Shown one piece after another: positions 1 to 64,000 of a stretch of DNA of 64,000 bases. Each line of letters opens with the position of its first letter. Within the stretch, counting starts at the first letter, position 1. The notes beneath the pieces are model-generated. The model searched no databases, was not told where the DNA came from, and saw nothing but the letters and a program-made list of their open reading frames with translations. The translations under genes were made by a program, and so were the position numbers. This DNA is from a bacterium ADurb.Bin212 (GTDB lineage Bacteria > Patescibacteriota > UBA1384 > XYA2-FULL-43-10): positions 16,308 to 80,307 of the forward strand of contig MWCM01000001.1 in the NCBI GenBank assembly GCA_002070055.1. Reading direction: 5' to 3'.

Positions 1-327
1 AGTGAAAAGCGTCACATACATGCCATGCTCTGCGCACTGCTGCAGAAACCACATAGTTAGTTCCCGGTTGGCCGGCACGAACGGCTCGCCGGCGCCGGGG
101 ACGCCGATGGAATCGACGCCCATCTCCTTGGCCTCGTCGAGGATCTTCACGTAGTCATCGCGAGTCATCAGATCTTCGACGCGCAGCTTCTCCCCGCCAC
201 AGGCGTAGCAGTAGCTACATGCCAGGTTGCACCAGCCGGGGAATTCAATCCAAAGCGATTGCAAATTGCCGGTGTTCTTACGTTCGAGTCCGTGCTGAAC
301 CGCCTTTGCGCTAACATTCTTTTTCAT
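1..327 (-). CDS. radical SAM protein, N-terminal fragment (3' part outside window)
   Basis: Reverse-strand ORF starts at ATG 327 with an AGGAGA RBS. Translation MKKNVSAKAV...WCNLACSYCYACGG has the CxxxCxxC radical SAM cluster motif, followed by a GAGEP glycine-rich motif. GC-rich relative to the rest of the window. Confidence 0.6.
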   Translation of the reverse strand, partial: MKKNVSAKAVQHGLERKNTGNLQSLWIEFPGWCNLACSYCYACGGEKLRVEDLMTRDDYVKILDEAKEMGVDSIGVPGAGEPFVPANRELTMWFLQQCAEHGMYVTLFT

Positions 328-552
328 TTTGATATCTCCTGGTGCCCCATTTTGGGGCTTATTTTGTTAATGTCCCTCCCGATGATTGGTTTTAAAACCT
401 CTCATCGTGACAGCGCATTGTAACAGAATATTCACAAAATGTCCAGACCATATCACAACAACCAGACCTATTATAATAGCTAATATGAAGCTAATATTGA
501 CAAATTAAGCTAACATCATTACAATATGTGAAGAAAAATTAACAACAAAACT

Positions 553-1737
553 ATGGATAAAATTGTTGAAAAATTGGCGGGAATTGGTATTGAGGAAAAG
601 CCGGCAAGAGTATACTTGGCTACTCTTGAGATCGGTGGCGGCTTAGCCTCTGAGATTGCTCAAAAAGCCGGCATTGAGCGAACGCACACATATCATCTGC
701 TTGAACAGCTTATACGTGAGGGTCTAGTTTATCGTTCAGAAAAGGGCAATAAACTGATATTTATGGCACAAAGCCCTAAAAAGATCGGGCAGCTAATAGA
801 AAGCCGTCTAGAACAGGCCAAGAACCTTATTCCCGAGCTTTTAATGTTGGAAGGGTCAAATACCACCAAACCAAAGATTAAACTCTATGAGGGCATAGAG
901 GGGATAAAACAGCTGTTTGAGGAGACCTTAGACTTGCCGCGTGGCACAGAAACCTTGGCCTACTCTTCGGCAGAGTCAATTCATGATTATTTAAAAGAGT
1001 ATGTGCCACAGTATCTAAAGCGTCGTGTGCGCAAGGGCATCAGTCAGCGTGCAATCGCTGAGAACAGCGAAGAGGCAAGAGAACATCAAAAAATGGACGC
1101 AGAGGAGTCGCGCCAGACTAGGTTAGTTGATAGAAACAAATTTCCTTTCAAAAACGAGATCAATATATTTGGCAATAAGATTATGATCGCGTCATACCGA
1201 GATTTAATGGGCGTGATAATAGAGTCAAAAGAGATTGCTGACACCCAGCGCGCGATCTTTGAATTGGCATGGCTCGGCACTCGTGATGCAGATGGTAAAG
1301 TGCTCAATAAAGAGATAGCAGAAAATGAGCTAAGGAAGGTGGAAAAGATTCGCAAAACTACTCAAAAAGTGATATTCGAACATGATGGTAAAATTCTCAT
1401 GATGAAGGACACCAAAAATCACTGGGAGCTGCCTGGGGGCACGATTGATTTCGCAGAGGACGCTGATGTTGCATTGATGCGTGAATTAAAAGAGGAGATG
1501 GGGCTTGATCCACAGCAATATAATATTGAGAATATAATAGGCAACTTCAAGATTGTTAGAGAATTTCCGGATAAACATTATCATTTTTTAGTTTTGGTTT
1601 ATCGTGGCAAACTTAAAGTGGCTGATTTCCAAATTTCAAGTGAACACACCGAGTTTGGTTGGTTTACAATTCCCGAGATATTAGAGTTAGATATGGTGTC
1701 GGGTTATAAAGAGTTTTTTGCCAATATAACGTTGTGA
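553..1737 (+). CDS. TrmB-family HTH transcriptional regulator fused to a C-terminal Nudix hydrolase domain
   Basis: N-terminus matches TrmB-like wHTH (KPARVYLATLEIGGGLASEIAQKAGIERTHTYHLLEQLIREGLV). C-terminus carries a Nudix box (PGGTIDFAEDADVALMRELKEEMG). The middle segment (FPFKNEINIFGNKI...IIESKEIADTQRAIFELAW) is shared with the paralogs at 9412, 12331 and 25377. Confidence 0.65.
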   Translation: MDKIVEKLAGIGIEEKPARVYLATLEIGGGLASEIAQKAGIERTHTYHLLEQLIREGLVYRSEKGNKLIFMAQSPKKIGQLIESRLEQAKNLIPELLMLEGSNTTKPKIKLYEGIEGIKQLFEETLDLPRGTETLAYSSAESIHDYLKEYVPQYLKRRVRKGISQRAIAENSEEAREHQKMDAEESRQTRLVDRNKFPFKNEINIFGNKIMIASYRDLMGVIIESKEIADTQRAIFELAWLGTRDADGKVLNKEIAENELRKVEKIRKTTQKVIFEHDGKILMMKDTKNHWELPGGTIDFAEDADVALMRELKEEMGLDPQQYNIENIIGNFKIVREFPDKHYHFLVLVYRGKLKVADFQISSEHTEFGWFTIPEILELDMVSGYKEFFANITL

Positions 1738-1785
1738 TATATTAGATAAGGTCGACACCTTTTCAATTATCGCAGAAGGGATTTT

Positions 1786-2139
1786 ATGGATATAAATGAT
1801 CATAATACAACTGAGAATCTGGAAGAGAATACGAATACTCATATAGAGGCCCCTAAAGCTCGAAATGAATATAGTTTAAATGATCAAGTTGCGGAGATTT
1901 TTGCTTCTGAAATTATCAGTAGGTGCGAAGCCTTGCCAATAAATGATTCCATATCATTTACCTCCGGAACACCCATTACCGACAAAGCGGTCGGGATTAT
2001 TGATAAGCATTTTGATATAAATCAAGCTGGAGAGCCGATGGCCAAAGATCCATATATCGAGATTTTTAGAGGCGGCAAAGATATTCAAAAACGACGCCAT
2101 AAAATATTAAAAACCATCTATTATCGTAAGTTTTTATAA
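1786..2139 (+). CDS. hypothetical protein
   Basis: 117-aa ORF with no recognisable motif; host-like composition. Confidence 0.35.
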   Translation: MDINDHNTTENLEENTNTHIEAPKARNEYSLNDQVAEIFASEIISRCEALPINDSISFTSGTPITDKAVGIIDKHFDINQAGEPMAKDPYIEIFRGGKDIQKRRHKILKTIYYRKFL

Positions 2140-2228
2140 TTCTACTGACGAACTTAATTGTTATTTTTTGGAAGACATGGGGCTCTTTAATTTCTATAAA
2201 ATCTGGAATCAGCTGGAGTTAGAGGAAA

Positions 2229-2591
2229 ATGGATAAAACAAAAAACAAGACTACAGGAAGCGTGGGTGAGGATATCGCTACAGATTATTTGATCTCTAAA
2301 GGTTACAAGATCTTGCAGCGGAATTTGAGACTATTCTGTGGTGAAATCGATATTTTAGCGCAAGAGAATAGAACTCTAGTAATAGTGGAGGTAAAGACAG
2401 TGCGGGGTGCGGGATTCGGCTTGGCGCAGGATTTGGTGCGCTATAAGAAACAACAAAAACTGCGAAATTTAGCGAGGGCGATAGAACAGGAATACCCGAA
2501 CAGATCTATTAGAATCGATGTGGTTGGACTAGATTTAAGCAACCCTGAAGAGCCAAAAATAGAGCATTTAATAAATGCGGTTCAGGGATAA
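2229..2591 (+). CDS. YraN/UPF0102-family endonuclease
   Basis: 120 aa; DIATDYLISKGYKIL...EIDILA...LVIVEVKT pattern typical of the UPF0102 (YraN) PD-(D/E)xK-like family. Confidence 0.6.
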   Translation: MDKTKNKTTGSVGEDIATDYLISKGYKILQRNLRLFCGEIDILAQENRTLVIVEVKTVRGAGFGLAQDLVRYKKQQKLRNLARAIEQEYPNRSIRIDVVGLDLSNPEEPKIEHLINAVQG

Positions 2592-2745
2592 AAAAGTAAT
2601 AGTTACAATTAAAAAATTGGATGATTATCGTTTAAACTTTTGGCTTATTGTTTTTGGGTTTTAATTTATATTATGGCGCCAGGCGCCATTTTGTGCTAAT
2701 GTGACGGCTAGAGAGCGAATATCTTGCCGTCTTGGAGGTCGCACC

Positions 2746-3459
2746 ATGAAAGGCGTACTGTATTTTTCGATGCCGAAGTGGTTGGCGAAAGCCTGGCGGG
2801 AGATTTTTCCGCCAGGCGTACTGGACTGTTTCGCCAGGGGATGGAGGCTTGTGATGGCCATCGTTATCGTCATATTCGTGCTGGTGGTGGCTGCCCTCAT
2901 GTCCATCGTGCCGGCAGATGCGGATGAAGCTGCGCCGCTGAGCCTGCCGATGGCCCTCACCGAGATGGTCCGGCTTCACAATGCCGGACTACTGCTCGAC
3001 ATCACCTTGTCGAGTGAACAGTATGTGGGAGAGCTGTTGCCGGATTCGAGCTGGCGTTTTCGGCTCGAGGACGGTTGGCGGCCGTGCGCCGATGGTTTGG
3101 CGCGCTTTGTTAGGCTTGGTGGCAAGCTTCGAGCAGTTGAGCTTGTGCCACCTTCCTCGGTGATGGCAAGAGCCGGAGAGGTTAAGCCCGACACCAAGCT
3201 CTTCAGGCCAAGCAGCCTGGCAGTAGTGTCCCGCCAGTTTGCATCGGCACTGGTGCCGGAATCCCAACCTGAGCAGTGGAGTCTAGGGCTTTGCGTTGGT
3301 GTGCCCGCCGAGGGCAAGGCTACGATTCTGTTGCATAACTCTGGCCAAGGGCGGAGGCTGTTACTAACCTTGGTGGGAGTGTTGCGCGGCGACCAGCGCA
3401 AGATGGAGGTCGCCGGTTTCCGTATTGAGGAGGTGGAGAGCAAGCCCCGGCTGGAGTAA
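2746..3459 (+). CDS. hypothetical single-pass membrane protein (GC-rich island gene)
   Basis: Start chosen at ATG 2746 with a GGAGGT RBS; the track ORF begins at 2701. One TM helix (MAIVIVIFVLVVAALMSIV) then an Ala/Leu/Arg-rich soluble domain. About 60 % GC, far above neighbouring genes, and followed by a stem-loop plus T8 terminator. Confidence 0.45.
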   Translation: MKGVLYFSMPKWLAKAWREIFPPGVLDCFARGWRLVMAIVIVIFVLVVAALMSIVPADADEAAPLSLPMALTEMVRLHNAGLLLDITLSSEQYVGELLPDSSWRFRLEDGWRPCADGLARFVRLGGKLRAVELVPPSSVMARAGEVKPDTKLFRPSSLAVVSRQFASALVPESQPEQWSLGLCVGVPAEGKATILLHNSGQGRRLLLTLVGVLRGDQRKMEVAGFRIEEVESKPRLE

Positions 3460-3480
3460 TTCCGGTCGGGGTGTCGTTTT
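3447..3480 (+). terminator. rho-independent terminator-like hairpin plus T8
   Basis: ccccggctgg...ccggtcgggg stem followed by a tttttttt run, at the GC-rich/AT-rich junction. Confidence 0.4.
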
Positions 3481-3511
3481 TTTTATCAATTCATTGTGTT
3501 ATTATAGAGCT

Positions 3512-4915
3512 ATGATTAGAACCAGATACGCACCCAGTCCGACGGGTGACCCGCACATCGGCAACATCCGGACTGCTCTTTTTGAGTATTTGTTCGCCAG
3601 ATCACAAGGTGGTGAGTTTTTGTTGCGTATAGAAGACACCGATCGCGAACGTTTTGTAGAGGGCGGGGTTGAGCGTATTGTAGAATCTCTCAAATGGCTT
3701 GGCATTACGCCGGATAATATTGGCAATTTTCCCTATCAATCGGAGCGGCTTGAAGTATATAAAAAGCATGCCTTTGATTTGGTGCGTTCTGGCTACGCCT
3801 ACATTTGCACCTGTAGCAAGGAGAAGCTGGCGGCAGACCACGAGCATCAGGCCAAGGAAGGCAAACCGCCGCGTTACGAGGGGCATTGTCGCACCTCTGA
3901 ATTTAATCTCAAAGATCTAAAAGAGGGTTGCTATGTGATACGCATGAAAATGCCAGAGAATCGCAAAATTATTGTTAGCGATTTGATTAAGGGCAAAGTA
4001 GAATTTGATACATCGCTTCTAGACGATCAGATTATTCTTAAAAGCGACGGCTTTCCTACCTATCATTTAGCTGTGGTTGTAGATGATACTGAGATGGGTA
4101 TTACACACGTGATCCGTGGCGACGAATGGCTCTCATCTACCCCTAAACATCTTTTGCTTTATGAATATTTTGGTTGGGAATCACCGCAGTTTGCTCATCT
4201 GCCGGTGATACTTGGACCGGATAAAAAGAAATTGTCCAAACGTCACGGTGCTACGAGCGCGCTAGGCTATAAAGATTTAGGCTATCTGCCCGAGGCAATA
4301 ATTAACTTTATGGCACTTCTTGGCTGGAATCCAAAAGATGAGCGCGAGGAATTTACGCTTTCTGAGCTTGAAAAAGAGTTTAAAATAGAAAATGTTAATA
4401 AGGCGCCAGCGGTATTTGATATAGAAAAGCTAAATAGCATCAACGCTCAAAAGATCAAGGATCAAATATTAAAAATCAAAACGACAGATAATAAATCTAA
4501 ATATCTGGATACTTTCGGAGTCGATGGTCTTAGAGAGGGCGAGTTGGATCTAATTGGTCGCGGAGGTTATAATACTCTAAAAGAGGCGGCGGATTATATC
4601 AAGAAACTTAGAGCCGGATCAGATTATGCACCAGAGATGCTAATCTTCCGTAAGTCAGACAAAGAAAGAACGCTAACGGGGTTGCAAAATGCAAGAAGTA
4701 AAATGCAACAACTAAACAAATGGGAAAATGACGAAATTCAAAATGCCTTATTGCAGGTCGTAACTGAAAATCAGCTATCAAACGGTGATGTTTTTTGGCC
4801 GGTTCGTGTTGCACTCTCCGGTGAAGAAAAATCACCAAGCCCTGTGGAGCTGGCAGTTGCGCTGGGCAAAGAGGAAACGCTTAAACGGGTGGAAGGGGCC
4901 ATAGATAAGCTATAA
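3512..4915 (+). CDS. gltX: glutamyl-tRNA synthetase
   Basis: MIRTRYAPSPTGDPHIGNIRTALF contains the HIGH motif; KLSKR is the KMSKS motif; length fits a class I GluRS. Start moved to ATG 3512; the track ORF extends upstream into the GC-rich gene. Confidence 0.85.
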   Translation: MIRTRYAPSPTGDPHIGNIRTALFEYLFARSQGGEFLLRIEDTDRERFVEGGVERIVESLKWLGITPDNIGNFPYQSERLEVYKKHAFDLVRSGYAYICTCSKEKLAADHEHQAKEGKPPRYEGHCRTSEFNLKDLKEGCYVIRMKMPENRKIIVSDLIKGKVEFDTSLLDDQIILKSDGFPTYHLAVVVDDTEMGITHVIRGDEWLSSTPKHLLLYEYFGWESPQFAHLPVILGPDKKKLSKRHGATSALGYKDLGYLPEAIINFMALLGWNPKDEREEFTLSELEKEFKIENVNKAPAVFDIEKLNSINAQKIKDQILKIKTTDNKSKYLDTFGVDGLREGELDLIGRGGYNTLKEAADYIKKLRAGSDYAPEMLIFRKSDKERTLTGLQNARSKMQQLNKWENDEIQNALLQVVTENQLSNGDVFWPVRVALSGEEKSPSPVELAVALGKEETLKRVEGAIDKL

Positions 4916-4925
4916 GGAGACTGTT

Positions 4926-5924
4926 ATGTCAGAGGAAGAGAAGAAAGAAGGGATCGGCGGGATTCCGACCGAACTATTGCCATATGATGCCGGCAATGAT
5001 GATTTGGTTATGGGCAGGCAGGAAATAATGCTTGGGGAGGAAAGAGCCTGTGTTTTGGACGCATACACCAAAGCCGGCAAGCCAAATAGGCCGAACGAGG
5101 ATGCTTACGCCATAGTTCAAAGTGGAGCCCAAAAAGAGTTGCTGACAGCAGGTGTCTTCGATGGGATCTCCAGCGTAGTAGACCTGCCTGACTTAAAAGG
5201 TGTTAAAGGCGCCAGATTCGCTTCTCATTTTATAAGAATGCGCTTTTTAGAGTTGGCGGGCAACCCCGATATCGGTTTAAAGGATTTAATGATCGAGCTT
5301 AATCGTCTTCTTGGTGAGGCCAATTCCCAGCTTGAGGGGGCAGATTTTGACAAGCCAAGCACAGTTCCATCAACCACCGCTACCATGGTAAGAGTTAATA
5401 CTGTAGAAAACAAGATTGAAATCGCGGACTGTGCCGATTCGATATGCTTGGTATTTTATAAGGACGGGAGTTCGAAAGTGCTTTCTTTTGATACTAACCT
5501 ATTTCATATGGATGGTGGTCTTAAAAAAATTAGACCAGAGGAGTACAAACAAGCCAAAGATGAGGGAAGAAATGTGGCATGGGGTTTTGATAACAAAAAC
5601 AATCCCAAAGATGGTACTTATGGCACAGGAGCATTAAACGGTTCGGAGATGTTTGAGAGATACATTATGTCCGACCAAATAGATTTAGATGGTGTCGAGG
5701 CAATTTTCATGTCGTCTGACGGTATGTTGCCTCCGGATCTATCACAGTATGCCCCGGAAGATCGCAGGCAAATGCTACAAATTTTAAGGGAAGGTGGATG
5801 TGCGGCTTTAAAGGAAAGAGTCAACCAGGCATTTGAGTCTGGAGATCAAAGCAAATGGACGAGGCCATCGAGTCCAGATGATGCAACCGGAGTCTTTATT
5901 GATCTGAAACAAGTAACTGAATAG
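4926..5924 (+). CDS. PP2C-family protein serine/threonine phosphatase-like
   Basis: PNEDAYAI and VFDGISS motifs resemble the PP2C metal-binding motifs; 332 aa. Confidence 0.5.
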   Translation: MSEEEKKEGIGGIPTELLPYDAGNDDLVMGRQEIMLGEERACVLDAYTKAGKPNRPNEDAYAIVQSGAQKELLTAGVFDGISSVVDLPDLKGVKGARFASHFIRMRFLELAGNPDIGLKDLMIELNRLLGEANSQLEGADFDKPSTVPSTTATMVRVNTVENKIEIADCADSICLVFYKDGSSKVLSFDTNLFHMDGGLKKIRPEEYKQAKDEGRNVAWGFDNKNNPKDGTYGTGALNGSEMFERYIMSDQIDLDGVEAIFMSSDGMLPPDLSQYAPEDRRQMLQILREGGCAALKERVNQAFESGDQSKWTRPSSPDDATGVFIDLKQVTE

Positions 5925-5968
5925 AAACAATATTTGTTAAGCATTTTGATACATATAAAATCGGAGGG

Positions 5969-7105
5969 GTGTTGAGCAATCAACAATCAAAAATCAAATT
6001 AGTGCAAATTATTGCTGATTCTGATCTTTCTGGTGGCCCAAGACATGTTTTGGGTCTGCTTTCTAGCATAAACAGATCAAAATTCGAGTGTTTTTTGATA
6101 TGCCCAAACGGAAACTTATCTCGCGAAGCCAAAGAGATCTCTCGCCTTGAGGTAATTAATATCGAGATGAGTTCGAAGTTTGATTTGGTAGCCATGAGTT
6201 CCATAAACAAAATTCTGTCCCAGATACAATCTCAGAACAATCCATTTGGTCCCATGATAGTACATACTCATGGCACCAGAGCCGGCTTTCTGGGGCGGAT
6301 GTCTCTTCCAAAAGGAGTTTTGAGTGTTTACACAGAGCATCGTTGGGACGCTGACTATCATTTGGAAAATCGTATAAACGAGTGGCTACAACTATATTGG
6401 CTTAAGAGGCTAAATCAAAAAACTCATTTAATAATCGCTGTTTCGAACTCGGTTAGAGATTTTTTAATAAACAGAAAACTGGCTCCTGATGCGCGCATTA
6501 GGGTTATACATAATGGAATAGATTTACAAAATGCAAAAAGCAAAATGCAAAAAGCAAAAAATAGCAAAGGGAATCATTTTATTATCGGGAATGTGGGAAA
6601 TTTAAACCACCAAAAAGGTCATGAGTATTTGATAGAGGCAATGCCAGAGATTCTGGAACACTACCCTCATGCCATGCTAGAGATAATTGGTGAGGGCGAG
6701 GAAAGAAAAAATTTAGAATCTAAAATTCAAGATTTAAAATTGGAGAGACATGTAACTCTTTTGGGTAAACAAGTCGACCCGATGTCATTTATGGCCAAAT
6801 GGGATCTTTTTGTTCTGCCCTCTGTCGCCGAAACCTTTGGCATAGTGGTTTTGGAGGCGATGAGCCAAAAACTGCCGGTTGTGGCCACACAAGTCGGTGG
6901 AGTGCCGGATATTATTAAACACAATAAAAACGGTATTTTGGTGTCTCCGCACAGTCCTGAGTCGATTGCCGAAGCAACCATTGAACTTTTGTCTCGTCCG
7001 GCGAAGATGGAACAGCTCGCCCGCAACGCCTCCGACAGAGTAAAAGATTTTGATTGGAAAAAGATTGTGAGCAAAGTGGAAAGGGAATATCTAGAACTAA
7101 TTTAA
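5969..7105 (+). CDS. glycosyltransferase family 4 (GT-B)
   Basis: N-terminal KLVQIIADSDLSGGPRHVLGL and C-terminal EAMSQKLPVVATQVGGVPDIIKHNKNGILV are typical GT4 motifs. Confidence 0.75.
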   Translation: MLSNQQSKIKLVQIIADSDLSGGPRHVLGLLSSINRSKFECFLICPNGNLSREAKEISRLEVINIEMSSKFDLVAMSSINKILSQIQSQNNPFGPMIVHTHGTRAGFLGRMSLPKGVLSVYTEHRWDADYHLENRINEWLQLYWLKRLNQKTHLIIAVSNSVRDFLINRKLAPDARIRVIHNGIDLQNAKSKMQKAKNSKGNHFIIGNVGNLNHQKGHEYLIEAMPEILEHYPHAMLEIIGEGEERKNLESKIQDLKLERHVTLLGKQVDPMSFMAKWDLFVLPSVAETFGIVVLEAMSQKLPVVATQVGGVPDIIKHNKNGILVSPHSPESIAEATIELLSRPAKMEQLARNASDRVKDFDWKKIVSKVEREYLELI

Positions 7106-7564
7106 AATTTTCAATTTAAAATTTAAAATAAATGATAAAAACAAAAAATGGCAAATGATAAAAACAAATATGACTTAGAAGATAGAACGGAGAAGTTTGG
7201 AGAAGATATAATTAAGCTATGCAAAAAAATAAAAATTACTATTTATACTGAGCCACTTATTAAACAGCTTATAAGGTCTGGCACAAGCGTCGGTGCAAAT
7301 TACATGGAAGCAAACGGAGCCTGTTCCAAAAAAGACTTCTGCAATAAAATATACATTTGTAAAAAAGAATCACAGGAGAGCAAACACTGGTTAAAGATGC
7401 TTATATCCGCTACATGTAATCATCACGATGAGATTAGTCAACTATTGGGCGAGGCACAGCAACTATCTATGATTTTTCATAAAATATCTTCATCAAGCAA
7501 AATTAATCATTAAGCATTTTAAATTAGAGATTTATTTTAAATTCTAAATTTTAAATTGAAAATT
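7106..7564. mobile_element. small TIR-flanked cassette carrying a four-helix-bundle gene
   Basis: Left arm 7106-7129 (aattttcaatttaaaatttaaaat) and the reverse complement of right arm 7541-7564 (aattttcaatttaaaatttagaat) match at 23 of 24 positions. The cassette exactly fills the gap between the GT4 stop and the next gene start. Confidence 0.5.
7148..7513 (+). CDS. four-helix-bundle protein (23S rRNA intervening-sequence protein family, TIGR02436-like)
   Basis: 121 aa; LIRSGTSVGANYMEA and downstream KDF...HWLKML resemble the motifs of the S23-ribosomal/four-helix-bundle family. Confidence 0.6.
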   Translation: MANDKNKYDLEDRTEKFGEDIIKLCKKIKITIYTEPLIKQLIRSGTSVGANYMEANGACSKKDFCNKIYICKKESQESKHWLKMLISATCNHHDEISQLLGEAQQLSMIFHKISSSSKINH

Positions 7565-7571
7565 ATTATTT

Positions 7572-8285
7572 ATGCTTTACGTAAATAAATTCAAAAATTC
7601 CGAACTTGTTCACTCTTCCACCCGCACACATCTTAAGGTGGAGGTTTTACGAAGTGTTCATGCCGAGAGGGTTTTGGTGCTCGCGCCTCATCCGGATGAT
7701 GACGTTTTTGGTTGTGGCGCATTGCTTCATCATCTGAGCTTAAACAAAGCTCATATTAAAAGTCTCGTTTTTTGTGGCGGATCCTTAGGCAACAATAATG
7801 GAGTCAGAGATTTGGATTTGGTTGCGACTCGCGAAAAAGAAGCTGTGAGCGCCTTGCGTGAAGTTGGCGCAGGAGAGGCAAATTTTCTGCGATACGGTGA
7901 TTTGAAGTTGGGCGAACATGATAATTTGTGGGAAAAAATTTATCACGAATTTCAAGTGTTCAAACCTGATTTGGTTTTAATGCCCGACGGAAATGATTGG
8001 AACGAAGATCATGTTGCAGTGTATAGTTCTGCTTTATTGGCTCAGCGCAAAATAAAGAAGGGAAAGCCTGCTATATGGGGATATTTTGTCTGGGGAATAA
8101 ACAGGCCTAGCTATTTATTTCCTTATAATGCGGGCACCAAAAACATTAAGATGTCGGCTATGGCCTGCCATAAAAGTCAGCTTAAAGTTAAAAGATACGA
8201 TGAAGCGATAATAGGTATGAACGAATACCTCGGCAAAGGCCTAGGCCTCGAGCATTTGGCGGAGGGATATAGGGAAATTTTCTGA
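7572..8285 (+). CDS. PIG-L/LmbE-family deacetylase
   Basis: LVLAPHPDDDVFGCGALL matches the zinc-binding HPDDE-type motif of PIG-L N-acetylglucosaminyl deacetylases. Confidence 0.7.
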   Translation: MLYVNKFKNSELVHSSTRTHLKVEVLRSVHAERVLVLAPHPDDDVFGCGALLHHLSLNKAHIKSLVFCGGSLGNNNGVRDLDLVATREKEAVSALREVGAGEANFLRYGDLKLGEHDNLWEKIYHEFQVFKPDLVLMPDGNDWNEDHVAVYSSALLAQRKIKKGKPAIWGYFVWGINRPSYLFPYNAGTKNIKMSAMACHKSQLKVKRYDEAIIGMNEYLGKGLGLEHLAEGYREIF

Positions 8286-8385
8286 CGAAAATTTCAATGC
8301 CAAATTTTTAAATCATTCTTTCTAATAAAATAAGCTTTTATCATTTCTAATTAGTAAAAAACTGAAATAAATCTCTTCAGTTATA

Positions 8386-8420
8386 AAAAAGCCCCCTCCT
8401 GAATGTATCAGGCAGGGGGC
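8386..8420 (-). terminator. rho-independent terminator of the GC-rich two-gene module
   Basis: The minus strand reads CCCCCTGCCTGATACATTCAGGAGGGGG then TTTTTT, immediately 3' of the stop at 8431. Confidence 0.7.
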
Positions 8421-8430
8421 GGGTTTTGGT

Positions 8431-8775
8431 TTACCGACCGGTGGCAAACCATGCGCGCACCAGCTCGGCTGCCAGGGCGCAGCCTTCCGGCTCGCAATGG
8501 CAGGTGACAGCCATGCGCTGGTGGGTACGGTCGATGATGACGATCCGATCGGGGTAGATCGCAATCTCATCGAAAGCCACCTCGTTGCCCTCCGGGTACT
8601 CGCGCCACCACGACTTGACTTCGGTCTCATTCAGCCAACCTCCCCAGTCGTCAGGGACACCGATGGCGTCCTGGTATCTCTGACCACCTACCCAGACCTC
8701 GTCGTCCGCGCAAGGGCTGTCACAGAGGTCACTTACGAACCCGCAGAACCGAAGTGCAGCGATCAGATTGAGCAT
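8431..8775 (-). CDS. hypothetical protein (GC-rich island, distal gene of pair)
   Basis: 114 aa, Trp/acidic-rich (DDWGGWLNETEVKSWWREYPEG); GCAGGAGAC RBS; about 62 % GC. Confidence 0.45.
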   Translation of the reverse strand: MLNLIAALRFCGFVSDLCDSPCADDEVWVGGQRYQDAIGVPDDWGGWLNETEVKSWWREYPEGNEVAFDEIAIYPDRIVIIDRTHQRMAVTCHCEPEGCALAAELVRAWFATGR

Positions 8776-8896
8776 ATTAGTCTCCTGCGTTTATGGCTCG
8801 CCAGCCTTAGGTTGTGAATGTTCGAGGCTAAACCTCGGAGGAGGGTGCGATCAGTTACGATCGTACCCGGTCCATCTGAGGTGAGTAGCTTTTTGG

Positions 8897-9160
8897 CTAC
8901 TCGGGTGGGAGGGTGCCGTGTTCGGCGAAGTAAGTGATAAGCTCAATAACCCGTTGGTGATTAAGAGCCGCCTCCTCTTCGCTGTCGGCGATATGTTCGA
9001 GGTTGTTGGTGTAGTCAAGCTCTTCGTTGATCCCTGGTCCGAACGCCATTGTCTCGTAATGGTTGCGATCGGTCGGGAGAACAGTGGAAACGAGGTATTC
9101 GTTTCCGTTGATGAACAGCTTGTTGCGGAAGACGCGAACTGTCTCAGAGCGAAATTTCAT
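8897..9160 (-). CDS. hypothetical protein (GC-rich island, proximal gene of pair)
   Basis: 87 aa with an AGGTGAG RBS; same strand as the 114-aa ORF 120 bp downstream, so probably co-transcribed. Confidence 0.45.
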   Translation of the reverse strand: MKFRSETVRVFRNKLFINGNEYLVSTVLPTDRNHYETMAFGPGINEELDYTNNLEHIADSEEEAALNHQRVIELITYFAEHGTLPPE

Positions 9161-9411
9161 TTATCTCACCTATTTGTTGTCATTGCCTTACGATGTTTCC
9201 GGCGCAAGCCGCTGTTTCATCGTAACGAAGCATTATAACATAACATCATAGAAGTGTCAACGATAACGACACAAATACTAAAAACAATATTAAAAACAAT
9301 CAGGCTTGACAAGAGGCTAGGAAGTGTGGTAAAATAAAGTAAAGTGACGAAGTATACGACACTAATGATAGTTAAAAGTTCATAAAGTTACTAAAGTGAA
9401 AAGTAGGTCGA

Positions 9412-10185
9412 GTGGAAACGAAAGAGCTGTTAGAAAATCTGGGCTTGGACGAGCGGGAGAGTGAGATATATCTGGCTCTGCTTGAGCTTGGGCCACAGTT
9501 ACCGCAATATATTGCGCGCAATACCGGCATTAAGCGCACGACGCTGTATGAGATATTTCCCGAAATGATCAAAAAAGGCCTGATAGTCGAAATTGCGCAA
9601 GGTAAAAGACGACTGTTCCAAGCTGTGAGCCCGGATAAGCTCTTTAATGACTACGAGAGGAAGTATAAGGAGATCAAGGCCAATATCACCGACCTGACTG
9701 CGATTTATCGGCTACAAGGCCTAAGGCCGAAAATAGAGGTATATGAGGGCTTTGACGGTATGAAAAAGTTCTATAATTATACTCTCGAGAGCAAAGAGGT
9801 GTGTAAATGTTTTGTACAACCGGCAAAATACAATCCACGCGTACTAGATTGGCTAGTTAAGGAGTACGTGCCTGCCAGAGTCAAGCGGGGAGTGCTAGTG
9901 AAGGCGATCATGCCCGATGACGATCTAAGTGAATACTATATGGGATTTAGAAAAGAGCATCTAAGAATAGGCAGAAAAGTTCCAATCTCAAAGTTCCATT
10001 TCAAAATTGAGGGTATGATCCAAGGAAATAGAGTCTATTTTGCCAATTACGAAAAGGGAGGGCCCCAGATTGGCATCATTATCGAGTCTAAACAGATTGC
10101 CGATACATTGAGTGCGCTTTGGGACTTAGCGTGGGAGGGGGCGCAAGGTTATGGCAAGAAAGACCAGCAAAATCACTCTTGTTAA
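9412..10185 (+). CDS. TrmB-family transcriptional regulator (paralog 2)
   Basis: N-terminal wHTH (SEIYLALLELGPQLPQYIARNTGIKRTTLYEIFPEMIKKGLI) and a C-terminal IIESKQIADT...LAWEG segment shared with the other paralogs; GTG start. Confidence 0.65.
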   Translation: METKELLENLGLDERESEIYLALLELGPQLPQYIARNTGIKRTTLYEIFPEMIKKGLIVEIAQGKRRLFQAVSPDKLFNDYERKYKEIKANITDLTAIYRLQGLRPKIEVYEGFDGMKKFYNYTLESKEVCKCFVQPAKYNPRVLDWLVKEYVPARVKRGVLVKAIMPDDDLSEYYMGFRKEHLRIGRKVPISKFHFKIEGMIQGNRVYFANYEKGGPQIGIIIESKQIADTLSALWDLAWEGAQGYGKKDQQNHSC

Positions 10186-10247
10186 ATCTCAATTCGAGCT
10201 AATTAATTCAAAAAGCCAGCAAATTTAAGCTGACTTTTTGAATGTGT

Positions 10248-12080
10248 TTATGCGAAGTATCTGGTTAAAAATTCCTGCTGATTGGCCGCACTATTAAAGC
10301 TGTCTAGAATTGTTCTAAACTCCTTAGTAAGTTCGGCCCCTTTGGTCCCAACAATTGTATCTTCAGGCTGATAAGAGATTCTAACTCTGTTTTTATTAGT
10401 CGCTAATTTCCTCCAGAGCAGTAGTAACAAATTTCTAGCATCAGTTTCGGTTGGCATGTATAGTTGTTTGCCCTCTTTTTTCTCGCGTTCTTGCTGTATT
10501 GGGTCAAGATATTGCCAATTTACTATCACCTCGCGCGGTGGATTAGTCTGAGAAAGGGCAAAATCGATAGTATTGAAGGCGGCCATTGTTGCTTCGTCAC
10601 CGTTCATGGGTCTATCTGCAATTCTTCCACCAAACATGGCGTAAGCTAAAGTTGTGATGTGATGTTCTCCTAACCAGTTAAATACTCTGTTCACTGATTG
10701 CTTGTACTCTTGGCTTTTGGGGAATTTCCCTTGACGTTCAATTACTTCCTGATCAATGTACTCCAAAGCTAGTAACACCCTAAGTTCTATCCCTAAATCG
10801 TTTAAGTTCTTAGAAACATCTAGCAATCTTTCTGATATTAACTCTTTATTTGGAGCGGAGGACTCAGGGTCCAGTTCATCCAAACGAACTTCAATTTCCA
10901 CTGCGCCTAAAGCTGATCCTTGTTCTTTTAGCTCTGCTAGTACCTCGGGAAGCTTCTCCCAAAAGTAATCATTTACTTCACATCTTTCGCCGAATTCTGT
11001 GCCATGTAAGATATTACCGGCATTGAATATTTTGACTGTATCGGTCTCGGGGTGTTGGTTTAAATATTTGCGAATCTTCTCTGAAGCAATTATTGATTGC
11101 TCAATGGAAGGAGCAAAATTTTCTGCCTTAATATGTTTCACCGAGCAAAATTCACAATTATTCGGGCAACCTTTGGCGGGCAGATAACAGAACATTGTGT
11201 TTTCGTTGCCGTCAATTGTCATACGTTCTTCAAGCCCTAAAAGCTGTGGTTTGTCTAAGTCAAAACTGAATTCTAACTCTTGATTTTTGTCTGATTCCAC
11301 AATTTCTGTTTTATTCAGCAGAATCTCTACCATAACACCATAGCCGAGGCTGGTCTCATTAATCGGCCAATAATCATTTATTGGTTCACCGATTGTAATC
11401 TGTAAGCCCAGGTTGTTAGCAACTCTTTCGAACAACTTTGTGGCTGGGTTGTAATTATGTTCGAAGTATTGATTAAGTGCCTGCTCTCTTAGCTTGGGCA
11501 ACGATGTGTTGCCGGTGTGGGCTATCTCTTTCAGGGCATCTTCTCTGTGGTTCTCTAAATAGTCTTCAATAAACTCTTTTAGTCCATCACAGGTTACTCC
11601 GCCTAAGAAGCGCCGGTAACCACTTTCTTTTGCCCACTTAAGCCTCTCTTCGACTAATTCGCTGGCATAGCCTTTATTTGAGTATTCTTTTCCCCTGCGC
11701 CGGCTAATGTTGACACCCCACAAAGTATCACTTTCAAGGTTTATTTCGATGTCTCTCATCTGTTCGAATCCTTCGATATTTTCCGGCAGCGTTTTTGGAA
11801 GCATTGTGAATTGAGCCATGGGCTTTAGCATGTTGTCTTGTTCGTCTGTGGAAAAAAGCATAGCAATGCCTTCGGGGAAGCTTAAGAGTCTATGTTCTAG
11901 ATCATCTCTGCTGGCCATTTCTTCTTCTGGCCAACTGGCCGCTTCAAATTCCCATAGTGAATCAATGTTCACTTTGTCGCTTACCGTGCCGTCATAAATA
12001 CATATTTCTTTTGGTTTTGGTTCTAAAACGATGGAATCTTCATTTAATTCCGGGTTTATTTTTCCTTTGTCTTTCAACAT
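10248..12080 (-). CDS. radical SAM domain protein, large multidomain, function unknown
   Basis: 610 aa; CPNNCEFCS is a CxxxCxxC motif in the middle of the protein. The N-terminal roughly 200 aa has a GNAT-like look (GYRRFLGG); this is a weak call. ATG start with a GGAGAG RBS. Confidence 0.5.
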   Translation of the reverse strand: MLKDKGKINPELNEDSIVLEPKPKEICIYDGTVSDKVNIDSLWEFEAASWPEEEMASRDDLEHRLLSFPEGIAMLFSTDEQDNMLKPMAQFTMLPKTLPENIEGFEQMRDIEINLESDTLWGVNISRRRGKEYSNKGYASELVEERLKWAKESGYRRFLGGVTCDGLKEFIEDYLENHREDALKEIAHTGNTSLPKLREQALNQYFEHNYNPATKLFERVANNLGLQITIGEPINDYWPINETSLGYGVMVEILLNKTEIVESDKNQELEFSFDLDKPQLLGLEERMTIDGNENTMFCYLPAKGCPNNCEFCSVKHIKAENFAPSIEQSIIASEKIRKYLNQHPETDTVKIFNAGNILHGTEFGERCEVNDYFWEKLPEVLAELKEQGSALGAVEIEVRLDELDPESSAPNKELISERLLDVSKNLNDLGIELRVLLALEYIDQEVIERQGKFPKSQEYKQSVNRVFNWLGEHHITTLAYAMFGGRIADRPMNGDEATMAAFNTIDFALSQTNPPREVIVNWQYLDPIQQEREKKEGKQLYMPTETDARNLLLLLWRKLATNKNRVRISYQPEDTIVGTKGAELTKEFRTILDSFNSAANQQEFLTRYFA

Positions 12081-12330
12081 AACTCTCCAAATTTACTAAT
12101 TAATGTAACGGAGCATTGTAGCATGAATATTAGTAAATGTCAAGTAGCAAATATACAAATCTACTAAATTACAATTAATAATCAATATTAATATATTGTC
12201 ATCAAAATATGGAATATATTGGCAAAAAAGCCATAAAAGCTCAAAATATCAAAATATATTTAAGCAATAAATATTGACAACATATAGTAAAGGCTATACA
12301 ATTACATTAATTAATAATTTAAAAACTTTT

Positions 12331-13086
12331 ATGGACAGCGCAGAGATACTACAAAAATTAGATCTATCTCCTTCTGAAGCCAAGACTTACTTGGCTGTAC
12401 TTGGTGCTGGAGAAGCAAGGGTTTCTGAGGTCGGCAAATTGACAGGTGTAACCAGAATGGCAGGCTACACAGCGGCTGAGGAGTTAGTGAAGAAGGGCCT
12501 GCTTTCTTACGTTGATAAGCGTGGCAAGAAACGAGTAATGGCCGAGGATCCGGCGCGACTCGAGCTGATGTTACGAGAGAAGGAGCGGAGAGTGCGGGAT
12601 GAAGCAGAATCATTAAATGCAATTATGCCAGAGCTTCAAACCCTGTTTTCATCGAGCGATATTAAACCCAATGTGAGGGTATATTCAGGGACCGAGGGGA
12701 TTAAGACTTTGGCGGAAGATATCCTGAAAACACTCAAAAAAGGTGAGAGCTATGTTGGATATGGGGCGGTGACAAAGGAATTTGAAGAGTTAAGAGAATA
12801 TTTCCACGACTTTGTGCCGAGACGAGTCAAAAAAGAGATCAGCTTTCGTGGAATTGTGCCTGGTGATATAAACGATAATACAACAGAGAAGAACAAAGCT
12901 AAAAGACGCGAATTGCGCTATGTTTCAGTTGCCGAGTTTCCATTTAAAAATGAAATAAATATTTATGGTAATAAAATTTCGATTGAATCATTTAAAGACA
13001 AGATCGGTTTGATTATCGAGTCCAAGCAAATTGCCGATACTCAGAGAATGATATTCGAGTTGGCGTGGAGGGGAGCAGGAGAATAG
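12331..13086 (+). CDS. TrmB-family transcriptional regulator (paralog 3)
   Basis: wHTH (SEAKTYLAVLGAGEARVSEVGKLTGVTR) plus a C-terminal FPFKNEINIYGNKISI...IIESKQIADTQRMIFELAW nearly identical to the paralog-1 middle segment. Start at ATG 12331; the track ORF reads through a TTGACA promoter-like region. Confidence 0.65.
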   Translation: MDSAEILQKLDLSPSEAKTYLAVLGAGEARVSEVGKLTGVTRMAGYTAAEELVKKGLLSYVDKRGKKRVMAEDPARLELMLREKERRVRDEAESLNAIMPELQTLFSSSDIKPNVRVYSGTEGIKTLAEDILKTLKKGESYVGYGAVTKEFEELREYFHDFVPRRVKKEISFRGIVPGDINDNTTEKNKAKRRELRYVSVAEFPFKNEINIYGNKISIESFKDKIGLIIESKQIADTQRMIFELAWRGAGE

Positions 13087-13231
13087 GTGATAGGGATCAG
13101 GTTGAAGGTGACGGATTATAGAGTATCACCTAGCAATCGGCTGGCCATTGTATCAACTATTTTATCCCCAGCTTAATCCTTAATTCTAATTCATAACTCT
13201 ATTTATTAAGTGTTATAATAAATTAGACAAA

Positions 13232-13960
13232 ATGCCTGTACTGGAAATAAAAAAAATTAAGAAATTTTTTGGGAAATTGAAGGCCGTTAACGGTATTAGT
13301 TTCGCTGTGGACGAGAATGAGATATTCGGTTTGCTTGGCCCAAATGGCAGTGGCAAAACTACAACACAACGAATTCTCACTACTTTGTTGGCTCCTACAT
13401 CTGGAGAGATCTATTACGACAACAAGCAGCTATCTGACGAGAATGCTAATGATATCCGCCATCGTATCGGTTATGTGCCACAAGGAGAGTGTCTTTTTGG
13501 TGATTTAACCATTGAAGAGAATTTACGATTCTTTGCTGCTCCTTACAACTTGGATAAAAATCACGAAAAAAATAAGATAAATGAGCTTTTAGAGAGACTA
13601 GAGCTTGGCGACAGAAGAAAACATCTGGTAAAAAATCTCTCCGGAGGGCTAAACAAACGTGCTTCGATTGCGGCGGCGCTTCTTCATGAACCAAAGATAC
13701 TATTCTTAGATGAAGTGACCATGGGATTAGATCCAAATTCTCGTTACCACATTTGGGGACTGATCCGCGAACTTAAAAATACAACTACAATCATCATGAC
13801 CACCCACTATATGGATGAAGCGGAGGATTTGTGCGATAGAATTGCCATACTATCTAAGGGGAAAATTATGGACATAGACAACCCCCATAAAATTATCAAA
13901 AGATATCACGCCAAAGATTTAAATGAAGTTATTGGCAGGGTAATCGAGAGGGAGAAGTGA
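13232..13960 (+). CDS. ABC transporter ATP-binding protein
   Basis: Walker A GPNGSGKTT, signature LSGGLNKR, Walker B ILFLDEVT. Confidence 0.85.
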   Translation: MPVLEIKKIKKFFGKLKAVNGISFAVDENEIFGLLGPNGSGKTTTQRILTTLLAPTSGEIYYDNKQLSDENANDIRHRIGYVPQGECLFGDLTIEENLRFFAAPYNLDKNHEKNKINELLERLELGDRRKHLVKNLSGGLNKRASIAAALLHEPKILFLDEVTMGLDPNSRYHIWGLIRELKNTTTIIMTTHYMDEAEDLCDRIAILSKGKIMDIDNPHKIIKRYHAKDLNEVIGRVIEREK

Positions 13961-15129
13961 AAAATATTGTAGCTGTTGCCAAATATCAACTTGTGCGCAT
14001 GGCCAGAGATTGGCGCTTGATGGTAATGATATTGTCTCAGCCGATAGTAATTGCTGTTGTGGTCGGCTTTATGGCCTATCAGGAACCTGATGGCATGAAA
14101 ATTGCGGTAGCGAATACCATCCAAAGCAAATACTCTCAAAAACTGGTTGACGAGTTGAGAGAGAGCGATGGATTAAATCTCACCGAACTAAAAGAGGGCG
14201 GCAAAGAACTGGTTTTGAAAAATGGCTACAGGGCTGTGGTTATTATTGATGTCTCACCGTTTGAGAATTCGGGAGGTTCGGTTAAAGTTTACTCCGATCC
14301 GGTGGGAGGTATCGCTTCACTGGCGGCCAAAGAGGCAATAAGCAAGGCCGTTTCTACTGTTGCCAGAGATATGGCTAAAGAACAGTTGGAAGTTGATGTC
14401 AATAGTTTTGACGCCAAAATGAGGCAAAACTTACCTTCAAATATCGCGGCCATGCTACCACAGGTAGAGTTAGATGACTTTAAGCAAACAGAGCTTTCCT
14501 TGGGTTTTTATGATGCGACTGATTTTGATTTACAGCACTTTGATTATTATGCATCAGCAATTATGGTTTTATTGGTGTTTTTAGTTGTCTTGAACACTGC
14601 AGGTATATCCATAACCTCCGATCGCGAGAAAGGCACATTTGAGAGGCTATCTGTAACTCCATTCACAAAAACCGATATAATAATGGGCAACGCTCTAAGT
14701 CAGTTTGTGATAGGTCTTTCGGTTATTATTATCGGTATGCTAACCTTAAAGCTGGTTTTTGCCATCTCTATAGGTAGTTTTTGGTTGCTGTCTCTGCTCA
14801 GTGTAATTTGTGTTGCCTGCGCTGTAAATTTGGGTCTGTTAATATCTGCGATAACAAAAACAGTTGTTGAGAGTGTCGAATTGGCAATGTATGCGTTCTT
14901 TATGGCGGTATTAACCTGTGGAATAATTACACCCAGTGAGACGGCTCATGGTGCCTATCTATTCTTAAAAAAATATCTGCCTTTTAGTTACGCGGTTACT
15001 GCCTCAAGAGAGATCAATATGATGAACGCAAACTGGCAGGATATTGCCAGCGATATCTACGTTTTAATAGTGTTTACTGTAATATTTATGATCTCTGCAA
15101 TCTGGGCCTTACGCCGAGGCACCAAATAA
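13957..15129 (+). CDS. ABC-2 family transporter permease
   Basis: Overlaps the ATPase stop by 4 nt (ATGA coupling). N-terminal TM, a large extracytoplasmic loop and a C-terminal cluster of 5-6 TM helices, typical of ABC-2 permeases. Confidence 0.7.
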   Translation: MKNIVAVAKYQLVRMARDWRLMVMILSQPIVIAVVVGFMAYQEPDGMKIAVANTIQSKYSQKLVDELRESDGLNLTELKEGGKELVLKNGYRAVVIIDVSPFENSGGSVKVYSDPVGGIASLAAKEAISKAVSTVARDMAKEQLEVDVNSFDAKMRQNLPSNIAAMLPQVELDDFKQTELSLGFYDATDFDLQHFDYYASAIMVLLVFLVVLNTAGISITSDREKGTFERLSVTPFTKTDIIMGNALSQFVIGLSVIIIGMLTLKLVFAISIGSFWLLSLLSVICVACAVNLGLLISAITKTVVESVELAMYAFFMAVLTCGIITPSETAHGAYLFLKKYLPFSYAVTASREINMMNANWQDIASDIYVLIVFTVIFMISAIWALRRGTK

Positions 15130-15159
15130 GCTTTAACAAACACTAGTGTAAGAAGTCGT

Positions 15160-17760
15160 TTATCTATAGAACCGGTATTTTTTACTGTTTTTGACTATGT
15201 CCAAAACCGCGATTATCACAAACGAAACAACAATTGATATCAGCCAGTTTTGCCAGCCCAGAGGCACAGTTTCGAAGACTTTGTTTAGCGGGGTGTATAA
15301 GATAATTACAGCACCTATAATTGAACCGCTTGAGGCATAAACTAAATAGCGGTTACTTAAAAGATCAGAGCCTGCCACCGGCCATTTGAGAGAGCGGAAA
15401 TTAAAAGCGTTAGCTATTTGTAACATCATCAAAGTTAATAGCCCGGCAGTTCTTGAGAGAGTTATGTCTTCGGTTAATACCAGGTAGCTGTAATAGATGC
15501 TAATTGAGGCTATCATCAACACGAAGCCGGTGAAGAAAATCAAGCCATAAAGCTGAGGGGTAATAAGTTCTGCCCTGCGGCGCGGAGCTACCTTCATAAT
15601 ATCGCGGGAGGCGGGGTTAAACGCTAATGAAATTGCCGGCAGATCGTCGGTAACCAGATTTAAGAAAAGGATCTGGAGTGCTAAAAGCGGAAGAGGGAGA
15701 TTGAGAATTATGGCGACAAATATTATCAACAATTCTGATGCGTTACACGATAGCTGGTAGGTGATAAATTTGCGAATATTGTTGAAGATCATTCTGCCCT
15801 CAGAAATGGCGTTTACTATGGTGGCGAAGTTGTCGTCTTTGAGCGTTAAATCGGCCACATCTCGCGAAACATCAGTGCCGGCTATGCCCATGGCAACTCC
15901 GACATGCGCTTCTTTTAGGGCTGGCGAATCATTCACGCCGTCACCGGTCATGGTTACCACCTCGCCTCTGGCTTTGAGGGCTTTAACAATGCGTAGTTTG
16001 TGTTCCGGGCGGACTCTGGCAAATATGGCAATTTCCGGAACTATTGCTTTAAGTTCTTCATCGCTCATCTCATCAAGTTCGCTGCCGGTTATGGCTTTAC
16101 CGCTCAAGCCTATTTGGTGGGCGATAGAGTTGGCAGTATTAATATTATCGCCGGTAATCATTTTAACCTTAATCTTTGCTTGCTCTGCCATTTTGATTGC
16201 CTCTTTAACCTCCGGTTTAGGGGCATCTTCCATACCAACAATGCCGGCAAAGATTAGTTCATTATCAAGCGAAATGCTTTTACTTTCTCCATGTTTGTAG
16301 GCAAAAGCCACGGTGCGCAAACCTTTGTGGTTATACTGGTTATTCTTATCTAGAATATAATCCCTGTGGCCTTGGTGCAGTTCTACGATACGACCGTGGT
16401 TGTTGAATTTACTGCATCTGTCAAGGATTGTCTCTAATGCCCCTTTAACCAAGACTTCATATTTATTACCCTCTTTAATCATCACCGACATCATTTTGTG
16501 CCCTGAACCAAAAGGAATCTCCTCGACTCTCTGTTGGCTGAAAGACTCTTTATCTGCTCCGGTTTTGAGGGCGGAAACCAAAATGGCTGCTTCGGTGGCA
16601 CTGCCATTTATTTGCAGTTTTTGCTCATTTTCCTCTTTTTCCACGTAGGCATCGTTACAAACTAAAGCTATTTTGGTTAAAATATCCAAATCTTCATGTT
16701 CCCCAAAAACCATTTTTTTACCGTTAAAGTAAACATGTCCGTTTAAGTCATGACCTATGCCATCGACATGGTATTCGTTATCGTTAGTTAGAATCTTTTG
16801 TGCGGTCATTTTACCGGTGGTAATGGTGCCGGTTTTGTCGGAACAGATAACGGTTGTTTCGCCCAGAGTTTCAATAGTGGACATTCTGTTAACGATGGCA
16901 TTTTTCTTTGACATTCTATAGGCACCGGTGGCAAGGGCGGTGGTTAATACCAGCGGAAAACCTTCCGGTATGGCCGAAACAGACATTGCGATAATCACAA
17001 TCAGAATATCGACTATGCTGTGCTCCCCACCACGATCAAAAAAATACATAATAAGACCGGCGATAATTGAGGCTGATATACCGACTGTAGCCATAATTTT
17101 GGCAATTCGATCAACTTTTTTCTGCAGAGGCAGCTCTTTGTCGGTGCCGGATATTAGTTTGGCGATTTTACCGTATTCTGTATTCATGCCGGTGTGTAAG
17201 ACCTTGGCGGTTGCTTTGCCGCTTACAATAAAGGTGCCCATAAAGAGCTTATCTGCGTTTTCGGCTGATTGATTATTAATATCTGTGGATTTATGGACCT
17301 CTTTAGCTTCTCCGGTTAAGATCGACTCGTTAACCAGAAGGTCTTTTTGTTCAATTATCTGACAATCGGCAGGAACTCTTTCGCCATCTTTAAGCACAAT
17401 TATGTCGCCTGGTACAATCTGCTCGGTGGGAAGTCTTTTTAGCTTTCCATCCCGGTAGAGGTTGGTAAAAAGTAGAATGGCTTTTTTAAGTGAAGAGATG
17501 GCTTTCTCGGCTTTGTATTCCTGTATAAAGCCGGTGCCGATGATTACAACAATTACCACCAATATTGTGTAATAGGTTGAATCTTTGCCAACAGACCAAG
17601 ATATGATGGCAGCAGCCAATAGTAAGAATACTAAAAAGTTGCCTTTAATCTGCCGTAGCAAAATCTTTAGAGCTGAAAAACGGCTCGTCTCTTTTATGAG
17701 ATTCGGGCCGTATTTTTTATACTGTTCTTTTGCCTGGTGGCTGGATAAACCTATTTGCAT
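15160..17760 (-). CDS. cation-transporting P-type ATPase (P2-type, Ca2+/Mg2+-like)
   Basis: Phosphorylation motif CSDKTGTIT, plus TGDN and GDGVNDSPALK motifs, and 8-10 TM helices. Start moved to the ATG (MQIGL) 8 nt after a GGAGGG RBS; the track start is an upstream TTG. Confidence 0.85.
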   Translation of the reverse strand: MQIGLSSHQAKEQYKKYGPNLIKETSRFSALKILLRQIKGNFLVFLLLAAAIISWSVGKDSTYYTILVVIVVIIGTGFIQEYKAEKAISSLKKAILLFTNLYRDGKLKRLPTEQIVPGDIIVLKDGERVPADCQIIEQKDLLVNESILTGEAKEVHKSTDINNQSAENADKLFMGTFIVSGKATAKVLHTGMNTEYGKIAKLISGTDKELPLQKKVDRIAKIMATVGISASIIAGLIMYFFDRGGEHSIVDILIVIIAMSVSAIPEGFPLVLTTALATGAYRMSKKNAIVNRMSTIETLGETTVICSDKTGTITTGKMTAQKILTNDNEYHVDGIGHDLNGHVYFNGKKMVFGEHEDLDILTKIALVCNDAYVEKEENEQKLQINGSATEAAILVSALKTGADKESFSQQRVEEIPFGSGHKMMSVMIKEGNKYEVLVKGALETILDRCSKFNNHGRIVELHQGHRDYILDKNNQYNHKGLRTVAFAYKHGESKSISLDNELIFAGIVGMEDAPKPEVKEAIKMAEQAKIKVKMITGDNINTANSIAHQIGLSGKAITGSELDEMSDEELKAIVPEIAIFARVRPEHKLRIVKALKARGEVVTMTGDGVNDSPALKEAHVGVAMGIAGTDVSRDVADLTLKDDNFATIVNAISEGRMIFNNIRKFITYQLSCNASELLIIFVAIILNLPLPLLALQILFLNLVTDDLPAISLAFNPASRDIMKVAPRRRAELITPQLYGLIFFTGFVLMIASISIYYSYLVLTEDITLSRTAGLLTLMMLQIANAFNFRSLKWPVAGSDLLSNRYLVYASSGSIIGAVIILYTPLNKVFETVPLGWQNWLISIVVSFVIIAVLDIVKNSKKYRFYR

Positions 17761-17860
17761 ACAAAAAAATCCCTCCTGCAAAAATTATATCATAGTCGCG
17801 AGCAAATAGAGTGTGAATAAGTTTGTTTATACAAAAAAAGACAACGCGGTTGTCATTTTT

Positions 17861-17886
17861 CATGGTTCCGAGACTAGGAGTCGAAC
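17861..17886 (-). repeat. direct duplicate of the 3' end (T-arm and acceptor) of tRNA-Gln
   Basis: catggttccgagactaggagtcgaac is identical at 17861-17886 and 18015-18040. The 17861 copy has no matching 5' acceptor strand, so it is not an intact tRNA. Confidence 0.7.
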
Positions 17887-17988
17887 TCGCTTCGCTTCTA
17901 ACAACCGACTGTTTTTAGTGTTTTCCTGCAGCGGGAAACTCCCGTTTCCCGACCCCTTCCCAGGTTCGACATCCTGGAACCATAAAAA

Positions 17989-18014
17989 AAGATCATCTTA
18001 CGATGATCCCTTTT
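17989..18014. terminator. bidirectional hairpin terminator
   Basis: aaaaaaaGATCATCttacGATGATCcctttt: a 7-bp stem flanked by an A-run and a T-run. Confidence 0.5.
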
Positions 18015-18016
18015 CA

Positions 18017-18090
18017 TGGTTCCGAGACTAGGAGTCGAACCTAGATTGGCGGTGCCAGAAACCGCTGTCCTGCCATTAGACGATCTCGGA
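18017..18090 (-). tRNA. tRNA-Gln (anticodon CUG)
   Basis: The reverse complement folds as a cloverleaf: acceptor TCCGAGA/TCTCGGA, D-arm GTCT..GGAC, anticodon stem GCGGT/ACCGC with loop TTCTGGC (U33, CUG, G37), T-arm CTAGG-TTCGACT-CCTAG, and an encoded CCA. Confidence 0.75.
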
Positions 18091-18348
18091 ATATTTAATT
18101 TCAATCAGTAAATCTCTAATCTGTTGCCTTAGCAACCTTTTACCCTCGGAAGTTTTCAGAAACCTCTCTCTACGTTGAGCATCCGATTTGCACTTATAAA
18201 CTTCATAATGTACAAGCACGGGTTCTTTTCTCTTAGTAGATATAACCTTATTGGAAGCATGTTGGTTAATTCTCACTTTGAGATTGCTAGTTGAGCCCGT
18301 ATAGAGCTGATTCGTTTTTGTAAGATGAAGAATATAAACATAAAACAT
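18076..18348 (-). CDS. GIY-YIG nuclease family protein (small YhbQ/UPF0213-like)
   Basis: 90 aa; MFYVYILHLTKTNQLYTGSTSNLKVRINQH matches the GIY-YIG motif spacing. The last five codons and the TAA stop overlap the 5' acceptor/D-arm of tRNA-Gln. Confidence 0.65.
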   Translation of the reverse strand: MFYVYILHLTKTNQLYTGSTSNLKVRINQHASNKVISTKRKEPVLVHYEVYKCKSDAQRRERFLKTSEGKRLLRQQIRDLLIEIKYSEIV

Positions 18349-18484
18349 ATTAATTAGACCCTGTCATTCGACAGGGCCATATCGAATGATATGGCGATCT
18401 CGGAACAATAAAGCAATATTATCACTTTTATGGGCTTGATTCAATTGATATTGACAAATGATTATGGAATATATACTATTATGC

Positions 18485-18692
18485 TGTCGTATGTCGCAAG
18501 GGAGACAGGTCGTCCAACGACGTTTGTTGGATGATCCAACAGATGAGGTCCTCCGCAACCGTGGTGGATTATGGTCGCTTAAAGCGACCTCCTGTCTCCT
18601 CAATCTGGGACGCACGTCGCACAACGAGGCGAGTTACGGGTTCTCCCCCGTGATTCGCCTCAAATCATTTTGGGCCTTAAGGCTCTTTTTTT
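18485..18692 (+). ncRNA. candidate structured small RNA (unclassified), about 208 nt with its own promoter and terminator
   Basis: TTGACA at 18451-18456, with -10 TATACT/TACTAT 15-17 nt downstream. The transcribed segment is about 55 % GC in AT-rich context, with nested helices (gggagacagg...cctgtctcc; GGTCGC-UUAAA-GCGACC; gaggcga...tcgcctc; ccaacgacgtttgttgg). It ends in a GCCTTAAGGC hairpin plus T7 at 18672-18692, 35 nt before the RBS of the SIS gene. Confidence 0.5.
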
Positions 18693-18726
18693 GTGTTTTT
18701 GATATACTGTTTGTAAAAGGAGGCAA

Positions 18727-19767
18727 ATGGAACATGCAATGCTAAGAGAAATTAAAGAACAACCGGAGGTGCTTAGGCGCTTGGTTGGGTCTTGTAAACA
18801 TAGTTTTTTTGCTGAGGCAGTAACGCTTATTAGGGAGTCAATTAGTAATGGCGGACAAGTTGTTTTTTTGGGTAATGGCACGTCTTATCACTCTTGTATA
18901 TATGGGCAGTATCTTTTTTCGATCTCTAATCATGTAATTGTTAATATTTTTGATACGGCGGAGTTTGAGCCCTTTATAGAAAATTTAAATCAGAATGCAA
19001 CGGTAGTAATTGTTTCTCAGAGTGGTGAAACGGGGGATGCGTTAGAAATAATTCAAAAACTTGTCCCGAGTAAACCCGAGGGATCAAAAATTATCTCCAT
19101 AACTAATAATCCTAAATCGACTTTGGCCAGGGAATCGGATGTGGCAATAGACTTAATGTTGGGCGAAACCAATGCGATACCAAGCACAAAGGGCTATACC
19201 GCCGAGATGGCAACTTTCGCCTTGCTTTCTGATGGTATTAAAGAGAGCCAAAATTTTGCGGGTAAGGTTGAGACGATCGCAAAGGAGATGAAGAGAGTAA
19301 TCTTCGCAGAACACGAACAAATTAAAGCTCTTTCTGATAAATTAAAAAACCAACAGCTGATGTATGTTCTCGGCCATAGTATCGGTTTGTCAAATGCCTA
19401 CGAAGCGGCTTTGAAGATTAAAGAGTGTGCACACATACAAGCCGAGGGGTATTCTGGCCCAGAGTTCAGGCATGGTCCAAGTTCAATGATTGGCTACAGT
19501 ACTCCGGTTATTGTTTTCGCCCCGGATATCGAAAGTGAAGAGGATCTAAAAAGCGTGGTGGGCGAGGTTAAGCACTCTGGTGGCTATGTAATTGGGGTTG
19601 GATCAGAACATAGTCTCCATTATGATTTGCATTTAAAGACAATTGATGATTATTTGTATTCCCCCTTAACTGCCATTGTGCCTATTCAGTTATTGGCTTT
19701 TGAGTTGGCGATGACCAAGGGTCTTGACCCAGATAAGCCTATTGGAGTTAGGAAAGTGGTAGATTAG
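18727..19767 (+). CDS. SIS-domain phosphosugar isomerase (GlmS C-terminal-like or AgaS-like, two SIS domains)
   Basis: MLREIKEQPEVLRRL resembles the start of the GlmS isomerase half; two SIS motifs (VVFLGNGTSYHS; VIVSQSGETGDALE). No glutaminase domain. AAAGGAGG RBS. Confidence 0.65.
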   Translation: MEHAMLREIKEQPEVLRRLVGSCKHSFFAEAVTLIRESISNGGQVVFLGNGTSYHSCIYGQYLFSISNHVIVNIFDTAEFEPFIENLNQNATVVIVSQSGETGDALEIIQKLVPSKPEGSKIISITNNPKSTLARESDVAIDLMLGETNAIPSTKGYTAEMATFALLSDGIKESQNFAGKVETIAKEMKRVIFAEHEQIKALSDKLKNQQLMYVLGHSIGLSNAYEAALKIKECAHIQAEGYSGPEFRHGPSSMIGYSTPVIVFAPDIESEEDLKSVVGEVKHSGGYVIGVGSEHSLHYDLHLKTIDDYLYSPLTAIVPIQLLAFELAMTKGLDPDKPIGVRKVVD

Positions 19768-19895
19768 AGATCGGCGGATTCTCTCTTGGGCGAATTTTTA
19801 TAATAAGCGGCTTAACAGGTGTCTTTGTTTTGTCGCGGTTTTTATGTTGGGTTGACAATTTTAGTTATTGGGTTATAATAGAATTTCTCAAGGTT

Positions 19896-20012
19896 GGATT
19901 GCGGAAATCTAGGGCGGTCTTGACTTGCTCTGATCGGGCTTAGCCCATCCGCTCTAACCGACCTTGTTCACCTGGTCCCGCCGCCGCCGTTTGCGGCGGG
20001 ACCAATATTTTA
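19896..20012 (+). ncRNA. candidate small RNA B (about 117 nt, unclassified)
   Basis: Near-consensus promoter: TTGACA 19862-19867, 16 nt, TATAAT 19884-19889. GC-rich rod-like hairpin (AAGGUUGG...CCGACCUU enclosing GCGGA...UCCGC). Ends in a 10-bp GGTCCCGCCG/CGGCGGGACC terminator stem at 19974-20002, then a T-run. Confidence 0.45.
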
Positions 20013-20030
20013 TGTGCATATAATACTTTG

Positions 20031-20050
20031 ACGCGTTTGGCGTCTTTTTT
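20031..20050 (+). terminator. second rho-independent terminator (GACGC-GTTTG-GCGTC plus T7)
   Basis: Perfect 5-bp stem with a T7 tract, 20 nt after the first terminator. Confidence 0.55.
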
Positions 20051-20185
20051 TGATTATTTGATAAAATAGATTTTAGACCACAGAAGTTACATTCAGAAAA
20101 TTCAGGAGTATTGAATGAATGGTAGCAGAAAGAGGGTAGTAAGTGCTACGATAGTCTAACACCTAACACCTAACACCTATTATTT

Positions 20186-21610
20186 ATGTGCTTAACAATA
20201 CCGGGAAAAATTAAATCGATTAAAGACGGCGTGGCGACAGTCGAAAATGGTTCCAGAACCGAGCAGATTGAGCTTGGAGTAGTTTTTGATGCCAAAGTAG
20301 GGGATTGGGTGCTTTATGCCACAAATCGCGCCGTGAGACTGATAGATGAGCAGGAGGCGCGTGAGATTATTGAGCTTCTTGAAGATAATTATCAACCGGT
20401 GGATATTGCTTCTCTACCGTTGAGGTATAAAAAGATTGTTTATAAAGTGAGAAACACTGAGAAAAATCAAAATATCAATTTAAAATCAAAAAATATTATT
20501 AATAGCAATTTAACAATCCAGCAATTTAACAATATTCACAAGAGCGATCTCGAATATCTACTACAGTTGAGAGGTAAAAATAATCTTGAAGCCTTTTACA
20601 GTGAGGCTAATGTCTTGCGTAAGAACATAATTAAAGACTTCGTCTGCATACACGGCATTGTAGAATTTTCTAACTATTGCAAGAATTGCTGTCTTTATTG
20701 CGGTATAGGGAGCAAAGCTAAAATACGACGTTATCGTATGACTTCCGACGAAATATTCATGGCAGTCGAACAGGCGGTCGAATTTGATGGTTATAAATTG
20801 GTGGTTTTGCAAAGTGGAGAGGACGATTATTATAGCGATGACGAGCTCGTGTCATTGATAGATAGGATCAAAAAAGATTTAAGAGTTTTTGTCTTCATTT
20901 CGGTGGGAGAGCGGTCTAAAAACTTTTATAAAAGAGCATTCGAAGCGGGGGCAAGCGGCTCACTTTTTCGTTTTGAAACCTCGAATCCGGAGTTATATAG
21001 CCGAATGCATCCGAATCATGATTTACAAAGCAGACTCGAATCTATACAAATGCAAATCGAGATTGGATATTATTTGGCAAGTGGTGGTTTAATCGGCTTA
21101 CCAGGTCAGACTATCTCTGATATGGCAGATGATCTTTTGTTGGTGAAGAAACTTCGGATTCCAATGTTGTCGAGTGGACCCTGGATTCCAAGTTTGACTA
21201 GCCCGCTTGGAATAATAACCAATAACCAAGGCACAAGAAACAAACAAATTCCAAACGGTGTCATTGCGAGGGACGAAGCAATCTTTAACAATTTAGCAAT
21301 AAAACAATTTAGCAATAATGAAAAATTGCGTCTGACTCTTAACTATATCGCGGCGGCGCGCTTTTTAATGCCGGAGATCAAAATTCCTGTGACTACAGCT
21401 TTGGAAACATTAGACCAAGAGAGCGGACGACACAAAGCCTTGTTGGCCGGTGCCAACGCCTTAATGTTTAATATTACTCCGGAAAAATACCGAGGCGATT
21501 ATAATTTATACGATCATAAATATATAGAACGGGAGAAAGTTTGGCAAAAATACGGGCTCTTTAAAGGAGAGGAGAGTTACGAGATGCTAGAAGATAGGTT
21601 AAAGATCTAA
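20186..21610 (+). CDS. HypC/HupF-like N-terminal domain fused to a BioB/HydE/PylB-type radical SAM domain
   Basis: N-terminus MCLTIPGKIKSIKDGVATV...VGDWVL matches the HypC MCLxIP signature. Downstream, NYCKNCCLYCGIG is a CxxxCxxC motif in the C(K/R)NNCxYCG style of BioB/HydE/PylB, and GGLIGLPGQT is a family-like glycine motif. Contains two in-frame repeat-derived inserts (20506-20533; 21224-21318). Confidence 0.55.
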   Translation: MCLTIPGKIKSIKDGVATVENGSRTEQIELGVVFDAKVGDWVLYATNRAVRLIDEQEAREIIELLEDNYQPVDIASLPLRYKKIVYKVRNTEKNQNINLKSKNIINSNLTIQQFNNIHKSDLEYLLQLRGKNNLEAFYSEANVLRKNIIKDFVCIHGIVEFSNYCKNCCLYCGIGSKAKIRRYRMTSDEIFMAVEQAVEFDGYKLVVLQSGEDDYYSDDELVSLIDRIKKDLRVFVFISVGERSKNFYKRAFEAGASGSLFRFETSNPELYSRMHPNHDLQSRLESIQMQIEIGYYLASGGLIGLPGQTISDMADDLLLVKKLRIPMLSSGPWIPSLTSPLGIITNNQGTRNKQIPNGVIARDEAIFNNLAIKQFSNNEKLRLTLNYIAAARFLMPEIKIPVTTALETLDQESGRHKALLAGANALMFNITPEKYRGDYNLYDHKYIEREKVWQKYGLFKGEESYEMLEDRLKI

Positions 21611-21616
21611 ATACGG

Positions 21617-21645
21617 CAAACCCGCCGCGTTCAGCGGCGGGTTTG
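21617..21645. terminator. bidirectional terminator hairpin
   Basis: caaaCCCGCCGCgttcagGCGGCGGGtttg. The stop codon of the minus-strand GC-rich ORF lies in the loop. Confidence 0.65.
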
Positions 21646-22395
21646 TGCTCTTGTGTCTGCTCTCACAACCTCCACCCTTACTTCGCCTACTTTGGCCAGC
21701 GAGTAGGGTAGGGGCGTTACCAGTGTCACGGGCGGCTTTAGGCCCAGCGCGTGACTTGTTAGGTCAAAGCGCTTTACGGACTCGCAGCCCTGCATGTGGC
21801 GCTGAAGAGCTCGGCGTGAGCAGGTTGCCAACTCCTCTTTAAGGTCGAATGACCCTTTTCGTGTCCAGAGGTAGTCGGCAATCTCGGCCAACTCGGTACC
21901 CTTGGGTGGGATGAGGCGTAGCTCCAGCCTGCAGTGCAGGAAGGCTGAACCTCTGGCGATACTACAGCGCAGAGGCAGACTTAACCTAGACGGTAGGCGA
22001 TAGACCTTGCCATAACCCAAGCCCTCCATGATCTGTGCAACCTGCGGGTCCAGGCTGTGGCTTGTGGTTCCACCCGTGTACTCTACTGTGGCGTAGCTTT
22101 CTCTTGCGGTCTGCACCACAATGAAGCGCTTGACCCCGGCGTCACGCAGGGCCAGGTGCTGGCTGCGTCTGGCTACTTCGGCGATCATACCGCCGAGGCT
22201 GGAAACAACTCGCCATAACAGCCAGAATGCGACAACGCCAAACCCCACTCTCTGCCATGTTGCAATCGCCAGCAGTGCCGTGAAGACACCGAAGACGATA
22301 TTATTGCACAGGGTAATAAACCTCACGACGCCCGCAGCCGTCTTGAGGTGATTGAAGGCAGAAACCCTCAGTTCGTCCAAACCGTGATTCTCCAA
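21631..22395 (-). CDS. hypothetical two-TM membrane protein with an Arg-rich cytoplasmic domain (GC-rich island)
   Basis: Start reassigned to TTG 22395, 8 nt after an AAAGGAGG RBS and downstream of a TTTACA-17-TATATT promoter-like sequence. The track ORF extends into AT-rich upstream DNA. Two TM helices, then a roughly 170-aa domain with no motif I recognise. About 60 % GC. Confidence 0.4.
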   Translation of the reverse strand: MENHGLDELRVSAFNHLKTAAGVVRFITLCNNIVFGVFTALLAIATWQRVGFGVVAFWLLWRVVSSLGGMIAEVARRSQHLALRDAGVKRFIVVQTARESYATVEYTGGTTSHSLDPQVAQIMEGLGYGKVYRLPSRLSLPLRCSIARGSAFLHCRLELRLIPPKGTELAEIADYLWTRKGSFDLKEELATCSRRALQRHMQGCESVKRFDLTSHALGLKPPVTLVTPLPYSLAKVGEVRVEVVRADTRAQTRR

Positions 22396-22482
22396 GGCTT
22401 TCGCCTCCTTTGCAGTATTGATCGGACGTATGAATATAACATAAAAGATACAACTTGTAAATAGTCTGATGCTCAATTGCAC

Positions 22483-22521
22483 ACAGCAAAACTCCCGCAA
22501 TAGAATTTTGCGGGAGTTTTG
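22483..22521. terminator. perfect 13-bp hairpin (AAAACTCCCGCAA/TTGCGGGAGTTTT), bidirectional terminator
   Basis: Sits between the methyltransferase stop (22546) and the island gene's promoter region. Confidence 0.6.
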
Positions 22522-22545
22522 AAAATAGTCATTAGTGAACTCTTG

Positions 22546-24516
22546 TTATCTCTTTGGGACAAACAGCCTGTGCCAGAGTATGTGGCCCTGATCCACCATC
22601 TTGCCATCTTTATAGCCCCACTCAACTTTTTCCGGGTTTTCTGGCATATTATCCTCAATCAATTTAACTTTTTTCTGGTTTTTCTTGCGGGTAATAAGGA
22701 TAAGTGTCATATCTATAAGCGGATATTTTGCTGCAAGCTGTTTGGCAAAATCGTTTTCCTGTTCGCGATAAACAATACGATAGAAATCATACATATTCAT
22801 AGGTGGACAAGCCCGGCTGAATCTGATCTCATATTCACCGAGTTTGTCTTTGGGAATTATTTTACCTTTCATTATATCTTCGATAATAAGCGGGTAAGTC
22901 TCGAAGCCACTCTTATTATTATATGCTGGGCTTTTTGTATGAACAGCAATAACTCCGTTGTTGGCTAAATATGGCATCAAGTCCACCAATAGTTCTCGAG
23001 TAACCTTTAGGCCGTCGTGACCTCCGTCACAGTGAAGTGCAATTTCGACGGAATCTGGGCGAGCTTGGTATGGGGGGTTAATATATGCTCCGGCAATTTC
23101 CTGATCTTGATACAGGTGTAATGCGGAGCGCAGAAATCCATGATGGGTCTGATATCGTTCTTTTTTGTTGCCATTGCGTTTGATGTTGGCCAGAGTGGCG
23201 TTGATTGCTCTCTGGTTTGGGTCGACTAGAAGAATCGGATTATCTAATCCTAGATTATCCAAATATTTACCCATTAGTGTAGCTTTAACACCGGTGCCGC
23301 AACCCCCATCGATGAAGATCTTTCCTGGATTAGCTTTGGCTGCGTTCATTAATGCTTGGCGCGAATAATCCCAATCGGGCACATGTTCCCCGGGAGTATA
23401 GACGAACAAAATATCATTTGGTCTGGTGCCGTCTGGATTAAAGGTAAAGTAATTATCTGGCATTTCAATATGAATACCGTCGATATCTACCCATTTCTGT
23501 CTTACATCTCCTAGAAGCGGCTTATTGTTGTAGGTGAATTGTTGGATTTTGTCTGGAAGCTTTACTTCGGCAATTCTGTCGAATGAATCTTTCTCTTTCT
23601 TACTTAGTTTTACTAATTGGCTCATTTTATTCCCTTCTAATTTTATGTCATGGTCGGCTACGGCTTTGTGCGCTAATACCCGATCATGCCAGTTTCTGCC
23701 TTTTAAATCTAAATTATGTTTAATTTCCTTTTTTTCTCCCTTGCCATCACGCCTAATAATTCCATCTGTGAAATAAAGGTATGCATATCTACCGGCTGTT
23801 TTTGAGATAAAGTTTCTGTAACAATTTGGGTACAATTGATTAAGAAAATCTATTGTTTTTATGCGTGGCAAGATGTTAGTCCACTCAATTGAACTATCAG
23901 CGATTATCTCCGGCACGTATTTAAGATAATTTGGCCCATCCTTATCACCGAGGCAGAACATGTTAAAGAAAATTATGCCATTTTCGGCCAGATGATAGTC
24001 TGCTATGGTAAGCTGGTAGATAAACTCTCTTTGGCCTAGGCTACCGCCTCGAGCGTGAAAGGGGATGCTCTGCTCTGAGTCGCGTGGATAGAGGTGGTAG
24101 GGAGGGTAAATTCCAATAACCTTGGCTGATTCTTTAGGAACCGAATCTCTCTGGTAGGTCTCTAGTTTGAATTCAATATTGTTAAGATCATTATTTAAAG
24201 CATTATCTTTTGCGGTTTTGATTGCTCTTGGGTTAAGGTCTATGGCCGTAATTTTTGTTTTAGGGAAGTGTTTGGCGATTAGCAGCGAAAAGATACCACT
24301 ACCGGTGCCAACGTCGAGGAAGTCGATCTCTCCAGCTGACTCGTTTAATACTCTATCGAGTTTCGGCTTAACATACTGCCAAAGAATAGGTTGTTCTTCA
24401 TACATAAAATACATTAAAGCTTCGTTGCCGAGTTTTACATGTTTTGATCCTGCTGGATCGGTTTTGATTTTTACACCGTCGATAACGGCTTGTTTAGTGC
24501 TAATGTTGATGTCCAA
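22546..24516 (-). CDS. tandem class I SAM-dependent methyltransferase (two HemK/PrmC-like (N/Y)PPY modules)
   Basis: 656 aa. Module 1: DFLDVGTGSGIFSL plus IYPPYH. Module 2: IFIDGGCGTGVKAT plus YINPPYQ. TTG start with an AAGGAG RBS. Flanked on both sides by GC-rich islands. Confidence 0.6.
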   Translation of the reverse strand: MDINISTKQAVIDGVKIKTDPAGSKHVKLGNEALMYFMYEEQPILWQYVKPKLDRVLNESAGEIDFLDVGTGSGIFSLLIAKHFPKTKITAIDLNPRAIKTAKDNALNNDLNNIEFKLETYQRDSVPKESAKVIGIYPPYHLYPRDSEQSIPFHARGGSLGQREFIYQLTIADYHLAENGIIFFNMFCLGDKDGPNYLKYVPEIIADSSIEWTNILPRIKTIDFLNQLYPNCYRNFISKTAGRYAYLYFTDGIIRRDGKGEKKEIKHNLDLKGRNWHDRVLAHKAVADHDIKLEGNKMSQLVKLSKKEKDSFDRIAEVKLPDKIQQFTYNNKPLLGDVRQKWVDIDGIHIEMPDNYFTFNPDGTRPNDILFVYTPGEHVPDWDYSRQALMNAAKANPGKIFIDGGCGTGVKATLMGKYLDNLGLDNPILLVDPNQRAINATLANIKRNGNKKERYQTHHGFLRSALHLYQDQEIAGAYINPPYQARPDSVEIALHCDGGHDGLKVTRELLVDLMPYLANNGVIAVHTKSPAYNNKSGFETYPLIIEDIMKGKIIPKDKLGEYEIRFSRACPPMNMYDFYRIVYREQENDFAKQLAAKYPLIDMTLILITRKKNQKKVKLIEDNMPENPEKVEWGYKDGKMVDQGHILWHRLFVPKR

Positions 24517-24586
24517 GGTATCTCCTTAAAAATTAATCATAAGGCGAGGCTCGAGCGGTAAAGCTGCTCGAGCCCGGCTCTTACGA

Positions 24587-25126
24587 TTACCAGCTTAGCT
24601 GGTAGTCAATACCTCCTTCCCAGCTCCCTTCGGAGCGGAAGTTGTGGTGGTACCAGGCGCCGAAGCGCCCGTTGGTGAAGCTTGGTCCCACCCACCATTC
24701 GGGCTTTCCGCCTTCTTTTACGCGGAAGTGACCCGTGAGGGCGAGGCCCTCGGCGAGCGGCACGGCCGGGGTGGACACGTCCACCCATGTTGGTGCGTCT
24801 CCGAGGCCAGCCAGTACCAAGACCTAAGACTTGGTGCTGCCACCACCGAGGCCAAACTGCAGCCCGGGGCGGAGCCAGAGGTTGTCGTCGCGGCGGACTA
24901 CGGCTTTGAGCCCGTCGCCAACTGCGATCTTAGCGATGGTCAGGTCGTAGCCGCTGTGGACGTCACGCTCCTGATAGAGCGTGAGGGCGCCAGTGTTGAC
25001 GCAGACATATGGTGCGACGTAGTCGTCCATGGCGAAGACGCCAGTGGAAACGGTCACGTCGGCGGCGTGGACAGCGGTGAGGCTGGTGAGGATCACGGTG
25101 ATGGCGACGACGATAGTGGTTTTCAT
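24587..25126 (-). pseudogene. outer-membrane beta-barrel (OMP) family gene interrupted by an in-frame TAG
   Basis: AAAGGAGG RBS, then MKTTIVVAITVILTSLTAVHA (signal peptide) followed by an alternating beta-strand pattern. An in-frame TAG sits at 24824-24826 (...GGGSTKS*VLVLAG...). The C-terminus ends ...GIDYQLSW (aromatic terminal residue, as in OMPs). About 60 % GC. A 9-bp perfect hairpin terminator lies at 24553-24579. Confidence 0.5.
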
Positions 25127-25376
25127 TTCGTCGGCCTCCTTTGCGTAAGCCCGCCGGCATGATTTGCCCGAAGCGGGCATTTTGTGAAACTTCAAGGGTT
25201 GTTACACCCTCAGAGATGGAATCTAACGTGCGGATTAGATGCCATCTCTTAAGGTGTATATTGTTAATGTTTGGTCTTGCATGGTGGAACGGCCTAGTGT
25301 ATCATATAAACAAAGAGTGGCAAATAAGACCACAGGGCGGTAAATACCACCATATATTCTAAAACGAGGCTAGAAC

Positions 25377-26126
25377 ATGAAATATTACCAGATTTTTGAG
25401 AAATTTGGACTGGCAAAAAATGAAGCAATTATATACGAAACTCTGCTTAATGAGGGGGAGAGCAATGTGGCGAATATTTCTGTTAAGTCAAAAATACATC
25501 GCAGAAATGTTTACGATTCTTTAAATCGGCTCATTGAGAAAGGTCTAGTGTTCGAGATATTACAGAGCAGAGAAAACATATATAAAGCGGTGGATCCGGA
25601 TAAATTTTCGCAGATGTTGGCGGAAAAACAGAAAGAGTTAGATAAAATTATGCCCCAGCTTAAAAATATTTATCAAAATAAGCCTCATGCTCAGGAGGTT
25701 TATATTTACAAAGGCTTAGAGGGATACAAAAATTACATGAGAGACATTTTGCGACTAGGCCAAGACGATTATATTTTAGGGGGCAAAGGCCTTTGGGCGG
25801 ATCCTAAAATAATCAGTTACACCGAGCAGTTCATGAAAGAAGCTAAAAAGCTTGGCATCAAATTTCATATCATTTATGATGAAGAGGTAAAAAAATCTAA
25901 GCATAAAATTGCCTCTTTTATTGGCGGCAGCTATCGTTTTTTACCGGAGAAATACTTTACCAACTGTTCCATGGAGATATTTGCCGATAGGGTCGTGATT
26001 CTTTCTGATATAGGCAGACACGGCGAGATGGATGAGAATTCTGTCCACACGGTAATTATTAATCGACAGGTAGCGGATGCCATGAGAACTTGGTGGAAGG
26101 CACTGTGGGGCATTGCAAAAGAATAA
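25377..26126 (+). CDS. TrmB-family transcriptional regulator (paralog 4)
   Basis: wHTH (NEAIIYETLLNEGESNVANISVKSKIHRRNVYDSLNRLIEKGLV) and the same overall architecture as the other three paralogs. Confidence 0.6.
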   Translation: MKYYQIFEKFGLAKNEAIIYETLLNEGESNVANISVKSKIHRRNVYDSLNRLIEKGLVFEILQSRENIYKAVDPDKFSQMLAEKQKELDKIMPQLKNIYQNKPHAQEVYIYKGLEGYKNYMRDILRLGQDDYILGGKGLWADPKIISYTEQFMKEAKKLGIKFHIIYDEEVKKSKHKIASFIGGSYRFLPEKYFTNCSMEIFADRVVILSDIGRHGEMDENSVHTVIINRQVADAMRTWWKALWGIAKE

Positions 26127-26147
26127 TTATTAGTAAAAAAGGTTAAT

Positions 26148-26666
26148 ATGGGTACAGATAATAATGCCTTGATAATACTTGCTAACCATGATTTTAGAGA
26201 CGAGGAGTATTTGGAAACGTATCAGGCTTTAAGGGATGCTGGAGTAGAAACAAAAATTGCTGCCAACAGCAATGAGGATTGCCGTGGGGTAACCGGCACA
26301 ACTGTTTCGGTGGATTACACCTTCGATGAGATAGACCCTATCCAATATAGCGCGGTCGTGCTAATTGGGGGCGTTGGAATACAAGGTTACCTACATGATG
26401 AAAGCCTACATAAACTAGTTATAGATTTTTTAGCAAATGGCAAGATAGTTGCTGCGATATGTTGGGCTCCAGCCATACTGGCTAACGCCGGCGTATTAAA
26501 TGGCAAAAAAGCTACCGTATGGGTAGGCGCAAGTGAAGATTTAAGCAAAAGTGGGGCGGAATATACTGCAGAGACAGTAACAGTTGATGGCAATATTATC
26601 ACCGCAAACGGTCCCGACGCCGCTTCTAAATTCGGCGCCACCATTGCAGAAATGATAATAGGATAG
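26148..26666 (+). CDS. DJ-1/PfpI family protein
   Basis: 172 aa with a class-I glutamine amidotransferase-like fold signature (AAICWAPAILANAGVLNGKKAT). Confidence 0.65.
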   Translation: MGTDNNALIILANHDFRDEEYLETYQALRDAGVETKIAANSNEDCRGVTGTTVSVDYTFDEIDPIQYSAVVLIGGVGIQGYLHDESLHKLVIDFLANGKIVAAICWAPAILANAGVLNGKKATVWVGASEDLSKSGAEYTAETVTVDGNIITANGPDAASKFGATIAEMIIG

Positions 26667-26824
26667 GGAGTTTAGTATAATGCATAAGGCAGAAAGCGAT
26701 ATGGGGTAAAGGGGAAATAGGAAAATAAAAAAATCAAGAAACGAAGAATCAAGGAAGCAAGAAATTTAGCTTTGCATGATCCCGTTGTCAAGAGAGTCAT
26801 TTCATGTTAGAATGTTCTGTGTTC

Positions 26825-26899
26825 GGCGCCATCGTCTAGAGGCTAGGACGCCGCCCTCTCACGGCGGTAACAGGGGTTCGATTCCCCTTGGCGCTACCA
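26825..26899 (+). tRNA. tRNA-Glu (anticodon CUC)
   Basis: GGCGCCATCGTCTAGAGGCTAGGACGCCGCCCTCTCACGGCGGTAACAGGGGTTCGATTCCCCTTGGCGCTACCA folds as a cloverleaf (anticodon loop CUCUCAC). The D-arm is near-identical to canonical tRNA-Glu. TTGTCA-17-TAGAAT promoter upstream and a hairpin plus T-run downstream. Confidence 0.85.
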
Positions 26900-26974
26900 T
26901 GAAAAGCGCATCACTTCGGTGGTGCTTTTTTCATGGTAAGGGGGATCGAACGGAGGTGTCTATAAGAGAGTGGA

Positions 26975-27358
26975 TTAGTAGCTGGGATCTATCTCCCCTT
27001 CGCGAAGCAAACGATTTACGGTGGTGGCCAATTTGTCAGGTTCGAATTCCGCTTTAACAAAGTATCCGGCGGCACCAAGCTCGCGGGCTTTGTCTGCAGA
27101 GGCCTCCTTGGGAAGGTTTGAGAGAATCATCACTGGAATTGATGCGGTATCCTTATCACTTTTAAGTTTATCTAGAACATCTAAGCCGTTAAACTTTGGC
27201 ATAATAATATCCAACAATATTAAATCCGGATCTTGCTTTAGGGCCATATCCAGCCCTACTTCGCCATTATTAGCAAACATTACCTCGTGCCCACCGAGTG
27301 CTTCGCCGTACATGTTTAATATCGGCTCTTCGTCATCAATGATTAAAATTTTAGACAT
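26975..27358 (-). CDS. single-domain response regulator (CheY-like receiver)
   Basis: ILIIDDEEPIL...LILLDIIMPKFNGLDVL gives the receiver-domain D/D/K pattern; 127 aa with no output domain. Confidence 0.8.
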   Translation of the reverse strand: MSKILIIDDEEPILNMYGEALGGHEVMFANNGEVGLDMALKQDPDLILLDIIMPKFNGLDVLDKLKSDKDTASIPVMILSNLPKEASADKARELGAAGYFVKAEFEPDKLATTVNRLLREGEIDPSY

Positions 27359-27428
27359 ACATTTCCTTTGTGATTAATATTTTTCTATTATCTAATAAGG
27401 AAAACATTACTTATAATTTCGCTGCTTT

Positions 27429-28739
27429 TTAATCCATGGGTTGCTTTTTGGGAAGAGTTAGAGTAATTTTTGTTCCTTTGTTTACAACGCTGTCAATTTT
27501 AATGTGACCGTGATGTTTTTCAATTACGGTTTTTGCAATGTATATGCCAAGACCGGATCCGTGATTATCAACATCAATTGCGTTTTGCGACCTAAAAAAT
27601 CTGGTACCGATTTTCTCGATTTCTCTCTCCGGAATACCAATTCCTGTGTCAGCAACGGTTACATCAACCACTTCTGGGCGGTCAGTAACAGAAATAGTAA
27701 CACGACCTTTCTGGGTGTACTTTATGGCATTTTCAATTATGTTTGAGAAGGCTTGGCGCAGATGGTCCTGATCGGCCATAATTACAATATCTTTACTTAT
27801 GTCTTTGATAACCAGGCTGATATGCTTTTCTTCTGCTTTGCCTTCAAGTGATTTACTAACAGAGCCAATTATATCAGATAGGTTAACGTCAATAATTTTT
27901 AGTTTAATCTTCTCCTGTTCGATTCTGGATATTGAAAGCATTGAACCAACCAATTCAATCATCTTTTCTGTGGATGACATAATCTCTTTCAAGAAGGTAG
28001 TTTGTTTTGATGCCAGTTTGCCGGCTTTTTCGGCAAGCAACAGAGAGGTGTAGCCTCTAATTATCGAAAGAGGCGTGTTTAGCTGGTGCGATGTAACGGT
28101 AATAAATTCTTTATCTCTTTCTATTAGGGCTTTTTCGTAAGTAATGTCTCTAACAATTGCGAGTGCCATAGCCGAGTTGGATTTGCTGTCTTGAAGCAGA
28201 GTGTGGGAGGCCTCTATATCCACAATTTTACCCTCTTTGGTAATAAGTGAGTTTTCAACATACTTTTCCTTTTGCGTGGTGGCGATAGTGAACATCATAT
28301 CCGGAAGAAGGGAGTAGTTCTTTTCCGCGGAGAATTTCAACAGCTCTTGGGCGTTTCTGCCGATGGCGTCTTTTCTGGTGTAGCCGGTGATTTTCTCCAT
28401 GCCGGGGGAGAATTCTTCAATCGTTTTGTCCTGGTCTAATACCAATATCCCGTCTGTAGAATTATTAAATATCAGGTCTATGGTTTTTTGTCTACTTTTT
28501 AGTTGCTTGTGACTTTCTGTTAGTTTTATTGTTTTTTCTCTGGATTCATTTAGCAAGGTTCTATTTTTAAGGTAAAAATAGACCGAGGCTATAAGTGCCG
28601 CCATGGATAAGTAGCGCAAAATCTGTTCGGCTTGATACCACTGGAAGCGGGATACCACAAAAATGGTAATAAATATCACCAAAATCCAAAAAAGAACTTC
28701 TGCCCATTGCTGAATTTTTTGATTCGAAATTTTTGTCAC
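27429..28739 (-). CDS. sensor histidine kinase (2 TM, PAS, HisKA, HATPase_c)
   Basis: H-box VTSHQLNTPLSIIRGY; N/G-box region GSGLGIYIAKTVIEKHHG; two N-terminal TM helices; PAS-like middle region. Confidence 0.8.
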   Translation of the reverse strand: MTKISNQKIQQWAEVLFWILVIFITIFVVSRFQWYQAEQILRYLSMAALIASVYFYLKNRTLLNESREKTIKLTESHKQLKSRQKTIDLIFNNSTDGILVLDQDKTIEEFSPGMEKITGYTRKDAIGRNAQELLKFSAEKNYSLLPDMMFTIATTQKEKYVENSLITKEGKIVDIEASHTLLQDSKSNSAMALAIVRDITYEKALIERDKEFITVTSHQLNTPLSIIRGYTSLLLAEKAGKLASKQTTFLKEIMSSTEKMIELVGSMLSISRIEQEKIKLKIIDVNLSDIIGSVSKSLEGKAEEKHISLVIKDISKDIVIMADQDHLRQAFSNIIENAIKYTQKGRVTISVTDRPEVVDVTVADTGIGIPEREIEKIGTRFFRSQNAIDVDNHGSGLGIYIAKTVIEKHHGHIKIDSVVNKGTKITLTLPKKQPMD

Positions 28740-28935
28740 TATTCCCCTCGCTTAGCTGACATAATTATAGGCTATTTGCTTGCAATTAGGCAAATGGTAT
28801 AATGCAAATAGGCGCTTAAGCGCCTAATTGCAAATGCAAATTTCTAATTTATAAAAGAATTCCGAATTCAACAATCAATTATTTAGATGTTTTCATTTAG
28901 AGCCTAGAGTTTTAGGATTCGGGGTATAGGGTTAT

Positions 28936-29937
28936 ATGAAGCAGAGGGGATCGGCAATTCTAATAGCGGTATTTTTGGTAGCTGCTGTGGGCAGTGCTTC
29001 TTTTGCTATTGGTCGGCTATTTTTAATGGATGCGGCGATATCGGATAAATACGAGAGCTCAGTAATTGCCTATTATGCGGCAGAGAGTGGTATAGAGGAG
29101 GGCTTATTGCGTTATCGCTACGACAAAAACCAAGAAGTGCTTGCAGGTGGTAGCATGCCAATTATCAACTTAACCGATAATGTTCGGACAAGTGGTGATC
29201 CATCGTCTGATGTTTTTGAGCCACTCAAAAGATACTATGTACCTTCGGTAACTTATCTGCAAGATTACTATGGTGAAGATGTAGATAATAACAATAATTT
29301 AAATGAACAAGATATAACAGATCCAAATTATCCAAAAGAGTATACGATACTAAAAGACGAAACTATAAAGTTGGACTTAAGCCAGATGGTTTTGAGCGAA
29401 GACGGATCAATTCCGCAAGATAATATTGAGCTTTATGTCAAATTCATTGATACCAGCGGCAATGTTGCTTCGTGCAGTCCTGCTTCCCCATTTTTCCTTG
29501 AAGTTTCAATGGTGGGCAGAACCCCTAGTTCAGATCGTCACCAAATTAAGGGTGTGCTGATCGACCAGAGTTGTTCGTATGATGTAAATGACATTGCTTC
29601 TGGTTCATTTATTAGTTCTGACCAACGTTTTTCCAATGGTGTTAACAGGTTCGACAATCTTTACGCTAGGCTCAGAAGCATAAACGATGACCCCATTTTT
29701 GATATAAATGGAAACAGAAGCTATCTAGAAATGGCACTCAAGCCCGTAGGCAAGGAAATCTCTGGTGTAATTATTGGCATGAAACTGTCCGGTTCTACCA
29801 ATCATTTTCCAGCGCCCTATAACACAATCAAGTCAACCGGTCACTATGGGGGTGTTACCAGAACCTTAGAGGCAAAAATTGACCGTCAGGCTGGCACGGT
29901 ATATGATTTATTTGACTTCGTGTTATACAAATATTAA
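28936..29937 (+). CDS. hypothetical pilin-like or secreted protein with an N-terminal hydrophobic anchor
   Basis: MKQRGSAILIAVFLVAAVGSASFAIGRL resembles a prepilin leader followed by a hydrophobic helix, but lacks the canonical G/FTLxE motif. It sits between the two-component system and the type IV pilus operon. Confidence 0.4.
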   Translation: MKQRGSAILIAVFLVAAVGSASFAIGRLFLMDAAISDKYESSVIAYYAAESGIEEGLLRYRYDKNQEVLAGGSMPIINLTDNVRTSGDPSSDVFEPLKRYYVPSVTYLQDYYGEDVDNNNNLNEQDITDPNYPKEYTILKDETIKLDLSQMVLSEDGSIPQDNIELYVKFIDTSGNVASCSPASPFFLEVSMVGRTPSSDRHQIKGVLIDQSCSYDVNDIASGSFISSDQRFSNGVNRFDNLYARLRSINDDPIFDINGNRSYLEMALKPVGKEISGVIIGMKLSGSTNHFPAPYNTIKSTGHYGGVTRTLEAKIDRQAGTVYDLFDFVLYKY

Positions 29938-29966
29938 TTGTTTTAAATAATATTTTGGAGGCGAAT

Positions 29967-30341
29967 ATGGGTGAGAATAAAAAGATTTTAATTGTCGACG
30001 ACGATTTAACTCTAAGAGAGATGTATGAAGAGAGGCTTAAATTTGACGGTTTCGTGGTGATTGGTGCCAGCGATGGAGAGGAAGCGCTAGCCAAGACCCG
30101 CCAAGAGATGCCAGACTTAATACTACTAGATATCATGATGCCTAAAATGAACGGAGTTGATGTTCTTAATCATTTGCGATCAGATGAAGCCACAAAAAAT
30201 ATTCCGGTTATCGTTTTAACCGCTCTTGTTCAGGAGATAGATAAAGTTAAAGCACTAATGACGCCAAAAGACGGCTATTTGATAAAAAGTGAGCAAATGC
30301 CCAAAGAGGTTCTAGCAAAAGTGCACGAAATCATCGGCTAA
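29967..30341 (+). CDS. single-domain response regulator (CheY-like receiver), paralog of 26975-27358
   Basis: KKILIVDDDLTLREMY...LILLDIMMPKMNGVDVL; ATG 5 nt after a GGAGG RBS. Confidence 0.8.
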   Translation: MGENKKILIVDDDLTLREMYEERLKFDGFVVIGASDGEEALAKTRQEMPDLILLDIMMPKMNGVDVLNHLRSDEATKNIPVIVLTALVQEIDKVKALMTPKDGYLIKSEQMPKEVLAKVHEIIG

Positions 30342-30395
30342 AAGATATAAAAAAAGCCCTCTGTTTCACTACAATGGGCTTTTTTATTTGATTGA

Positions 30396-30647
30396 TTATT
30401 TGTAGGGGAGAAACGGATTTTCTCGGCCGTAACCTTGTTCTGGGGTTGCTATAGGTTCATGGGACGAGTCTTGGATGGCTGTAAGTTTAGATTGGTTTAT
30501 CTCTATTTTGTTGCCACTTTTGTCGTTGATTAATTGTGGCCGGGAGATAATCAGCGAATATATCCAGTAACTCATAACTGCACCGGCCAAGAATATAAAG
30601 AAGGTGATAATAATTGAACTGAATTTTAATATATTTTTATCTTCCAT
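30396..30647 (-). CDS. small membrane protein in the pilus operon (PilP-like position)
   Basis: 83 aa, single TM, overlaps the upstream gene by 11 nt. Confidence 0.35.
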   Translation of the reverse strand: MEDKNILKFSSIIITFFIFLAGAVMSYWIYSLIISRPQLINDKSGNKIEINQSKLTAIQDSSHEPIATPEQGYGRENPFLPYK

Positions 30648-31230
30648 AATAGATTTTTCCTTGAACTCTTAAGTTTAGTGTTCCTTCATCGTCGTTGTAT
30701 CCGCCCAAAGAGATAGATTCAATGGTGTTAAAGCGACTCAAGCTTTCCATTTTTTCGAAAAAGACAAGAATATTCTGGTATGGGCTGCTAAATGAGGCGG
30801 TAAAATCCAGATACTTATTGTTTGGTGCGCTTGATTTGGATTCTTTTTTGTCCGTCTTATCTGTTGTATCTGTTGTTTTGCTGGCTTTAGTGGTTTTAGG
30901 CTCTGCAACATTTAGTGAATCGACAATAAGTGGGATGGAGGTAGTGGTTTGTTCAATATTTACAATGAAACTACTGGCCTCTTGCTCCTCTGGCCAGTAA
31001 TTATTAACTAATAGCTTGGTGTCTTCAAGAGATTTTTTATTTTTATCTACTTCTTTAAGTTGTTGCAGTTTTTTATCTGCGTTGCGTAATTCCAAACTAA
31101 TTTTCTCTATGTCGCTTTGGTTCTTTACTAGTTGGTTAATTTTGGAGGTCAGAAATAGAAAATAGAAAGCCCCAATTATTAGCAATGTGGCTACAATTTT
31201 TACAATTATTATAGTGGTGGGCGACTTCAT
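30637..31230 (-). CDS. pilO: type IV pilus assembly protein PilO-like
   Basis: N-terminal TM then a coiled coil (LELRNADKKLQQLKEV) and a C-terminal domain; positioned after pilN. Confidence 0.5.
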   Translation of the reverse strand: MKSPTTIIIVKIVATLLIIGAFYFLFLTSKINQLVKNQSDIEKISLELRNADKKLQQLKEVDKNKKSLEDTKLLVNNYWPEEQEASSFIVNIEQTTTSIPLIVDSLNVAEPKTTKASKTTDTTDKTDKKESKSSAPNNKYLDFTASFSSPYQNILVFFEKMESLSRFNTIESISLGGYNDDEGTLNLRVQGKIYYGR

Positions 31231-31757
31231 TTTTCGATACTCCCATACATAGAAAAAGTAAAGAAACCGTTTTTCTCATCAAAAACCGAGCTTTGAAAGG
31301 ATAGACTCTTAAGCAGTTCCATCTCCTCCAATTTAGCCTGAAGCTTAACTATATCGGCCCTTGTTTCTGCCGCAGCCGAGATCGAAAAGGTCTTTTTGGT
31401 TTTATCTACTTGAATTGAGTTAACAAGGACTTTCTCTGGGATAGAGCTATTGATCTCTTTGAAAAAGGCCGACCACTCGACGCGGTCTTTATCTAGTGTT
31501 TCCAGTTTGCCAAGCTTCTGATTTATGGTATTAACATCATCTTCAATGCTTTTTAATTTGGATATCTCCACTTTGGTTTCGTCTAATTGCTGCTTATTTT
31601 TTGTTAATTGGGCGTCAAGAAAGAAATTGACAAAATATACCGCGCTATAGGTCATTACCACCATAATCAATAAAGTAAGCATAGCTCCGCTTATTTGCAC
31701 AGAGAGCTTCTTAATTTTTTGCTCTTTTTTAATTTTTGGTGGTAATAGATTTATCAT
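31227..31757 (-). CDS. pilN: type IV pilus assembly protein PilN
   Basis: MINLLPPKIKKEQKIKK followed by a TM helix, the hallmark INLLP motif of PilN. Confidence 0.7.
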   Translation of the reverse strand: MINLLPPKIKKEQKIKKLSVQISGAMLTLLIMVVMTYSAVYFVNFFLDAQLTKNKQQLDETKVEISKLKSIEDDVNTINQKLGKLETLDKDRVEWSAFFKEINSSIPEKVLVNSIQVDKTKKTFSISAAAETRADIVKLQAKLEEMELLKSLSFQSSVFDEKNGFFTFSMYGSIEK

Positions 31758-31760
31758 GTT

Positions 31761-32753
31761 CTAAATTTTTCTTAAGGCCAAACCGAGCGCTGGAATGAAT
31801 TGAGGTTCTAGAGTTTTTTTATTGGTGATAAGTGGTGAGGAGACTTTTGACTGGATTTTGGTAGCTTTACTAAAATAGTTGTCTACTCCCTTAATTTTGG
31901 CGGCGGAACCGCAAATTTCGATGTAATCAATTGGGTTGGGTTTGTAGCTACGGTTCTGATAATACCTAATTGCGTCCAAAACTTCGTCAATAATTTCGTT
32001 AAAAACCACGCCAAAAGTTTCTTGGTCACTATTCAGATTAATCTCTGAAATATCTTTGATGCCGGGTTTTATGGAGTAAATTTTTTCTAAAATTTGATTT
32101 TTAGCACTTGAAGCGGTGGTAACAAGACGAATGTTTCCTCTGTCCCAGATGGCGATTCTGGTTAGCTCTGTGCCAATGTGCACAACCGCAATACTTTTAG
32201 TTTTGTCGCGGATAATTGCTCTACCAGTGGCAATGGGTTTTGTTTCTAATGCCGCTAATTCCAGATCTGCCATCTTTGCCATCTCCACATAATCGTCAAC
32301 CAACTTTTTGGGAGATGCGGCTACTAAAACATCCATTAATGATTCTTCGGGATGAGTTGAAAGTATTTGATAATCTATATAGACATCGCTTAGCGGAATA
32401 GGCAGATATTGTGCGGCCTCGTTAGGCACGGCTGTATCTAACTCCCTGGAACTCATCTTGGGGACCTGAATTGTTTTTGAAAATACAAAAGTCTCAGGCA
32501 GAGCCGTTACAATTTTTCGCGCTTTAATGGGGTGAGGGGAGGCTTTGCGACAGGCCTCTTTAATCATGTTGGCCGTTGCGGCCTTGTCTCTAATGCGATC
32601 ACGATCCAAAATCGGCTCGGTTAGAGTGTATTCTGATATACCCCAAAGCTCTACACCGTTAGATGTAGACTTTGACACTTCACAAAGTTTCAGGGTCTCG
32701 AAGCCGATATCAAGCCCAAAAACGCGCTCCGAACCGCCAATGAATGAAAACAA
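31761..32753 (-). CDS. pilM: type IV pilus assembly ATPase-like protein PilM (actin fold)
   Basis: 330 aa with N-terminal VFGLDIGFETLKLCEV (actin-like phosphate-1); size and position fit PilM. Confidence 0.65.
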   Translation of the reverse strand: MFSFIGGSERVFGLDIGFETLKLCEVSKSTSNGVELWGISEYTLTEPILDRDRIRDKAATANMIKEACRKASPHPIKARKIVTALPETFVFSKTIQVPKMSSRELDTAVPNEAAQYLPIPLSDVYIDYQILSTHPEESLMDVLVAASPKKLVDDYVEMAKMADLELAALETKPIATGRAIIRDKTKSIAVVHIGTELTRIAIWDRGNIRLVTTASSAKNQILEKIYSIKPGIKDISEINLNSDQETFGVVFNEIIDEVLDAIRYYQNRSYKPNPIDYIEICGSAAKIKGVDNYFSKATKIQSKVSSPLITNKKTLEPQFIPALGLALRKI

Positions 32754-32810
32754 TGCCCCTCCGAGTTTTTTAGCAATATCTTGTTATTAAAATTATAGTA
32801 TATCTTCAGT

Positions 32811-33968
32811 TTATTGCAATATCCACTCTTTTGATTCCGGATAAATCTTTGACGTGGCCCAGACAAATAATCCGCAAGACCACGCAAAGGGGACTTCGTT
32901 TTTGTATGCAGGCCATCTTTTTATGGGGTGTCCGTAAGGGGTGTATATTTCATAAACCGCCCCAAACTCATTGATACTCTTTGCTATATTTGCCAGTGTT
33001 CTATGAGCCATGGTTAAATCTCCGGTAAGATGCCAAGCGAGAGCACATAAGGCACCTATCCAAATTCTATAACCACCGTAATCGGCCAATCCGGCTAGAA
33101 AGAGCTGTGGTTGAATAATTCTTTTTTTGTAGTAAGGGTAATTCGCTTTGGGAATAAATGTTTTGCCCTGATATTGCTTGATACGTTCGAGTATCATTTT
33201 TGACTTACTTGCGTCTGTTAATCCAAAAATTATTGCCAGTAAGTTGCCAGCCGTATCTAGGTAATGATGTTTTCTGCCATCAACCCAATCTATGTAGTAA
33301 TCTTCGTTCCAGAACAACTCATCAATTTTCATAGCGGTTTTTTCCAAGTTTTGTTGGTAACGGGCGGCGACCTCACAATTTCCAAGCTGGTTGTTTAATT
33401 CAACAAATTGTTTCAACGCGCCGTAATAGAGGACATTGTTAATAAGTGTTTGGCCTTTTTTCTTGGTATGATCCATCCAGTTCGCTAGATAACCCTCTTC
33501 TATGAGGCCATCTTTATTTTTATCTTGTCGTTCTAACCACAAAAATGACAGTTCCAAATGGGGAAATAGCTCGGTAATATATTCTTTCTGATAGTCTGCC
33601 TTTAATAATTCGCAGGCCGATAACGGGAATAAAATATTTTGGTCCACGACCTTGTCGCCGAGATAATTCTTATAGTTGGGAAGTGGCTTTTTGAATCTTT
33701 TTTTAATATGAAGATACTTCAAAAACTGGTCTATCGAAATAATTCGATAGGGCAAGTGTCCGGAGGTTTTTTGATGTTTTAAATAAAGTTTTAAATTAGT
33801 TTTAACTTGAGAGGTATCGCCCAAAGCGATAGATCCCAAAGATGCAAACATGCTATCTCGAGCCCAAAAATCAACAAAATTTCGTTTGCCGGCTAAAATT
33901 CCCTCGGCTGCATAGCAAGACCTTAAGCCTTCTGCGGATATTTTATAAGCTTTGCGGATTTCATTCAT
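32811..33968 (-). CDS. (alpha/alpha)6-barrel glycoside hydrolase-like protein (GH15/GH63/amylo-alpha-1,6-glucosidase-type)
   Basis: FVDFWARDSMFASLG resembles the W(T/A)RDS catalytic-region motif of GH15-type toroid hydrolases; 385 aa. Confidence 0.45.
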   Translation of the reverse strand: MNEIRKAYKISAEGLRSCYAAEGILAGKRNFVDFWARDSMFASLGSIALGDTSQVKTNLKLYLKHQKTSGHLPYRIISIDQFLKYLHIKKRFKKPLPNYKNYLGDKVVDQNILFPLSACELLKADYQKEYITELFPHLELSFLWLERQDKNKDGLIEEGYLANWMDHTKKKGQTLINNVLYYGALKQFVELNNQLGNCEVAARYQQNLEKTAMKIDELFWNEDYYIDWVDGRKHHYLDTAGNLLAIIFGLTDASKSKMILERIKQYQGKTFIPKANYPYYKKRIIQPQLFLAGLADYGGYRIWIGALCALAWHLTGDLTMAHRTLANIAKSINEFGAVYEIYTPYGHPIKRWPAYKNEVPFAWSCGLFVWATSKIYPESKEWILQ

Positions 33969-33975
33969 AAAGGCA

Positions 33976-35172
33976 TTATATCGCGTTCACCAATCCATAG
34001 ATAGGCTGTAACACAGAAACAATTATTAAACCGATTCCCAAACCCATAATAACCATCAGCACAGGCTCTAAAAGTGTTGAGAGATTGTTGGTAACGGCAT
34101 CTACTTCTTTGTCGAAGAAGTTGGCAATGGTGTCAAAAACTTGGTCTAACGAACCCGATTTCTCTCCGACCGATACTAAATTCCCCACCATTTTGGGAAA
34201 GAGTTTGCAATCTTTTAGGGCTTTAGATACCTGCTCACCAACCTCTACTTTTTTGATCATTTTGTCTATCTCGTCTTGGTAAATTACATTGTTGATGACT
34301 TGTTTTGAGGTTCTAAAGATCTCCAAGAGAGGTAAACCGGATTTTGTAAGCCCGGAGAAGGTTCTGGCGAATCTTGCCATATAGGTTTTTTTGAATAAAC
34401 CACCAAAAACGGGTATTTTTAATTTCATTGAGTCAAAGAGATGCCGTCCAGAATTTGTTTTGCCATACATCCTGATTAAAACAAAAAGTATAATGGCGGC
34501 GATGGCGATATAAACCAGATAATCTATCATAAACTGGGATAGGGCAATTACAGCCTTTGTTAAAGGTGGAAGAGGAACGCCCGAATCATCAAAAATTGTT
34601 TTGAGTTGAGGAATAATTACAACCAATATTAAAATCATTACAGCAATCAGGGCAGTCAGCACAAAGATGGGGTAGATCATGGCGCCTCTTAATTTGGAGG
34701 TTATGGCGTAATCTTTCTCTAGTTGGACTGTTAGGCTTTGTAATACATCATCAAGCTTGCCGGATTTCTCGCCGCTACCTATGGTGTTTACATAAACCGG
34801 ATCAAAAACCGTCGGGTGTTTTTGCATCGCAGCAGAGAGAGGCTGCCCACCCTTGACGTCGGAGATTACTTGGCTAATAACTTTGGCAAAGTTTTTGTCG
34901 GAAGTTTCCTCTTTTAGCGCCTCCATGGCTTCAACAATGGATAGGCCCGATTTTATCATTACGCCAAGCTGTTGGGTAAAGATAATTTTGTCTTTTATTG
35001 TAACCTTATTAAAGATTTGTGGCAGAGCTCTGCTTTGGCTTGATGAATTGATATTACTAACGTATAAACCTTGTTCTCGAAGCGCCAAAATAGCGCCTTG
35101 CTCATCGTTGGCTTCAATTTCTCCAGATATTAACTTTCCATCTTTGTTGCGCGCTTTGTAGTTAAAATGCAT
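33976..35172 (-). CDS. pilC: type IV pilus inner-membrane platform protein PilC (GspF family)
   Basis: 398 aa with two repeats of the T2SS-F domain (GLSIVEAMEAL...; SGLPLLEIFRTS...) and 3 TM segments. Confidence 0.8.
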   Translation of the reverse strand: MHFNYKARNKDGKLISGEIEANDEQGAILALREQGLYVSNINSSSQSRALPQIFNKVTIKDKIIFTQQLGVMIKSGLSIVEAMEALKEETSDKNFAKVISQVISDVKGGQPLSAAMQKHPTVFDPVYVNTIGSGEKSGKLDDVLQSLTVQLEKDYAITSKLRGAMIYPIFVLTALIAVMILILVVIIPQLKTIFDDSGVPLPPLTKAVIALSQFMIDYLVYIAIAAIILFVLIRMYGKTNSGRHLFDSMKLKIPVFGGLFKKTYMARFARTFSGLTKSGLPLLEIFRTSKQVINNVIYQDEIDKMIKKVEVGEQVSKALKDCKLFPKMVGNLVSVGEKSGSLDQVFDTIANFFDKEVDAVTNNLSTLLEPVLMVIMGLGIGLIIVSVLQPIYGLVNAI

Positions 35173-35269
35173 ATTTAGCTTCTTAGTAATTAGCTTCTTA
35201 GCTTGTTAGTTGATTAAATCCAAGTCGATTTGACCTAAAAAGCTGATAAGCTAAAGCCTAATTCCTGAT

Positions 35270-37879
35270 TTAATTCTTGGTTGCTCTCCAAACTTCTTCC
35301 ATGCTGGTGATGCCCTCAGAGGCTTTGATAATTCCATCTTGAATCATGGTAACCATACCTTGGCTGATGGCCAGATTGTTAAGCTCGTCGGATGAAACTC
35401 GTTTCAAAATTTGCTGTTGCATCTCCGGTGTTACATCCAACACCTCATATATGCCTAATCTGCCTTTGTAGCCGGAGTTATCACAACTTTTACATCCTTT
35501 GCCCTTGTAGAATTTCAACTCCTGGCTCTGAATCTGATTTTTCTCTGCCGATGGCATTTTATCAATCTCTTTGTTGATCTCGGCAATCTCTTCATCCGGC
35601 AATTGAATCTCCTCTTTGCAATCCTGGCACAGGGTTCTAACTAAACGTTGGCCCACAACCACGTTGATAGAGGAGGTTATAAGGAAGGGTTCGACTCCCA
35701 TGTCGATCATTCTAGGGGCGGCCCCAGCCGCGTCGTTGGTGTGCAGGGTGGACAAAACCACATGCCCCGTTAATGCCGCGTGAACGGCCATCTCAGCGGT
35801 TTCTCTGTCTCTTATTTCTCCTAGCATTATAATGTCTGGATCTTGTCTTAAAATGGATCTTAGACCGGCTGCAAAGGTGTAGCCGATTTCAGAATTAACT
35901 TGGCTTTGGTTAATACCTTTCATCTGATATTCAATCGGATCTTCCAGCGTGATAATATTTACACCTTCGGTATAAACCTTTTGGATCATGGCGTATAGAG
36001 AGGTGCTTTTGCCACTGCCCGTTGGACCTGTTACCAAAACCATGCCGTGGCTTTTAGTCAAGTTTGCCTCAAGCGCCTTCAGGCCGCTACCTCTTATTCC
36101 AAGCTGCTCTATGGTTAAAATGCCACTATCTTTGTCCAAAATTCTCATTACAATCTTTTCGCCAAATGCAACCGGCATGCTTGAAACGCGGAAATCAACA
36201 CGGCGACTATCGACGTGCATGTTGAATCTGCCATCTTGAGGTACTCTTTGCTCATCAATTTTCATGTTGCACAAAATCTTGATTCGGGATATAACAGCTG
36301 CTTGAATCTCCTTAGGCAAAGAAACCTTTTTTCTTAAAACACCGTCTAGACGGAAACGGACTTCAACTTCTTTCTCTGTTGGTTCAATATGAACATCTGA
36401 AGCCTTGTCTCTTATGGCTCTTTTCAAAAGCGATGAAACAATTTTGGCGGCCGGAGCGTCATCGCTGACCGTCTCGACAATCTGTTTGGACTCATTATTT
36501 TCTTCGCTCTTTTCATCCTCCTCTTCGGCAGTGGCTATTGCGCTTGACACCTCGCTCTCCAGATCTTGGTATTGGCTTAGAACAGAGTTAATATCTGATT
36601 CTGTTGCTAAAAAGAGCTTAATCTTCTCGCCTAATAATCTTTTAATCATCTCTCTTGTTTCGACATCTTCAGGATCCACCATGGCGATGCTAATAACGCC
36701 ATCATTCTCTTCAAAGGCTACAGATTTATACGATCTGGCGATATTTTCCGGAATTTTAGAGAGTAATTCTTTCGGCACAATAAAATTATTAAGATCTTTA
36801 TATTCGATTTTGGTTTTGTCGAAATTAAAAGAGCCTTCAGCACCTGAGAATATTGAGGCATGTTGTTCGTTGGGAGTAGGGGGAAGTGAATCCTGGTTTA
36901 CCTCCGTATTTGCGCCTAATGTATCTTGGTTGGGTTGTCCCAGCTCCTCTTTGATATTGTTAATCTTCTCTTCAGCGTTCTGACTAGCTTCTACAGGAAC
37001 GATATTAACCGGCGTTGCTTCTGCTTTAGCGGAGTTTTTGTCAAAGATACCGAATTCTGCCATATTTACTGGAGTTTTGACTTCTTCATTAGAAGCAGGC
37101 TGGTTACTGTTTTCTGGAGCAGCGTCATCCTTAATTTGATCGCCAATTTCCTGATTTTTTTTGCCAAATCCCAGTTTATTCTTAAGAAGGCTCAGGGCAC
37201 TTTGACCTTGACTTTGTTGGTCAGTTGGTTGAGTTTCCTTGTTTTCTTGCTCTGGTTGATGGTTGTGGGCTTTGATACTGCCTTTAACAGTCGAAAACTC
37301 CCTGCTACCATCGCTTAAAATCTCCTCAAAAATGTTAACAGGCTTTTGCCTGCTTTCTGATGTTTGCGAGTGATATTTTTCTATGTCATCTTCGTGGTGT
37401 TTGCTTGGCTTGTTTTCTGATTCTTGACTGTTCGATGGGTGATCAATATTGATGACCTCAATTTCGTCTGCAGGTTTGTTAAATCCCTCTGATATATCGT
37501 TTTCAGTTTTTTTCTTGCTGTTATTAACGTTTATTTTAATCTCCTCTGAAAAGGATTCTTCCGCAGCTTTCTCCTCAAGGTCGTTCTGGTCGCTAATCTC
37601 TTCTCTTCCAGAAACCGCCCTTTTCAAATTGCTGGCGGGCATCCACTTTATTACTCTAGTAGGTAACATAATGAGTTTTTTGCCGTTCTTGGGGTGATTT
37701 ATTGTTTTGGACGGATATTCGATATCATAAAAAGAACCAAAATTTGAATAAACAACTTTTTGGCCGTTGCAAAGTGCCTCTTTAACCACAGCCCCAAAAG
37801 CGATAATGAGGTTCTCTGACTGTCTTTTTGACAGAGAAGTTTTTTTGGCTATGGCCTTAGCTAGATCGCTACGATTCAT
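35270..37879 (-). CDS. pilB: fusion: HU/IHF-like DNA-binding domain, acidic low-complexity linker, then PilB/GspE extension ATPase
   Basis: N-terminal roughly 90 aa, MNRSDLAKAIAKKTSLSKRQSENLIIAFGAVVKEALCNGQKVVYSNFGSFY...NGKKLIMLPTRVIKW, aligns with the bacterial HU fold. About 350 aa of Glu/Ser/Asn-rich linker follow, then a GspE_N domain, Walker A VLVTGPTGSGKST, and a CQDC...CKSC zinc motif. Start at ATG 37879 after a GGAGGGG RBS; the track start is an upstream TTG. Confidence 0.7.
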   Translation of the reverse strand: MNRSDLAKAIAKKTSLSKRQSENLIIAFGAVVKEALCNGQKVVYSNFGSFYDIEYPSKTINHPKNGKKLIMLPTRVIKWMPASNLKRAVSGREEISDQNDLEEKAAEESFSEEIKINVNNSKKKTENDISEGFNKPADEIEVINIDHPSNSQESENKPSKHHEDDIEKYHSQTSESRQKPVNIFEEILSDGSREFSTVKGSIKAHNHQPEQENKETQPTDQQSQGQSALSLLKNKLGFGKKNQEIGDQIKDDAAPENSNQPASNEEVKTPVNMAEFGIFDKNSAKAEATPVNIVPVEASQNAEEKINNIKEELGQPNQDTLGANTEVNQDSLPPTPNEQHASIFSGAEGSFNFDKTKIEYKDLNNFIVPKELLSKIPENIARSYKSVAFEENDGVISIAMVDPEDVETREMIKRLLGEKIKLFLATESDINSVLSQYQDLESEVSSAIATAEEEDEKSEENNESKQIVETVSDDAPAAKIVSSLLKRAIRDKASDVHIEPTEKEVEVRFRLDGVLRKKVSLPKEIQAAVISRIKILCNMKIDEQRVPQDGRFNMHVDSRRVDFRVSSMPVAFGEKIVMRILDKDSGILTIEQLGIRGSGLKALEANLTKSHGMVLVTGPTGSGKSTSLYAMIQKVYTEGVNIITLEDPIEYQMKGINQSQVNSEIGYTFAAGLRSILRQDPDIIMLGEIRDRETAEMAVHAALTGHVVLSTLHTNDAAGAAPRMIDMGVEPFLITSSINVVVGQRLVRTLCQDCKEEIQLPDEEIAEINKEIDKMPSAEKNQIQSQELKFYKGKGCKSCDNSGYKGRLGIYEVLDVTPEMQQQILKRVSSDELNNLAISQGMVTMIQDGIIKASEGITSMEEVWRATKN

Positions 37880-38276
37880 GCCCCTCCGTAATGAGTTAAC
37901 AAGATGTCTGGAAATGAAAAATCCCCTCCAAAAACAGTATAACAACCGCTCTTGGACAAAGCAATATTTATATGGAAAACAGACGATTTTGACTTACCGT
38001 TTAGTTGGACTCGCGCTTAAATTGTCGCTTGCTCTTAATAATATTAGTTAAATATTTTTCCTTGCTAAATTTGTCACTTAAAAAATTATTATGTTCACAT
38101 CTCTTGGGACAAACTGGGGATAAATTCGGGCTATTTCTTGATTAAAATATAGCTATTAGCTTTTGGAGCAACAAAATATACATCTCGACACGAGTTATGT
38201 GCGGCGATGGTAAGTAGAGGATATAATAAGATTGATTTGAAGCGCAACAATATTGAGATTTTTATTTTGATTTTCT

Positions 38277-39962
38277 ATGACGCTATATCGTAAATACAGG
38301 CCACAAAATTTCAAAGATTTATACGGTCAGGATCACATTCGAGATACCTTGCTTCAAGCTGTTAAAGAAGATAGATTGTCTCAGGCCTACCTCTTTGCTG
38401 GTCCGCGTGGTACAGGAAAAACTTCTACCGCCAGATTAATTGCTAGGGTTGCCAATTGTTTAGAAATAGACAAAAACAGGAAAACGGGGGAGATCAAAAG
38501 TGGCGAGCCCTGTGGAAAGTGCCTGAACTGTTTAGATATTTTAGAGGGGAGATCTTTAGACATAATTGAGATCGATGCGGCCTCAAATCGTGGTATAGAC
38601 GAGATCCGCCAGCTTCGAGAACAAGTCAAGTTTGCTCCTGCCAGTGGCAAATATAAGATTTATATAATTGACGAAGTTCATATGTTGACCCGCGAGGCAT
38701 TTAACGCCTTGCTTAAAACTCTAGAGGAACCGCCAACTCATGCTATTTTTATCCTCGCTACCACCGAACCTCAAAAAGTTTTGCCAACCATTATCTCTAG
38801 AACTCAGCGCTTTGATTTTGGCCGAATATCACTTACCAGTCTGACAGATAATTTGGAGCGCGTAGCTAAGGCAGAGAAGTTTAACTACAGCAGAGATGCC
38901 CTAGAGATTATAGCGCATATGGCAGAGGGTGGCGGCAGAGATTCTTTGTCTTTGCTTGAGCAAGTCTCATCTTATTCAAACGATATTTCTGTTGATAATG
39001 TTAAGAAAATTCTCGGTTTGACTGAATCGGGTCAGGTGATTGGGCTTATACGGGCGATTTTTAATTGCGAAGCGGAGGAGGGATTAAAAATCGCCCAGGG
39101 CCTTTACGACAGCGGAAGTAATATTGCCCAACTTAACAACTCCATTTTGGGTGTTTTGCGGAAAATTCTTAATTGGTTGGTTGCTGGTGATTTTTTGATT
39201 GATGATACTGCCGAAAATAAAAAAAATTTGGCTGATCTTTGTTCTGCTGTAAAGAATCGTTACCCCCAAAATTCCACTTCCTCTGTGCTTGCTGTTATTC
39301 GTGAATTTGTCGAGGCAAATAAAAATCTTAAAGAAACAGTCGATCCTCTTATGGCAATTGAGGTGGCCATTGTCAGTTCAACTGAGTCTTTAAAACCATC
39401 TTTGAATATGGGGAGTGAATTCAAGAAAGCTTCTGACCCTGCCAAGGTTTTAACGGTTGCCAGTAAAGAACAAAAAGATCCGGACGCCGCCTTAAACGAC
39501 AAAGAGTTTAAATTAAAGGTCCAAAATGATAAGCTCTCCGACAAAAAAGATTTTTCCAATGATCAAGATTCCTCCAACAAAAAGGTAGACGTGAGCGTAT
39601 CACAAGAGGCTCCATTACCTTCAGATAGTCCGTCTGCACTTCTAAGCGATTTGCCTGATGATATCTGGGGTGAGGTAATAGGTGCTTTAAAAAAAGATAA
39701 CTCTACTTTAGCCGCCTTATTAAAAGATGCCAGGCCAATAACTGTTGAAAGCGGCAAAGTTGTCTTGGGGGTTCGTTTTAAATTTCATAAAGACAAGATC
39801 AGCGAAGCCAAGAATTTAAAGTTGCTTGAGGGTGTTATTTGTTCTGTTACCAAGAGTAACTGTCGTGTGATGTGCGAAATCGCCAACTTTTCCAGCCAGC
39901 CCAAAAAAGCGGCCAGCGACGATGAACTGGCAGAAGAGGCTGAGAAGGTTTTTGGGGAATAA
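38277..39962 (+). CDS. dnaX: DNA polymerase III subunit gamma/tau
   Basis: YRPQNFKDLYGQDHI...AYLFAGPRGTGKTS (Walker A), the zinc module CGKCLNC, and the clamp-loader motif IYIIDEVHMLT. Confidence 0.85.
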   Translation: MTLYRKYRPQNFKDLYGQDHIRDTLLQAVKEDRLSQAYLFAGPRGTGKTSTARLIARVANCLEIDKNRKTGEIKSGEPCGKCLNCLDILEGRSLDIIEIDAASNRGIDEIRQLREQVKFAPASGKYKIYIIDEVHMLTREAFNALLKTLEEPPTHAIFILATTEPQKVLPTIISRTQRFDFGRISLTSLTDNLERVAKAEKFNYSRDALEIIAHMAEGGGRDSLSLLEQVSSYSNDISVDNVKKILGLTESGQVIGLIRAIFNCEAEEGLKIAQGLYDSGSNIAQLNNSILGVLRKILNWLVAGDFLIDDTAENKKNLADLCSAVKNRYPQNSTSSVLAVIREFVEANKNLKETVDPLMAIEVAIVSSTESLKPSLNMGSEFKKASDPAKVLTVASKEQKDPDAALNDKEFKLKVQNDKLSDKKDFSNDQDSSNKKVDVSVSQEAPLPSDSPSALLSDLPDDIWGEVIGALKKDNSTLAALLKDARPITVESGKVVLGVRFKFHKDKISEAKNLKLLEGVICSVTKSNCRVMCEIANFSSQPKKAASDDELAEEAEKVFGE

Positions 39963-40066
39963 TTTAAACTGAGTTTTGAATGTTAAAGTTAAAATGCTTA
40001 AACTATATAAATTGTAAATTGGACATTTATTAAAAATTGCTAAATTGAAAATTCAAAACAATAAAT

Positions 40067-41491
40067 ATGCCCAAAGAACAAGCAAAAAATTTTAAAAAAG
40101 ATGGCAAGCGCAAAGTATCTCTACCTGCCGGTGTTCGGATTCCGCCGCAAAACCTGGATGCTGAGAGGAGTATTCTTGGCGCCTCTCTTCTTGATAAAAA
40201 TGCCTTAATCAAAATTATTGATATTGTTACCGCACAAGATTTTTACGACGAGAATCACGGCTTAATATTTGAGGCAATGCTGACTTTATTCGAGAAGCGT
40301 CGCCCGATTGATATTGTAACCTTAACCGAGCAATTGGAGTCCGAAAAGATTTTAGACCAAGTTGGCGGCGCAAGCTATTTAACAGATTTAGTAAATGGCA
40401 CTCCCAGTGCGGCTAATGTTGTTCATTATGCCAAAATTGTTTCAGATAAGGCGGTTCTTCGGAGATTGATCGAAGCATCATCTAATATCTCCGAGCTTGG
40501 TTTCGACGAAGACGCCGAAATATCTGAAACGCTGGACAAAGCAGAACAATCCCTATTTGCCGTTTCACAAAAATTTATGAAAGATAAATTTGTGGCGGTT
40601 AAAGATATCTTAACCGAGGCATTCGATAGAATCGACAAAATACACAAAGATAAAGATAAGGGCGCGCTTCGTGGTGTACCCTCCGGTTTTAGAGATTTAG
40701 ATGCAATAACGGCGGGTTTTCAAAAATCAGATTTAATTATTCTGGCGGCACGTCCCTCAATGGGTAAAACTTCTATTGTCCTGAATATTGCCGAACATAT
40801 TGCCATAGAAGAAAAGATCCCGGTGGGTATTTTTTCCTTAGAGATGAGTAAAGAGCAGTTGGTGGACCGTCTATTATCTTCTCAGGCGGGGGTAGATTCG
40901 TGGAAATTGCGCACCGGTAATCTTTCTGATGAAGACTTCCCACGCATCGGTTACGCTATGGGTGTGCTCTCTGAAGCTCCGATGTATTTTGATGATACAC
41001 CTGGTCAAAATGTAATGGAGATTCGCGCCAAGGCTCGCCGCTTACAAATGGAACATGGTCTCGGTTTGATAATTATCGACTATCTTCAATTGATGGAGGG
41101 CAGGTCCAAGGGTGGCGACCCGAACCGTGTGCAGGAGATATCCGAGATCTCCCGTTCGCTTAAAGGCTTGGCTCGTGAACTTAATGTGCCGGTTATCGCT
41201 CTGTCACAGCTTTCTCGTGCCGTAGAGCATCGTCCCGATAAGCGCCCTCAGTTATCCGACCTACGTGAATCTGGCTCAATAGAACAAGATGCTGATGTAG
41301 TAATGTTTCTTTATCGCGACGAATATTACGATCCGGAAACGGACAAGAAAGGCATTACCGAGATTTTAATTAAAAAACACAGAAACGGTCCTACCGGTTT
41401 TGTGGAGGTTTATTTTCAACCGGAGCAGATGCGCTTCCGCGATCTGGAGAAAAGACGCGATGGAAGCTCGCCTCCGCCCGACGATTTCTAA
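40067..41491 (+). CDS. dnaB: replicative DNA helicase DnaB
   Basis: LPPQNLDAERSILG (N-terminal domain), Walker A AARPSMGKTS, IIIDYLQLM, and the H4 motif SQLSRAVE. Confidence 0.9.
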   Translation: MPKEQAKNFKKDGKRKVSLPAGVRIPPQNLDAERSILGASLLDKNALIKIIDIVTAQDFYDENHGLIFEAMLTLFEKRRPIDIVTLTEQLESEKILDQVGGASYLTDLVNGTPSAANVVHYAKIVSDKAVLRRLIEASSNISELGFDEDAEISETLDKAEQSLFAVSQKFMKDKFVAVKDILTEAFDRIDKIHKDKDKGALRGVPSGFRDLDAITAGFQKSDLIILAARPSMGKTSIVLNIAEHIAIEEKIPVGIFSLEMSKEQLVDRLLSSQAGVDSWKLRTGNLSDEDFPRIGYAMGVLSEAPMYFDDTPGQNVMEIRAKARRLQMEHGLGLIIIDYLQLMEGRSKGGDPNRVQEISEISRSLKGLARELNVPVIALSQLSRAVEHRPDKRPQLSDLRESGSIEQDADVVMFLYRDEYYDPETDKKGITEILIKKHRNGPTGFVEVYFQPEQMRFRDLEKRRDGSSPPPDDF

Positions 41492-41617
41492 GTCGAATAA
41501 TTAATTACGATTAATTAGACTTTGCGACAAGGATATAATCTTTCAATCACGACTCTTTTATAATCAACCAAAATATCCTAGAATGTAACGAGTTACTTAA
41601 TTTTGAGGGGACAAATA

Positions 41618-43495
41618 ATGAAAAGAACTATTACAATCATTGCATCCTGCATTGTCTTATTAGTTGTGTCGGTCGTGATTATTAGGGCTGTTAACGGTAA
41701 TAAGCCCAAAGCAGACATCACAATGATGAATAATATGTGTAATTCGGCGATTGCCGGCGATTGCGCAATTGATTTAATAGTAGTAAATGTTGATAAGCCA
41801 GGTGGGTCTTCTGGCAGGGACGGCTATATTACCGCCTATAACAAAGATGGCAAAACGGTTGTTTCCAGTGCTGTGAAATTAGCTTCTGATACCTTTCAAC
41901 AAATCGGAGAACCGTCGCAATTCGCGGCTGGGAACGATATACAAATGACACCTTTGGGTGTTTATAGCACCGGTTCGGTCTGGGCTTCCTCGGTTAACGA
42001 TCCGGACGGCTATGTTCAGCATCCAAATATTTCCGACAATTCAGTTTTTGGCTCTTTATTTATTGAGTTATCTGGCATTCCTGTTGATGGAGGGTCACCA
42101 CTGTGTGGCCTTAACGACCCGAGTTCGGCAACCTGCCGACATATTGGGATTCATAGCGGTGCTAATCTTAACACGCCTACTCATGGTTGTATAAAGACAG
42201 AAAACGATGTTGTGAGAAAAATCGCCAAAAATCTGAATGGGGCTAAAGTTGTCGTGACAGATATTGAGTTAGCCGGTGACGCAGCCCCTGTTGATTTCGA
42301 AAGCTATGATCCAAATTTTTCAAGCCCTTTCAAAATTATCAAAAATGATTGGAATCCTTCTTTTTCTGTTTCTGCATTAGATGGCCAACCTCTAGGAAAA
42401 GTTCACGATTTTGGAAGATGGTGGATTGCCGAGGTGGCAAAACCGAGTGGTAGGTATGAAATTAAATCAAGTGCGGCTGGATATCAGACAGGGGAAACAG
42501 TAGCAAATTTTGTTAGAGAAACAGCTGCTGGCGGTACATTGGGTGCTTTTAAGGAGAAACTCGGAGGCACTAGTCTGGTGTTGGGATTGCCACTCATGGA
42601 TGGTAACTACTCGCGCTATTTCGGGTCTTTTTATCATAATGGTTACATTGAGGAGTTAAGGTTTAGTGCTTGGGATATCTCTTATACCAACCAATATTTG
42701 CCGGATGTTAGCACTGCAAAGATCATTCTACCGATTGCCAACTCTTATCCAAAGTGTCCGGCAAAAACTTCTTCCAATCAATACATGATGGGGGATCCGA
42801 ACTGTAATAAATCGTTAGTTAGTAGTTTTGCGATTTATGCAATAACTACACCTTGGCATGATCTGGGGTATGGTTCGAGAAACGGTTTAGAGGGAGGTTC
42901 TGGCAGGGAGATTGCAAGCTTTAGTTATGATTATACTAATCCGCAATCTTCCATAACTGTCACCGCCGACCTTTCTAAACTGACTGAATCTGAAAAGAAA
43001 GCCATGTATACATGGGGTATTGCAATCTCCCAGAAACAGAAAGTCAATCATAGTGTTAATGACTATTTGGTTATGATAGACACTCATCGAAATGATATTC
43101 ATGTCAATCAAGTTGATCCTTTTATTCAGCCTGAGCTTGATGGTGAAGAGGGAAATTCTCCCAACACTCAAATTGCGGCACCAGTCACAACTCCGTCTGC
43201 ACCGGCTCCTATACCAATTGAGGCTGCGCCAAACAATGTTAGCACTCCCGGCTTGTTTTTCGGGCCTGCCGTCACATCGCCATCTGCTTGGGACCCAATA
43301 AATATATTTAACACTGCTCCTATTCCTGTTCCTGTTAGCAATACATCGGCTTGGAATATTAATTATAATGGTGAATCATTTACTATTACCGCTGCGCAAC
43401 CAGTAAAATATCAGAGCCTCGTTGATTATCTTAATCCTGTTAAATGGTTTGCCCCTGAGCCACAGCCTGTTGGTTTATTTCAACCTCCCCTTTAA
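41618..43495 (+). CDS. L,D-transpeptidase (YkuD) domain-containing secreted protein
   Basis: N-terminal TM/signal, then IGIHSGANLNTPTHGCIKTEN matching the YkuD H...(S/T)HGC catalytic motif; long C-terminal extension of unknown function. Confidence 0.55.
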   Translation: MKRTITIIASCIVLLVVSVVIIRAVNGNKPKADITMMNNMCNSAIAGDCAIDLIVVNVDKPGGSSGRDGYITAYNKDGKTVVSSAVKLASDTFQQIGEPSQFAAGNDIQMTPLGVYSTGSVWASSVNDPDGYVQHPNISDNSVFGSLFIELSGIPVDGGSPLCGLNDPSSATCRHIGIHSGANLNTPTHGCIKTENDVVRKIAKNLNGAKVVVTDIELAGDAAPVDFESYDPNFSSPFKIIKNDWNPSFSVSALDGQPLGKVHDFGRWWIAEVAKPSGRYEIKSSAAGYQTGETVANFVRETAAGGTLGAFKEKLGGTSLVLGLPLMDGNYSRYFGSFYHNGYIEELRFSAWDISYTNQYLPDVSTAKIILPIANSYPKCPAKTSSNQYMMGDPNCNKSLVSSFAIYAITTPWHDLGYGSRNGLEGGSGREIASFSYDYTNPQSSITVTADLSKLTESEKKAMYTWGIAISQKQKVNHSVNDYLVMIDTHRNDIHVNQVDPFIQPELDGEEGNSPNTQIAAPVTTPSAPAPIPIEAAPNNVSTPGLFFGPAVTSPSAWDPINIFNTAPIPVPVSNTSAWNINYNGESFTITAAQPVKYQSLVDYLNPVKWFAPEPQPVGLFQPPL

Positions 43496-43803
43496 GAGAT
43501 TTCAATTTGGAATAGATATTATATCAAAGCAAAAAATGGTTCTTTGTATGCCATGACAACCTGTTATTATGGCTAAAATAGTGTATAGAAAATATCTATA
43601 AAAAGTTGGATATATTATGTCTGGTATTTGATAAAGTTTTTGTTAGATTATTATTATCCCACAATATGTCTTGACAAATACCCGGTATAGCAGTACAATG
43701 TTATAATCACTAAAAAAGTGATGGCACACAAAAAATCAAATACAATATTAGGTCTGGAGGGGCCAATAATAACAAGCTACTAGCTATTAGTTACTAGCTG
43801 TTA

Positions 43804-43838
43804 GAAAAAAAGCTTCTCCACACAGAGAAGCTTTTTTT
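43804..43838. terminator. bidirectional terminator hairpin (AAGCTTCTC..GAGAAGCTT flanked by A7 and T7)
   Basis: Perfect 9-bp stem with A and T tracts. Confidence 0.55.
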
Positions 43839-44411
43839 GCATGAGTGAGATGGGGCCAAGAGGCGGCCGCTCCCACCGCTTCTTACAGGAAGACAAAATA
43901 CTAATCGAAAAAATAAGTGATTATAAATTGTCTTCCTCCCAGCTCGTTCCTGCAAAAAAAATACTTAAGAGAAAACTTAAGAAAAAATATCAGTAAATAA
44001 AAAAAACAGTAAAAACAAACAAACTGAAAAAGAAAAAACTGATAAAAACACAGAAAATCAAAGAAATCGAAGAAAAAACCAGAAAAACAAGAAAAAAGCA
44101 CATTAAAAACAAAAAAAGCAGGAAACAAAACAAAAACGAGGGATATAAGTCAAAATATCTTTTGTTACCAAAATGGTAATAAGGGATACCACAAACGACT
44201 TAAAACGCCATTTATGGTACCCCTCATGGGTGTAATTTACGTCACCGGGCAATAATTTAAAATATATTTGTTCCCGATAAGCTGACAAATAAATTGCACC
44301 CAATCAAAAGAGTTCATCTTAGAGATGAGCTTTTTTGTTATATTTGCGGGACCATAAATATGTGATAATATGAAAAGTAAGATAAATCATACTAATATTA
44401 AGGAGTTCATA

Positions 44412-44651
44412 ATGAAAAAAATTGTTACAGAATTTTACGGCACTGGGACAGTTGGGGAGAGGGGGCAGATAGTAATTCCGGCGGAGGCACGTAGCAATAT
44501 GAAAATTAAATCAGGGGACAAGTTTGTCTTTATCGGCCACGGCTCGATACTTCACATTTTACCGGCTGACGCTATGGACAAGATTTTCTGCAAAATTCAT
44601 CAAAGCTTCGAAGAAGCGGTAGGAAAAACCAGAAAGGAACAAAATGATTAA
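44412..44651 (+). CDS. AbrB/MazE/SpoVT-family DNA-binding protein
   Basis: GTVGERGQIVIPAEARSNMKIKSGDKFVF is the swapped-hairpin AbrB-type domain. Start at ATG 44412 after an AAGGAG RBS. Overlaps the start of the downstream MFS gene. Confidence 0.65.
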   Translation: MKKIVTEFYGTGTVGERGQIVIPAEARSNMKIKSGDKFVFIGHGSILHILPADAMDKIFCKIHQSFEEAVGKTRKEQND

Positions 44652-46419
44652 TCAGAACAACCGCAAATGGTGGACACTAGGCACTGTCTGTTTTGCCCTA
44701 TTCATGATTTTACTTGATGGCAATGTAGTGAACTTGGCGATTCCCAAGATTATGCAAGGCTTTGGGGCGACTCTGCCACAAGTGGAGTGGATCAATAATG
44801 CATATTTGCTGTCATTTGCTATACTCCTTATTACTCTTGGTCGTTTGGGTGATACTTTTGGTCGTAAGCGCATGTTTTTGGGTGGGCTAGTGCTATTTAC
44901 TCTCGGTTCGGTTTTATGTGGTGCTGCTACAAGCGTGGATTGGCTGGTAGTTTTCCGCGTTGTCCAAGCAATCGGCGGAGCCGCCATGATGCCGGCCACC
45001 CTCTCTCTAATTTCGGCGAACTTCGCCAAAAAGGAACGAGGGACGGCTATGGGGATATGGGGTGCGGTTTCTGGCTTGGCAATAGTTCTTGGTCCAATTA
45101 TTGGAGGTTACCTTACTGATTCCGGACTTGGTACATATCTAAATAATCTACTGTATATGAACGAATTTTGGCGCTACGTATTCTACATTAATATCCCCGT
45201 TGGTATTATTGCTTTAGTTTTTGGTTTGTTGGTTATTAATGAATCCAAAGATCACGAAAAAAGGCACAGTTTTGATATCTTAGGCATAGTGCTGTCGGCC
45301 TCATCTTTGTTCCTGCTTACATTCGGCTTAATAGAGGGTTCAAAATTCGGCTGGTTTCGGGCCAAAGAGAATTTTTTGCTCGGTGGTTTCAAGTTGGCCA
45401 TTGGAGATATCGGGGCAATCCCGATTATATTTGCTCTCTCGGCAATTTTGATGGTTTGGTTCGTCTGGCATGAATCAAGGGTTAAACATGACCCGCTTAT
45501 GGATCTGAAGTTATTTCGTAGTCGAAACTTCTCGGTTGGCAACATCTCCGGCTCTGTATTAAATTTTGCCATGATGGGCTCATTTTTCTTGCTGCCCTTG
45601 TTTTTGCAGTCAATACTTGGCTACTCTGCAATTAAAACCGGTCAAGTTTTAGTGCCTTTAGCCATAACCATCATGTTTTCAGCGCCGGTTGCTGGCAAAA
45701 TCTCTGATAAATATGGGGCTAAATATATCGTAATGGCCGGAATGATATTAATGTCATTAGGTGGATTCTATCTGGCACATTTTCGTTTAGATACTACCAC
45801 TAAAGAGCTGATTTTGCCCTTTATTGTAATGGGCTTGGGCATGGGATTGTCGCTTTCACCACTTACTAACATTACTTTATACGATGCTCCAGAGGATGAG
45901 GTGGGTGGCGCATCCGGCGTGTTTTCAACCACACGCCAAATCGGCTCGGTTATGGGTATAGCAATTCTTGGAGCCGTATTACAAACAACAATGCTGGCCA
46001 AAACTGATGCTCACATTAATAACTTGAGCTCCTTAAGCCCAAGCAGTAAACAGCTGGTAACAGAAACCATAAACGACAGTGATTTCAGTTTTAGCGATGC
46101 TAAGTCTCAAGAGCTTTTATCGAACAAATTGAGAGAACAGATGATTTCAGAAGCTAAAACATCTGCCTCTGCTGCTGCCGCTGCGGTTACTCCACAACAG
46201 TTAGCTGATCCTGCTTTTGCCGCGGCTTTTACTAAAAAACAAGCTCAAATCCAGCAGTCAATGATTGAGCAGATGAAACAAGCGGGGCAAGATGTCGCTA
46301 CTGCCGGCAAGCAGGGATTTGTTGATAGCGTTAATTATACTTTTAACATTGCCGCCATTATTGCTCTATTCGGGGCTATAACTACTTTATTATTCAGTAA
46401 CAATCGAGCGAAGAACTAG
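44644..46419 (+). CDS. MFS transporter, DHA2 (14-TM) drug-efflux type
   Basis: 591 aa with about 14 TM helices, motif A-like LGRLGDTFGRKRMFL, and motif C-like GPIIGGYL. Confidence 0.75.
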   Translation: MINQNNRKWWTLGTVCFALFMILLDGNVVNLAIPKIMQGFGATLPQVEWINNAYLLSFAILLITLGRLGDTFGRKRMFLGGLVLFTLGSVLCGAATSVDWLVVFRVVQAIGGAAMMPATLSLISANFAKKERGTAMGIWGAVSGLAIVLGPIIGGYLTDSGLGTYLNNLLYMNEFWRYVFYINIPVGIIALVFGLLVINESKDHEKRHSFDILGIVLSASSLFLLTFGLIEGSKFGWFRAKENFLLGGFKLAIGDIGAIPIIFALSAILMVWFVWHESRVKHDPLMDLKLFRSRNFSVGNISGSVLNFAMMGSFFLLPLFLQSILGYSAIKTGQVLVPLAITIMFSAPVAGKISDKYGAKYIVMAGMILMSLGGFYLAHFRLDTTTKELILPFIVMGLGMGLSLSPLTNITLYDAPEDEVGGASGVFSTTRQIGSVMGIAILGAVLQTTMLAKTDAHINNLSSLSPSSKQLVTETINDSDFSFSDAKSQELLSNKLREQMISEAKTSASAAAAAVTPQQLADPAFAAAFTKKQAQIQQSMIEQMKQAGQDVATAGKQGFVDSVNYTFNIAAIIALFGAITTLLFSNNRAKN

Positions 46420-46440
46420 CTTTATTAGAGCTTCTTATTT

Positions 46441-46465
46441 AGCCCTGGCTTTGCCAGGGCTTTTT
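46441..46465 (+). terminator. rho-independent terminator (AGCCCTGGC-TTTG-CCAGGGCT plus T5)
   Basis: Perfect 8-bp GC-rich stem and a T-run after the MFS gene. Confidence 0.65.
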
Positions 46466-46540
46466 GGAATTATTAGGGGTTGACAAGCTTAAATAATGGG
46501 TATATATTCATAATATAAGCATTAAATAATTTGAGAGGAG

Positions 46541-46810
46541 GTGATAAATATGCCAAGATATGATGGAACTGGCCCAATGGGTACTGGTCCAATGACCGGT
46601 CGCGGAATGGGCCCATGCGGCGGTGGCGCTAGCTGGGGCAGAGGTTTCGGTCGAGGCAGAGGATTGGGCATGGGTTACGGCGAACGCTTTGCTGGCAGGT
46701 GCTATCTGACTGCTCGCGAAGAGCTAGATTCTTTAAAGGAAGAAGCAGTTGTAATGGAAGCTGATCTCAAGGCTCTAAAAGAGCAAATTTCCGAAATGGA
46801 AGCTAAATAA
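46541..46810 (+). CDS. small Gly-rich protein with a C-terminal coiled coil (resembles the DUF5320 family)
   Basis: MPRYDGTGPMGTGPMTGRGMGPCGGG then a coiled coil (EELDSLKEEAVVMEADLKALKEQISEMEAK); recalled resemblance only. TTGACA promoter upstream. Confidence 0.45.
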   Translation: MINMPRYDGTGPMGTGPMTGRGMGPCGGGASWGRGFGRGRGLGMGYGERFAGRCYLTAREELDSLKEEAVVMEADLKALKEQISEMEAK

Positions 46811-46894
46811 AAAGCCGTCCTGACGCGTTGGAAATTCCTTCGCGTCGGGACGACCCGCACTTTATTAATATCACAGTTGAGTTAAAATATAAAT

Positions 46895-47185
46895 ATGAAA
46901 TATGGTCATCGCAAGCGTTTTTGTATTGGACACCGCCCATCGGTGAGTTTTTATAAACCCAAGGGTATACCGATGCGAAATTTGGAGGTAGTCGATTTAA
47001 GCCATGAGGAGCTAGAATCCCTAAGGTTAAAAAATGTTTTAAAACTAGACCAGGTTAACTCTGCAAAAATGATGAATACCTCACAGAGCACTTTCCAGAG
47101 AATATTGTCTTCGGCATACAAAAAGGTTTCGTTGGCCTTGGTGGAAGGTAAAGCTTTAAAAATAAATTTACACGAAGACGAGTAG
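46895..47185 (+). CDS. DUF134/UPF0251-family predicted DNA-binding protein
   Basis: FYKPKGIPMRNLEVVDLSHEELESLRLKNVLKLDQVNSAKMMNTSQSTFQRIL matches the DUF134 pattern (FKP.G.....LE.V.L..EE.EALRL.D...L.QEEAA..M.VSR.TF.RIL). Confidence 0.6.
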   Translation: MKYGHRKRFCIGHRPSVSFYKPKGIPMRNLEVVDLSHEELESLRLKNVLKLDQVNSAKMMNTSQSTFQRILSSAYKKVSLALVEGKALKINLHEDE

Positions 47186-47225
47186 GGACATTTGTGCCTG
47201 CGACGCTAACTGATATTATTGAGTT

Positions 47226-47699
47226 TTGAAGAATATTATATATGTTATTGCAGTTATTTTCCTTTTGATAATGGCTGTCGTATTTGTTAGTATCTACTAC
47301 GGCCAAGAAAAGCAAAACACAGAACGCCAACCTGAATCAGATAATCTAGCAGAAAGAGGGGTTAAAGGTGTCTCAACGCAAGATGAAAACCTAATTATTA
47401 AATCGGTAAGCGATAATGAGGCGCTGGAGATAATTCAAAAAAGGCCAGGACTAGTAATTGTTGATGTTAGAACTCCCGAGGAATATGCCGAAGGACATAT
47501 TGATAGTGCCATCAACATAGATTTTTATGATCCAGATTTTAATAACAAATTAAAGTCATTAGACAGAGATTTGCCATATCTGATTTATTGTCGAAGTGGT
47601 AGTCGCAGTAGCATGGCAATTGATTATTTTAGAAATCTGGGCTTTGTGGAGTTGTATGAGTTGGGTGGCGGCTATAATTCTTGGCAAAGTAATATTTAG
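47226..47699 (+). CDS. membrane-anchored rhodanese-domain protein
   Basis: N-terminal TM; VIVDVRTPEEYAEGHIDSAINID and the active-site loop YCRSGSRS. Confidence 0.75.
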   Translation: MKNIIYVIAVIFLLIMAVVFVSIYYGQEKQNTERQPESDNLAERGVKGVSTQDENLIIKSVSDNEALEIIQKRPGLVIVDVRTPEEYAEGHIDSAINIDFYDPDFNNKLKSLDRDLPYLIYCRSGSRSSMAIDYFRNLGFVELYELGGGYNSWQSNI

Positions 47700-47783
47700 T
47701 AATCGTCGTTTTGTTATAATGCTGATAAAATTATAAATGGAAGTAGCGGTGGGTGGATTTACTATTTTAAAGAACAGATTTTA

Positions 47784-48905
47784 TTGAGGAGGAGTATGCC
47801 AGAGAAGCCGGATTTTTTCGCTCATCTGTCAGATAGACATGAGAATCCATGGGGCAAGAGAGCAAAGCCTGAACTTCGATTGTTGGAAGGAGAAGATGTC
47901 GGAGAAAGTCTTAAGCCTGATTCTGTTGTTGACAATATTGAAATCGCTCATGGCGCGGCTAACTCGGAAGACAAACTTCATAATTTAGAAAGAACTGCCG
48001 AGGCTCTGGGTTGCGATAAGAGGCAGGAAATAGATGAGGTGAGGGAAGAGATTTATGGACTAGCCAGCAAACAAGATAAGACTGCTAAACTTGTTGAAGC
48101 TGTAATTGCCGAACAAATGCTAGAGGCCTCTGCAGCTGTAATATCGAAGGAAGATGTATATAGAAGAGATGGTTTTAAATCAGTTAGTCTAATACAACCA
48201 GATAGGATTGCACATAATGATCAGCCACAAATGCAAATGGAAAAATACCGCCAAAAATATCCTGATTTTTACCAAGCAGCAAAGGAATTAAGTGGGGATT
48301 ACCCAGAATATCAAGCCGCAAACAATGAGGGTGTCAGCCAATTCTACGAAAAAATGACAGGAGTTTCTGCTAGTGAGATGAGAAGCGTCACCTCGTTAGC
48401 CGAACATAAAATCAAAAAATTTGTAGAGAATTTAAACGATGTTCCCTTGGAATATGGCAAAAAGTCAGTGCTTAAAGACAAATGCAATGCAATTCATTTA
48501 GAGTTCAATAATTTGTGTGAAACTCCATTTTTCTTAACAATTAATCCGAATATTGTTTTACCGGGAGTCATGGCCCATAACGGTGCTGAGCCTTACGCAG
48601 AATACTATTTTGACGGAGCACCAGAGAGTGCCATAGATGCCAAGGAGTATGTTGCGCAGATGAAACGAATTATTACGGCAGTGTTGGGTTTAGCTGAACA
48701 ACTTAAAACGTCACCAAATAAAGATGAGGCCGGGGAAGTTCCAGATAACAGAGAGATCCAATCATTGCCAGTCTCGAGACCAAATATGCCAAATGAAGCC
48801 CCAACGCCTTCTATTGGTCGTCCTAGAAGACCAAAACGCAACAAGACAAAACCACCACTAAAGCCAAACAAGCCTAGGAGTTTTTTATCTCGTCTTTTTG
48901 GTTAA
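47784..48905 (+). CDS. hypothetical protein
   Basis: 373 aa, acidic with a basic Pro/Lys-rich tail; no motif I recognise. Confidence 0.35.
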   Translation: MRRSMPEKPDFFAHLSDRHENPWGKRAKPELRLLEGEDVGESLKPDSVVDNIEIAHGAANSEDKLHNLERTAEALGCDKRQEIDEVREEIYGLASKQDKTAKLVEAVIAEQMLEASAAVISKEDVYRRDGFKSVSLIQPDRIAHNDQPQMQMEKYRQKYPDFYQAAKELSGDYPEYQAANNEGVSQFYEKMTGVSASEMRSVTSLAEHKIKKFVENLNDVPLEYGKKSVLKDKCNAIHLEFNNLCETPFFLTINPNIVLPGVMAHNGAEPYAEYYFDGAPESAIDAKEYVAQMKRIITAVLGLAEQLKTSPNKDEAGEVPDNREIQSLPVSRPNMPNEAPTPSIGRPRRPKRNKTKPPLKPNKPRSFLSRLFG

Positions 48906-48985
48906 TCGTAATAATTCATTATGAAAATGCGTCCTAACAATTATCAAAATGTGAATTATCGAGTGCGCGGAAATAGGAGAGCCAT

Positions 48986-49459
48986 ATGAAATCTTTAGTT
49001 GTTTATGATTCCTTTTTTGGTAACACGCAAAAAATTGCTGAGATAATCGCGGAGGAGATTGGGGCCGAGTCGAAAAAGGTTCAAGATGTTGTAAAAGAGG
49101 ATTTGCAGGGCTTAGACTTGCTGGTTGTTGGTTCTCCAACACGAGCTTTCAGGCCTTCTCCGGACATTACTTCTTTTTTGTATAATCTGGCAGAGAGTAG
49201 CCTCAGGGGCGTAAAAGTATCAGCCTTTGATACGCGGATAGAAGTAAAGGATATTAAATCTCCGGTAGCCAGGGCTTTCCTTGGTCTTATGATCAAATTT
49301 TTTGGTTATGCAGATAAACCGATTATTAAAACATTAATTAAAAAAGGCGGGGAAGTTTTGGGCGAGACAACCGGTTTTTGCGTGCTTGATTCAAAGGGGC
49401 CACTTCGAGAAGCAGAGGCCGAACGTGCCAAAGAATTTGCCCAGTCTTTAAGGTGTTAA
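48986..49459 (+). CDS. flavodoxin-like protein
   Basis: MKSLVVYDSFFGNTQKIAEIIAEEIG is the flavodoxin FMN-binding N-terminal loop; 157 aa. Confidence 0.6.
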   Translation: MKSLVVYDSFFGNTQKIAEIIAEEIGAESKKVQDVVKEDLQGLDLLVVGSPTRAFRPSPDITSFLYNLAESSLRGVKVSAFDTRIEVKDIKSPVARAFLGLMIKFFGYADKPIIKTLIKKGGEVLGETTGFCVLDSKGPLREAEAERAKEFAQSLRC

Positions 49460-49732
49460 TTTGCCCTATGTTTAAAAATCGTCGAATATTAATTTTTATC
49501 ATTGCTACAGTTATAATATTTTCTACTATTACCATTCTATTTATGCGCAAAGATGAAGATGCTTGGGTTAAAGATTCAAGCGGTAATTGGGTAATGCATG
49601 GTAATCCTGCTATACATGATTTCGACTCATGTGCAAAGAAATATCCGGTTCGCGAAACTTACCCTGAGCAGTGCGCAATGCCAAATGGGCCAACTTTTAC
49701 CAAAGAGTATTAAGAAATTAACGGGAGGAAAG

Positions 49733-50740
49733 ATGCCTGAAGAAACCAACCAAAATATTCAGCCGGATGTGCCAGAGAAGAAACCATCCATTTGGTCGTG
49801 GTTTGTAGTGTTTATCGTCATAATTATCGTCGTAGGATTATACTGTTTAGTTTGGAACAAATCTCAAGTGAATGTAGATAATGAAAATAAGAACGCCGAA
49901 TCTGATACTTTTGACAAAAAGGATGACAAAGGGGCGGATCCCAATATGTATAATTGGTCCAAAATGGACAGAGGTCCTTATCACGACAAAGTGTCTTTCG
50001 CTACTAGCTCCGATCTTGTAAATTGGACCGATTCCGAAGAGATTCTGGTCGAACACGCCTCTGTGCCGGATGTAATAATTAAAGACGGCGTATTGTATGT
50101 GTATTTTGTGGATGTTGAGACTGATGGTAGAAAAGAGCAAATAGGTTTAATTACCTCAAGAGATAATGGCAAAACATGGAGCGAAAGGCAAATTGTAAAC
50201 ATAGAGGGAATAGGAGACAAAACGGCGGTTGACCCAGCACCGTATTTACTGGATGACGGCAGAATTCGCCTTTATTATTTTGATATCTCTACCACGATGA
50301 GAGATCCTGATTTGAGCGAAAACACCATGTACTCGGCGATTTCCGATGACGGTATAAATTTTGTGGAAGAGAGTGGAGTGAGATTTAAACACCAAGCAAT
50401 CTTTGACCCAGATGTTATTAAAACTGACAGCGGCTGGTATATGTATGTCGGTACAGATGATCAAAAAGTTCTTTATGCAACTTCTAAAGATGGTTTAGAT
50501 TTTGAATATGGAGGAGAAGTAATGAGTGGGGGAGCTATTCCGAATGTAATATTTGAATCGGGCAAATATTATCTATACACCGGAGGTATTGATATTGCTA
50601 CCTCTAACTCACCAACTTCATTTACAAAAACTTCAAAGCGATTTGATAGTGGTGGCTTAACCGCTGATCCTGGAATAGTAAAATTGGATGATGGCAGTTA
50701 TTTAATGGTATACAAAACCAGTGATAAAATGCCTAAGTAA
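49733..50740 (+). CDS. BNR/Asp-box repeat protein (sialidase-like beta-propeller), membrane anchored
   Basis: Start at ATG 49733 after a GGGAGG RBS; N-terminal TM; Asp-boxes TSRDNGKTWS and ATSKDGLDFE. Confidence 0.5.
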   Translation: MPEETNQNIQPDVPEKKPSIWSWFVVFIVIIIVVGLYCLVWNKSQVNVDNENKNAESDTFDKKDDKGADPNMYNWSKMDRGPYHDKVSFATSSDLVNWTDSEEILVEHASVPDVIIKDGVLYVYFVDVETDGRKEQIGLITSRDNGKTWSERQIVNIEGIGDKTAVDPAPYLLDDGRIRLYYFDISTTMRDPDLSENTMYSAISDDGINFVEESGVRFKHQAIFDPDVIKTDSGWYMYVGTDDQKVLYATSKDGLDFEYGGEVMSGGAIPNVIFESGKYYLYTGGIDIATSNSPTSFTKTSKRFDSGGLTADPGIVKLDDGSYLMVYKTSDKMPK

Positions 50741-50759
50741 TTGAAATGGATAAAAATAG

Positions 50760-51488
50760 ATGGACAACTTCAATATAATTATTCTGTCTTTTATTGCCGG
50801 TGCTGCTACTTTTTTTGGAGTTTGGTTGGGTTCTAGGCATAACTATGGAGAAAAAACCGCTGCTTTTGGTGCATCTTTTGCCGCTACGATAATGCTTCTA
50901 ATCTCCGGTGTGGAGTTAATACCAGCTTCAATATCAGATGGAGGCCTAATAAAAAGTAGCATTTTTGTGATTATTGGAGTTTCGCTTATTGCCGTGGCAA
51001 ATTATATTGTTCCTCATTTGCACACCTTTCATGATATAAAAAACTGCGATCAAAAGTGCATGCTTAGGGCATCTTATTTGATTGCTATTGGCTTAGTTTT
51101 GCATGATTTTCCAGAGGGATTTGCAATTCCGGCATCTTTTGGTTCATCAACATCCTTGGGAACAGTTGTTATTATTTCATCATTTTTGCACAATATTCCC
51201 GAGGGTTACGCTATGACTGTGGCCTCACGTGGTATAAAAGGCGGCTTTTGTTACAAATCAGCAGCTTTCTCGACCTTAGCCTCGCTATCCGGCGCAATAT
51301 TGGGGATAATACTTATCGGAAATTTTGCTCACATTAATTCGATTTTTCTAGCCGTTGCCGCTGGAGCAATGCTGTATATCTCCTTTCACGAACTTATACC
51401 CATGGCGCTAAAGCACAAAGAAAAAACTGCCATGCTTTGGGGCGCTGCGGTGGCGTTGATACTGTTTTTTCTGCTAGGACTAATTTAA
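50760..51488 (+). CDS. ZIP-family zinc transporter (ZupT-like)
   Basis: HDFPEGFAI and HNIPEGYAM metal-binding motifs in TM helices IV and V; 8 TM. Confidence 0.8.
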   Translation: MDNFNIIILSFIAGAATFFGVWLGSRHNYGEKTAAFGASFAATIMLLISGVELIPASISDGGLIKSSIFVIIGVSLIAVANYIVPHLHTFHDIKNCDQKCMLRASYLIAIGLVLHDFPEGFAIPASFGSSTSLGTVVIISSFLHNIPEGYAMTVASRGIKGGFCYKSAAFSTLASLSGAILGIILIGNFAHINSIFLAVAAGAMLYISFHELIPMALKHKEKTAMLWGAAVALILFFLLGLI

Positions 51489-51539
51489 TCAGCTTAATAA
51501 TCTTTTTTTGCCCCAAACAGAGCAAGGCTTGAAAATGAT

Positions 51540-52655
51540 TTGTTACAAGCTAGAATGAAAGAGATGAAAAAATCTCTATTTATTATTGTAATTCTATCAG
51601 CGGCCATTTGGGGCGCCTATTACTCTTCCCACCAGTATTCACTATCTAAGGATGCGGCATCAAAGAGTGATTCAGAGGAGTCTGGAAATGCGGATATACC
51701 GACTGATCCGCCAAAAGAGCTTGCCGATAGGCCGGCTAAAATTTCATTAACCTTTGCGGGTGATGTAATGCTAGACAGAAATGTCTGGCACAACTACAAA
51801 GATGTCGGCCTAAAAAAGCTACTTAGCGATTTTGATACCTCTCTGTTTAAAGATGTAGACTTATCGGTATTAAATTTAGAGGGCCCGATAAGTAAACAAC
51901 CAATAGATGACGATTGGCAAAGTGGTAGTATGATTTTTAATTTTCCTCCCGAGAGTGTAGATTTTTTAAAATTTGCCGGTATTAAAGCCGTTTCTTTGGC
52001 TAACAATCACACCTATAACGCCGGCAAAAATAATTTTGTATACACACAACAAGTTCTCAAAGAGAATAACATTGGTAATTTTGGTCGGCAGATCGGTTTT
52101 AATGAAACAGAAGATATTTATCGCTTTGACGGGGAGATACCGGTATCGGTAATCGGTCTGGATGTATTGGCAGAGTACATAGATGGCGAAATTATTAGCG
52201 CTATCAAAGCCGAAAAAGCCAACAATCGTTTTGTAATTATGATGCCACATTGGGGAGTTGAGTACAGTCAAAAACATCACTCAAGCCAAGAGAGCGTGGC
52301 GAAAAAATGGATAAATGCCGGTGCCGACATGATTATTGGAGGACACCCGCATGTAATACAGGATTTCGAAGTTATCGATGGAGTGCCGGTTTTTTACTCT
52401 TTGGGCAATTTTATTTTTGATCAATATTTTTCACCGGAAACACAGGAAAGCCTGGTGTTGTCTGCCGAAATTAGTGAAGAGGAGATCGTGGTAAAAATTA
52501 TTCCGGTTTTTCAAACTAAATCTGCTCCAAAGGTGGCGGATGGCGCAAAAAAAGAGTCAATCTTAGAGATGCTTATGACTGCGGAAAGTATCGGTGAGGC
52601 GCAGAAAAAAGGCGATGACACAATAATAATAGACAGAGAAACTACTATCGATTAA
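51540..52655 (+). CDS. CapA/PgsA-family metallophosphatase-like protein
   Basis: LTFAGDVMLDR, SLANNHTYNAG and GGHPHVIQ motifs of the CapA/YwtB family. Confidence 0.7.
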   Translation: MLQARMKEMKKSLFIIVILSAAIWGAYYSSHQYSLSKDAASKSDSEESGNADIPTDPPKELADRPAKISLTFAGDVMLDRNVWHNYKDVGLKKLLSDFDTSLFKDVDLSVLNLEGPISKQPIDDDWQSGSMIFNFPPESVDFLKFAGIKAVSLANNHTYNAGKNNFVYTQQVLKENNIGNFGRQIGFNETEDIYRFDGEIPVSVIGLDVLAEYIDGEIISAIKAEKANNRFVIMMPHWGVEYSQKHHSSQESVAKKWINAGADMIIGGHPHVIQDFEVIDGVPVFYSLGNFIFDQYFSPETQESLVLSAEISEEEIVVKIIPVFQTKSAPKVADGAKKESILEMLMTAESIGEAQKKGDDTIIIDRETTID

Positions 52656-52669
52656 CGGTTTGTTACTAT

Positions 52670-53794
52670 ATGAATAAACTTGTTTTAATAGACGGTAATG
52701 CTATCATTCACAGGGCCTACCACAGCATGCCAAAAACACTAAGCACACGCAAAGGAGAGCAGACAAATGCCATCTATGGCTTTGCCATCACTCTAATAAA
52801 GGTGCTTGAAGATTTAAAGCCGCAATATTTAGCGGCGACTTTTGATTTGGCTGGGCCGACTTTTCGCCATGAGGTTTTTGAGGAGTATAAGGCCACCAGG
52901 GTAAAGGCCGATCAGGAGCTTTATGATCAAATTCCTCGCGTAAAGCAGTTGGTGGAGACAATGGGCATACCGATATATGAGAAAGATGGTTTCGAAGCGG
53001 ATGATGTGATTGGAACGATTGTGGAAATAATTCAAAAATCAAAAATCAAAAATCAAAAGTACAATTCAAAAGTAAAAAATAAAAAATTTATTTCAAGTGA
53101 AACGAAGGAGCCTAATACTTTAGCAATAGAACAATTTAACAATTTAACAATATATATAGTAAGTGGGGACAAAGACATTTTTCAACTCATAAACGGCAAT
53201 GTCAAAGTGTATAATCTTAAAAAAGGATTGAGTCAGACGCAAATTGTTGATACTGAGGTAATCCAAAATGAATATAATTTACAGCCATCAGATTTTATCG
53301 ATTTGAAGGCTTTGGCGGGTGACCCAAGTGATAATATCCCAGGGGTGCCTGGGATTGGACCAAAGACAGCTACAGAATTGATACAAAGATTTGATACTTT
53401 GGAAAAGATTTATGAGAATATCACTAAATTGCTCAATTGCCCAATTGCTGATTTAAACAATTTAACAATACAACAATTTAACAATGAAACGATCGAAGTG
53501 GTTGCCAAGGAGCTTGGCCTTAAGCCTAGGGTTGTGAAACTGTTGATTGACAATAAGGAGCAAGCCTTTCTTTCTCAGCATCTTGCTACAATTCACAAAG
53601 ATGTTCCAATTGATTTTGATCTGGATAAGTGCAAGTGGGGAATGTATGATAAAAGTAAATTGAGCCAGTTGTTTGAAGAATTGGGCTTTCAATCACTCCT
53701 TCGAAGATTTGCCAACAACGCAACGGAAGAACAAAAAAAACAAGAGCAAAGAAGCGAGGCGCAAAAAAAAGATGAGCAATTAAAACTACTATGA
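52670..53794 (+). CDS. polA: DNA polymerase I, 5'-3' exonuclease (FEN-like) part
   Basis: LVLIDGNAIIHRAYHS...GFEADDVIGT...SGDKDIFQL...PGVPGIGPKTA are the 53EXO motifs. Ends at TGA 53792-53794, 1 nt before the ATG of the polymerase ORF, in a different frame. Carries about 35 aa of repeat-derived insert (53040-53151). Confidence 0.8.
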   Translation: MNKLVLIDGNAIIHRAYHSMPKTLSTRKGEQTNAIYGFAITLIKVLEDLKPQYLAATFDLAGPTFRHEVFEEYKATRVKADQELYDQIPRVKQLVETMGIPIYEKDGFEADDVIGTIVEIIQKSKIKNQKYNSKVKNKKFISSETKEPNTLAIEQFNNLTIYIVSGDKDIFQLINGNVKVYNLKKGLSQTQIVDTEVIQNEYNLQPSDFIDLKALAGDPSDNIPGVPGIGPKTATELIQRFDTLEKIYENITKLLNCPIADLNNLTIQQFNNETIEVVAKELGLKPRVVKLLIDNKEQAFLSQHLATIHKDVPIDFDLDKCKWGMYDKSKLSQLFEELGFQSLLRRFANNATEEQKKQEQRSEAQKKDEQLKLL

Positions 53795-53795
53795 T

Positions 53796-55136
53796 ATGTG
53801 GAGCCATCTAAAAGGTAAATCAATAATTGTACCGCAGATCAGCTCGGATGAGATTTCAAAACAGCTTGAGCCGGTTTTGCGTGAAATGGAAAAGGTAGGG
53901 ATTAGGCTGGATGTTCATGAATTCTCTAAGCTGGAGAAAAAGCTAACTGCTGATAGCTTAAATCTGAAAGCTCATGTCCTTGAACTTGCCGGAGAGGACT
54001 TCAATATTGATTCACCTTCACAAATGGCCGCAGTTTTATTTGATAAACTAAAACTTCCTACTGAAGGGTTAAAACGTACCAAAAGCGGGCCATCCACGGC
54101 GGCGAGTGAACTTAATAAAATCAAAGATAAGCATTCAATAATCGCGCCAATCCTTGAATACCGCGAGCTAGCAAAATTGCTATCAACATATCTAACTACC
54201 CTGCCTAAAATGGTGGATAAAAATTCACGACTTCACACTCACTATGCTCAGGATGTAGCTACTGGCCGTATTTCGTCCAATGACCCGAATCTGCAAAATA
54301 TTCCCATAAAAGGCCGATATGGAGAGGAGATCCGTAGATCTTTTGTGGCCTCGCCTGGCAATGTGCTAATCTCTGCCGATTATTCTCAAATAGAGCTACG
54401 TATTGTGGCTTGTTTGGCAGAGGACAAGGAGATGATTAAATCATTTAACTCTGGTCGTGATATCCACAGTGAAACTGCGGCTGACATATTCAAAAAAGAT
54501 TCTTCGCAGGTGACGAGTGACGAGCGTCGATTTGCCAAAACCATCAATTTTGGCGTTCTTTACGGTATGAGCCCATACGGCCTGTCACAAGCATTAAATA
54601 TCGGAGTTGATTCGGCTGCAGAATATATTAGACGATATAACGAGGTTTACTCTGGTATAAGCGCTTATTGCAAGAGAATGATTACTGAGGCGAAAGAAAA
54701 AGGCTATGTGGAGACTCTTTTTGGCTATCGCCGAGTTTTACCCAATATCAACTCCAACAATCGCTACTTAGCTGAGGCCGAAGAGCGCATGGCAATAAAT
54801 ACACCGGTGCAGGGGACTGCAGCGGAGATTTTAAAGCTCTCGATGCTGGATCTAGATCGAGAGTTCAATAACCAAGGTACAAGAAACAAGATACAAACAA
54901 ATTCAAAAATAAATATTCAAAATTCCAAAAAACTATCACCTAACATCTATAACCTAAAACCTGTAAAAGCTCAGCTTTTACTCACTGTCCACGATGAGCT
55001 GGTGGTGGAAGCGCCGGAGGCGGAGGCTGGGGAAGTAGCTAAGGTAGTCAAAGTAACAATGGAAAATGTTATCAAACTATGTGTGCCAATTGAGGTAGAG
55101 GTTGGAATTGGAAAAAACTGGGCTGAGTCAAAATAA
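53796..55136 (+). CDS. polA: DNA polymerase I, polymerase (family A) domain part; no 3'-5' exonuclease domain
   Basis: Family-A motifs RRSFVASPGNVLISADYSQIELRI (motif A), RRFAKTINFGVLYG (motif B) and LLLTVHDELVVE (motif C). Carries a roughly 30-aa in-frame repeat insert (54868-54960). Confidence 0.85.
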   Translation: MWSHLKGKSIIVPQISSDEISKQLEPVLREMEKVGIRLDVHEFSKLEKKLTADSLNLKAHVLELAGEDFNIDSPSQMAAVLFDKLKLPTEGLKRTKSGPSTAASELNKIKDKHSIIAPILEYRELAKLLSTYLTTLPKMVDKNSRLHTHYAQDVATGRISSNDPNLQNIPIKGRYGEEIRRSFVASPGNVLISADYSQIELRIVACLAEDKEMIKSFNSGRDIHSETAADIFKKDSSQVTSDERRFAKTINFGVLYGMSPYGLSQALNIGVDSAAEYIRRYNEVYSGISAYCKRMITEAKEKGYVETLFGYRRVLPNINSNNRYLAEAEERMAINTPVQGTAAEILKLSMLDLDREFNNQGTRNKIQTNSKINIQNSKKLSPNIYNLKPVKAQLLLTVHDELVVEAPEAEAGEVAKVVKVTMENVIKLCVPIEVEVGIGKNWAESK

Positions 55137-55159
55137 CAATTAATTACACTGCTTATAAA

Positions 55160-55192
55160 AAACGACAGCCGCCCGGGTGGGGGCGGCTTTGG
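55160..55192. terminator. bidirectional terminator hairpin (AGCCGCCC-GGGTGG-GGGCGGCT)
   Basis: 8-bp GC stem with an A-run before and a T-run after, between polA and the minus-strand island ORF. Confidence 0.55.
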
Positions 55193-55215
55193 AACTCTTT
55201 GCTCTTCTGGGCGGT

Positions 55216-55482
55216 TTACTTACTTTGACTCGTGATCGTAACACTCGCCGGGGATGTTGCTTCAAGCCTACCGACAAATGCTAGAACCTCCTCCCATGTC
55301 TTGGGCTTAGGTTCTGCTTCTTCAATGGCGGTACGGATTGCTTCAAGGCTATAACTTGCCCCTTCAGCCACATCGTCATTCGTGGCCTCTCTGATCTCGA
55401 CCACAATCCCCAACGCGCCCAATTCATCGACGGCTTGGATGGCCGCCGAATACCGACCCAAGGCAGAGGCTGGCTGTGTCAT
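55216..55482 (-). CDS. hypothetical acidic 88-aa protein (GC-rich island)
   Basis: AAGGGGGAC RBS; about 58 % GC; Ala/Glu-rich; no recognisable motif. Confidence 0.4.
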   Translation of the reverse strand: MTQPASALGRYSAAIQAVDELGALGIVVEIREATNDDVAEGASYSLEAIRTAIEEAEPKPKTWEEVLAFVGRLEATSPASVTITSQSK

Positions 55483-55537
55483 GTGTGTTTGTCCCCCTTG
55501 ATAAACATGATGGAATCAGGTTACCATAAATAGTGCC

Positions 55538-56545
55538 ATGATTCAATTTATTTACGGTGAAAATATGTATCTAATAAAAAAAGATCTTGCCAAAATAGAG
55601 CAGGAGTTCTTGAAGTCCGACCCAAGCGCCATAAATATGGAAAAGCTGGAGGGTGAAGATATAACCTTAGCCAAGTTTACTCAGGCTATTAGCGCCATGC
55701 CGTTTTTGGCAGAAAAGCGTCTGGTTGTCGTGAGAAATCTACAACTGGAGAACAAAGATGCCGAGACCAAACAAAAGATGGCCGAGCTTCTTCAAAGATT
55801 CTCCCTTAAATCCAGTAACGACAAAAAAATTACAAATCAAAAATCTGCCGTAAATGATTCAGTCGACATTGTCTTTATTGAGATGGGTGTGCCAGACAAG
55901 AGGAGCAAAATATTTAAGTTTCTTTTAAAGGAAGCAAAATGCACAGAACGTAAAAATCTCGAAGGCAAAGTTCTTACTAACTGGATTAAAGATGAGTTTG
56001 AGTCTAGGGGTGTGAATGTTTCTCAAACACAACTTCAGGCATTAGCTTATGAATGTTCTGGTGATATGTTAAAAACATTAAATGAAATTGAAAAACTATC
56101 CCTTTATGCCAAGTCGCAGGGACGAAAGACTATCGAGAAAGATGATATCTCTAAGCTGGTTAAAGTTGAATTTAGCCCAGATATCTTTAAATTTACCGAG
56201 GCAATAGCGAAAAAAGATTCCAAACAGGCGCTTAGATTATGGTTTGAGTTTGTGCAGAATAATGAAAGTGCTCACAGAATCTTATCCATGATAACTTATC
56301 AGTTTCGCACCATGATCATGATCAAGGAAGCTATAAACCAAGGTCTTTCGGCAAATCAAATTTCTAAAGAAACCAGGTTACATCCTTTTGTGGTGCAAAA
56401 AACCATGCCTTTGGTCCAAAAATATACTATAAAGAAACTCGTAAGTATGTATGATCAATTAAGGCGCACAGAAGCAGTCATTAAGGGTGGGGTTATGCCC
56501 TCTGAGCTAGCAACAGATATACTGATTACATCTCTGTCAAAATAA
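55538..56545 (+). CDS. holA: DNA polymerase III delta subunit
   Basis: MIQFIYGENMYL... has the N-terminal pattern and length (335 aa) typical of HolA. Confidence 0.6.
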   Translation: MIQFIYGENMYLIKKDLAKIEQEFLKSDPSAINMEKLEGEDITLAKFTQAISAMPFLAEKRLVVVRNLQLENKDAETKQKMAELLQRFSLKSSNDKKITNQKSAVNDSVDIVFIEMGVPDKRSKIFKFLLKEAKCTERKNLEGKVLTNWIKDEFESRGVNVSQTQLQALAYECSGDMLKTLNEIEKLSLYAKSQGRKTIEKDDISKLVKVEFSPDIFKFTEAIAKKDSKQALRLWFEFVQNNESAHRILSMITYQFRTMIMIKEAINQGLSANQISKETRLHPFVVQKTMPLVQKYTIKKLVSMYDQLRRTEAVIKGGVMPSELATDILITSLSK

Positions 56546-56638
56546 TATATTTAATGTGATAAAATATATTTAGCTATCGCTATAATGTGATTAGCCAACA
56601 ACTCTGTTCTTTTGGTATAATTTGATTATCGGAGGGTT

Positions 56639-58126
56639 GTGAACAGAAAAAAATATAAAAAGCCAGCTGTTGTCGGAGTATATCCCAGAAAGCTCTTATT
56701 CTTTTTGGTGGTTTTTAGTCTGTCTTTTGCTGCTTTTAGTTATTTTAATAACAATCGCATTGGTGCCGATCAAATTGGCCAAGACAATATCTATAATGGA
56801 GAAGATGTAAATGTTGAGGTGGAGGTAAAATCTGACGGAAGTATTTTTGTTGACAATAAACAGGGTAACTACAAAGTCAACTTTCTAAACGATGCCGACG
56901 AAATCAGAATAAAAATTCTTGATAATCCAAGCAATTATATAGATAATTTTGCTTTAAACCTTAAGCTCCCTTCACCTGTGGCCACTGAAACCAAACACAA
57001 TATTTTGGCCATACACGGTGTTACCAGATCATATTCTGAGGCGGTAGACTCATCAACCATAGCATACTATGCTTCAGATATTGCACCAACAGCAACAATC
57101 ACCATTGTTGCGGCAATGCCCAAAGGCACAATCAATCCAAGCCTTATAGAAAAGCTAACCAAATCTGTTTCCTCTTTGGAGTTCTCGTTTTGGGTCTATC
57201 TGGTATTAATTTTGCCGGCAATTGCCTTTATCGGTATGCTGGTTTTTATTAAATTTACCTATCGTATTAATAAAGTCGATAATCCAGAGAAGGCAATATC
57301 CTCTCCGCCCATGGCCATTCCTCCAGCCCTAGTTGGGGTTCTTTATCATCAACGTGTAACACCACGTGAAGTTGCCGCCACTTTAGTTGACCTGGCTCTT
57401 AGAAAAGATATTTATATATTAGATAGGGAGCGTGGCTTCGCCTTTGGTAAAGGTAAATTTGACCAGAGGCTATTGGGCTACGAAAAGTTGCTACTTTCAA
57501 AAATTTTTAAAAACAATATGTCGGCCTCGCAGGAGTATCTGCAACAGAAAATTCAGAACCAAGTGTACAGTAAAAAGGTCTCTATGGTCTCGGCAGGTAT
57601 TTACGCTATCGCTACCCGCTTGGGATATTTTAGACAGAATCCACGAAAAATACATGCTAAATATTGGCTATTCGGCACCGTTGCCATGCTCGTCGGTTTA
57701 GCAGGATTCGCAATGAGTTTTATTACTAAAACATTGCCGTCTTTTACAGCTTTCTTCTGGGTTGGCATGATGATATCGGCTTTGGTTATTATTATAATGT
57801 CTGCCTACATACCGATGCGCACGGAATTAGGCAACGAAGCGTTAAGCAACTGGTTGGCTTTTAGAAAGTTCCTCGCTGATCCTAGTCCTATTGAATATTC
57901 ACCAACCGTTTTTCAGTTGTTCGAAGCCTATTTGCCTTATGCTATAGTTCTTGACTGCGAGGCGGCTTGGTCTAGGCGTTTTATGGATCATACCTTTACG
58001 ATTCCAGACTGGTTTATAACCGATAAAAACGGTTTGGGTATTGAGGATTTTTGTTTGGCCTTATTCCCAATTGTTTCTTATGTTGGCAGAAGTTTGGCAG
58101 CCATGAGAGAGCCGGGGTTTGAGTAG
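56639..58126 (+). CDS. hypothetical membrane protein (N-terminal anchor, extracytoplasmic domain, C-terminal multi-TM; DUF2207-like topology)
   Basis: Topology inferred from hydrophobic segments only. Confidence 0.4.
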   Translation: MNRKKYKKPAVVGVYPRKLLFFLVVFSLSFAAFSYFNNNRIGADQIGQDNIYNGEDVNVEVEVKSDGSIFVDNKQGNYKVNFLNDADEIRIKILDNPSNYIDNFALNLKLPSPVATETKHNILAIHGVTRSYSEAVDSSTIAYYASDIAPTATITIVAAMPKGTINPSLIEKLTKSVSSLEFSFWVYLVLILPAIAFIGMLVFIKFTYRINKVDNPEKAISSPPMAIPPALVGVLYHQRVTPREVAATLVDLALRKDIYILDRERGFAFGKGKFDQRLLGYEKLLLSKIFKNNMSASQEYLQQKIQNQVYSKKVSMVSAGIYAIATRLGYFRQNPRKIHAKYWLFGTVAMLVGLAGFAMSFITKTLPSFTAFFWVGMMISALVIIIMSAYIPMRTELGNEALSNWLAFRKFLADPSPIEYSPTVFQLFEAYLPYAIVLDCEAAWSRRFMDHTFTIPDWFITDKNGLGIEDFCLALFPIVSYVGRSLAAMREPGFE

Positions 58127-58162
58127 TTAATCCAATAAGATTGCTACCCATTATTCAATTAA

Positions 58163-58735
58163 ATGAATCAACTAATAGAAAAAATTATATATGGTGGGGG
58201 GCTTGTTTTCGATTTAAGCAAATGGATAATTTTTGTGTTAATCTGTTTGGTTCTGGTCAATAGTTTTTGGTACTCGATATTTATTGTAGACGGTCTATCA
58301 ATGGAGCCTAGTCTACATGATGGTGAAGTAGTTATGATGGATAAATCTTTTGTTAGGCAGAACAAGAAACCACAGCGTGGGGACGCGGTTGTGGTAAAAT
58401 ATCCGGGAGATCCAGACCAAAAAAGGTATGTTAAAAGGGTAATCGGCTTGCCTGGAGAGACGGTGGCGATTAAAAACAATAAAGTTTCAGTTAATAAAAA
58501 AGTAATTCGTGAAAGTTATATCCCGCTTAACGCCGGCACTTTTCCTGATGGTGTGTGGCTTTTAGATGATGAAGAGTATTTTTTGATGGGTGACAATAGG
58601 GAGAATTCAAATGATTCTAGATACTTTGGGCCTGTGGCACAGAGATTTTTTATCGGTCGTGCCACCAATGTAATTTTGCCCAGTTTGCGATCTTTGAATA
58701 TCCCGCAATATGATCTGAATTTAGCTTCAAAATAA
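58163..58735 (+). CDS. lepB: signal peptidase I
   Basis: Box B DGLSMEPSL (catalytic Ser), box D/E GDNRENSNDSRYFGPV, and an N-terminal TM. Confidence 0.85.
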   Translation: MNQLIEKIIYGGGLVFDLSKWIIFVLICLVLVNSFWYSIFIVDGLSMEPSLHDGEVVMMDKSFVRQNKKPQRGDAVVVKYPGDPDQKRYVKRVIGLPGETVAIKNNKVSVNKKVIRESYIPLNAGTFPDGVWLLDDEEYFLMGDNRENSNDSRYFGPVAQRFFIGRATNVILPSLRSLNIPQYDLNLASK

Positions 58736-58777
58736 AAAAATGCCCGAGTTACGCAACGAGGGCATTTTTTCTATTTC

Positions 58778-59071
58778 TTATTTAGCTTTTTTGGCTGGTT
58801 CTTTGGCATCAGTTTTTTTGATGCTTTTTACCAGACGAGATTTTAACCTAGATGCCTTATTCTTGTGAATTACATGTTTTTTAGCTGCGGTGTCTAGTTC
58901 GGAATAGGCCTTGTCCACTAACTCTGATATCTCTTTGTCTTTCTTTCCTTCTCTTATGGCGATTCTGGCGCCCTTAAGGGCACTTTTAACCTTAGATCTG
59001 GTTAAATCATTCTCTATTTTTCTTCTTTTCTCAACTTTGAGAGCTTTTTTAGCTGATTTTGTTAAAGGCAT
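58778..59071 (-). CDS. rpsT: 30S ribosomal protein S20
   Basis: MPLTKSAKKALKVEKRRKIENDLTRSKVKSALK is a typical S20 N-terminus; 97 aa, basic. Confidence 0.8.
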   Translation of the reverse strand: MPLTKSAKKALKVEKRRKIENDLTRSKVKSALKGARIAIREGKKDKEISELVDKAYSELDTAAKKHVIHKNKASRLKSRLVKSIKKTDAKEPAKKAK

Positions 59072-59318
59072 AATTTGTTACACTTAAATTTAAAATTTAA
59101 AATTTAAAATTTAAAAAGCTATTAAATCAAAAATTCTAAATTATAAAAGCCAACTGTAACAGGAATAAAATAGCACATATATTGACAGGCGTCAACAAAG
59201 TGGCTATATTGAAGGGCCTTGACAATAGGTGGTAGGCGTTAGGAATTAGCTTCTTAGGATCAGTTTTGAAATTATTTTGCTAAAAAGCTAACAAGCTAAT
59301 ACCTAAAAGCTGACATAT

Positions 59319-60491
59319 ATGGAACTTTCACCAAAACAACAAGTTGTAGAGAGGGTTCGCGAAGCGGAAAAGATTCTCATTACCACTCATAAAAATCCTG
59401 ATGGTGATGCGATTGGTGCTACTCTGGCTCTTTTGCTATTCCTCAAAAAGATGGGCAAAAAAGTCACGGCTGTTACCGAGGACATGGCTCCGGATGTGTT
59501 TAACTATTTACCTTCTTTTAACGAGGTAAGCCAGAATTTCGCAGGTGCCAGAGATTTTGTGATCTCAGTTGATATTTCTAAAGTAAAAGCTGACAAAATA
59601 ATGTATAAAGTGTTGGACGACAAGCTCAACATAATTATTACACCCAAAAATGGCCAATTTAAGGACTCGATGGTCTCTTATCCGGCCGGTAGTTTTAATT
59701 ACGACCTGATTATTGTGCTGGATTCGCCGGATTTGGAACGGATGGGTGTTATATATGACAAAAATCCCGATGTCTTTTTTGAGACGCCTGTTATTAATAT
59801 TGATCATCATGCCGGCAACGATCATTTCGGCCAAGTGAATTTAGTTGATTTAACTGCTACTTCTACCTCCGAGATTTTAGTTTCAATTTTGGAGGCTCTG
59901 TCACCGGAGAAATCTCCGTTTAACGAGGACATTGCAACCTGTCTGCTCACCGGCATTATCACCGATACTGGTTCTTTCCAAAATGCCAACACTACACCAA
60001 AATCTTTGACTGTTTCAGCGCAAATGGTGGCGGCAGGTGCCAGAAGAGATGAGATTATTAAAAGAGTTTATAAAACCAGATCTCTTTCCACTCTTCGCCT
60101 ATGGGGTAGGGCACTGGTTAATATACACGATGAAAAAGCGGATGGTTTTGTTTGGAGCTCGTTGTCAAAAAACGATTTTGTTCAAGTTAGCGCCAATGAA
60201 AATGAATCTGGTGGGGTAATAGACGAGCTATTAAAAACTGTTTCCGGAGCAGAATTTGTACTACTTTTGTCGGAAAAAGCAGGCGGCGTTTCCGGATCTC
60301 TGCGGGCGGTTGAGAAGGGGATGGATGTATCTAAAATTGCCAAAATTTTTGGCGGAGGCGGACACGCCATGGCGGCAGGTTTTGAGATCAACAATACTAC
60401 GCTCGAGGAATCAAGCCCAATGATTATCCAGCGTATTAAAGAGAATAGACAATTGCCAAACGGACAGTTTATAGTAGAAGAAGGGGAATAG
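59319..60491 (+). CDS. DHH-family phosphoesterase (NrnA-like oligoribonuclease/pAp phosphatase)
   Basis: HKNPDGDAIGATLAL (DHH motif I), NIDHHAGND (motif III), and a DHHA1-like C-terminus with GGGGHAMAAG. Confidence 0.75.
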   Translation: MELSPKQQVVERVREAEKILITTHKNPDGDAIGATLALLLFLKKMGKKVTAVTEDMAPDVFNYLPSFNEVSQNFAGARDFVISVDISKVKADKIMYKVLDDKLNIIITPKNGQFKDSMVSYPAGSFNYDLIIVLDSPDLERMGVIYDKNPDVFFETPVINIDHHAGNDHFGQVNLVDLTATSTSEILVSILEALSPEKSPFNEDIATCLLTGIITDTGSFQNANTTPKSLTVSAQMVAAGARRDEIIKRVYKTRSLSTLRLWGRALVNIHDEKADGFVWSSLSKNDFVQVSANENESGGVIDELLKTVSGAEFVLLLSEKAGGVSGSLRAVEKGMDVSKIAKIFGGGGHAMAAGFEINNTTLEESSPMIIQRIKENRQLPNGQFIVEEGE

Positions 60492-60643
60492 TCACAGAAA
60501 TGGTTCACTGAATACTACAGAAAATGTTTTCAATATCTGTGTAAATCTGTGAACAAAATCTGTGGCAGTGCTCACATAACATATCTCTTGTTTCGTGGGT
60601 TGTACCATCGCACCATACACCAACGAATGCAGGAGGTAGCCAT

Positions 60644-60889
60644 ATGCCTTTGCCGAAAGTCGAAAATGGCCAGAAAGTTAGCCTTGAGGTCTTTGGTTGG
60701 GGGGATAACCGCAAGGTGACGGCCAAGGTCGAGTCGTTCGATGACGACCACATCTATATCAAGGACATCATGTCCAACCCCGCGCCGCCTTCTGATCGGG
60801 CGGTTGTCACCTACAGCTCAAGCCACGCGAGCTGTGTGATGTGCTGGAATAAGCAGGGGGTGGCAAACCAACTCTGCGAGTTCAAGTAA
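60644..60889 (+). CDS. hypothetical 81-aa protein (GC-rich island)
   Basis: GCAGGAGG RBS; about 57 % GC; Cys pair CVMC near the C-terminus; no recognisable family. Confidence 0.4.
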   Translation: MPLPKVENGQKVSLEVFGWGDNRKVTAKVESFDDDHIYIKDIMSNPAPPSDRAVVTYSSSHASCVMCWNKQGVANQLCEFK

Positions 60890-61155
60890 GGTGCAACATC
60901 CCACGGCACTGTGGTCCGCCCATCTTAGGGCGGCCCTTGCCATATGAGCAAAAAAGAGGTAATATACAGAGGCAACAAGAAGCCACGTTTTTGGTTCTTG
61001 TGTTGTCAATTTTATAGTTAATTTTAAATAGGGAGAGACCAGCGCAAGGAAATTGTGGAGAGCACCACCACAGATCTTTTTCACCGATCGACACAGATCC
61101 GTGGAAATCTGTAAAAGTGAACACATTTTTTCTTTGCCTGCTGGCCACAGTTATT

Positions 61156-61440
61156 ATGACAAAAGAAGAGAAAAGCACAAAAAAGCAGGCTAAAACTGAC
61201 CTGATAGAAAAGTACAAGTCGCACAAAGAGGACACCGGCTCAACAGAGGTGCAAATTGCTGTGATGACCAAAAAGATCTCTGATCTAACCAAGCATTTGA
61301 AAGAGCACAAAAAAGACTTTGATTCCCGCAGAGGTCTTTTAATGATGGTTGGCAAAAGAAGAAGATTGTTAAACTACCTAAAAAAGACAGACGAAGCCAA
61401 GTATGCTCAGCTTATTGCTGACCTTGGTTTGAGAAAATAA
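61156..61440 (+). CDS. rpsO: 30S ribosomal protein S15
   Basis: [50 protein letters not shown] is canonical S15. Start moved to ATG 61156. Confidence 0.85.
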
Positions 61441-61461
61441 AATTTTTTCAAAAAAATTACA

Positions 61462-61592
61462 ATAAACAAGAAACAAGATACAAACAAATTCCAAATGTCA
61501 ATTTTCAAGAGTTCAAAAGTAGTGTTATTTGTAATCTGATTGTTGAGTATTGAATATTGTTTGATTATTGTTTCTTGTGTCTTGTTTATTTA
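61462..61592. mobile_element. MITE-like palindromic repeat element (about 130 bp) with imperfect terminal inverted repeats
   Basis: Left arm aataaacaagaaacaagatacaaacaa (61462-61488) versus the reverse complement of the right arm aataaacaagacacaagaaacaa (61570-61592). Partial copies sit inside coding regions at 21224-21262 and 54868-54905. Confidence 0.55.
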
Positions 61593-61782
61593 TTTAAAAT
61601 TGACAGTTTGCAAGTGAGGCCAGGCAAGAAAACGTAATTTTGAGAACACCACCACAGAACCTGCTCGCAGATTAAAACTGATCTGTGAAAATCAGTGAAG
61701 AAAATCTGTGGAAGTGCGCTCACTATTATTACTTCTTGCTTTGCCTTAGAACTCTAAATGCAAATTTGTCAGAAAGGAAAGC

Positions 61783-63945
61783 ATGGCTGTACTTAAAGAG
61801 TACAAAACAACCACTTATGAAGTGGATTATTGTGGTAAAAAATTAACCCTTGAGACGGGTCGTTTGGCTGGTCAGGCGCAAGGTTCTATTACAGCTCGTT
61901 TGGGAGATACTGTTGTTTTAGCAACTGCTGTGGTCTCTGATGAACCAAGAGAGGGTATGGATTATTTCCCACTACTTGTTGACTTCGAGGAGCGTTTTTA
62001 TGCTGCAGGAAAGATATCGGGATCCAGATTTATTAAAAGAGAGGGAAGGCCAAGCGATGAGGCTATTTTGGCTGCCCGAAAGATCGATCGCCCCATTAGG
62101 CCACTTTTTCCTAAGAATTTTCGTAACGACGTTCAGGTTGTAGTAACGGTTTTGTCTTACGATGGCGAGAATGATCCGGATCCAATTGCCATAATTGCCG
62201 CATCTAGTGCGCTAATGCAAACCCATGCCCCATACAAAGGGCCGATTTCTGCTGTAAATATCTCTCTTGTTGACGGTGTAATTAAACTTAACCCTACAAT
62301 GGACGAACTGGAAGCCAGTGACTTACATGTTTGTCTGGCCGCTACAAAAGATCGGGTCATGATGCTGGAAGTCGAGGCCAACGAGGTTAAAGAAGAGGTA
62401 GTAATTGAGGGCATAGAGAAGGCGTTAATAGAGCTTAAGCCAATTATCGAGATTCAACATAAGATCGCCGAAGATCATCGTAAACAGGAAGTAGAAGAGG
62501 GGGAGAAGCCGGTTGATCCAAGTATTGCGGTAAAAGCAGAGGTTCACAACTATGTGGCCGATAAATTAAGAACCGCCTTAGCTGAACTGGACAAAGAGGA
62601 GAGAGATAAGCAGATTAAAATCTTTGAAAAGGAGATCTTAGATCGTTTTGAGGGCACCTATAAGCAGGTTGATTTAAAATCGGCATTTGCTAAGCTGGTA
62701 TTCGAAGAAGTTCGCGCCCAGATTCTCGAAAATGGCATACGCCCCGATGGTCGTGGTATCGAGGAAATTAGGCCTTTGCATGTCGAAACAAGCGTTTTGC
62801 CTAGGACTCATGGTAGTGCATTATTTGCCAGAGGCGAGTCCCAATCGTTAAGTGTTGTAACTCTGGCCAGCCCTGGCATGGAACAGCTCATTGATACAAT
62901 GGGAGAGGAGACCACCAAACGCTTTATGCATCATTACAATTTTCCTCCTTTTTCGACGGGCGAGGTATCGCCGATGCGAGGCACCTCCAGGCGTGAGATT
63001 GGTCATGGCTACTTGGCAGAAAAAGCGCTTAAACCCATGATCCCGGAAAACGGCGGTTTTCCATATACTATTCGTATTGTCTCAGAGATTCTTTCCTCAA
63101 ACGGCTCAACTTCTATGGCGGCAACCTGTGGTTCAACTTTGGCATTAATGGATGCCGGTGTGCCAATTAAAAAGCCTGTTTCCGGTATCGCTATGGGTTT
63201 GGTCGCAAACGCTGATGCAAGTGAATATAAGATATTAAGCGATCTACAAGGCTTGGAAGACTTTGCTGGTGACATGGATTTTAAAGTTGCCGGGACCAAA
63301 GATGGTATAACTGCTGTCCAAATGGATACCAAGATCGAAGGTTTGACAATGGAAATAGTTAAAGAAACTTTCCGAAGAGCTCTAAGCGGCCGCTTAGAGA
63401 TTATGGACGCCATGCTCTCAGTTATTCCTGAGCCCAGAGCCGAGCTATCAAAATATGCTCCTCGCATTGAGGCAGTTCAGATTAATCCGGAGAAGATTGG
63501 CGAAATTATCGGGCCCGGAGGAAAAAATATTCGCAAGATCATCGAAGAGTGCGGCGGTAAGGATGTTTTGGCAATTGACATAGAGGAAGATGGCACAGTT
63601 ATGATATCGGCTATGGATCCGGTAGCCGGAGAAAAAGCAATTGCCATGGTAAAAAGCATGACTCGCGAAATTAAACCGGGTGAGATTATCACAGGCGAAA
63701 TAATTGAGATTAAACGCGACAGAATGAGTGGTAAAGAAATAGGTGCTATTATGGCTATCACTCCGAAATTAGATGGCATGATTCATGTTTCACAAATCGC
63801 CAACCGTCACGTAGAAAAAGTTTCCGATGTGCTCAAAGTCGGACAAACCGTGACTGCAAAAGTTATTGAAGTTGACCCGATGAAGGGTAGAATTTCCCTT
63901 TCAATGAAGGCTGCTGCCGAATCAAGTAATCCGGATAAAGCTTAA
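61783..63945 (+). CDS. pnp: polynucleotide phosphorylase
   Basis: 720 aa with two RNase PH domains (FPLLVDFEERFYAAGKI; ETGEVSPMRGTSRREIGHG), a KH domain (IGEIIGPGGKNIRKI) and a C-terminal S1 domain. Confidence 0.9.
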   Translation: MAVLKEYKTTTYEVDYCGKKLTLETGRLAGQAQGSITARLGDTVVLATAVVSDEPREGMDYFPLLVDFEERFYAAGKISGSRFIKREGRPSDEAILAARKIDRPIRPLFPKNFRNDVQVVVTVLSYDGENDPDPIAIIAASSALMQTHAPYKGPISAVNISLVDGVIKLNPTMDELEASDLHVCLAATKDRVMMLEVEANEVKEEVVIEGIEKALIELKPIIEIQHKIAEDHRKQEVEEGEKPVDPSIAVKAEVHNYVADKLRTALAELDKEERDKQIKIFEKEILDRFEGTYKQVDLKSAFAKLVFEEVRAQILENGIRPDGRGIEEIRPLHVETSVLPRTHGSALFARGESQSLSVVTLASPGMEQLIDTMGEETTKRFMHHYNFPPFSTGEVSPMRGTSRREIGHGYLAEKALKPMIPENGGFPYTIRIVSEILSSNGSTSMAATCGSTLALMDAGVPIKKPVSGIAMGLVANADASEYKILSDLQGLEDFAGDMDFKVAGTKDGITAVQMDTKIEGLTMEIVKETFRRALSGRLEIMDAMLSVIPEPRAELSKYAPRIEAVQINPEKIGEIIGPGGKNIRKIIEECGGKDVLAIDIEEDGTVMISAMDPVAGEKAIAMVKSMTREIKPGEIITGEIIEIKRDRMSGKEIGAIMAITPKLDGMIHVSQIANRHVEKVSDVLKVGQTVTAKVIEVDPMKGRISLSMKAAAESSNPDKA

Positions 63946-64000
63946 GTCGAATACTATTCTAAAATCGGTTACCAATTTTATAAGAATTAGCCCTGTATGT

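Follow-up and report, generated by a model that had tools for sequence, protein, structure and literature searches.

Positions 18451–18692 of the 64 000-nucleotide stretch of DNA analysed here, which we refer to as the window, lie immediately upstream of a gene for an SIS-domain protein and are occupied by a GC-rich segment with extensive predicted secondary structure. The locus raises the question of whether this segment is an RNA gene in its own right or the leader of the gene that follows, and the original prediction had allowed for either a stand-alone small RNA or a transcription-attenuating riboswitch. The reading that we favour, at a probability of about one half, is that of a predicted autonomous gene for a highly structured sRNA of ~207 nt (RNA-1), the window's member of an uncatalogued family.

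Architecture of RNA-1 and its surroundings

When read on the + strand, 18451–18692 has the appearance of a complete transcription unit, the promoter, start and termination of which are consensus predictions. The features of the locus are as follows.

18017–18090, − strand: tRNA-Gln(CUG), upstream of RNA-1
18076–18348, − strand: gene for a small GIY-YIG protein, upstream of RNA-1
18451–18479, + strand: predicted sigma-70-type promoter (TTGACA 18451–18456, 17-nt spacer, TACTAT 18474–18479)
18486–18499, + strand: leader with two tandem boxes (GUCGUAU 18486–18492, GUCGCAA 18493–18499), from box enrichment
18500–18509, + strand: 5′ arm of the long-range helix Pout, GGGAGACAGG, from fold and covariation
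18510–18589, + strand: variable inner domain of four hairpins (18510–18520, 18521–18545, 18547–18570 and 18573–18589) in the minimum-energy fold
18591–18600, + strand: 3′ arm of Pout, CCUGUCUCCU, forming 10 bp with 18500–18509, from fold and covariation
18609–18622, + strand: two tandem boxes (GACGCAC 18609–18615, GUCGCAC 18616–18622) ending 3 nt 5′ of hairpin H, from conservation
18626–18661, + strand: hairpin H, 15-bp stem GAGGCGAG...CUCGCCUC with loop UUCUCC (−27.1 kcal/mol), followed by AAAUCAUUUU, from fold and covariation
18662–18671, + strand: A/U-rich single-stranded spacer AAAUCAUUUU, 10 nt, unpaired in the fold
18672–18692, + strand: predicted intrinsic terminator T, GGGCC-UUAA-GGCUC + U7, 5-bp stem (−5.7 kcal/mol)
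18700–18708, + strand: extended −10 element TGATATACT (TGnTAnnnT), the likely promoter of the SIS gene, outside RNA-1, with the ribosome-binding site (RBS) at 18716–18723 and the ATG at 18727

The near-consensus promoter noted originally was recovered, with ten of 12 positions matching the consensus; TATACT at 18472–18477 is an alternative −10 element. From the position of the −10 element the 5′ end of RNA-1 is likely to lie at ~18486, which gives a length of ~207 nt to the end of the U7 run at 18692. The G+C content is 41.4% for the window, 53.1% for RNA-1 (18486–18692) and 57.4% for its core (18500–18661), in agreement with the figure of about 55% first given. The + strand folds at −100.3 kcal/mol, compared with −64.1 ± 4.6 kcal/mol for 200 dinucleotide shuffles, none of which equalled it (z = −7.9). 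The − strand folds less strongly (−81.1 kcal/mol, z = −5.3). Because of this difference, and of the G–U substitutions found in the helices of two related loci (L001 and L174), the structure of RNA-1 is real and strand-specific.

The helices named in the original prediction are all found in RNA-1, namely Pout, the hairpin GGUCGC-UUAAA-GCGACC, which is the fourth hairpin of the inner domain (18573–18589), and GAGGCGAG...CUCGCCUC, which is the stem of H. The proposed 4-bp extension of Pout did not survive, as it competes with two flanking hairpins and is outside the minimum-energy fold. Pout and H are separated by a junction, and the leader can pair with 18606–18622 in a duplex of −14.2 kcal/mol which is also present in the minimum-energy fold. 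Taken together, the promoter, fold and terminator predictions are in accord with the description of the segment as a discrete structured RNA running from promoter to terminator.

The location given for the terminator was correct in part. The hairpin and the U7 run are present at 18672–18692, but the 35 nt said to separate them from the RBS are the distance from the U-run to the ATG of the SIS gene, and the RBS itself (AAAGGAGG, 18716–18723) is ~23 nt away. The weakness of the terminator stem makes substantial read-through into SIS plausible. Some read-through is likely, and we consider it to be secondary. The SIS gene probably has its own predicted promoter in TGATATACT, which starts 8 nt past the U-run. 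Of 20 comparable regions, 14 have the pattern TGnTAnnnT in the interval from terminator to start codon (3.6 expected); it is present at nine of the ten RNA-bearing SIS loci and at two of the three RNA-less SIS loci described below.

The downstream SIS protein is 346 amino acids long and contains a pair of SIS domains. Its similarity is to the isomerase half of GlmS and, at a lower level, to the NagB-II/GlmD glucosamine-6-phosphate deaminases, with scores below all curated cut-offs. Its closest match in a named genome (51% identity, with the same gene order) is from a metagenome-assembled genome of an uncultured Candidatus Saccharibacteria, and on the strength of this one named relative we treat the host as a Saccharibacteria-like bacterium of the CPR. 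On the other side of RNA-1, it was observed that a tRNA-Gln gene always adjoins the RNA, and that tRNA-Gln fragments with inserted GC hairpins adjoin the cassette locus in the window and in two related loci (L088 and L171).

Conservation in related loci

Relatives were sought through contigs encoding orthologues of the SIS protein and through one genome scan, which contributed one close relative (L006); together these gave 13 distinct SIS loci. The RNA is found upstream of SIS at ten of these 13 loci, all of which were fetched through SIS, so that both the association with SIS and the apparent restriction to this gene cluster are biased. The window is one of the ten; the SIS identities of the other nine are 81% (L001), 64% (L003, in which the cassette is a reduced version), 51% (L006), 49% (L087 and L170), 48% (L088), 46% (L174), 45% (L175) and 44% (L172). 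Two further RNAs, which we term type B, combine the same 3′ end with a pseudoknotted 5′ domain; the one in L170 precedes a radical-SAM gene, that in L171 a metallophosphoesterase gene, and they bring the family to 12 distinct members. No RNA was found at the SIS loci of L171, L173 and L086, the last of which has only 134 nt of upstream sequence. A scan of metagenomes with the SIS alignment gave no new relatives, the matches listed being ordinary GlmS genes with identities no higher than 37%, and a scan of viral contigs for the box–hairpin–terminator pattern gave no matches. As far as it has been sampled through SIS, the family appears to be confined to Saccharibacteria-like (CPR) bacteria. The suggested link to amino-sugar metabolism is only partly supported: ten SIS loci carry the RNA, with the sampling bias just described, but the 3′ module of the RNA is shared by the radical-SAM and metallophosphoesterase genes and by an ordinary open reading frame.

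The external signals are well maintained. A promoter of the form TTGACA-16/17-TAnnnT is found in the same place in L001, L174, L170, L172, L175, L087, L088 and L006, with the −35 element varying to CTGACA in L006 and TTGGCA in L088, and a TTGACA-type promoter is present at all ten RNA-bearing SIS loci. The folds of the related RNAs are all strongly negative. RNA and next gene invariably share a strand and are usually 35–110 nt apart; the RNA of L006 is 333 nt from SIS, and the distances to SIS range from 35 to 333 nt.

Covariation was assessed by counting pairs in these related intergenic regions, and the pairing of Pout, H and T exceeds that of shuffled controls. For Pout, counted over 10 nt inwards from the outermost pair on each side, with the arms picked by eye, 92% of cells in the ten loci can pair, compared with 55 ± 4% after column shuffling (none of 2000 shuffles reached the observed value) and 43–59% in slid registers. 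In all loci but one, the hand-picked arms are those of the outer helix in the minimum-energy fold. Changes on both sides of the helix are found at all ten positions, and in L001 and L174 the 3′ arm has G–C to G–U changes of the kind expected for a + strand transcript. The inner domain enclosed by Pout is kept in L001, with G–U and compensatory changes, and in part in L174. In the distant relatives it consists of other hairpins, the number and sequence of which vary between lineages, so that the window type, the L087 type, L006, L175 and type B all have different inner domains.

Pairing in H and T together is possible in 96.5% of cells, compared with 72.5% for shuffled columns (0/500 shuffles) and 32–47% in slid registers; the eight sequences used had been fitted to a covariance model, which inflates the pairing somewhat, although the margin is large. 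Both sides have changed in 13 of 15 pairs of H and in 14 of 20 pairs of H and T combined. A MAFFT alignment of the 3′ modules analysed with RNAalifold had returned zero pairs owing to misaligned arms, and was replaced by the seeded covariance model. Seeded with only the window and L001, this model recovers the modules of L174, L170, L088, L172, L087 and L006, as well as those of the second RNA family described below. In all, it finds the module in ten other cassettes, and it yields only one weak match, of 18 bits, in 690 kb of unrelated GlmS neighbourhoods. All relatives have an A/U-rich spacer of 8–23 nt, and most keep the terminator sequence GAGCC-N3–4-GGCUC-U6–7-GUG. With a second model the same box–H–T module was also located in L087, where it comes straight after the stop codon of a 136-amino-acid ordinary open reading frame; the module is therefore a lineage-specific compound terminator and not a gene-specific switch.

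The only sequence element kept across the family is the box, G(U/A)CG(U/C)A(C/A). Just 5′ of H, its -CG-AC portion is the same in each of the 11 3′ modules aligned. Seven of 11 RNAs contain GUCGUAC, compared with 0.1 expected, and GUCGU is found 19 times, compared with 3.6 expected, with one to seven copies of G[UA]CG[UC] per RNA. The box also recurs just 5′ of other helices, the sequences of which vary freely. In the window as a whole the box heptamers are not enriched (26 compared with 48 expected); three are within RNA-1, and the box 5′ of H is the only one in the 64 kb that precedes a strong hairpin. A dispersed REP-like box–hairpin repeat was accordingly rejected, there being no other copy in the window and no enrichment of the box.

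The repetition of a short motif beside hairpins of varying sequence, followed by a terminator, resembles the layout of sponge RNAs of the CsrB/RsmZ type, and on this analogy RNA-1 may be a protein-binding (scaffold or sponge) RNA. This is a tentative guess from the repetition of the box, and we would sooner bet against it than for it. The motif differs from the GGA of CsrB and RsmZ, and its copy number is low, at two to seven per molecule.

Known RNA families and coding potential

No match of RNA-1 to a known class was seen originally, and Rfam gave the same result. At the gathering thresholds of Rfam 15 only two tRNAs are found in the window; with lax filters and E ≤ 10 the best match overlapping RNA-1 in 18300–18800 has 21 bits compared with a threshold of 102; and at E ≤ 1 the nine related loci yield tRNAs only. 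The glmS ribozyme (RF00234) was rejected on the lack of a model match and of a GCGCC block common to the members, and a T-box leader on the lack of an Rfam match and of a conserved UGGN-containing T-box sequence. The fold of RNA-1, a multi-branched 5′ domain followed by two 3′ hairpins, together with the absence of an Rfam match, disposes of 6S RNA. As regards hammerhead-like and other ribozyme cores, L001 does not keep the CAGAUGAGG of the window, and Rfam again has no match. Mimicry of the 16S rRNA 3′ end was judged by comparison with GUCGUAACAAGG...GGGGAACCUGC, which we take to be that end, and local alignments did not exceed z = 2.

Rfam might nevertheless have missed, in a CPR bacterium, an RNA that has diverged very far from its known family (glmS ribozyme, T-box, 6S or another housekeeping RNA). 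In favour of this are the kinship of the SIS protein with the isomerase half of GlmS, the position of glmS ribozymes ahead of glmS genes, and the tRNA-Gln gene that always adjoins the RNA. Against this, neither the window at E ≤ 10 nor the nine relatives gave a match; RNA-1 has no AGCGCC cleavage block, T-box sequence or rod-like 6S shape; its resemblance to the 3′ end of 16S rRNA does not reach significance; and it carries its own terminator. We regard a missed known family as very improbable. Given helices conserved with compensatory changes in related loci, and a family absent from Rfam, the suggestion of a possibly new RNA class stands.

Several known systems are similar to RNA-1 in part. 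The raiA motif is a multi-helix RNA of ~200 nt, GC-rich in an AT-rich genome, usually upstream of and co-oriented with a gene, with its own terminator; it is highly conserved and Rfam is expected to include it. RNA-1 is like such orphan sRNAs in size, GC-rich helices, co-oriented gene and terminator, but has no sequence or model similarity to raiA, belongs to another phylum and has a fast-evolving inner domain. GlmY and GlmZ of the Enterobacteria are also RNAs of ~200 nt with their own promoters, stem-loops and a single-stranded stretch before the terminator, and are tied functionally to GlmS; GlmZ pairs with the glmS leader, and the GlmY/GlmZ genes are not beside glmS. The layout of RNA-1 is alike. 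However, RNA-1 is not homologous to them, has no Rfam match, shows no consistent pairing with the SIS start and adjoins SIS. Like the glmS ribozyme, RNA-1 is upstream of a GlmS-related SIS gene and is of similar size, but it has no evident doubly pseudoknotted core, it ends in a terminator and the SIS gene has its own predicted promoter. The order promoter, structured RNA, terminator, gene is also that of type III toxin–antitoxin loci and of phage HK022 put and EAR, and here the likeness is one of layout only: RNA-1 lacks the tandem exact repeats and the downstream endoribonuclease toxin of the former, and does not match the latter, which are in Rfam or defined by sequence.

Open reading frames do exist in the segment (95 amino acids at 18458–18745 on the + strand, 86 amino acids at 18364–18624 on the − strand and 17 codons from the AUG at 18481), and that of 17 codons is open in L001 as well, so that a small protein was considered. 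The overlapping frames have no Pfam match and, when the window is compared with L001, the long frames are interrupted by indels of single nucleotides, two findings that together exclude coding; moreover, substitutions keep base pairs and not codons, there is no ribosome-binding site, the AUG at 18481 precedes the predicted start site and L174 lacks the 17-codon frame. A small protein is in our estimate scarcely credible.

A gene of its own or a leader

By prediction, RNA-1 has what is generically looked for in an sRNA gene, namely its own promoter, its own intrinsic terminator and a non-coding sequence, with both signals conserved in relatives. In the sequence of events that we propose, RNA polymerase would start RNA-1 at the consensus sigma-70 promoter and copy the Pout-closed 5′ domain and then the 3′ module of box, hairpin, spacer and short terminator; a discrete RNA would be released at the terminator, and SIS would be read from its own extended −10 promoter. 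RNA-1 should then build up as a discrete product.

The serious rival to an autonomous gene is a leader with a leaky terminator. RNA-1 would be a cis-acting leader or attenuator of SIS, transcription from the strong promoter would mostly stop at the terminator, and a metabolite, a box-binding protein or an RNA element that renders the polymerase resistant to terminators would let it enter SIS. We consider this possible, at clearly less than even odds. It would explain why the RNA is on the same strand and directly upstream in every context (SIS, radical-SAM and metallophosphoesterase genes), and why two different cassettes, with no third in the 64 kb, stand before successive genes of the cluster; the weak terminator stem could make termination tunable, and the conserved single-stranded box beside a hairpin could be a protein site. 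The structure of the terminator does not favour it. T forms with a probability of 0.93–1.0 in every full-length member (at least 0.97 in the window). When its 5′ arm is blocked the 3′ arm is left unpaired in six of nine members, and in the other three it finds partners at transcript nucleotides 7–15, which do not amount to a common anti-terminator; T has no conserved competing pairing. The stable 15-bp hairpin and the spacer also part the 5′ domain from the terminator. Furthermore, H with its U-rich tract is itself terminator-like in several members, including the window, and in L170 consists of H + U7, so that many cassettes end in tandem terminators. The inner domain varies even at 45–50% SIS identity, unlike riboswitch aptamers. 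Pairing of the RNA with the ribosome-binding region of SIS is no better than for shuffles and inconsistent in site.

Cassette and gene are also separable. The SIS proteins of L171 and L172 are 61% identical and both flanks of their loci align, but L172 alone has the ~240 nt that comprise promoter, RNA and terminator, whereas TTTTGATATGAT, the RBS and the gene are retained in both. The extended −10 element of SIS is thus kept with or without the cassette, the distance from RNA to SIS varies from 35 to 333 nt, and in L087 the box–hairpin–terminator module follows the stop codon of an ordinary reading frame. At the level of sequence comparison, the cassette anatomy, its covarying helices, the lack of a switching structure and the separability from SIS are established. 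A transcription-terminating riboswitch is not supported, since there is no conserved anti-terminator arm and no conserved core and the downstream gene has its own predicted promoter; the attenuator option of the original prediction lacks support for the same reasons, together with the absence of the cassette from L171. The lack of competing pairing, the tandem terminators, the SIS promoter, the absence from L171 and the variable distance favour an autonomous RNA gene.

Another view is that the cassette is a functionless transcribed spacer that gathers GC-rich hairpins, or a promoter and compound terminator insulating tRNA-Gln from SIS. The inner domain does turn over fast, with whole hairpins gained and lost, hairpin-bearing tRNA-Gln fragments adjoin the locus in L088, L171 and the window, the cassette is dispensable (it is absent from L171 and L173) and the 3′ module also acts as a gene terminator. 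However, the promoter, Pout, box and H are maintained across lineages with ~45% SIS identity, the changes are compensatory, unlike those of decay, and the window has no second copy of any RNA-1 hairpin. We therefore think such a spacer or insulator unlikely.

The second of the two cassettes, RNA-2, is between SIS and the next gene and has the layout of RNA-1.

19852–19879: predicted promoter of RNA-2, perfect TTGACA-16-TATAAT
~19886–20052: structured RNA-2 (−68.9 kcal/mol, z = −5.7)
19974–20003: RNA-2 hairpin of 11–12 bp, followed by an A/U spacer
20030–20051: predicted terminator of RNA-2
20186–21610: gene after SIS, HypC-like domain fused to a HydE-like radical-SAM enzyme

RNA-2 has no Rfam match. 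It covaries with its copy in L001, and it has relatives upstream of the radical-SAM gene in L087, L088, L170 and L175. Its 5′ domain is unrelated to that of RNA-1 and lacks the box, and its 3′ module is recognized by the 3′-module models. The other GC-rich islands of the window that were inspected as possible RNAs are GC-rich coding genes. The presence of a second cassette before the next gene hints at gene-specific roles in cis. A more far-reaching interpretation is that RNA-1 and RNA-2 represent two new classes of gene-specific leader in an uncharacterized SIS/HypC–HydE-like radical-SAM pathway of Saccharibacteria, with different sensor domains and a shared, lineage-specific output of box, hairpin and short terminator that a trans-acting factor or the polymerase itself would read, with no alternative pairing involved. 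We regard this as rather doubtful; if true, it would amount to a mode of regulation without a described counterpart among riboswitches or known attenuators.

If RNA-1 is simply an autonomous sRNA, it adds a useful new family for annotation, with a modest general impact. RNA-1 and RNA-2 accompany a conserved and uncharacterized pair, a GlmS-isomerase-like SIS protein and a HypC–HydE-like radical-SAM enzyme, and the repeated box–helix unit and the shared 3′ module offer handles for pull-downs, Term-seq and genome-wide model searches. Genomes of the Saccharibacteria and of other CPR bacteria are tiny and encode few regulators. Our literature search found no description of such RNAs, and in two large surveys of noncoding RNAs (PMC11109978 and PMC8632094) the keywords Saccharibacteria, TM7 and Patescibacteria do not occur. 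According to a 2022 transcriptome preprint (10.1101/2022.03.25.485537), the cultivated strain Nanosynbacter lyticus TM7x had no validated small RNAs, and candidates for regulatory RNAs in this lineage would thus have RNA-1 and RNA-2 among the earliest.

A second structured RNA and the radical-SAM gene

Between the gene for the GlmS-isomerase-like SIS protein and the HypC-HydE-like radical-SAM gene downstream of it, we noted a second structured RNA, termed RNA-2, which extends from promoter to terminator. The features of this interval are as follows.

19852-20066 (+), RNA-2, promoter to terminator
19852-19879 (+), promoter, TTGACA-16-TATAAT
about 19886-20052 (+), predicted transcript, folding z = -5.7
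19974-20003 (+), GC hairpin
20030-20051 (+), terminator, followed by TGATAAAAT
20156-20178 (+), short tandem repeat (CTAACAC)x3, immediately 5' of the radical-SAM start codon
20186-21610 (+), radical-SAM fusion protein gene

A search of RNA-2 against Rfam returned no match. Its relatives were found in five of the loci fetched through the SIS protein (L001, L087, L088, L170 and L175), in each case upstream of the radical-SAM gene. RNA-2 is a family separate from RNA-1, the structured small RNA upstream of the SIS gene; common to both is only the layout of the 3' module, in which a hairpin is followed by an A/U spacer and a short terminator.

The radical-SAM protein is an unusual fusion of an N-terminal HypC/HupF-like domain and a radical-SAM enzyme, the latter scoring 234.7 bits, slightly below the HydE equivalog cut-off of 254.6. 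This fusion and the SIS protein are always paired in the related loci.

Insertions, tRNA-Gln fragments and GC-rich islands

Additional elements were observed in the window and the related loci (the latter in their own coordinates).

L003 6418-7018, L006 5027-5510, L175 1900-2040 (repeats without the gene): PF05635 ('23S rRNA intervening sequence protein' family) regions
18350-18412 (-), interrupted tRNA-Gln fragment upstream of a GIY-YIG ORF, near tRNA-Gln (18017-18090)
L088 2345-2470, L171 40-170, L003 4890-4937, L001 2120-2150: similar fragments with GC-rich hairpins
24540-25140 (-), also 2701-3459, 8431-8775 and 21631-22500: GC-rich islands, 55-70% GC versus 41% for the genome
46551-46810 (+), small GC-rich ORF with a TTGACA promoter in front and a GC hairpin after it

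The SIS and radical-SAM genes are separated by inserted PF05635-family genes, which have arrays of inversely oriented AAAGTTCATAAAGT-like repeats at their flanks; in L175 the repeats are kept and the gene is absent. Gene and repeats together look like a small mobile cassette.

The minus-strand fragment at 18350-18412 corresponds to nucleotides 1-16 of the tRNA-Gln gene, split by two GC hairpins: it reads UCCGAGAUCG, a 36-nt insert containing both hairpins, and UCUAAU. The GIY-YIG ORF runs into the real tRNA-Gln gene, overlapping it by 15 nt.

None of the four GC-rich islands matched in a Pfam search. The protein encoded by the minus-strand island begins MKTTIVVAITVILTSLTAVHA, which is signal-peptide-like, and the islands may be foreign GC-rich genes, not RNAs. 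The small ORF encodes a glycine-rich peptide (MPRYDGTGPMGTGPMTGRGMGPCGGG...).

Type B RNAs and the 3' module

Two further RNAs, designated type B, share the box-hairpin-terminator end of RNA-1 and have a different 5' domain.

L170 1790-2007, L171 1425-1631: type B RNAs
L087 372-455 (-): 3' module with box (CGUCGAAC), 13-bp GC hairpin, spacer and short terminator

The type B RNAs seem to form an H-type pseudoknot in their 5' domain. The L170 helices GUGAACC/GGUUCAC and GCAGCCG/CGGCUGC covary with GGUUGC/GCAACC and GCAGCUGGU/ACCAGCUGC in L171, and a loop, CGCUCCCCCCCGG, is conserved besides. Downstream of the RNA lies a radical-SAM gene in L170 and a metallophosphoesterase gene in L171.

In L087 an uncharacterised ORF of 136 aa has the module directly 3' of its stop codon. 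In this lineage, therefore, the compound 3' module also acts as a terminator for ordinary genes.

Follow-up and report, generated by a model that had tools for sequence, protein, structure and literature searches.

In the Enterobacteria, glmS is controlled by the small RNAs (sRNAs) GlmY and GlmZ, which are some 150-200 nt long and consist of stem-loops and a terminator, while the Firmicutes possess sRNAs with C-rich loops, RsaE and RoxS. Other bacterial RNAs are recognised by their architecture: the SRP RNA (4.5S; RF00169/RF01854) by a domain IV hairpin with a GNAR tetraloop and conserved symmetric and asymmetric loops, 6S RNA (RF00013) by a rod some 180 nt long that arises when its 5' and 3' ends pair and that contains a large central bubble, and the hammerhead ribozyme by three helices around the core CUGANGA ... 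GAAA ... UH. The RNAs of CPR bacteria are often divergent, and a full-text literature search found no published regulatory RNAs in the CPR/Patescibacteria (including Saccharibacteria). Here we describe a probable case of a genuine, lineage-restricted orphan sRNA gene, belonging to no known family, in the Patescibacteria (CPR) metagenome-assembled genome of bacterium ADurb.Bin212. Our analysis is based on a stretch of 64,000 nucleotides from this genome, hereafter the window.

The locus and its predicted RNA

The candidate RNA unit lies in a gap of 418 nt between a gene for a GlmS-isomerase-like protein with a double SIS domain and a gene for a fusion of HypC with a HydE-like radical SAM domain, both on the plus strand (Table 1). 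The remainder of the window is ordinary chromosome, encoding GltX, glycosyltransferases, type IV pilus proteins, DnaB, the clamp loader, PolA and PNPase, and among the approximately 50 window ORFs scanned there are no genes for Hfq, CsrA or ProQ, and no reverse transcriptase or Cas genes. A search with the HypC-radical SAM protein returned 772 matches; nearly all of the best 120 possess both domains, and the named sources among these 120 are Patescibacteria or unclassified bacteria. The fusion was called unusual in a preliminary description of this DNA, yet judging from these best 120 of 772 matches it is widespread in Patescibacteria.

Several further features of the window deserve mention in their own right. 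AT-rich repeats of the AACAATTTAACAAT type occur inside coding regions at 20440-20540, 21270-21330 and also 53110-53500; those in the HypC-radical SAM gene constitute a low-complexity linker, and variation in its length may explain the range of 423-560 aa among homologues. An exact direct repeat of 30 nt is present at 17857-17886 and 18011-18040 (copies 154 nt apart), one copy covering the 3' end of a tRNA-Gln (18017-18090, minus strand), and has the look of a scar, or of an att remnant, left by a small insertion at this tRNA. Finally, in an unusual fusion, a PilB/T2SSE ATPase of 891 aa (35270-37945, minus strand) carries an HU-type (Bac_DNA_binding) domain at its N terminus.

The unit opens with a sigma-70 promoter that agrees with the consensus at every position of both boxes, as previously described, and is preceded by a T-rich stretch. 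Perfect TTGACA-N16-18-TATAAT sites number 2 on both strands of the 64-kb window, against 0.05 expected from shuffles, and the promoter of the RNA unit is thus far above chance expectation. The predicted start of the RNA is at about 19885, 3-4 nt 5' of the closing helix P1, and the whole unit extends from promoter to terminator over 19852-20051. The span of 19862-20050 given earlier does not take in the -35 box. The other perfect promoter in the window (TTGACA-N17-TATAAT, 9260-9232, minus strand) points into a GC-rich island at 8400-9160, with up to about 59% GC vs about 41% overall, which comprises a structured leader and two small minus-strand ORFs (8897-9160, 87 aa; 8431-8775, 114 aa) for which Pfam gave no match. 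This island may be foreign DNA, or it may be the first RNA candidate of the preliminary description.

The 5' part of the RNA is predicted to fold into a three-way junction of 78 nt, in which P1 is separated from a second helix, P2, by an asymmetric internal loop, and P2 opens into the junction with two hairpins, H1 and H2. This domain alone (81 nt as folded) has a minimum free energy (MFE) of -33.2 and a z-score of -4.2 relative to dinucleotide shuffles, with comparable values in two relatives (-4.4 in L002 and -3.7 in L009), and for the full 167 nt the MFE is -68.9 and z = -5.5, the native fold being equalled by 0 of 200 shuffles. The closing helix, the GCGGA/UCCGC pairing and the GGGC-UUA-GCCC hairpin had all been proposed before and are retained here, with the amendment that the closing helix has 9 bp and not 8; the transcript is, however, predicted to be branched, and the term "rod-like" does not describe it.

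Two hairpins follow, both of which had been recognised as tandem terminators, with a first stem of 10 bp and a gap of 20 nt. We find 12 pairs in the first, which is rich in GC, and place the second 25 nt beyond it. Moreover, only in the window strain is the first hairpin followed by a U tract (AUAUUUUAU) and hence terminator-like; its tail reads AUAUCUUAU in L017, AUAUCCUUUAU in L002 and AUAUCCUAUAU in L009, the U tract having been lost. For this reason it is probably better regarded as a structural or 3'-protective element, and at most as a partial terminator. The second hairpin is a canonical intrinsic terminator, with a proper U tract in every allele and a run of at least 6 Us in all alleles shown. 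Its position predicts a 3' end at about 20050 and an RNA of about 165 nt, and in the window strain a minor shorter form of about 120-125 nt, ending past the GC hairpin, may also exist. Between the hairpins lies a single-stranded AU-rich linker. Part of it (TTTTATGTGCATATAATAC, 20008-20027) is similar, in the same orientation, to the beginning of the HypC-radical SAM gene (ATTTATGTGCTTAACAATAC, 20180-20201), a likeness that could be due to chance in AT-rich DNA or could be the trace of an old duplication.

Table 1 Features of the RNA unit, its neighbourhood and the corresponding site in sister lineages (window coordinates, except in the last row, where positions refer to the loci named)
Feature	Position	Strand	Details
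Double-SIS-domain (GlmS-isomerase-like) gene	18727-19767	+	5' neighbour of the RNA unit
Consensus sigma-70 promoter	19852-19879	+	TTGACA 19852-57, 16-nt spacer, TATAAT 19874-79; 12/12 match
5' domain, three-way junction	19889-19966	+	78 nt (81 nt as folded)
Helix P1, closing	19889-19897 / 19958-19966	+	CAAGGUUGG / CCGACCUUG; 9 bp
Asymmetric internal loop	19898-900 / 19953-57	+	AUU / UCUAA; between P1 and P2
Helix P2	19901-05 / 19948-52	+	GCGGA / UCCGC; opens into three-way junction
Hairpin H1	19907-34	+	base AUC/GAU, GGGYGG motif, variable tip
Conserved joining strand	19930-36	+	CUGAUCG
Hairpin H2	19936-46	+	GGGC-UUA-GCCC
GC-rich hairpin (first)	19973-20004	+	11-12 bp, 12 pairs (10 GC), loop CGCCGUUU, tail AUAUUUUAUG
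AU-rich single-stranded linker	20005-20029	+	variable even between near-identical strains
Canonical intrinsic terminator (second hairpin)	20030-20051	+	GACGC-GUUUG-GCGUC (20030-20044) plus U7
Putative promoter elements of downstream gene	20028-20067	+	TTGACG 20028-33, 18 nt, GATTAT 20052-57 (9/12); extended -10 TGATAAAAT 20059-67
Mini-ORF	20115-20159	+	MNGSRKRVVSATIV; 14 codons + stop, AGGAG upstream
CTAACAC heptamer repeat	20156-20179	+	period 7, 3.4 copies, 100%
HypC + radical SAM (HydE-like) fusion gene	20186-21610	+	3' neighbour of the RNA unit
Sister-lineage RNA units after SIS gene	L005 3773-3962; L006 1521-1686, 1820-2002; L007 2732-2910; L008 1408-1578		L006 units in tandem

Conservation and the site behind the SIS gene

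Relatives of the RNA were sought in loci around homologues of both flanking genes, and by means of a structure-aware DNA pattern (GGATT-N5-AATC...CTGATCG...TCTAACC) that was run on collections of metagenomes, genomes and viral contigs. The pattern found one true match and three chance matches in the metagenomes, and a scan of the genome collection anchored on the SIS protein yielded one relative, L009; in the viral contigs a mistyped version of the pattern had 0 matches, and blastn searches against phages found nothing. A covariance model of the 5' domain, run on the window and 11 loci, detected neither a paralogue nor a distant relative, and there is no repeat copy of the RNA within the window. 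In all the collections searched, the RNA is represented by three distinct alleles in five contigs, namely one common to the window and the near-identical strain L017 (with identical RNA bodies), one in L002, and one in L009 and L011, which are two substitutions apart (in the GC-hairpin stem and the terminator loop).

The comparison of the intergenic region that had been suggested earlier supports a discrete transcription unit for a small RNA, as predicted: promoter, fold, GC hairpin and terminator are kept in L002, L009/L011 and L017, and there is no conserved ORF, the reading frames being of unequal length among alleles. In every contig except L011, which has lost the -35 box, the two promoter boxes are kept at the same spacing and P1 follows just past the start; the GC hairpin and final terminator are retained in all five contigs. 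One compensatory change (UA to CG) and three one-sided changes leave P1 paired, with both CG/UA and GC/GU exchanges, whilst P2 and the GC-hairpin stem are invariant save for one C-to-A substitution in the L011 stem; H2 is broken in L002. In so small a set of sequences, covariation is no stronger than in the controls (1 compensatory pair among three alleles, with 136 of 500 shuffles doing as well), and the fold is consequently supported mainly by the thermodynamics of each allele (z from -3.7 to -4.4) and by the pattern of conservation.

This pattern is centred on the interior of the domain. The blocks that do not vary, namely UGGAUUGCGGAAAUC, CUGAUCG, AUCCGCUCUAACC and the stem of the GC hairpin, correspond to the ends of P1, to the internal loop and P2, and to the strands of the junction. 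Variation is found in distal H1, in the loops of H2 and of the GC hairpin, in the short spacer that follows P1, and in the AU-rich linker. The window and L017 differ only beyond the GC hairpin, with 5 of the differences in the linker and 0 in the RNA body. The alleles are close, and the apparent invariance of some blocks may partly reflect too little divergence time. L002 (3818-3925) and L009 (1061-1166) differ at 19 positions within 105 nt of RNA, as against 2 and 0 differences in the adjoining 290 and 238 nt. Hypermutation of the RNA was considered, but the wider background is mosaic and the two genomes are not otherwise identical (the contigs diverge by 4-10% elsewhere). The differences may instead stem from recombination over a short tract, or the peripheral parts of the RNA may be evolving fast. 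In L011 a transposase-like ORF of 287 aa (230-1093, minus strand) abuts the -10 box of the RNA (1240-1260) and the -35 box has been replaced, so that the promoter is, on sequence grounds, probably disabled. Loss of the -35 box to this IS element suggests that loss of expression is tolerated and, together with the absence of the RNA from several relatives, that the RNA is dispensable.

In sister lineages the same site behind the SIS gene is occupied by other RNA units: one each in L005, L007 and L008, and two in tandem in L006. Each encodes, between a near-consensus promoter and a U-tract terminator, a structured GC-rich RNA of 165-190 nt, and none has sequence similarity to the window RNA or a match in Rfam. 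They include two classes with invariant C-rich loops resembling an anti-Shine-Dalgarno sequence (CCUCCC; CUCCCCCCC). In L005 and L007 the common sequence CCNCCCUCCCUUYGG is accompanied by a covarying GC hairpin and then GCCUGAUA, and the second unit of L006 (L006b) and that of L008 have the invariant apical loop CUCCCCCCC in common, with five compensatory pairs. The nearest analogue of these neighbouring-lineage RNAs is RsaE/RoxS. The L007 unit, although unrelated to that of the window, has the same terminator sequence, TTGACGCGTTnGGCGTCTTTTT. The occurrence of unrelated promoter-to-terminator units at one place indicates that the site is a hotspot of fast-turnover, stand-alone RNA genes, and the sequence comparison places the window RNA among them as one narrow-range class.

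Known RNA families and the downstream gene

The preliminary description had proposed a check against Rfam for SRP, 6S and other RNAs. With 4227 models, the whole window gave two tRNAs only at the gathering score, and cmscan at E<=10 on 19750-20200 (451 nt) gave matches at chance level, the best of which (isrK, E = 0.11) merely aligns both hairpins; five related loci likewise gave only chance-level matches at E<=10, and ARAGORN found no tRNA or tmRNA at the RNA locus. The lack of a match at E<=10 means that SRP, 6S, tmRNA, RNase P, riboswitches and ribozymes are not supported. Individual candidates were also rejected on structural grounds. For SRP RNA there is no match at either threshold, the domain IV motifs are absent, and the fold is a three-way junction with a perfectly paired GC hairpin. 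For 6S RNA there is likewise no Rfam match, and the 5' end of the window RNA pairs locally (P1, 19889-19966), its 3' part being a separate hairpin and terminator. None of the 4227 families identifies a riboswitch at E<=10. The strand CUGAUCG recalls the hammerhead core, yet it is without G8/A9, there is no GAAA strand (H2 is followed by A, GA or AA only), and no Rfam ribozyme matches. The template of a diversity-generating retroelement (DGR) or a retron was considered and rejected, there being no reverse transcriptase among the approximately 50 window ORFs scanned and no repeat copy of the RNA in the window. On the other hand, the unit has the attributes of a stand-alone sRNA gene: its own promoter, its own intrinsic terminator, no conserved ORF, and retention in relatives.

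The combination of RNA, double terminator and leader peptide had previously been taken to suggest a dedicated regulator or attenuator of the HypC-radical SAM gene. Our results argue against this view, there being no competing fold, promoter-like sites that would be the gene's own, and relatives in which the gene occurs without the RNA. In the full RNA, P1 and the GC hairpin are each predicted with a probability of at least 0.97 in all three alleles (about 1.0 for the hairpin), and when the 3' arm of this hairpin is withheld, its 5' arm stays unpaired and P1/P2 remain intact in the window and L002, an alternative fold appearing only in L009. Across the three alleles there is thus no conserved antiterminator or mutually exclusive fold. 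Just 3' of the terminator the window has putative promoter elements (20052-20067), with equivalents in L002/L009 (TGATATAAT) and L007 (TGTATGAT), which we infer belong to the downstream gene and not to the RNA.

The ribosome-binding-site-preceded mini-ORF does exist, with 14 codons and a stop instead of the 17 codons first counted, and the heptamer tandem is as reported. Both are absent in L002/L009; in L017 two amino acids of the mini-ORF are changed and one copy of the repeat is missing, a variation in copy number typical of slippage. The mini-ORF lies, moreover, downstream of both hairpins, and we do not regard it as a leader peptide: to judge from the alignment, mini-ORF and repeat would be strain-specific features of the 5'-UTR of the HypC-radical SAM gene, outside the RNA.

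The HypC-radical SAM gene itself is found without the RNA in L003, L004, L018, L014 and L016. In L018 it begins about 30 nt after the SIS gene, and in L014 and L016 there is neither a SIS gene nor any comparable element beside it. In L003 (3497-3841) and L004 (3591-3935) the gap between the SIS and radical SAM genes is filled by a gene of the 23S_rRNA_IVP family. A gene of this family (four-helix-bundle, Avd-like) also occurs in L008 (2689-2904), and no reverse transcriptase is found near the copies in L003, L004 and L008. In L008, two other genes separate the RNA unit from the radical SAM gene, and the gene that follows the unit is a Metallophos gene. Complementarity between unpaired segments of the window RNA and the start regions of the SIS and radical SAM genes does not exceed chance. 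Taken together, the RNA does not look like a cis switch for the downstream gene.

Competing explanations and comparison with known systems

The reading we prefer, to which we give a probability of roughly one half, is that the unit is a gene in its own right, strongly transcribed, whose product is a structured non-coding RNA that acts in trans and is recognised through its folded core. It proceeds from the promoter, fold, terminator, conservation and lack of competing structure described above, and the remaining steps are put forward conditionally. The sigma-70 promoter would start transcription some 3-4 nt before P1, the RNA would fold into the 78-nt junction domain, the very stable GC hairpin and the AU-rich linker, and the transcript, of about 165 nt, would end at the intrinsic terminator near 20050. 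Uncoupled in cis from the HypC-radical SAM gene, it would most likely act in trans, on a partner (a protein or possibly a small ligand) that would recognise the folded core rather than a linear seed. Such recognition is suggested by the invariance, among three alleles, of the junctions, internal loop and inner helices, with variation in the tips and single strands.

This same distribution of changes bears on the alternative of a base-pairing sRNA acting in trans, one that would repress or activate mRNAs encoded elsewhere in the genome through a seed in a loop or in the AU-rich linker, with the 5' domain as its scaffold. A structured body, an AU-rich single strand and a Rho-independent terminator are typical of such RNAs, and those of L005/L007 and L006/L008 do possess invariant, seed-like C-rich loops (CCUCCC, CUCCCCCCC). 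In the window RNA, however, the single-stranded parts vary, the linker even between near-identical strains; H1, H2 and the GC hairpin all have loops that change from allele to allele, and none is C-rich; and complementarity to the start regions of the neighbours is not above chance, all of which makes a seed-based mechanism rather unlikely. A leader acting in cis, whether a riboswitch or a protein-dependent attenuator, with the strong promoter serving the gene and the hairpins as regulated terminators, would account for the position of the unit directly 5' of the HypC-radical SAM gene and on the same strand in the window, L002, L009 and L017, for aptamer-like conservation centred on the junction, and for the mediocre U tract of the first hairpin. 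We nevertheless think it improbable, as no antiterminator is conserved and the second terminator, with its U7, is canonical, promoter-like elements for the gene lie beyond it, five relatives (L003, L004, L018, L014 and L016) have the gene without this leader and the L008 unit precedes a different one, no riboswitch family matches, and leader peptide and repeat are not conserved.

The unit might also be transient or non-functional cargo of the variable hotspot, with no specific role as an RNA: either a promoter and hairpins by which the SIS gene is insulated from the next gene, or a decaying remnant. This would fit its patchy distribution, its absence from close relatives, its replacement by unrelated RNAs or a 23S_rRNA_IVP-family gene, the destruction of the promoter by an IS in L011 and the broken H2 of L002. 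Against this, three alleles keep a perfect promoter sited precisely at the base of P1, and the window and L017 have the same RNA body although adjoining non-coding DNA has changed. The invariant blocks, moreover, survive although the RNA positions around them diverge by 18% between L002 and L009; decay or passive carriage seems to us improbable in equal measure to a leader. A housekeeping RNA (SRP/4.5S, 6S, RNase P, tmRNA or Y-RNA-like) too divergent for the Rfam models would explain a very strong promoter like those of stable RNA genes, and divergence of this kind is often seen in the CPR. Yet no family matches at E<=10, the SRP domain IV motifs and the 6S rod are absent, and an RNA missing from this locus in close relatives and confined to 5 contigs of all collections is unfit for an essential role, so that we consider this explanation extremely unlikely. 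More ambitiously, and returning to recognition through a folded core, the 78-nt domain with its AUU/UCUAA loop and CUGAUCG strand could represent a new aptamer-like or protein-binding class of Patescibacteria RNA, one of several interchangeable, highly expressed regulatory RNAs at the hotspot behind the GlmS-like SIS gene; this is a speculative extension that we would not expect to hold.

The present evidence describes a narrow-range orphan sRNA and not a new regulatory principle. Its consensus promoter and its fold, kept across three alleles, nevertheless make it a concrete candidate for metatranscriptomic validation, and the unrelated RNA genes at the same site hint at rapid turnover of sRNA genes in reduced genomes. 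The unit resembles the stand-alone sRNA genes of other bacteria in having a sigma-70 promoter, a length within 100-200 nt, several hairpins and an AU-rich stretch before an intrinsic terminator, as well as in its intergenic position and the fast turnover of its sequence between related species. It departs from them in lacking sequence or covariance-model similarity to any Rfam sRNA, a conserved single-stranded seed and a C-rich loop, and in its host, a CPR bacterium with no RNA chaperone gene among the approximately 50 window ORFs scanned.

In shape, the 5' domain is reminiscent of the aptamers of purine riboswitches (RF00167), which likewise have a P1, a tight three-way junction with two hairpins, conservation at the junction and a terminator-like hairpin downstream. 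Unlike these, the window RNA has the additional helix P2, its internal loop is asymmetric, and it has neither conserved complementarity between loops nor an Rfam match; nor is there an antiterminator over P1 and the hairpin, the second terminator is constitutive, and the gene behind it has promoter-like sites of its own and is RNA-free in relatives. With GlmY/GlmZ the RNA has in common its size, its stem-loops and terminator, and a neighbourhood, given that the RNA units always lie immediately after the GlmS-like double-SIS-domain gene. The likeness is one of neighbourhood only, with no similarity of sequence or structure and no complementarity to the start of the SIS gene, and the association may simply be inherited synteny. 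Were the existence of a new class at this site to prove true, however, it would perhaps constitute a functional analogue of control of the GlmY/GlmZ type in organisms with very few protein regulators.

Follow-up and report, generated by a model that had tools for sequence, protein, structure and literature searches.

The locus studied here raises the question of what a protein would do that carries, in one chain, a HypC-like metallochaperone domain and a radical SAM domain. According to current reviews, HypA-F are required by every [NiFe]-hydrogenase, and where the CO ligand comes from under anaerobic conditions is the question most in need of an answer. HydG and HydE are regarded as belonging to [FeFe]-hydrogenases only. 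The architecture had been flagged, in an earlier note made from the sequence of the window (the whole 64-kb stretch of DNA analysed), as one not known to have been described. This holds insofar as the literature searched yielded only two passing mentions, neither of which analyses the fusion; one is that of Jaffe et al. (2020), who remarked on hypC homology near CPR hydrogenases. The proteins themselves are already named in databases, as 'biotin synthase', 'HydE' or 'HypC' by NCBI and also as 'biotin synthase' by JGI.

A HypC domain joined to a HydE-type barrel

The reading frame is a single unbroken ORF, in which a HypC/HupF domain precedes a radical SAM barrel of the HydE type (Table 1). PF01455 (HupF_HypC) is covered from end to end (1–65 of 65) with 61.6 bits for a cut-off of 28.5, TIGR00074 (hypC_hupF) gives 52.4 bits for a cut-off of 48, and phmmer matches the domain to the HypC of T. 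kodakarensis (2z1c) with an E value of 2e-9. The HypC-like nature of the N-terminus, read in the earlier note from the sequence, is therefore upheld, as neither score falls below its cut-off. PF04055 (Radical_SAM) was found at residues 159–317 (61 bits, cut-off 29.5), in agreement with the radical SAM domain of the BioB/HydE/PylB clan that had also been noticed, and the matches in the PDB, the fold and the residues described below narrow it to the HydE type. The protein begins with MCLTIPGK and its cluster motif reads CKNCCLYC. In the AF2 model (pLDDT 84.7, pTM 0.85), a beta-barrel of five strands with a helix comes first, then a helix that acts as linker and a (beta-alpha) barrel; the strands of the HypC domain span residues 5–13, 16–21, 24–29, 41–45 and 48–53 and are followed by a helix at 55–65. 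In the family alignment, the linker contains an invariant I84 and a conserved LPLxFKKII, and the modelled helix spans residues 79–99.

Table 1. Features of the fusion gene and its 3' flank, in positions of the window
Feature	Position	Strand	Basis
HypC-HydE fusion, complete coding sequence	20186..21610	+	474 aa plus stop; ORF list and sequence; same as database protein P0001
HypC/HupF-like domain, residues 1-65	20186..20380	+	PF01455, TIGR00074, PDB HypC 2z1c, AF2 secondary structure
Conserved linker, residues 66-89, where the long interdomain helix 79-99 starts	20381..20452	+	Family alignment, AF2
Insert 1, residues ~92-113, EKNQNINLKSKNIINSNLTIQQ, hypervariable site 1	20459..20524	+	Alignment gaps in most homologues; pLDDT <50 at 102-111
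HydE-type radical SAM (beta-alpha) barrel, residues 119-474	20540..21607	+	TIGR03956, T. maritima HydE match, Foldseek
Cys154-Ile-His156 signature in strand beta-1 (DFVCIHG), family-specific	20645..20653	+	Comparison of fused and unfused HydE
Radical SAM [4Fe-4S] motif C165-x3-C169-x2-C172	20678..20701	+	Sequence; 100% conserved in 83 family members
Met327, equivalent of T. maritima HydE Met224	21164..21166	+	Alignment to T. maritima HydE; conserved in 82/83
Insert 2, residues 343-378, hypervariable site 2, after the conserved TPL loop	21212..21319	+	Alignment, repeats, AF2 confidence
Met427 to Lys445, equivalents of T. maritima HydE Met291 and Lys309	21464..21520	+	Alignment to T. maritima HydE; conservation
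Intrinsic-terminator-like hairpin, 13 bp, 9 GC	21616..21646	+	Directly 3' of the stop codon

The N-terminal Cys2 of HypC is an iron ligand. Cys2 and Pro6 of the MCLTIP start are present in essentially all of the 83 family members, and the apparent absence of the domain at 8 loci is artefactual, being caused by start codons, by a run of N and by a strict regular expression. With the HypC/HybG/HupF chaperones the fusion domain shares the Met-Cys-x-x-x-Pro start, the OB-like barrel with its helix, scores above the Pfam and TIGRFAM thresholds and a place in [NiFe]-hydrogenase gene clusters. Unlike these free proteins of ~80–90 aa, it is tethered to an enzyme, had no HypD match within ±10 kb and lacks His51: the position of this E. 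coli HypC residue is taken by Ala45 in the window protein and by A, T, I, M, S or Q across the family, never by His, whereas the standalone HypCs encoded in fusion operons have His there in 16 cases out of 16.

The radical SAM half is HydE-type, neither BioB nor PylB. Among PDB entries it matches T. maritima HydE best (E 7e-58; PylB 2e-23, BioB 5e-6), and the top 10 Foldseek matches are all T. maritima HydE (TM 0.84–0.89, E ~1e-29). On the HydE equivalog model TIGR03956, the window protein reaches 234.7 bits, just under the cut-off of 254.6, and still lies below it (241.5) once its two inserts are removed, whereas other members of the family pass with 263 to 371 bits (L002, 263; L025, 287; L062, 371). 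The models for the remaining candidates were far from their cut-offs, namely BioB (TIGR00433, 59.6 bits versus 225), PylB (TIGR03910, 114.9 versus 348), HmdB (TIGR03957, 45.9 versus 320.9) and ThiH (TIGR02351, 63.5 versus 380).

In comparison with canonical HydE (T. maritima HydE; PDB 3IIZ, 7O1O), the fusion has the same fold, ~32–45% identity in the core and the same CX3CX2C motif, and keeps the equivalents of the substrate residues M224, T268/T269 (here T403/T404), M291 and K309. M327 is conserved in 82, M427 in all and K445 in 77 of the 83 members, the other 6 having Arg. Together with the Cys triad and the R262/E264 pair, these equivalents show ~100% conservation throughout the clades, that of the window among them. 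The Fe(I)S(CO)2(CN) intermediate is bound by Met224 in the T. maritima enzyme (PMC11826987). The differences lie in the added HypC domain, in the absence of C-terminal auxiliary-cluster cysteines and in strand beta-1, where the fusion has Cys154-x-His156 and canonical HydE has His/Tyr/Phe-x-Arg (H52/R54 in T. maritima). At the position of R54, His156 is found in 39 of 39 fused domains, whereas 109 of the ~117 representatives of unfused HydE have Arg. The HydE domains of the fusions group in a single clade marked by the Cys-x-His signature.

Distribution and genomic neighbourhood of the family

We searched for the same domain order in databases, as the earlier note had proposed, and found PF01455 and PF04055 together in one protein in more than 110 sequence clusters (42–76% identity). 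Matches to the family patterns MCLTIP[GA][KQ][IV] and HGI[IV]EFSN occur in the genomes of approximately 315 GTDB species, and the carriers include Patescibacteria, anammox Planctomycetota, Desulfobacterota-type MAGs and DPANN archaea. A divergent MCYAIPGK subfamily occurs in the same genomic context. MCLTIP combined with C-x-H-G-I-[IV]-E-F-S-N gives a simple diagnostic for the family, and the assignment corrects the widespread mis-annotation as 'biotin synthase'.

The neighbourhoods of the homologues, which had likewise been proposed as a check, turned out to be rich in [NiFe]-hydrogenase genes. Subunit genes of the group-3b type lie within 10 kb of the fusion at 50 of 83 loci, and a large subunit with the RxCGxC and DPCxxCxxH motifs is encoded at 47 of the 83. 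The typical gene order is beta, gamma, fusion, hydG, small subunit, large subunit, hypA, while non-CPR bacteria have hypA, hypB, fusion, hydG. HydG follows the fusion directly at 51 of 83 loci, in most cases with -4 to +13 bp between the two genes. This HydG passes TIGR03955 (562 bits versus 312), scores like that of Roseburia and has both cluster motifs in all 48 full-length copies. Moreover, HypC, HydE and HydG are joined in two independent triple fusions, L062 (881 aa) and P0368 (906 aa), the second of which adjoins beta-gamma-SSU-LSU-HycI. HypA, HypB and HycI co-occur with the fusion, and a standalone canonical HypC with Cys2 and His51 often adjoins it; a ~205-aa unannotated protein found beside standalone HypC (L083, L086) has no homologue in the fusion loci.

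HypD, HypE and HypF gave no match in any of 86 loci within ±10 kb when searched with E. coli queries by tblastn and phmmer, although E. coli HypA, HypB, HypC, HycI and HycE, used as a control, do match in fusion loci. With the same queries, HypD/E/F turned up at 10 loci in an independent set of 80 with a 3b-like large subunit, none of which has HydE or HydG. Within 10 kb, HypDEF is thus found at none of the 47 hydrogenase-linked fusion loci versus 10 of the 80 others (Fisher p ~0.01). Neither HydF (CxH...HCxxC) nor an L1, L2 or L3 motif of [FeFe] HydA was present in any ORF of the 83 loci. In the family as a whole, the fusion is usually encoded beside HydG, as canonical HydE is, but clade A, to which the window gene belongs, has no HydG within reach. 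Unlike canonical HydE, the fusion lies in [NiFe]-hydrogenase operons, with no HydF or [FeFe] HydA near it in the local search.

A candidate route to the [NiFe] active site

Domain homology and gene neighbourhood, on which this reading is based throughout, suggest that the fusion is a maturase of two modules that serves the iron part of the [NiFe]-hydrogenase active site, to which reading we give a probability of about 0.6. More broadly, HydG and HypC-HydE in [NiFe] operons point to an undescribed hybrid route to this site. That the route would be independent of HypDEF, with HydG making CO and CN from tyrosine and HypC-HydE processing and delivering the synthon, is a more tentative proposal, to which we would give slightly less than even odds; the fusion possibly replaces HypDEF, the absence of which was seen within ±10 kb.

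The chemistry of HydG, which turns tyrosine into an Fe(II)(Cys)(CO)2(CN) synthon, is established, and canonical HydE and HydG exchange this Fe(Cys)(CO)2(CN) synthon. In the proposed route, HydG would build it in the same way, and the HydE domain would take it up and cleave its cysteine by means of a 5'-deoxyadenosyl radical, leaving an Fe-carbonyl-cyanide fragment on the conserved Met327 and Met427. Instead of a [2Fe] dimer being released to HydF, the fragment would be caught by the Cys154/His156 site and the Cys2 of the tethered HypC, from which it could pass to a canonical standalone HypC (Cys2 and His51) or straight to the large subunit in its apo form. Nickel would then be added by HypA, alone or together with HypB. 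Overall, HypC-HydE and HydG would stand in for HypC-HypD-HypE-HypF. The putative end product and the later steps (a HypC-type carrier, nickel from HypA/HypB, the HycI protease) would be like those of the canonical HypCDEF pathway. There, however, cyanide is derived from carbamoyl phosphate via HypF and HypE on a HypCD scaffold, whereas the fusion loci lack those genes locally and have the tyrosine lyase HydG and HydE as a pair instead.

Two related systems can be compared. HmdB, a HydE-like radical SAM protein of [Fe]-hydrogenase FeGP-cofactor synthesis, offers a precedent for a HydE-clan enzyme that serves a hydrogenase class other than [FeFe], but it occurs in the context of methanogen hcg genes and has no HypC domain. 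In the HydEF of green algae (Chlamydomonas), which serves an [FeFe]-hydrogenase, HydE is fused to the receiver of its product, the C-terminal GTPase scaffold HydF; HypC-HydE and HypC-HydE-HydG follow the same Rosetta-stone logic with a different partner and a different putative target.

Several observations count against the proposal. The synthon of HydG is Fe(CO)2(CN) and the [NiFe] site holds Fe(CN)2(CO), so the ligand ratios differ. Since the equivalents of Met224 and Met291, implicated in dimer formation, are retained, a [2Fe] product is still conceivable. The missing His51 of the fused HypC, the score of the window protein under the HydE equivalog cut-off and the window's lack of a hydrogenase also speak against it, as do the operons of clade A(i) and 7 operons of clade B, which have no adjacent HydG, and some close CPR 3b operons with no fusion nearby.

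If the route exists, [FeFe] and [NiFe] maturation, thought to be unrelated, would be mixed in CPR, anammox bacteria, some Desulfobacterota and DPANN archaea, which would link the two systems in evolution and in mechanism. The route would provide a definite enzymatic origin, open to test, for the CO and CN of the [NiFe] site under anoxia and would explain how the widespread group-3b hydrogenases mature in the tiny genomes of CPR and DPANN.

Other explanations and the lineage of the window gene

HypD, HypE and HypF might instead be encoded elsewhere in the genome, HydG and HypC-HydE supplying part of the ligands (e.g., CO) to a normal HypCD scaffold. We consider this rather unlikely, although the absence of HypD/E/F is established within ±10 kb only, the larger genomes of Planctomycetota and Desulfobacterota could easily hold hypDEF elsewhere, a 2025 review regards the anaerobic CO source as unresolved, and the frequent standalone HypC beside the fusion is what a normal Hyp relay downstream would lead one to expect. 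Against such an accessory role stand the count of 0/47 versus 10/80 given above, the non-CPR gene order, in which fusion and hydG take the usual place of hypC-hypD-hypE after hypA and hypB, the size of CPR genomes (~1 Mb) and a symbiont preprint that lists no HypDEF. An ordinary HydE, acting with HydG for an [FeFe]-hydrogenase elsewhere and bearing a HypC-like add-on, perhaps as a carrier in HydF's stead, would account for the members that pass the HydE equivalog (263–371 bits), for the conserved residues of HydE chemistry, for the orthodox adjacent HydG and for the name HydE given to some members by NCBI. It is nevertheless very improbable: HydF and [FeFe] HydA motifs are missing from the 83 loci, the genes are interleaved with [NiFe] subunits, HypA, HypB and HycI, the fused domain is a chaperone of the [NiFe] pathway, and the fused clade has His for the canonical Arg plus Cys154. 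As for an assembly or frameshift join, which the earlier note had named as a refuting case, or a plain biotin synthase, MAG assemblies can be chimeric and the name 'biotin synthase' does appear in NCBI and JGI. That the architecture is found again and again, in more than 110 clusters and in the genomes of ~315 species sampled by many studies, nonetheless indicates that the fusion is genuine; with the continuous frame, the conserved linker and a BioB score of 60 bits for a cut-off of 225, an artefact or mis-annotation can practically be dismissed.

The window gene itself belongs to clade A(ii), in which the fusion forms a transcription unit of its own, at a distance from the hydrogenase. As the earlier note had observed, the window lacks hydrogenase structural genes; by tblastn, its 64 kb contain no hydrogenase, HydG, HypA, HypB, HypD or standalone HypC. 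None of the 10 well-flanked loci of the clade has a hydrogenase, HydG, HypA, HypB or standalone HypC within 10 kb, and the synteny is conserved with housekeeping genes and a downstream DJ-1/PfpI. One might therefore suppose that the clade A(ii) protein was recruited to a target other than hydrogenase, be it another Fe-carbonyl/cyanide or sulfur cofactor or an unrelated radical SAM reaction, in which DJ-1/PfpI may be involved; among the best 120 matches listed, moreover, no large subunit of at least 49% identity lies on the 867,751-bp and 100,855-bp contigs that carry an orphan fusion. Such a recruitment is decidedly unlikely, given that the catalytic and signature residues of the clade are the same as in hydrogenase-linked clades, that the sister clade A(i) is hydrogenase-linked at 5 of 5 well-flanked loci, and that one clade A(ii) genome has a complete hydrogenase cluster with a standalone HypC on the same 798,787-bp contig as its unlinked fusion, the hydrogenase being 137 kb from the fusion gene. 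This hydrogenase, and a family encoded in or adjacent to group-3b-type [NiFe] operons, also speak against the earlier suggestion of a different metal cofactor. As a maturase, the clade A(ii) protein, standing apart from the hydrogenase, would serve one encoded in another part of the genome; in the proposed route, the window gene would supply the HypC-HydE component of a Berkelbacteria-like CPR genome.

The terminator-like hairpin directly after the stop codon makes the gene look monocistronic in the window genome. Upstream, neither an Rfam riboswitch or leader family nor conservation among relatives was detected, and the GC-rich methyltransferase island downstream has no inverted repeats around it. 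The two in-frame repeat inserts reported in the earlier note were borne out at residues ~92–113 and ~343–378, and both are lineage-specific and low-complexity. The repeat AGCAATTTAACAAT is present twice in insert 1 and in three overlapping copies in insert 2. Both inserts are A/T-rich (GC 0.20 and 0.32, versus 0.39 for the gene) and have a 25-nt repeat in common; they are the sole low-confidence stretches of the AF2 model and coincide with the two sites at which the family alignment is hypervariable.

Architecture and spread of the fusion

The fusion gene is a single unbroken ORF, with a strong terminator hairpin directly 3' of its stop codon. Its HypC-like N-terminus, proposed in the earlier note, was borne out by the Pfam model HupF_HypC, matched over its whole length (61.6 bits, cut-off 28.5), by NCBIfam hypC_hupF (52.4, cut-off 48) and by the solved structure of T. 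kodakarensis HypC (E 2e-9). The radical SAM part, previously described as BioB/HydE/PylB-type, could be narrowed to HydE: NCBIfam ranked HydE (234.7 bits) far above PylB (115), ThiH (64) and BioB (60), the C-terminal 350 residues matched the T. maritima HydE structure (E 7e-58), and a PDB fold search with an AlphaFold2 model gave HydE throughout its top ten (TM 0.84-0.89). The window copy scores slightly under the HydE equivalog cut-off. The model, built from a 43-sequence family alignment, was confident (pLDDT 84.7, pTM 0.85) and comprises a barrel of five strands with a helix, followed by a long linker helix and then a (beta-alpha) barrel. The two in-frame repeat inserts noticed earlier are real: both are A/T-rich, have a 25-nt repeat in common and coincide with the two sites at which the alignment is hypervariable, and nowhere else is the model poorly predicted.

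Features of the window (residue numbers refer to the fusion protein)
Feature	Position	Strand	Remark
Sigma-70 promoter	19852-19879		perfect consensus, TTGACA-16-TATAAT
GC-rich unit, ~127 nt	region 19852-20012		after the promoter; closed multi-stem domain and 12-bp terminator hairpin
Second terminator-like hairpin with T7 run; triple ACACCTA direct repeat	20030-20044 and 20160-20180		repeat directly 5' of fusion ATG
HypC-HydE fusion gene	20186-21610	+	474 aa
HupF_HypC	residues 1-65		Pfam
Insert 1	residues ~92-113
Radical_SAM	residues 159-317		Pfam
Insert 2	residues ~343-378
Block with two GC-rich segments	21631-25195		47-52% GC vs ~40%
Double methyltransferase gene	22546-24516	-	656 aa
Outer-membrane-beta-barrel-like protein	24587-25195	-	signal peptide; end YQLSW; one in-frame stop inside
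DJ-1/PfpI gene	26148-26666
ORF with in-frame repeats	52670-53794		repeats at 53122-53151 and 53456-53485

NCBI lists the identical protein under the name 'biotin synthase [bacterium ADurb.Bin212]', and GCA_022705445.1 carries it as well. Searching for the same domain order, we found both Pfam domains on one chain in >110 clusters (42-76% identity); with each GTDB species represented by a single genome, MCLTIP[GA][KQ][IV] and HGI[IV]EFSN matched ~315 genomes. An assembly or frameshift artefact is thereby ruled out. By database naming, the carriers are mostly Patescibacteria (CPR; Berkel-, Moran-, Falkow-, Buchanan-, Jorgensen- and Peregrinibacteria), with further ones in Brocadiaceae/Kuenenia, Desulfobacterota-type MAGs and DPANN archaea. 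When 1.84 billion representatives were searched exhaustively without a profile, the best 150 matches included ~20 fused clusters, a divergent MCYAIPGK subfamily among them.

Annotations probably miss part of the family, because non-ATG starts lead gene callers to overlook the HypC domain. This is illustrated by a fusion of the window's clade on a 798,787-bp contig (L004 10001-10153), which reads ICLTIPGK from a non-ATG start and was consequently cut to 405 aa. Some canonical HydEs of the unfused clade (P0394, P0437, P0442, P0452) carry a different ~100-aa N-terminal domain (motif ...VPxPxxYGxxC...), which suggests that small Cys-bearing carrier domains were joined to HydE on more than one occasion.

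Operon context and Hyp partners

For the neighbourhoods of homologues, whose inspection the earlier note had proposed, every ORF of 82 homologous loci (±10 kb) and of the window was clustered, and recurrent clusters were annotated. The most frequent neighbour families were the four subunits of a group-3b-type [NiFe]-hydrogenase: large (PF00374, best NCBIfam matches sulfhydrogenase alpha subunits; 47 loci), small (41 loci), NAD(P)/FAD gamma (29 loci) and Fer4_22 beta (28 loci). The large subunits carry the RxCGxCxxxH and DPCxxCxxH motifs. HypA also recurs near the fusion, as do HypB and a HycI-type protease in non-CPR bacteria. Moreover, full-length HydG lies directly downstream in 51 loci, typically at -4 to +13 bp (TIGR03955, 562 bits, cut-off 312), with the CX3CX2C and C-terminal CX2CX22C motifs in 48/48 full-length copies; it is equally similar to Roseburia HydG and to other CPR copies. 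The typical order is beta, gamma, fusion, hydG, small subunit, large subunit, hypA in CPR, and hypA, hypB, fusion, hydG, with or without protease, small and large subunits in Planctomycetota/Desulfobacterota. In the MCYAIPGK subfamily, the large subunit is followed by HycI, HypA and the fusion. Two independent HypC-HydE-HydG triple fusions exist (L062, 881 aa; P0368, 906 aa), the latter directly after beta-gamma-SSU-LSU-HycI (SSU/LSU, small/large subunit).

We consider the link of the family to [NiFe]-hydrogenase maturation strong (probability about 0.8). The suggestion of a different metal cofactor found no support, as the family is operon-linked to [NiFe] subunits. HydG and HydE inside [NiFe] operons would be unexpected to a specialist.

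Within ±10 kb, regex scans detected no HypD, HypE, HypF, HydF or [FeFe] HydA signature in any fusion locus, and tblastn and phmmer with E. coli K-12 queries detected no HypD, HypE or HypF; the same query set did detect HypA, HypB, HypC, HycI and large subunits there. Our control and reciprocal set comprised 80 independent 3b-like large-subunit loci from metagenomes, none of which held HydE or HydG. HypD/E/F occurred in 10/80 controls against 0/47 hydrogenase-linked fusion loci, a difference (Fisher p ~0.01) that is indicative only, because the loci are phylogenetically non-independent. Locally, within ±10 kb, the fusion and HypDEF (HypD, HypE and HypF) are mutually exclusive.

Genes for 23S_rRNA_IVP four-helix-bundle proteins (cluster c20; e.g., L040 14646-14996, L111 13922-14278) stand repeatedly in or next to the CPR hydrogenase operons.

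Conserved residues and a possible pathway

In T. maritima HydE, the substrate is HydG's Fe(Cys)(CO)2(CN) synthon, from which the cysteine is cleaved off; M224 and M291 hold Fe(I)S(CO)2(CN) fragments and K309 serves the radical relay (PMC11826987). The equivalents in the window protein are M327, M427 and K445, and these, together with T403/T404 and the Cys triad, are essentially invariant across clades, including the window's own; both Met sites implicated in dimerisation are thus kept. The tree of 158 HydE cores joins the fused proteins in a single clade (38 fused, 3 unfused). The C-terminal auxiliary-cluster cysteines are missing from the fusion. Diagnostic of the clade are Cys154 and His156 (DFVCIHG), seen in every fused protein (39/39), whereas unfused HydEs have His/Tyr/Phe at the former position and, in 109 of ~117, Arg at the latter. 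In the fused HypC domain, Cys2 and Pro6 are retained, but the canonical His51 is absent throughout; it is present in 16/16 standalone HypCs beside the fusion or hydrogenase, often with HxHxH tails.

Since His51 is never present and Cys154/His156 replace canonical HydE residues, the fusion combines two derived parts, a HypC paralogue and, tethered to it, a HydE. It resembles both families in its working, but lacks Arg54, one defining feature of HydE, and His51, one of HypC; with the window copy also below the HydE equivalog cut-off, we class it as a hybrid that joins two maturation systems already known, and as a plain member of neither family.

His-rich C-terminal tails, such as HTHNHTHSHSHSHQH, are found on standalone HypCs adjoining the fusion (L002 9741-10001, L008, L009, L013, L014, L017, L057), in operons without HypB; they recall nickel-binding tails.

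In the pathway that we propose, HydG would build an Fe-CO/CN-cysteine synthon, the HydE domain would strip its cysteine, and the fragment, instead of leaving for HydF as a [2Fe] dimer, would be trapped at Cys154/His156 and at Cys2 of the tethered HypC domain. It would then be relayed to canonical HypC or directly to the large subunit, before nickel addition by HypA/HypB. The ligand set would need to change from HydG's (CO)2(CN) to (CN)2(CO), and operons that lack HydG would need another supply of substrate; these points, like the kept Met sites implicated in dimerisation, are difficulties for the proposal. That such a pathway replaces HypDEF is plausible, though unproven, and we rate it slightly below even odds.

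A 2025 review of [NiFe]-cofactor biosynthesis states that HypABCDEF are required, names the anaerobic source of CO as the most pressing question and never mentions radical SAM enzymes. Our literature search returned only passing mentions of the fusion: Jaffe et al. (2020) noted that one family near CPR hydrogenases 'displayed homology to ... hypC', and a symbiont preprint mentions neither HypDEF nor HydG. The present finding turns the question of the anaerobic CO/CN source into a directly testable one.

The window's clade and neighbouring features

The fusion-protein tree has three groups. Clade B, the majority, is linked to HydG and hydrogenase. Clade A(i) has a standalone HypC upstream of the fusion and an adjoining hydrogenase in 5/5 well-flanked loci, with no HydG nearby. 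The monophyletic clade A(ii) comprises the window protein and 13 others, flanked by GluRS/GT4 on one side and by DJ-1/PfpI, pilus genes, DnaX and DnaB; neither hydrogenase nor HydG is nearby in any of its 10 well-flanked loci. As the earlier note had observed for hydrogenase structural genes, the 64-kb window holds no partner genes. It should be noted that on JGI contig Ga0265297_10000013 (798,787 bp) one clade-A(ii) fusion, P0078 at ~422 kb, is accompanied at ~560 kb by a standalone HypC and an entire beta-gamma-SSU-LSU cluster, whose motifs are canonical. The 'orphan' fusion is thus unlinked, not hydrogenase-free, at least in that genome. Orthology and this one same-clade genome make it reasonably probable that the window gene takes part in [NiFe]-hydrogenase maturation.

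DJ-1/PfpI, which in most clade-A(ii) loci (L004, L005, L007, L012, L015, L172) directly follows the fusion and in L053 lies within the operon, between hydG and the small-subunit gene, is a possible functional partner. Not every related CPR 3b operon has a fusion within 10 kb. In two loci that lack it (L083 5792-6640; L086 12197-13028, - strand), a standalone HypC is directly followed by an unannotated ~205-aa protein, which has no homologue in fusion loci and may be another maturation factor.

In the window, the block of GC-rich segments on either side of the methyltransferase gene separates the fusion from DJ-1, which adjoin in relatives; no inverted repeats flank it. The outer-membrane-beta-barrel-like protein is odd in a CPR genome. 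The ~127-nt unit (-60.6 kcal/mol, z = -5.4) has no Rfam family and no match in related loci, and may be a lineage-specific small RNA. The 8-nt-periodic AACAATTT repeat, which makes up both fusion inserts, recurs in-frame in another ORF; the window has 10 matches where 1.6 would be expected.
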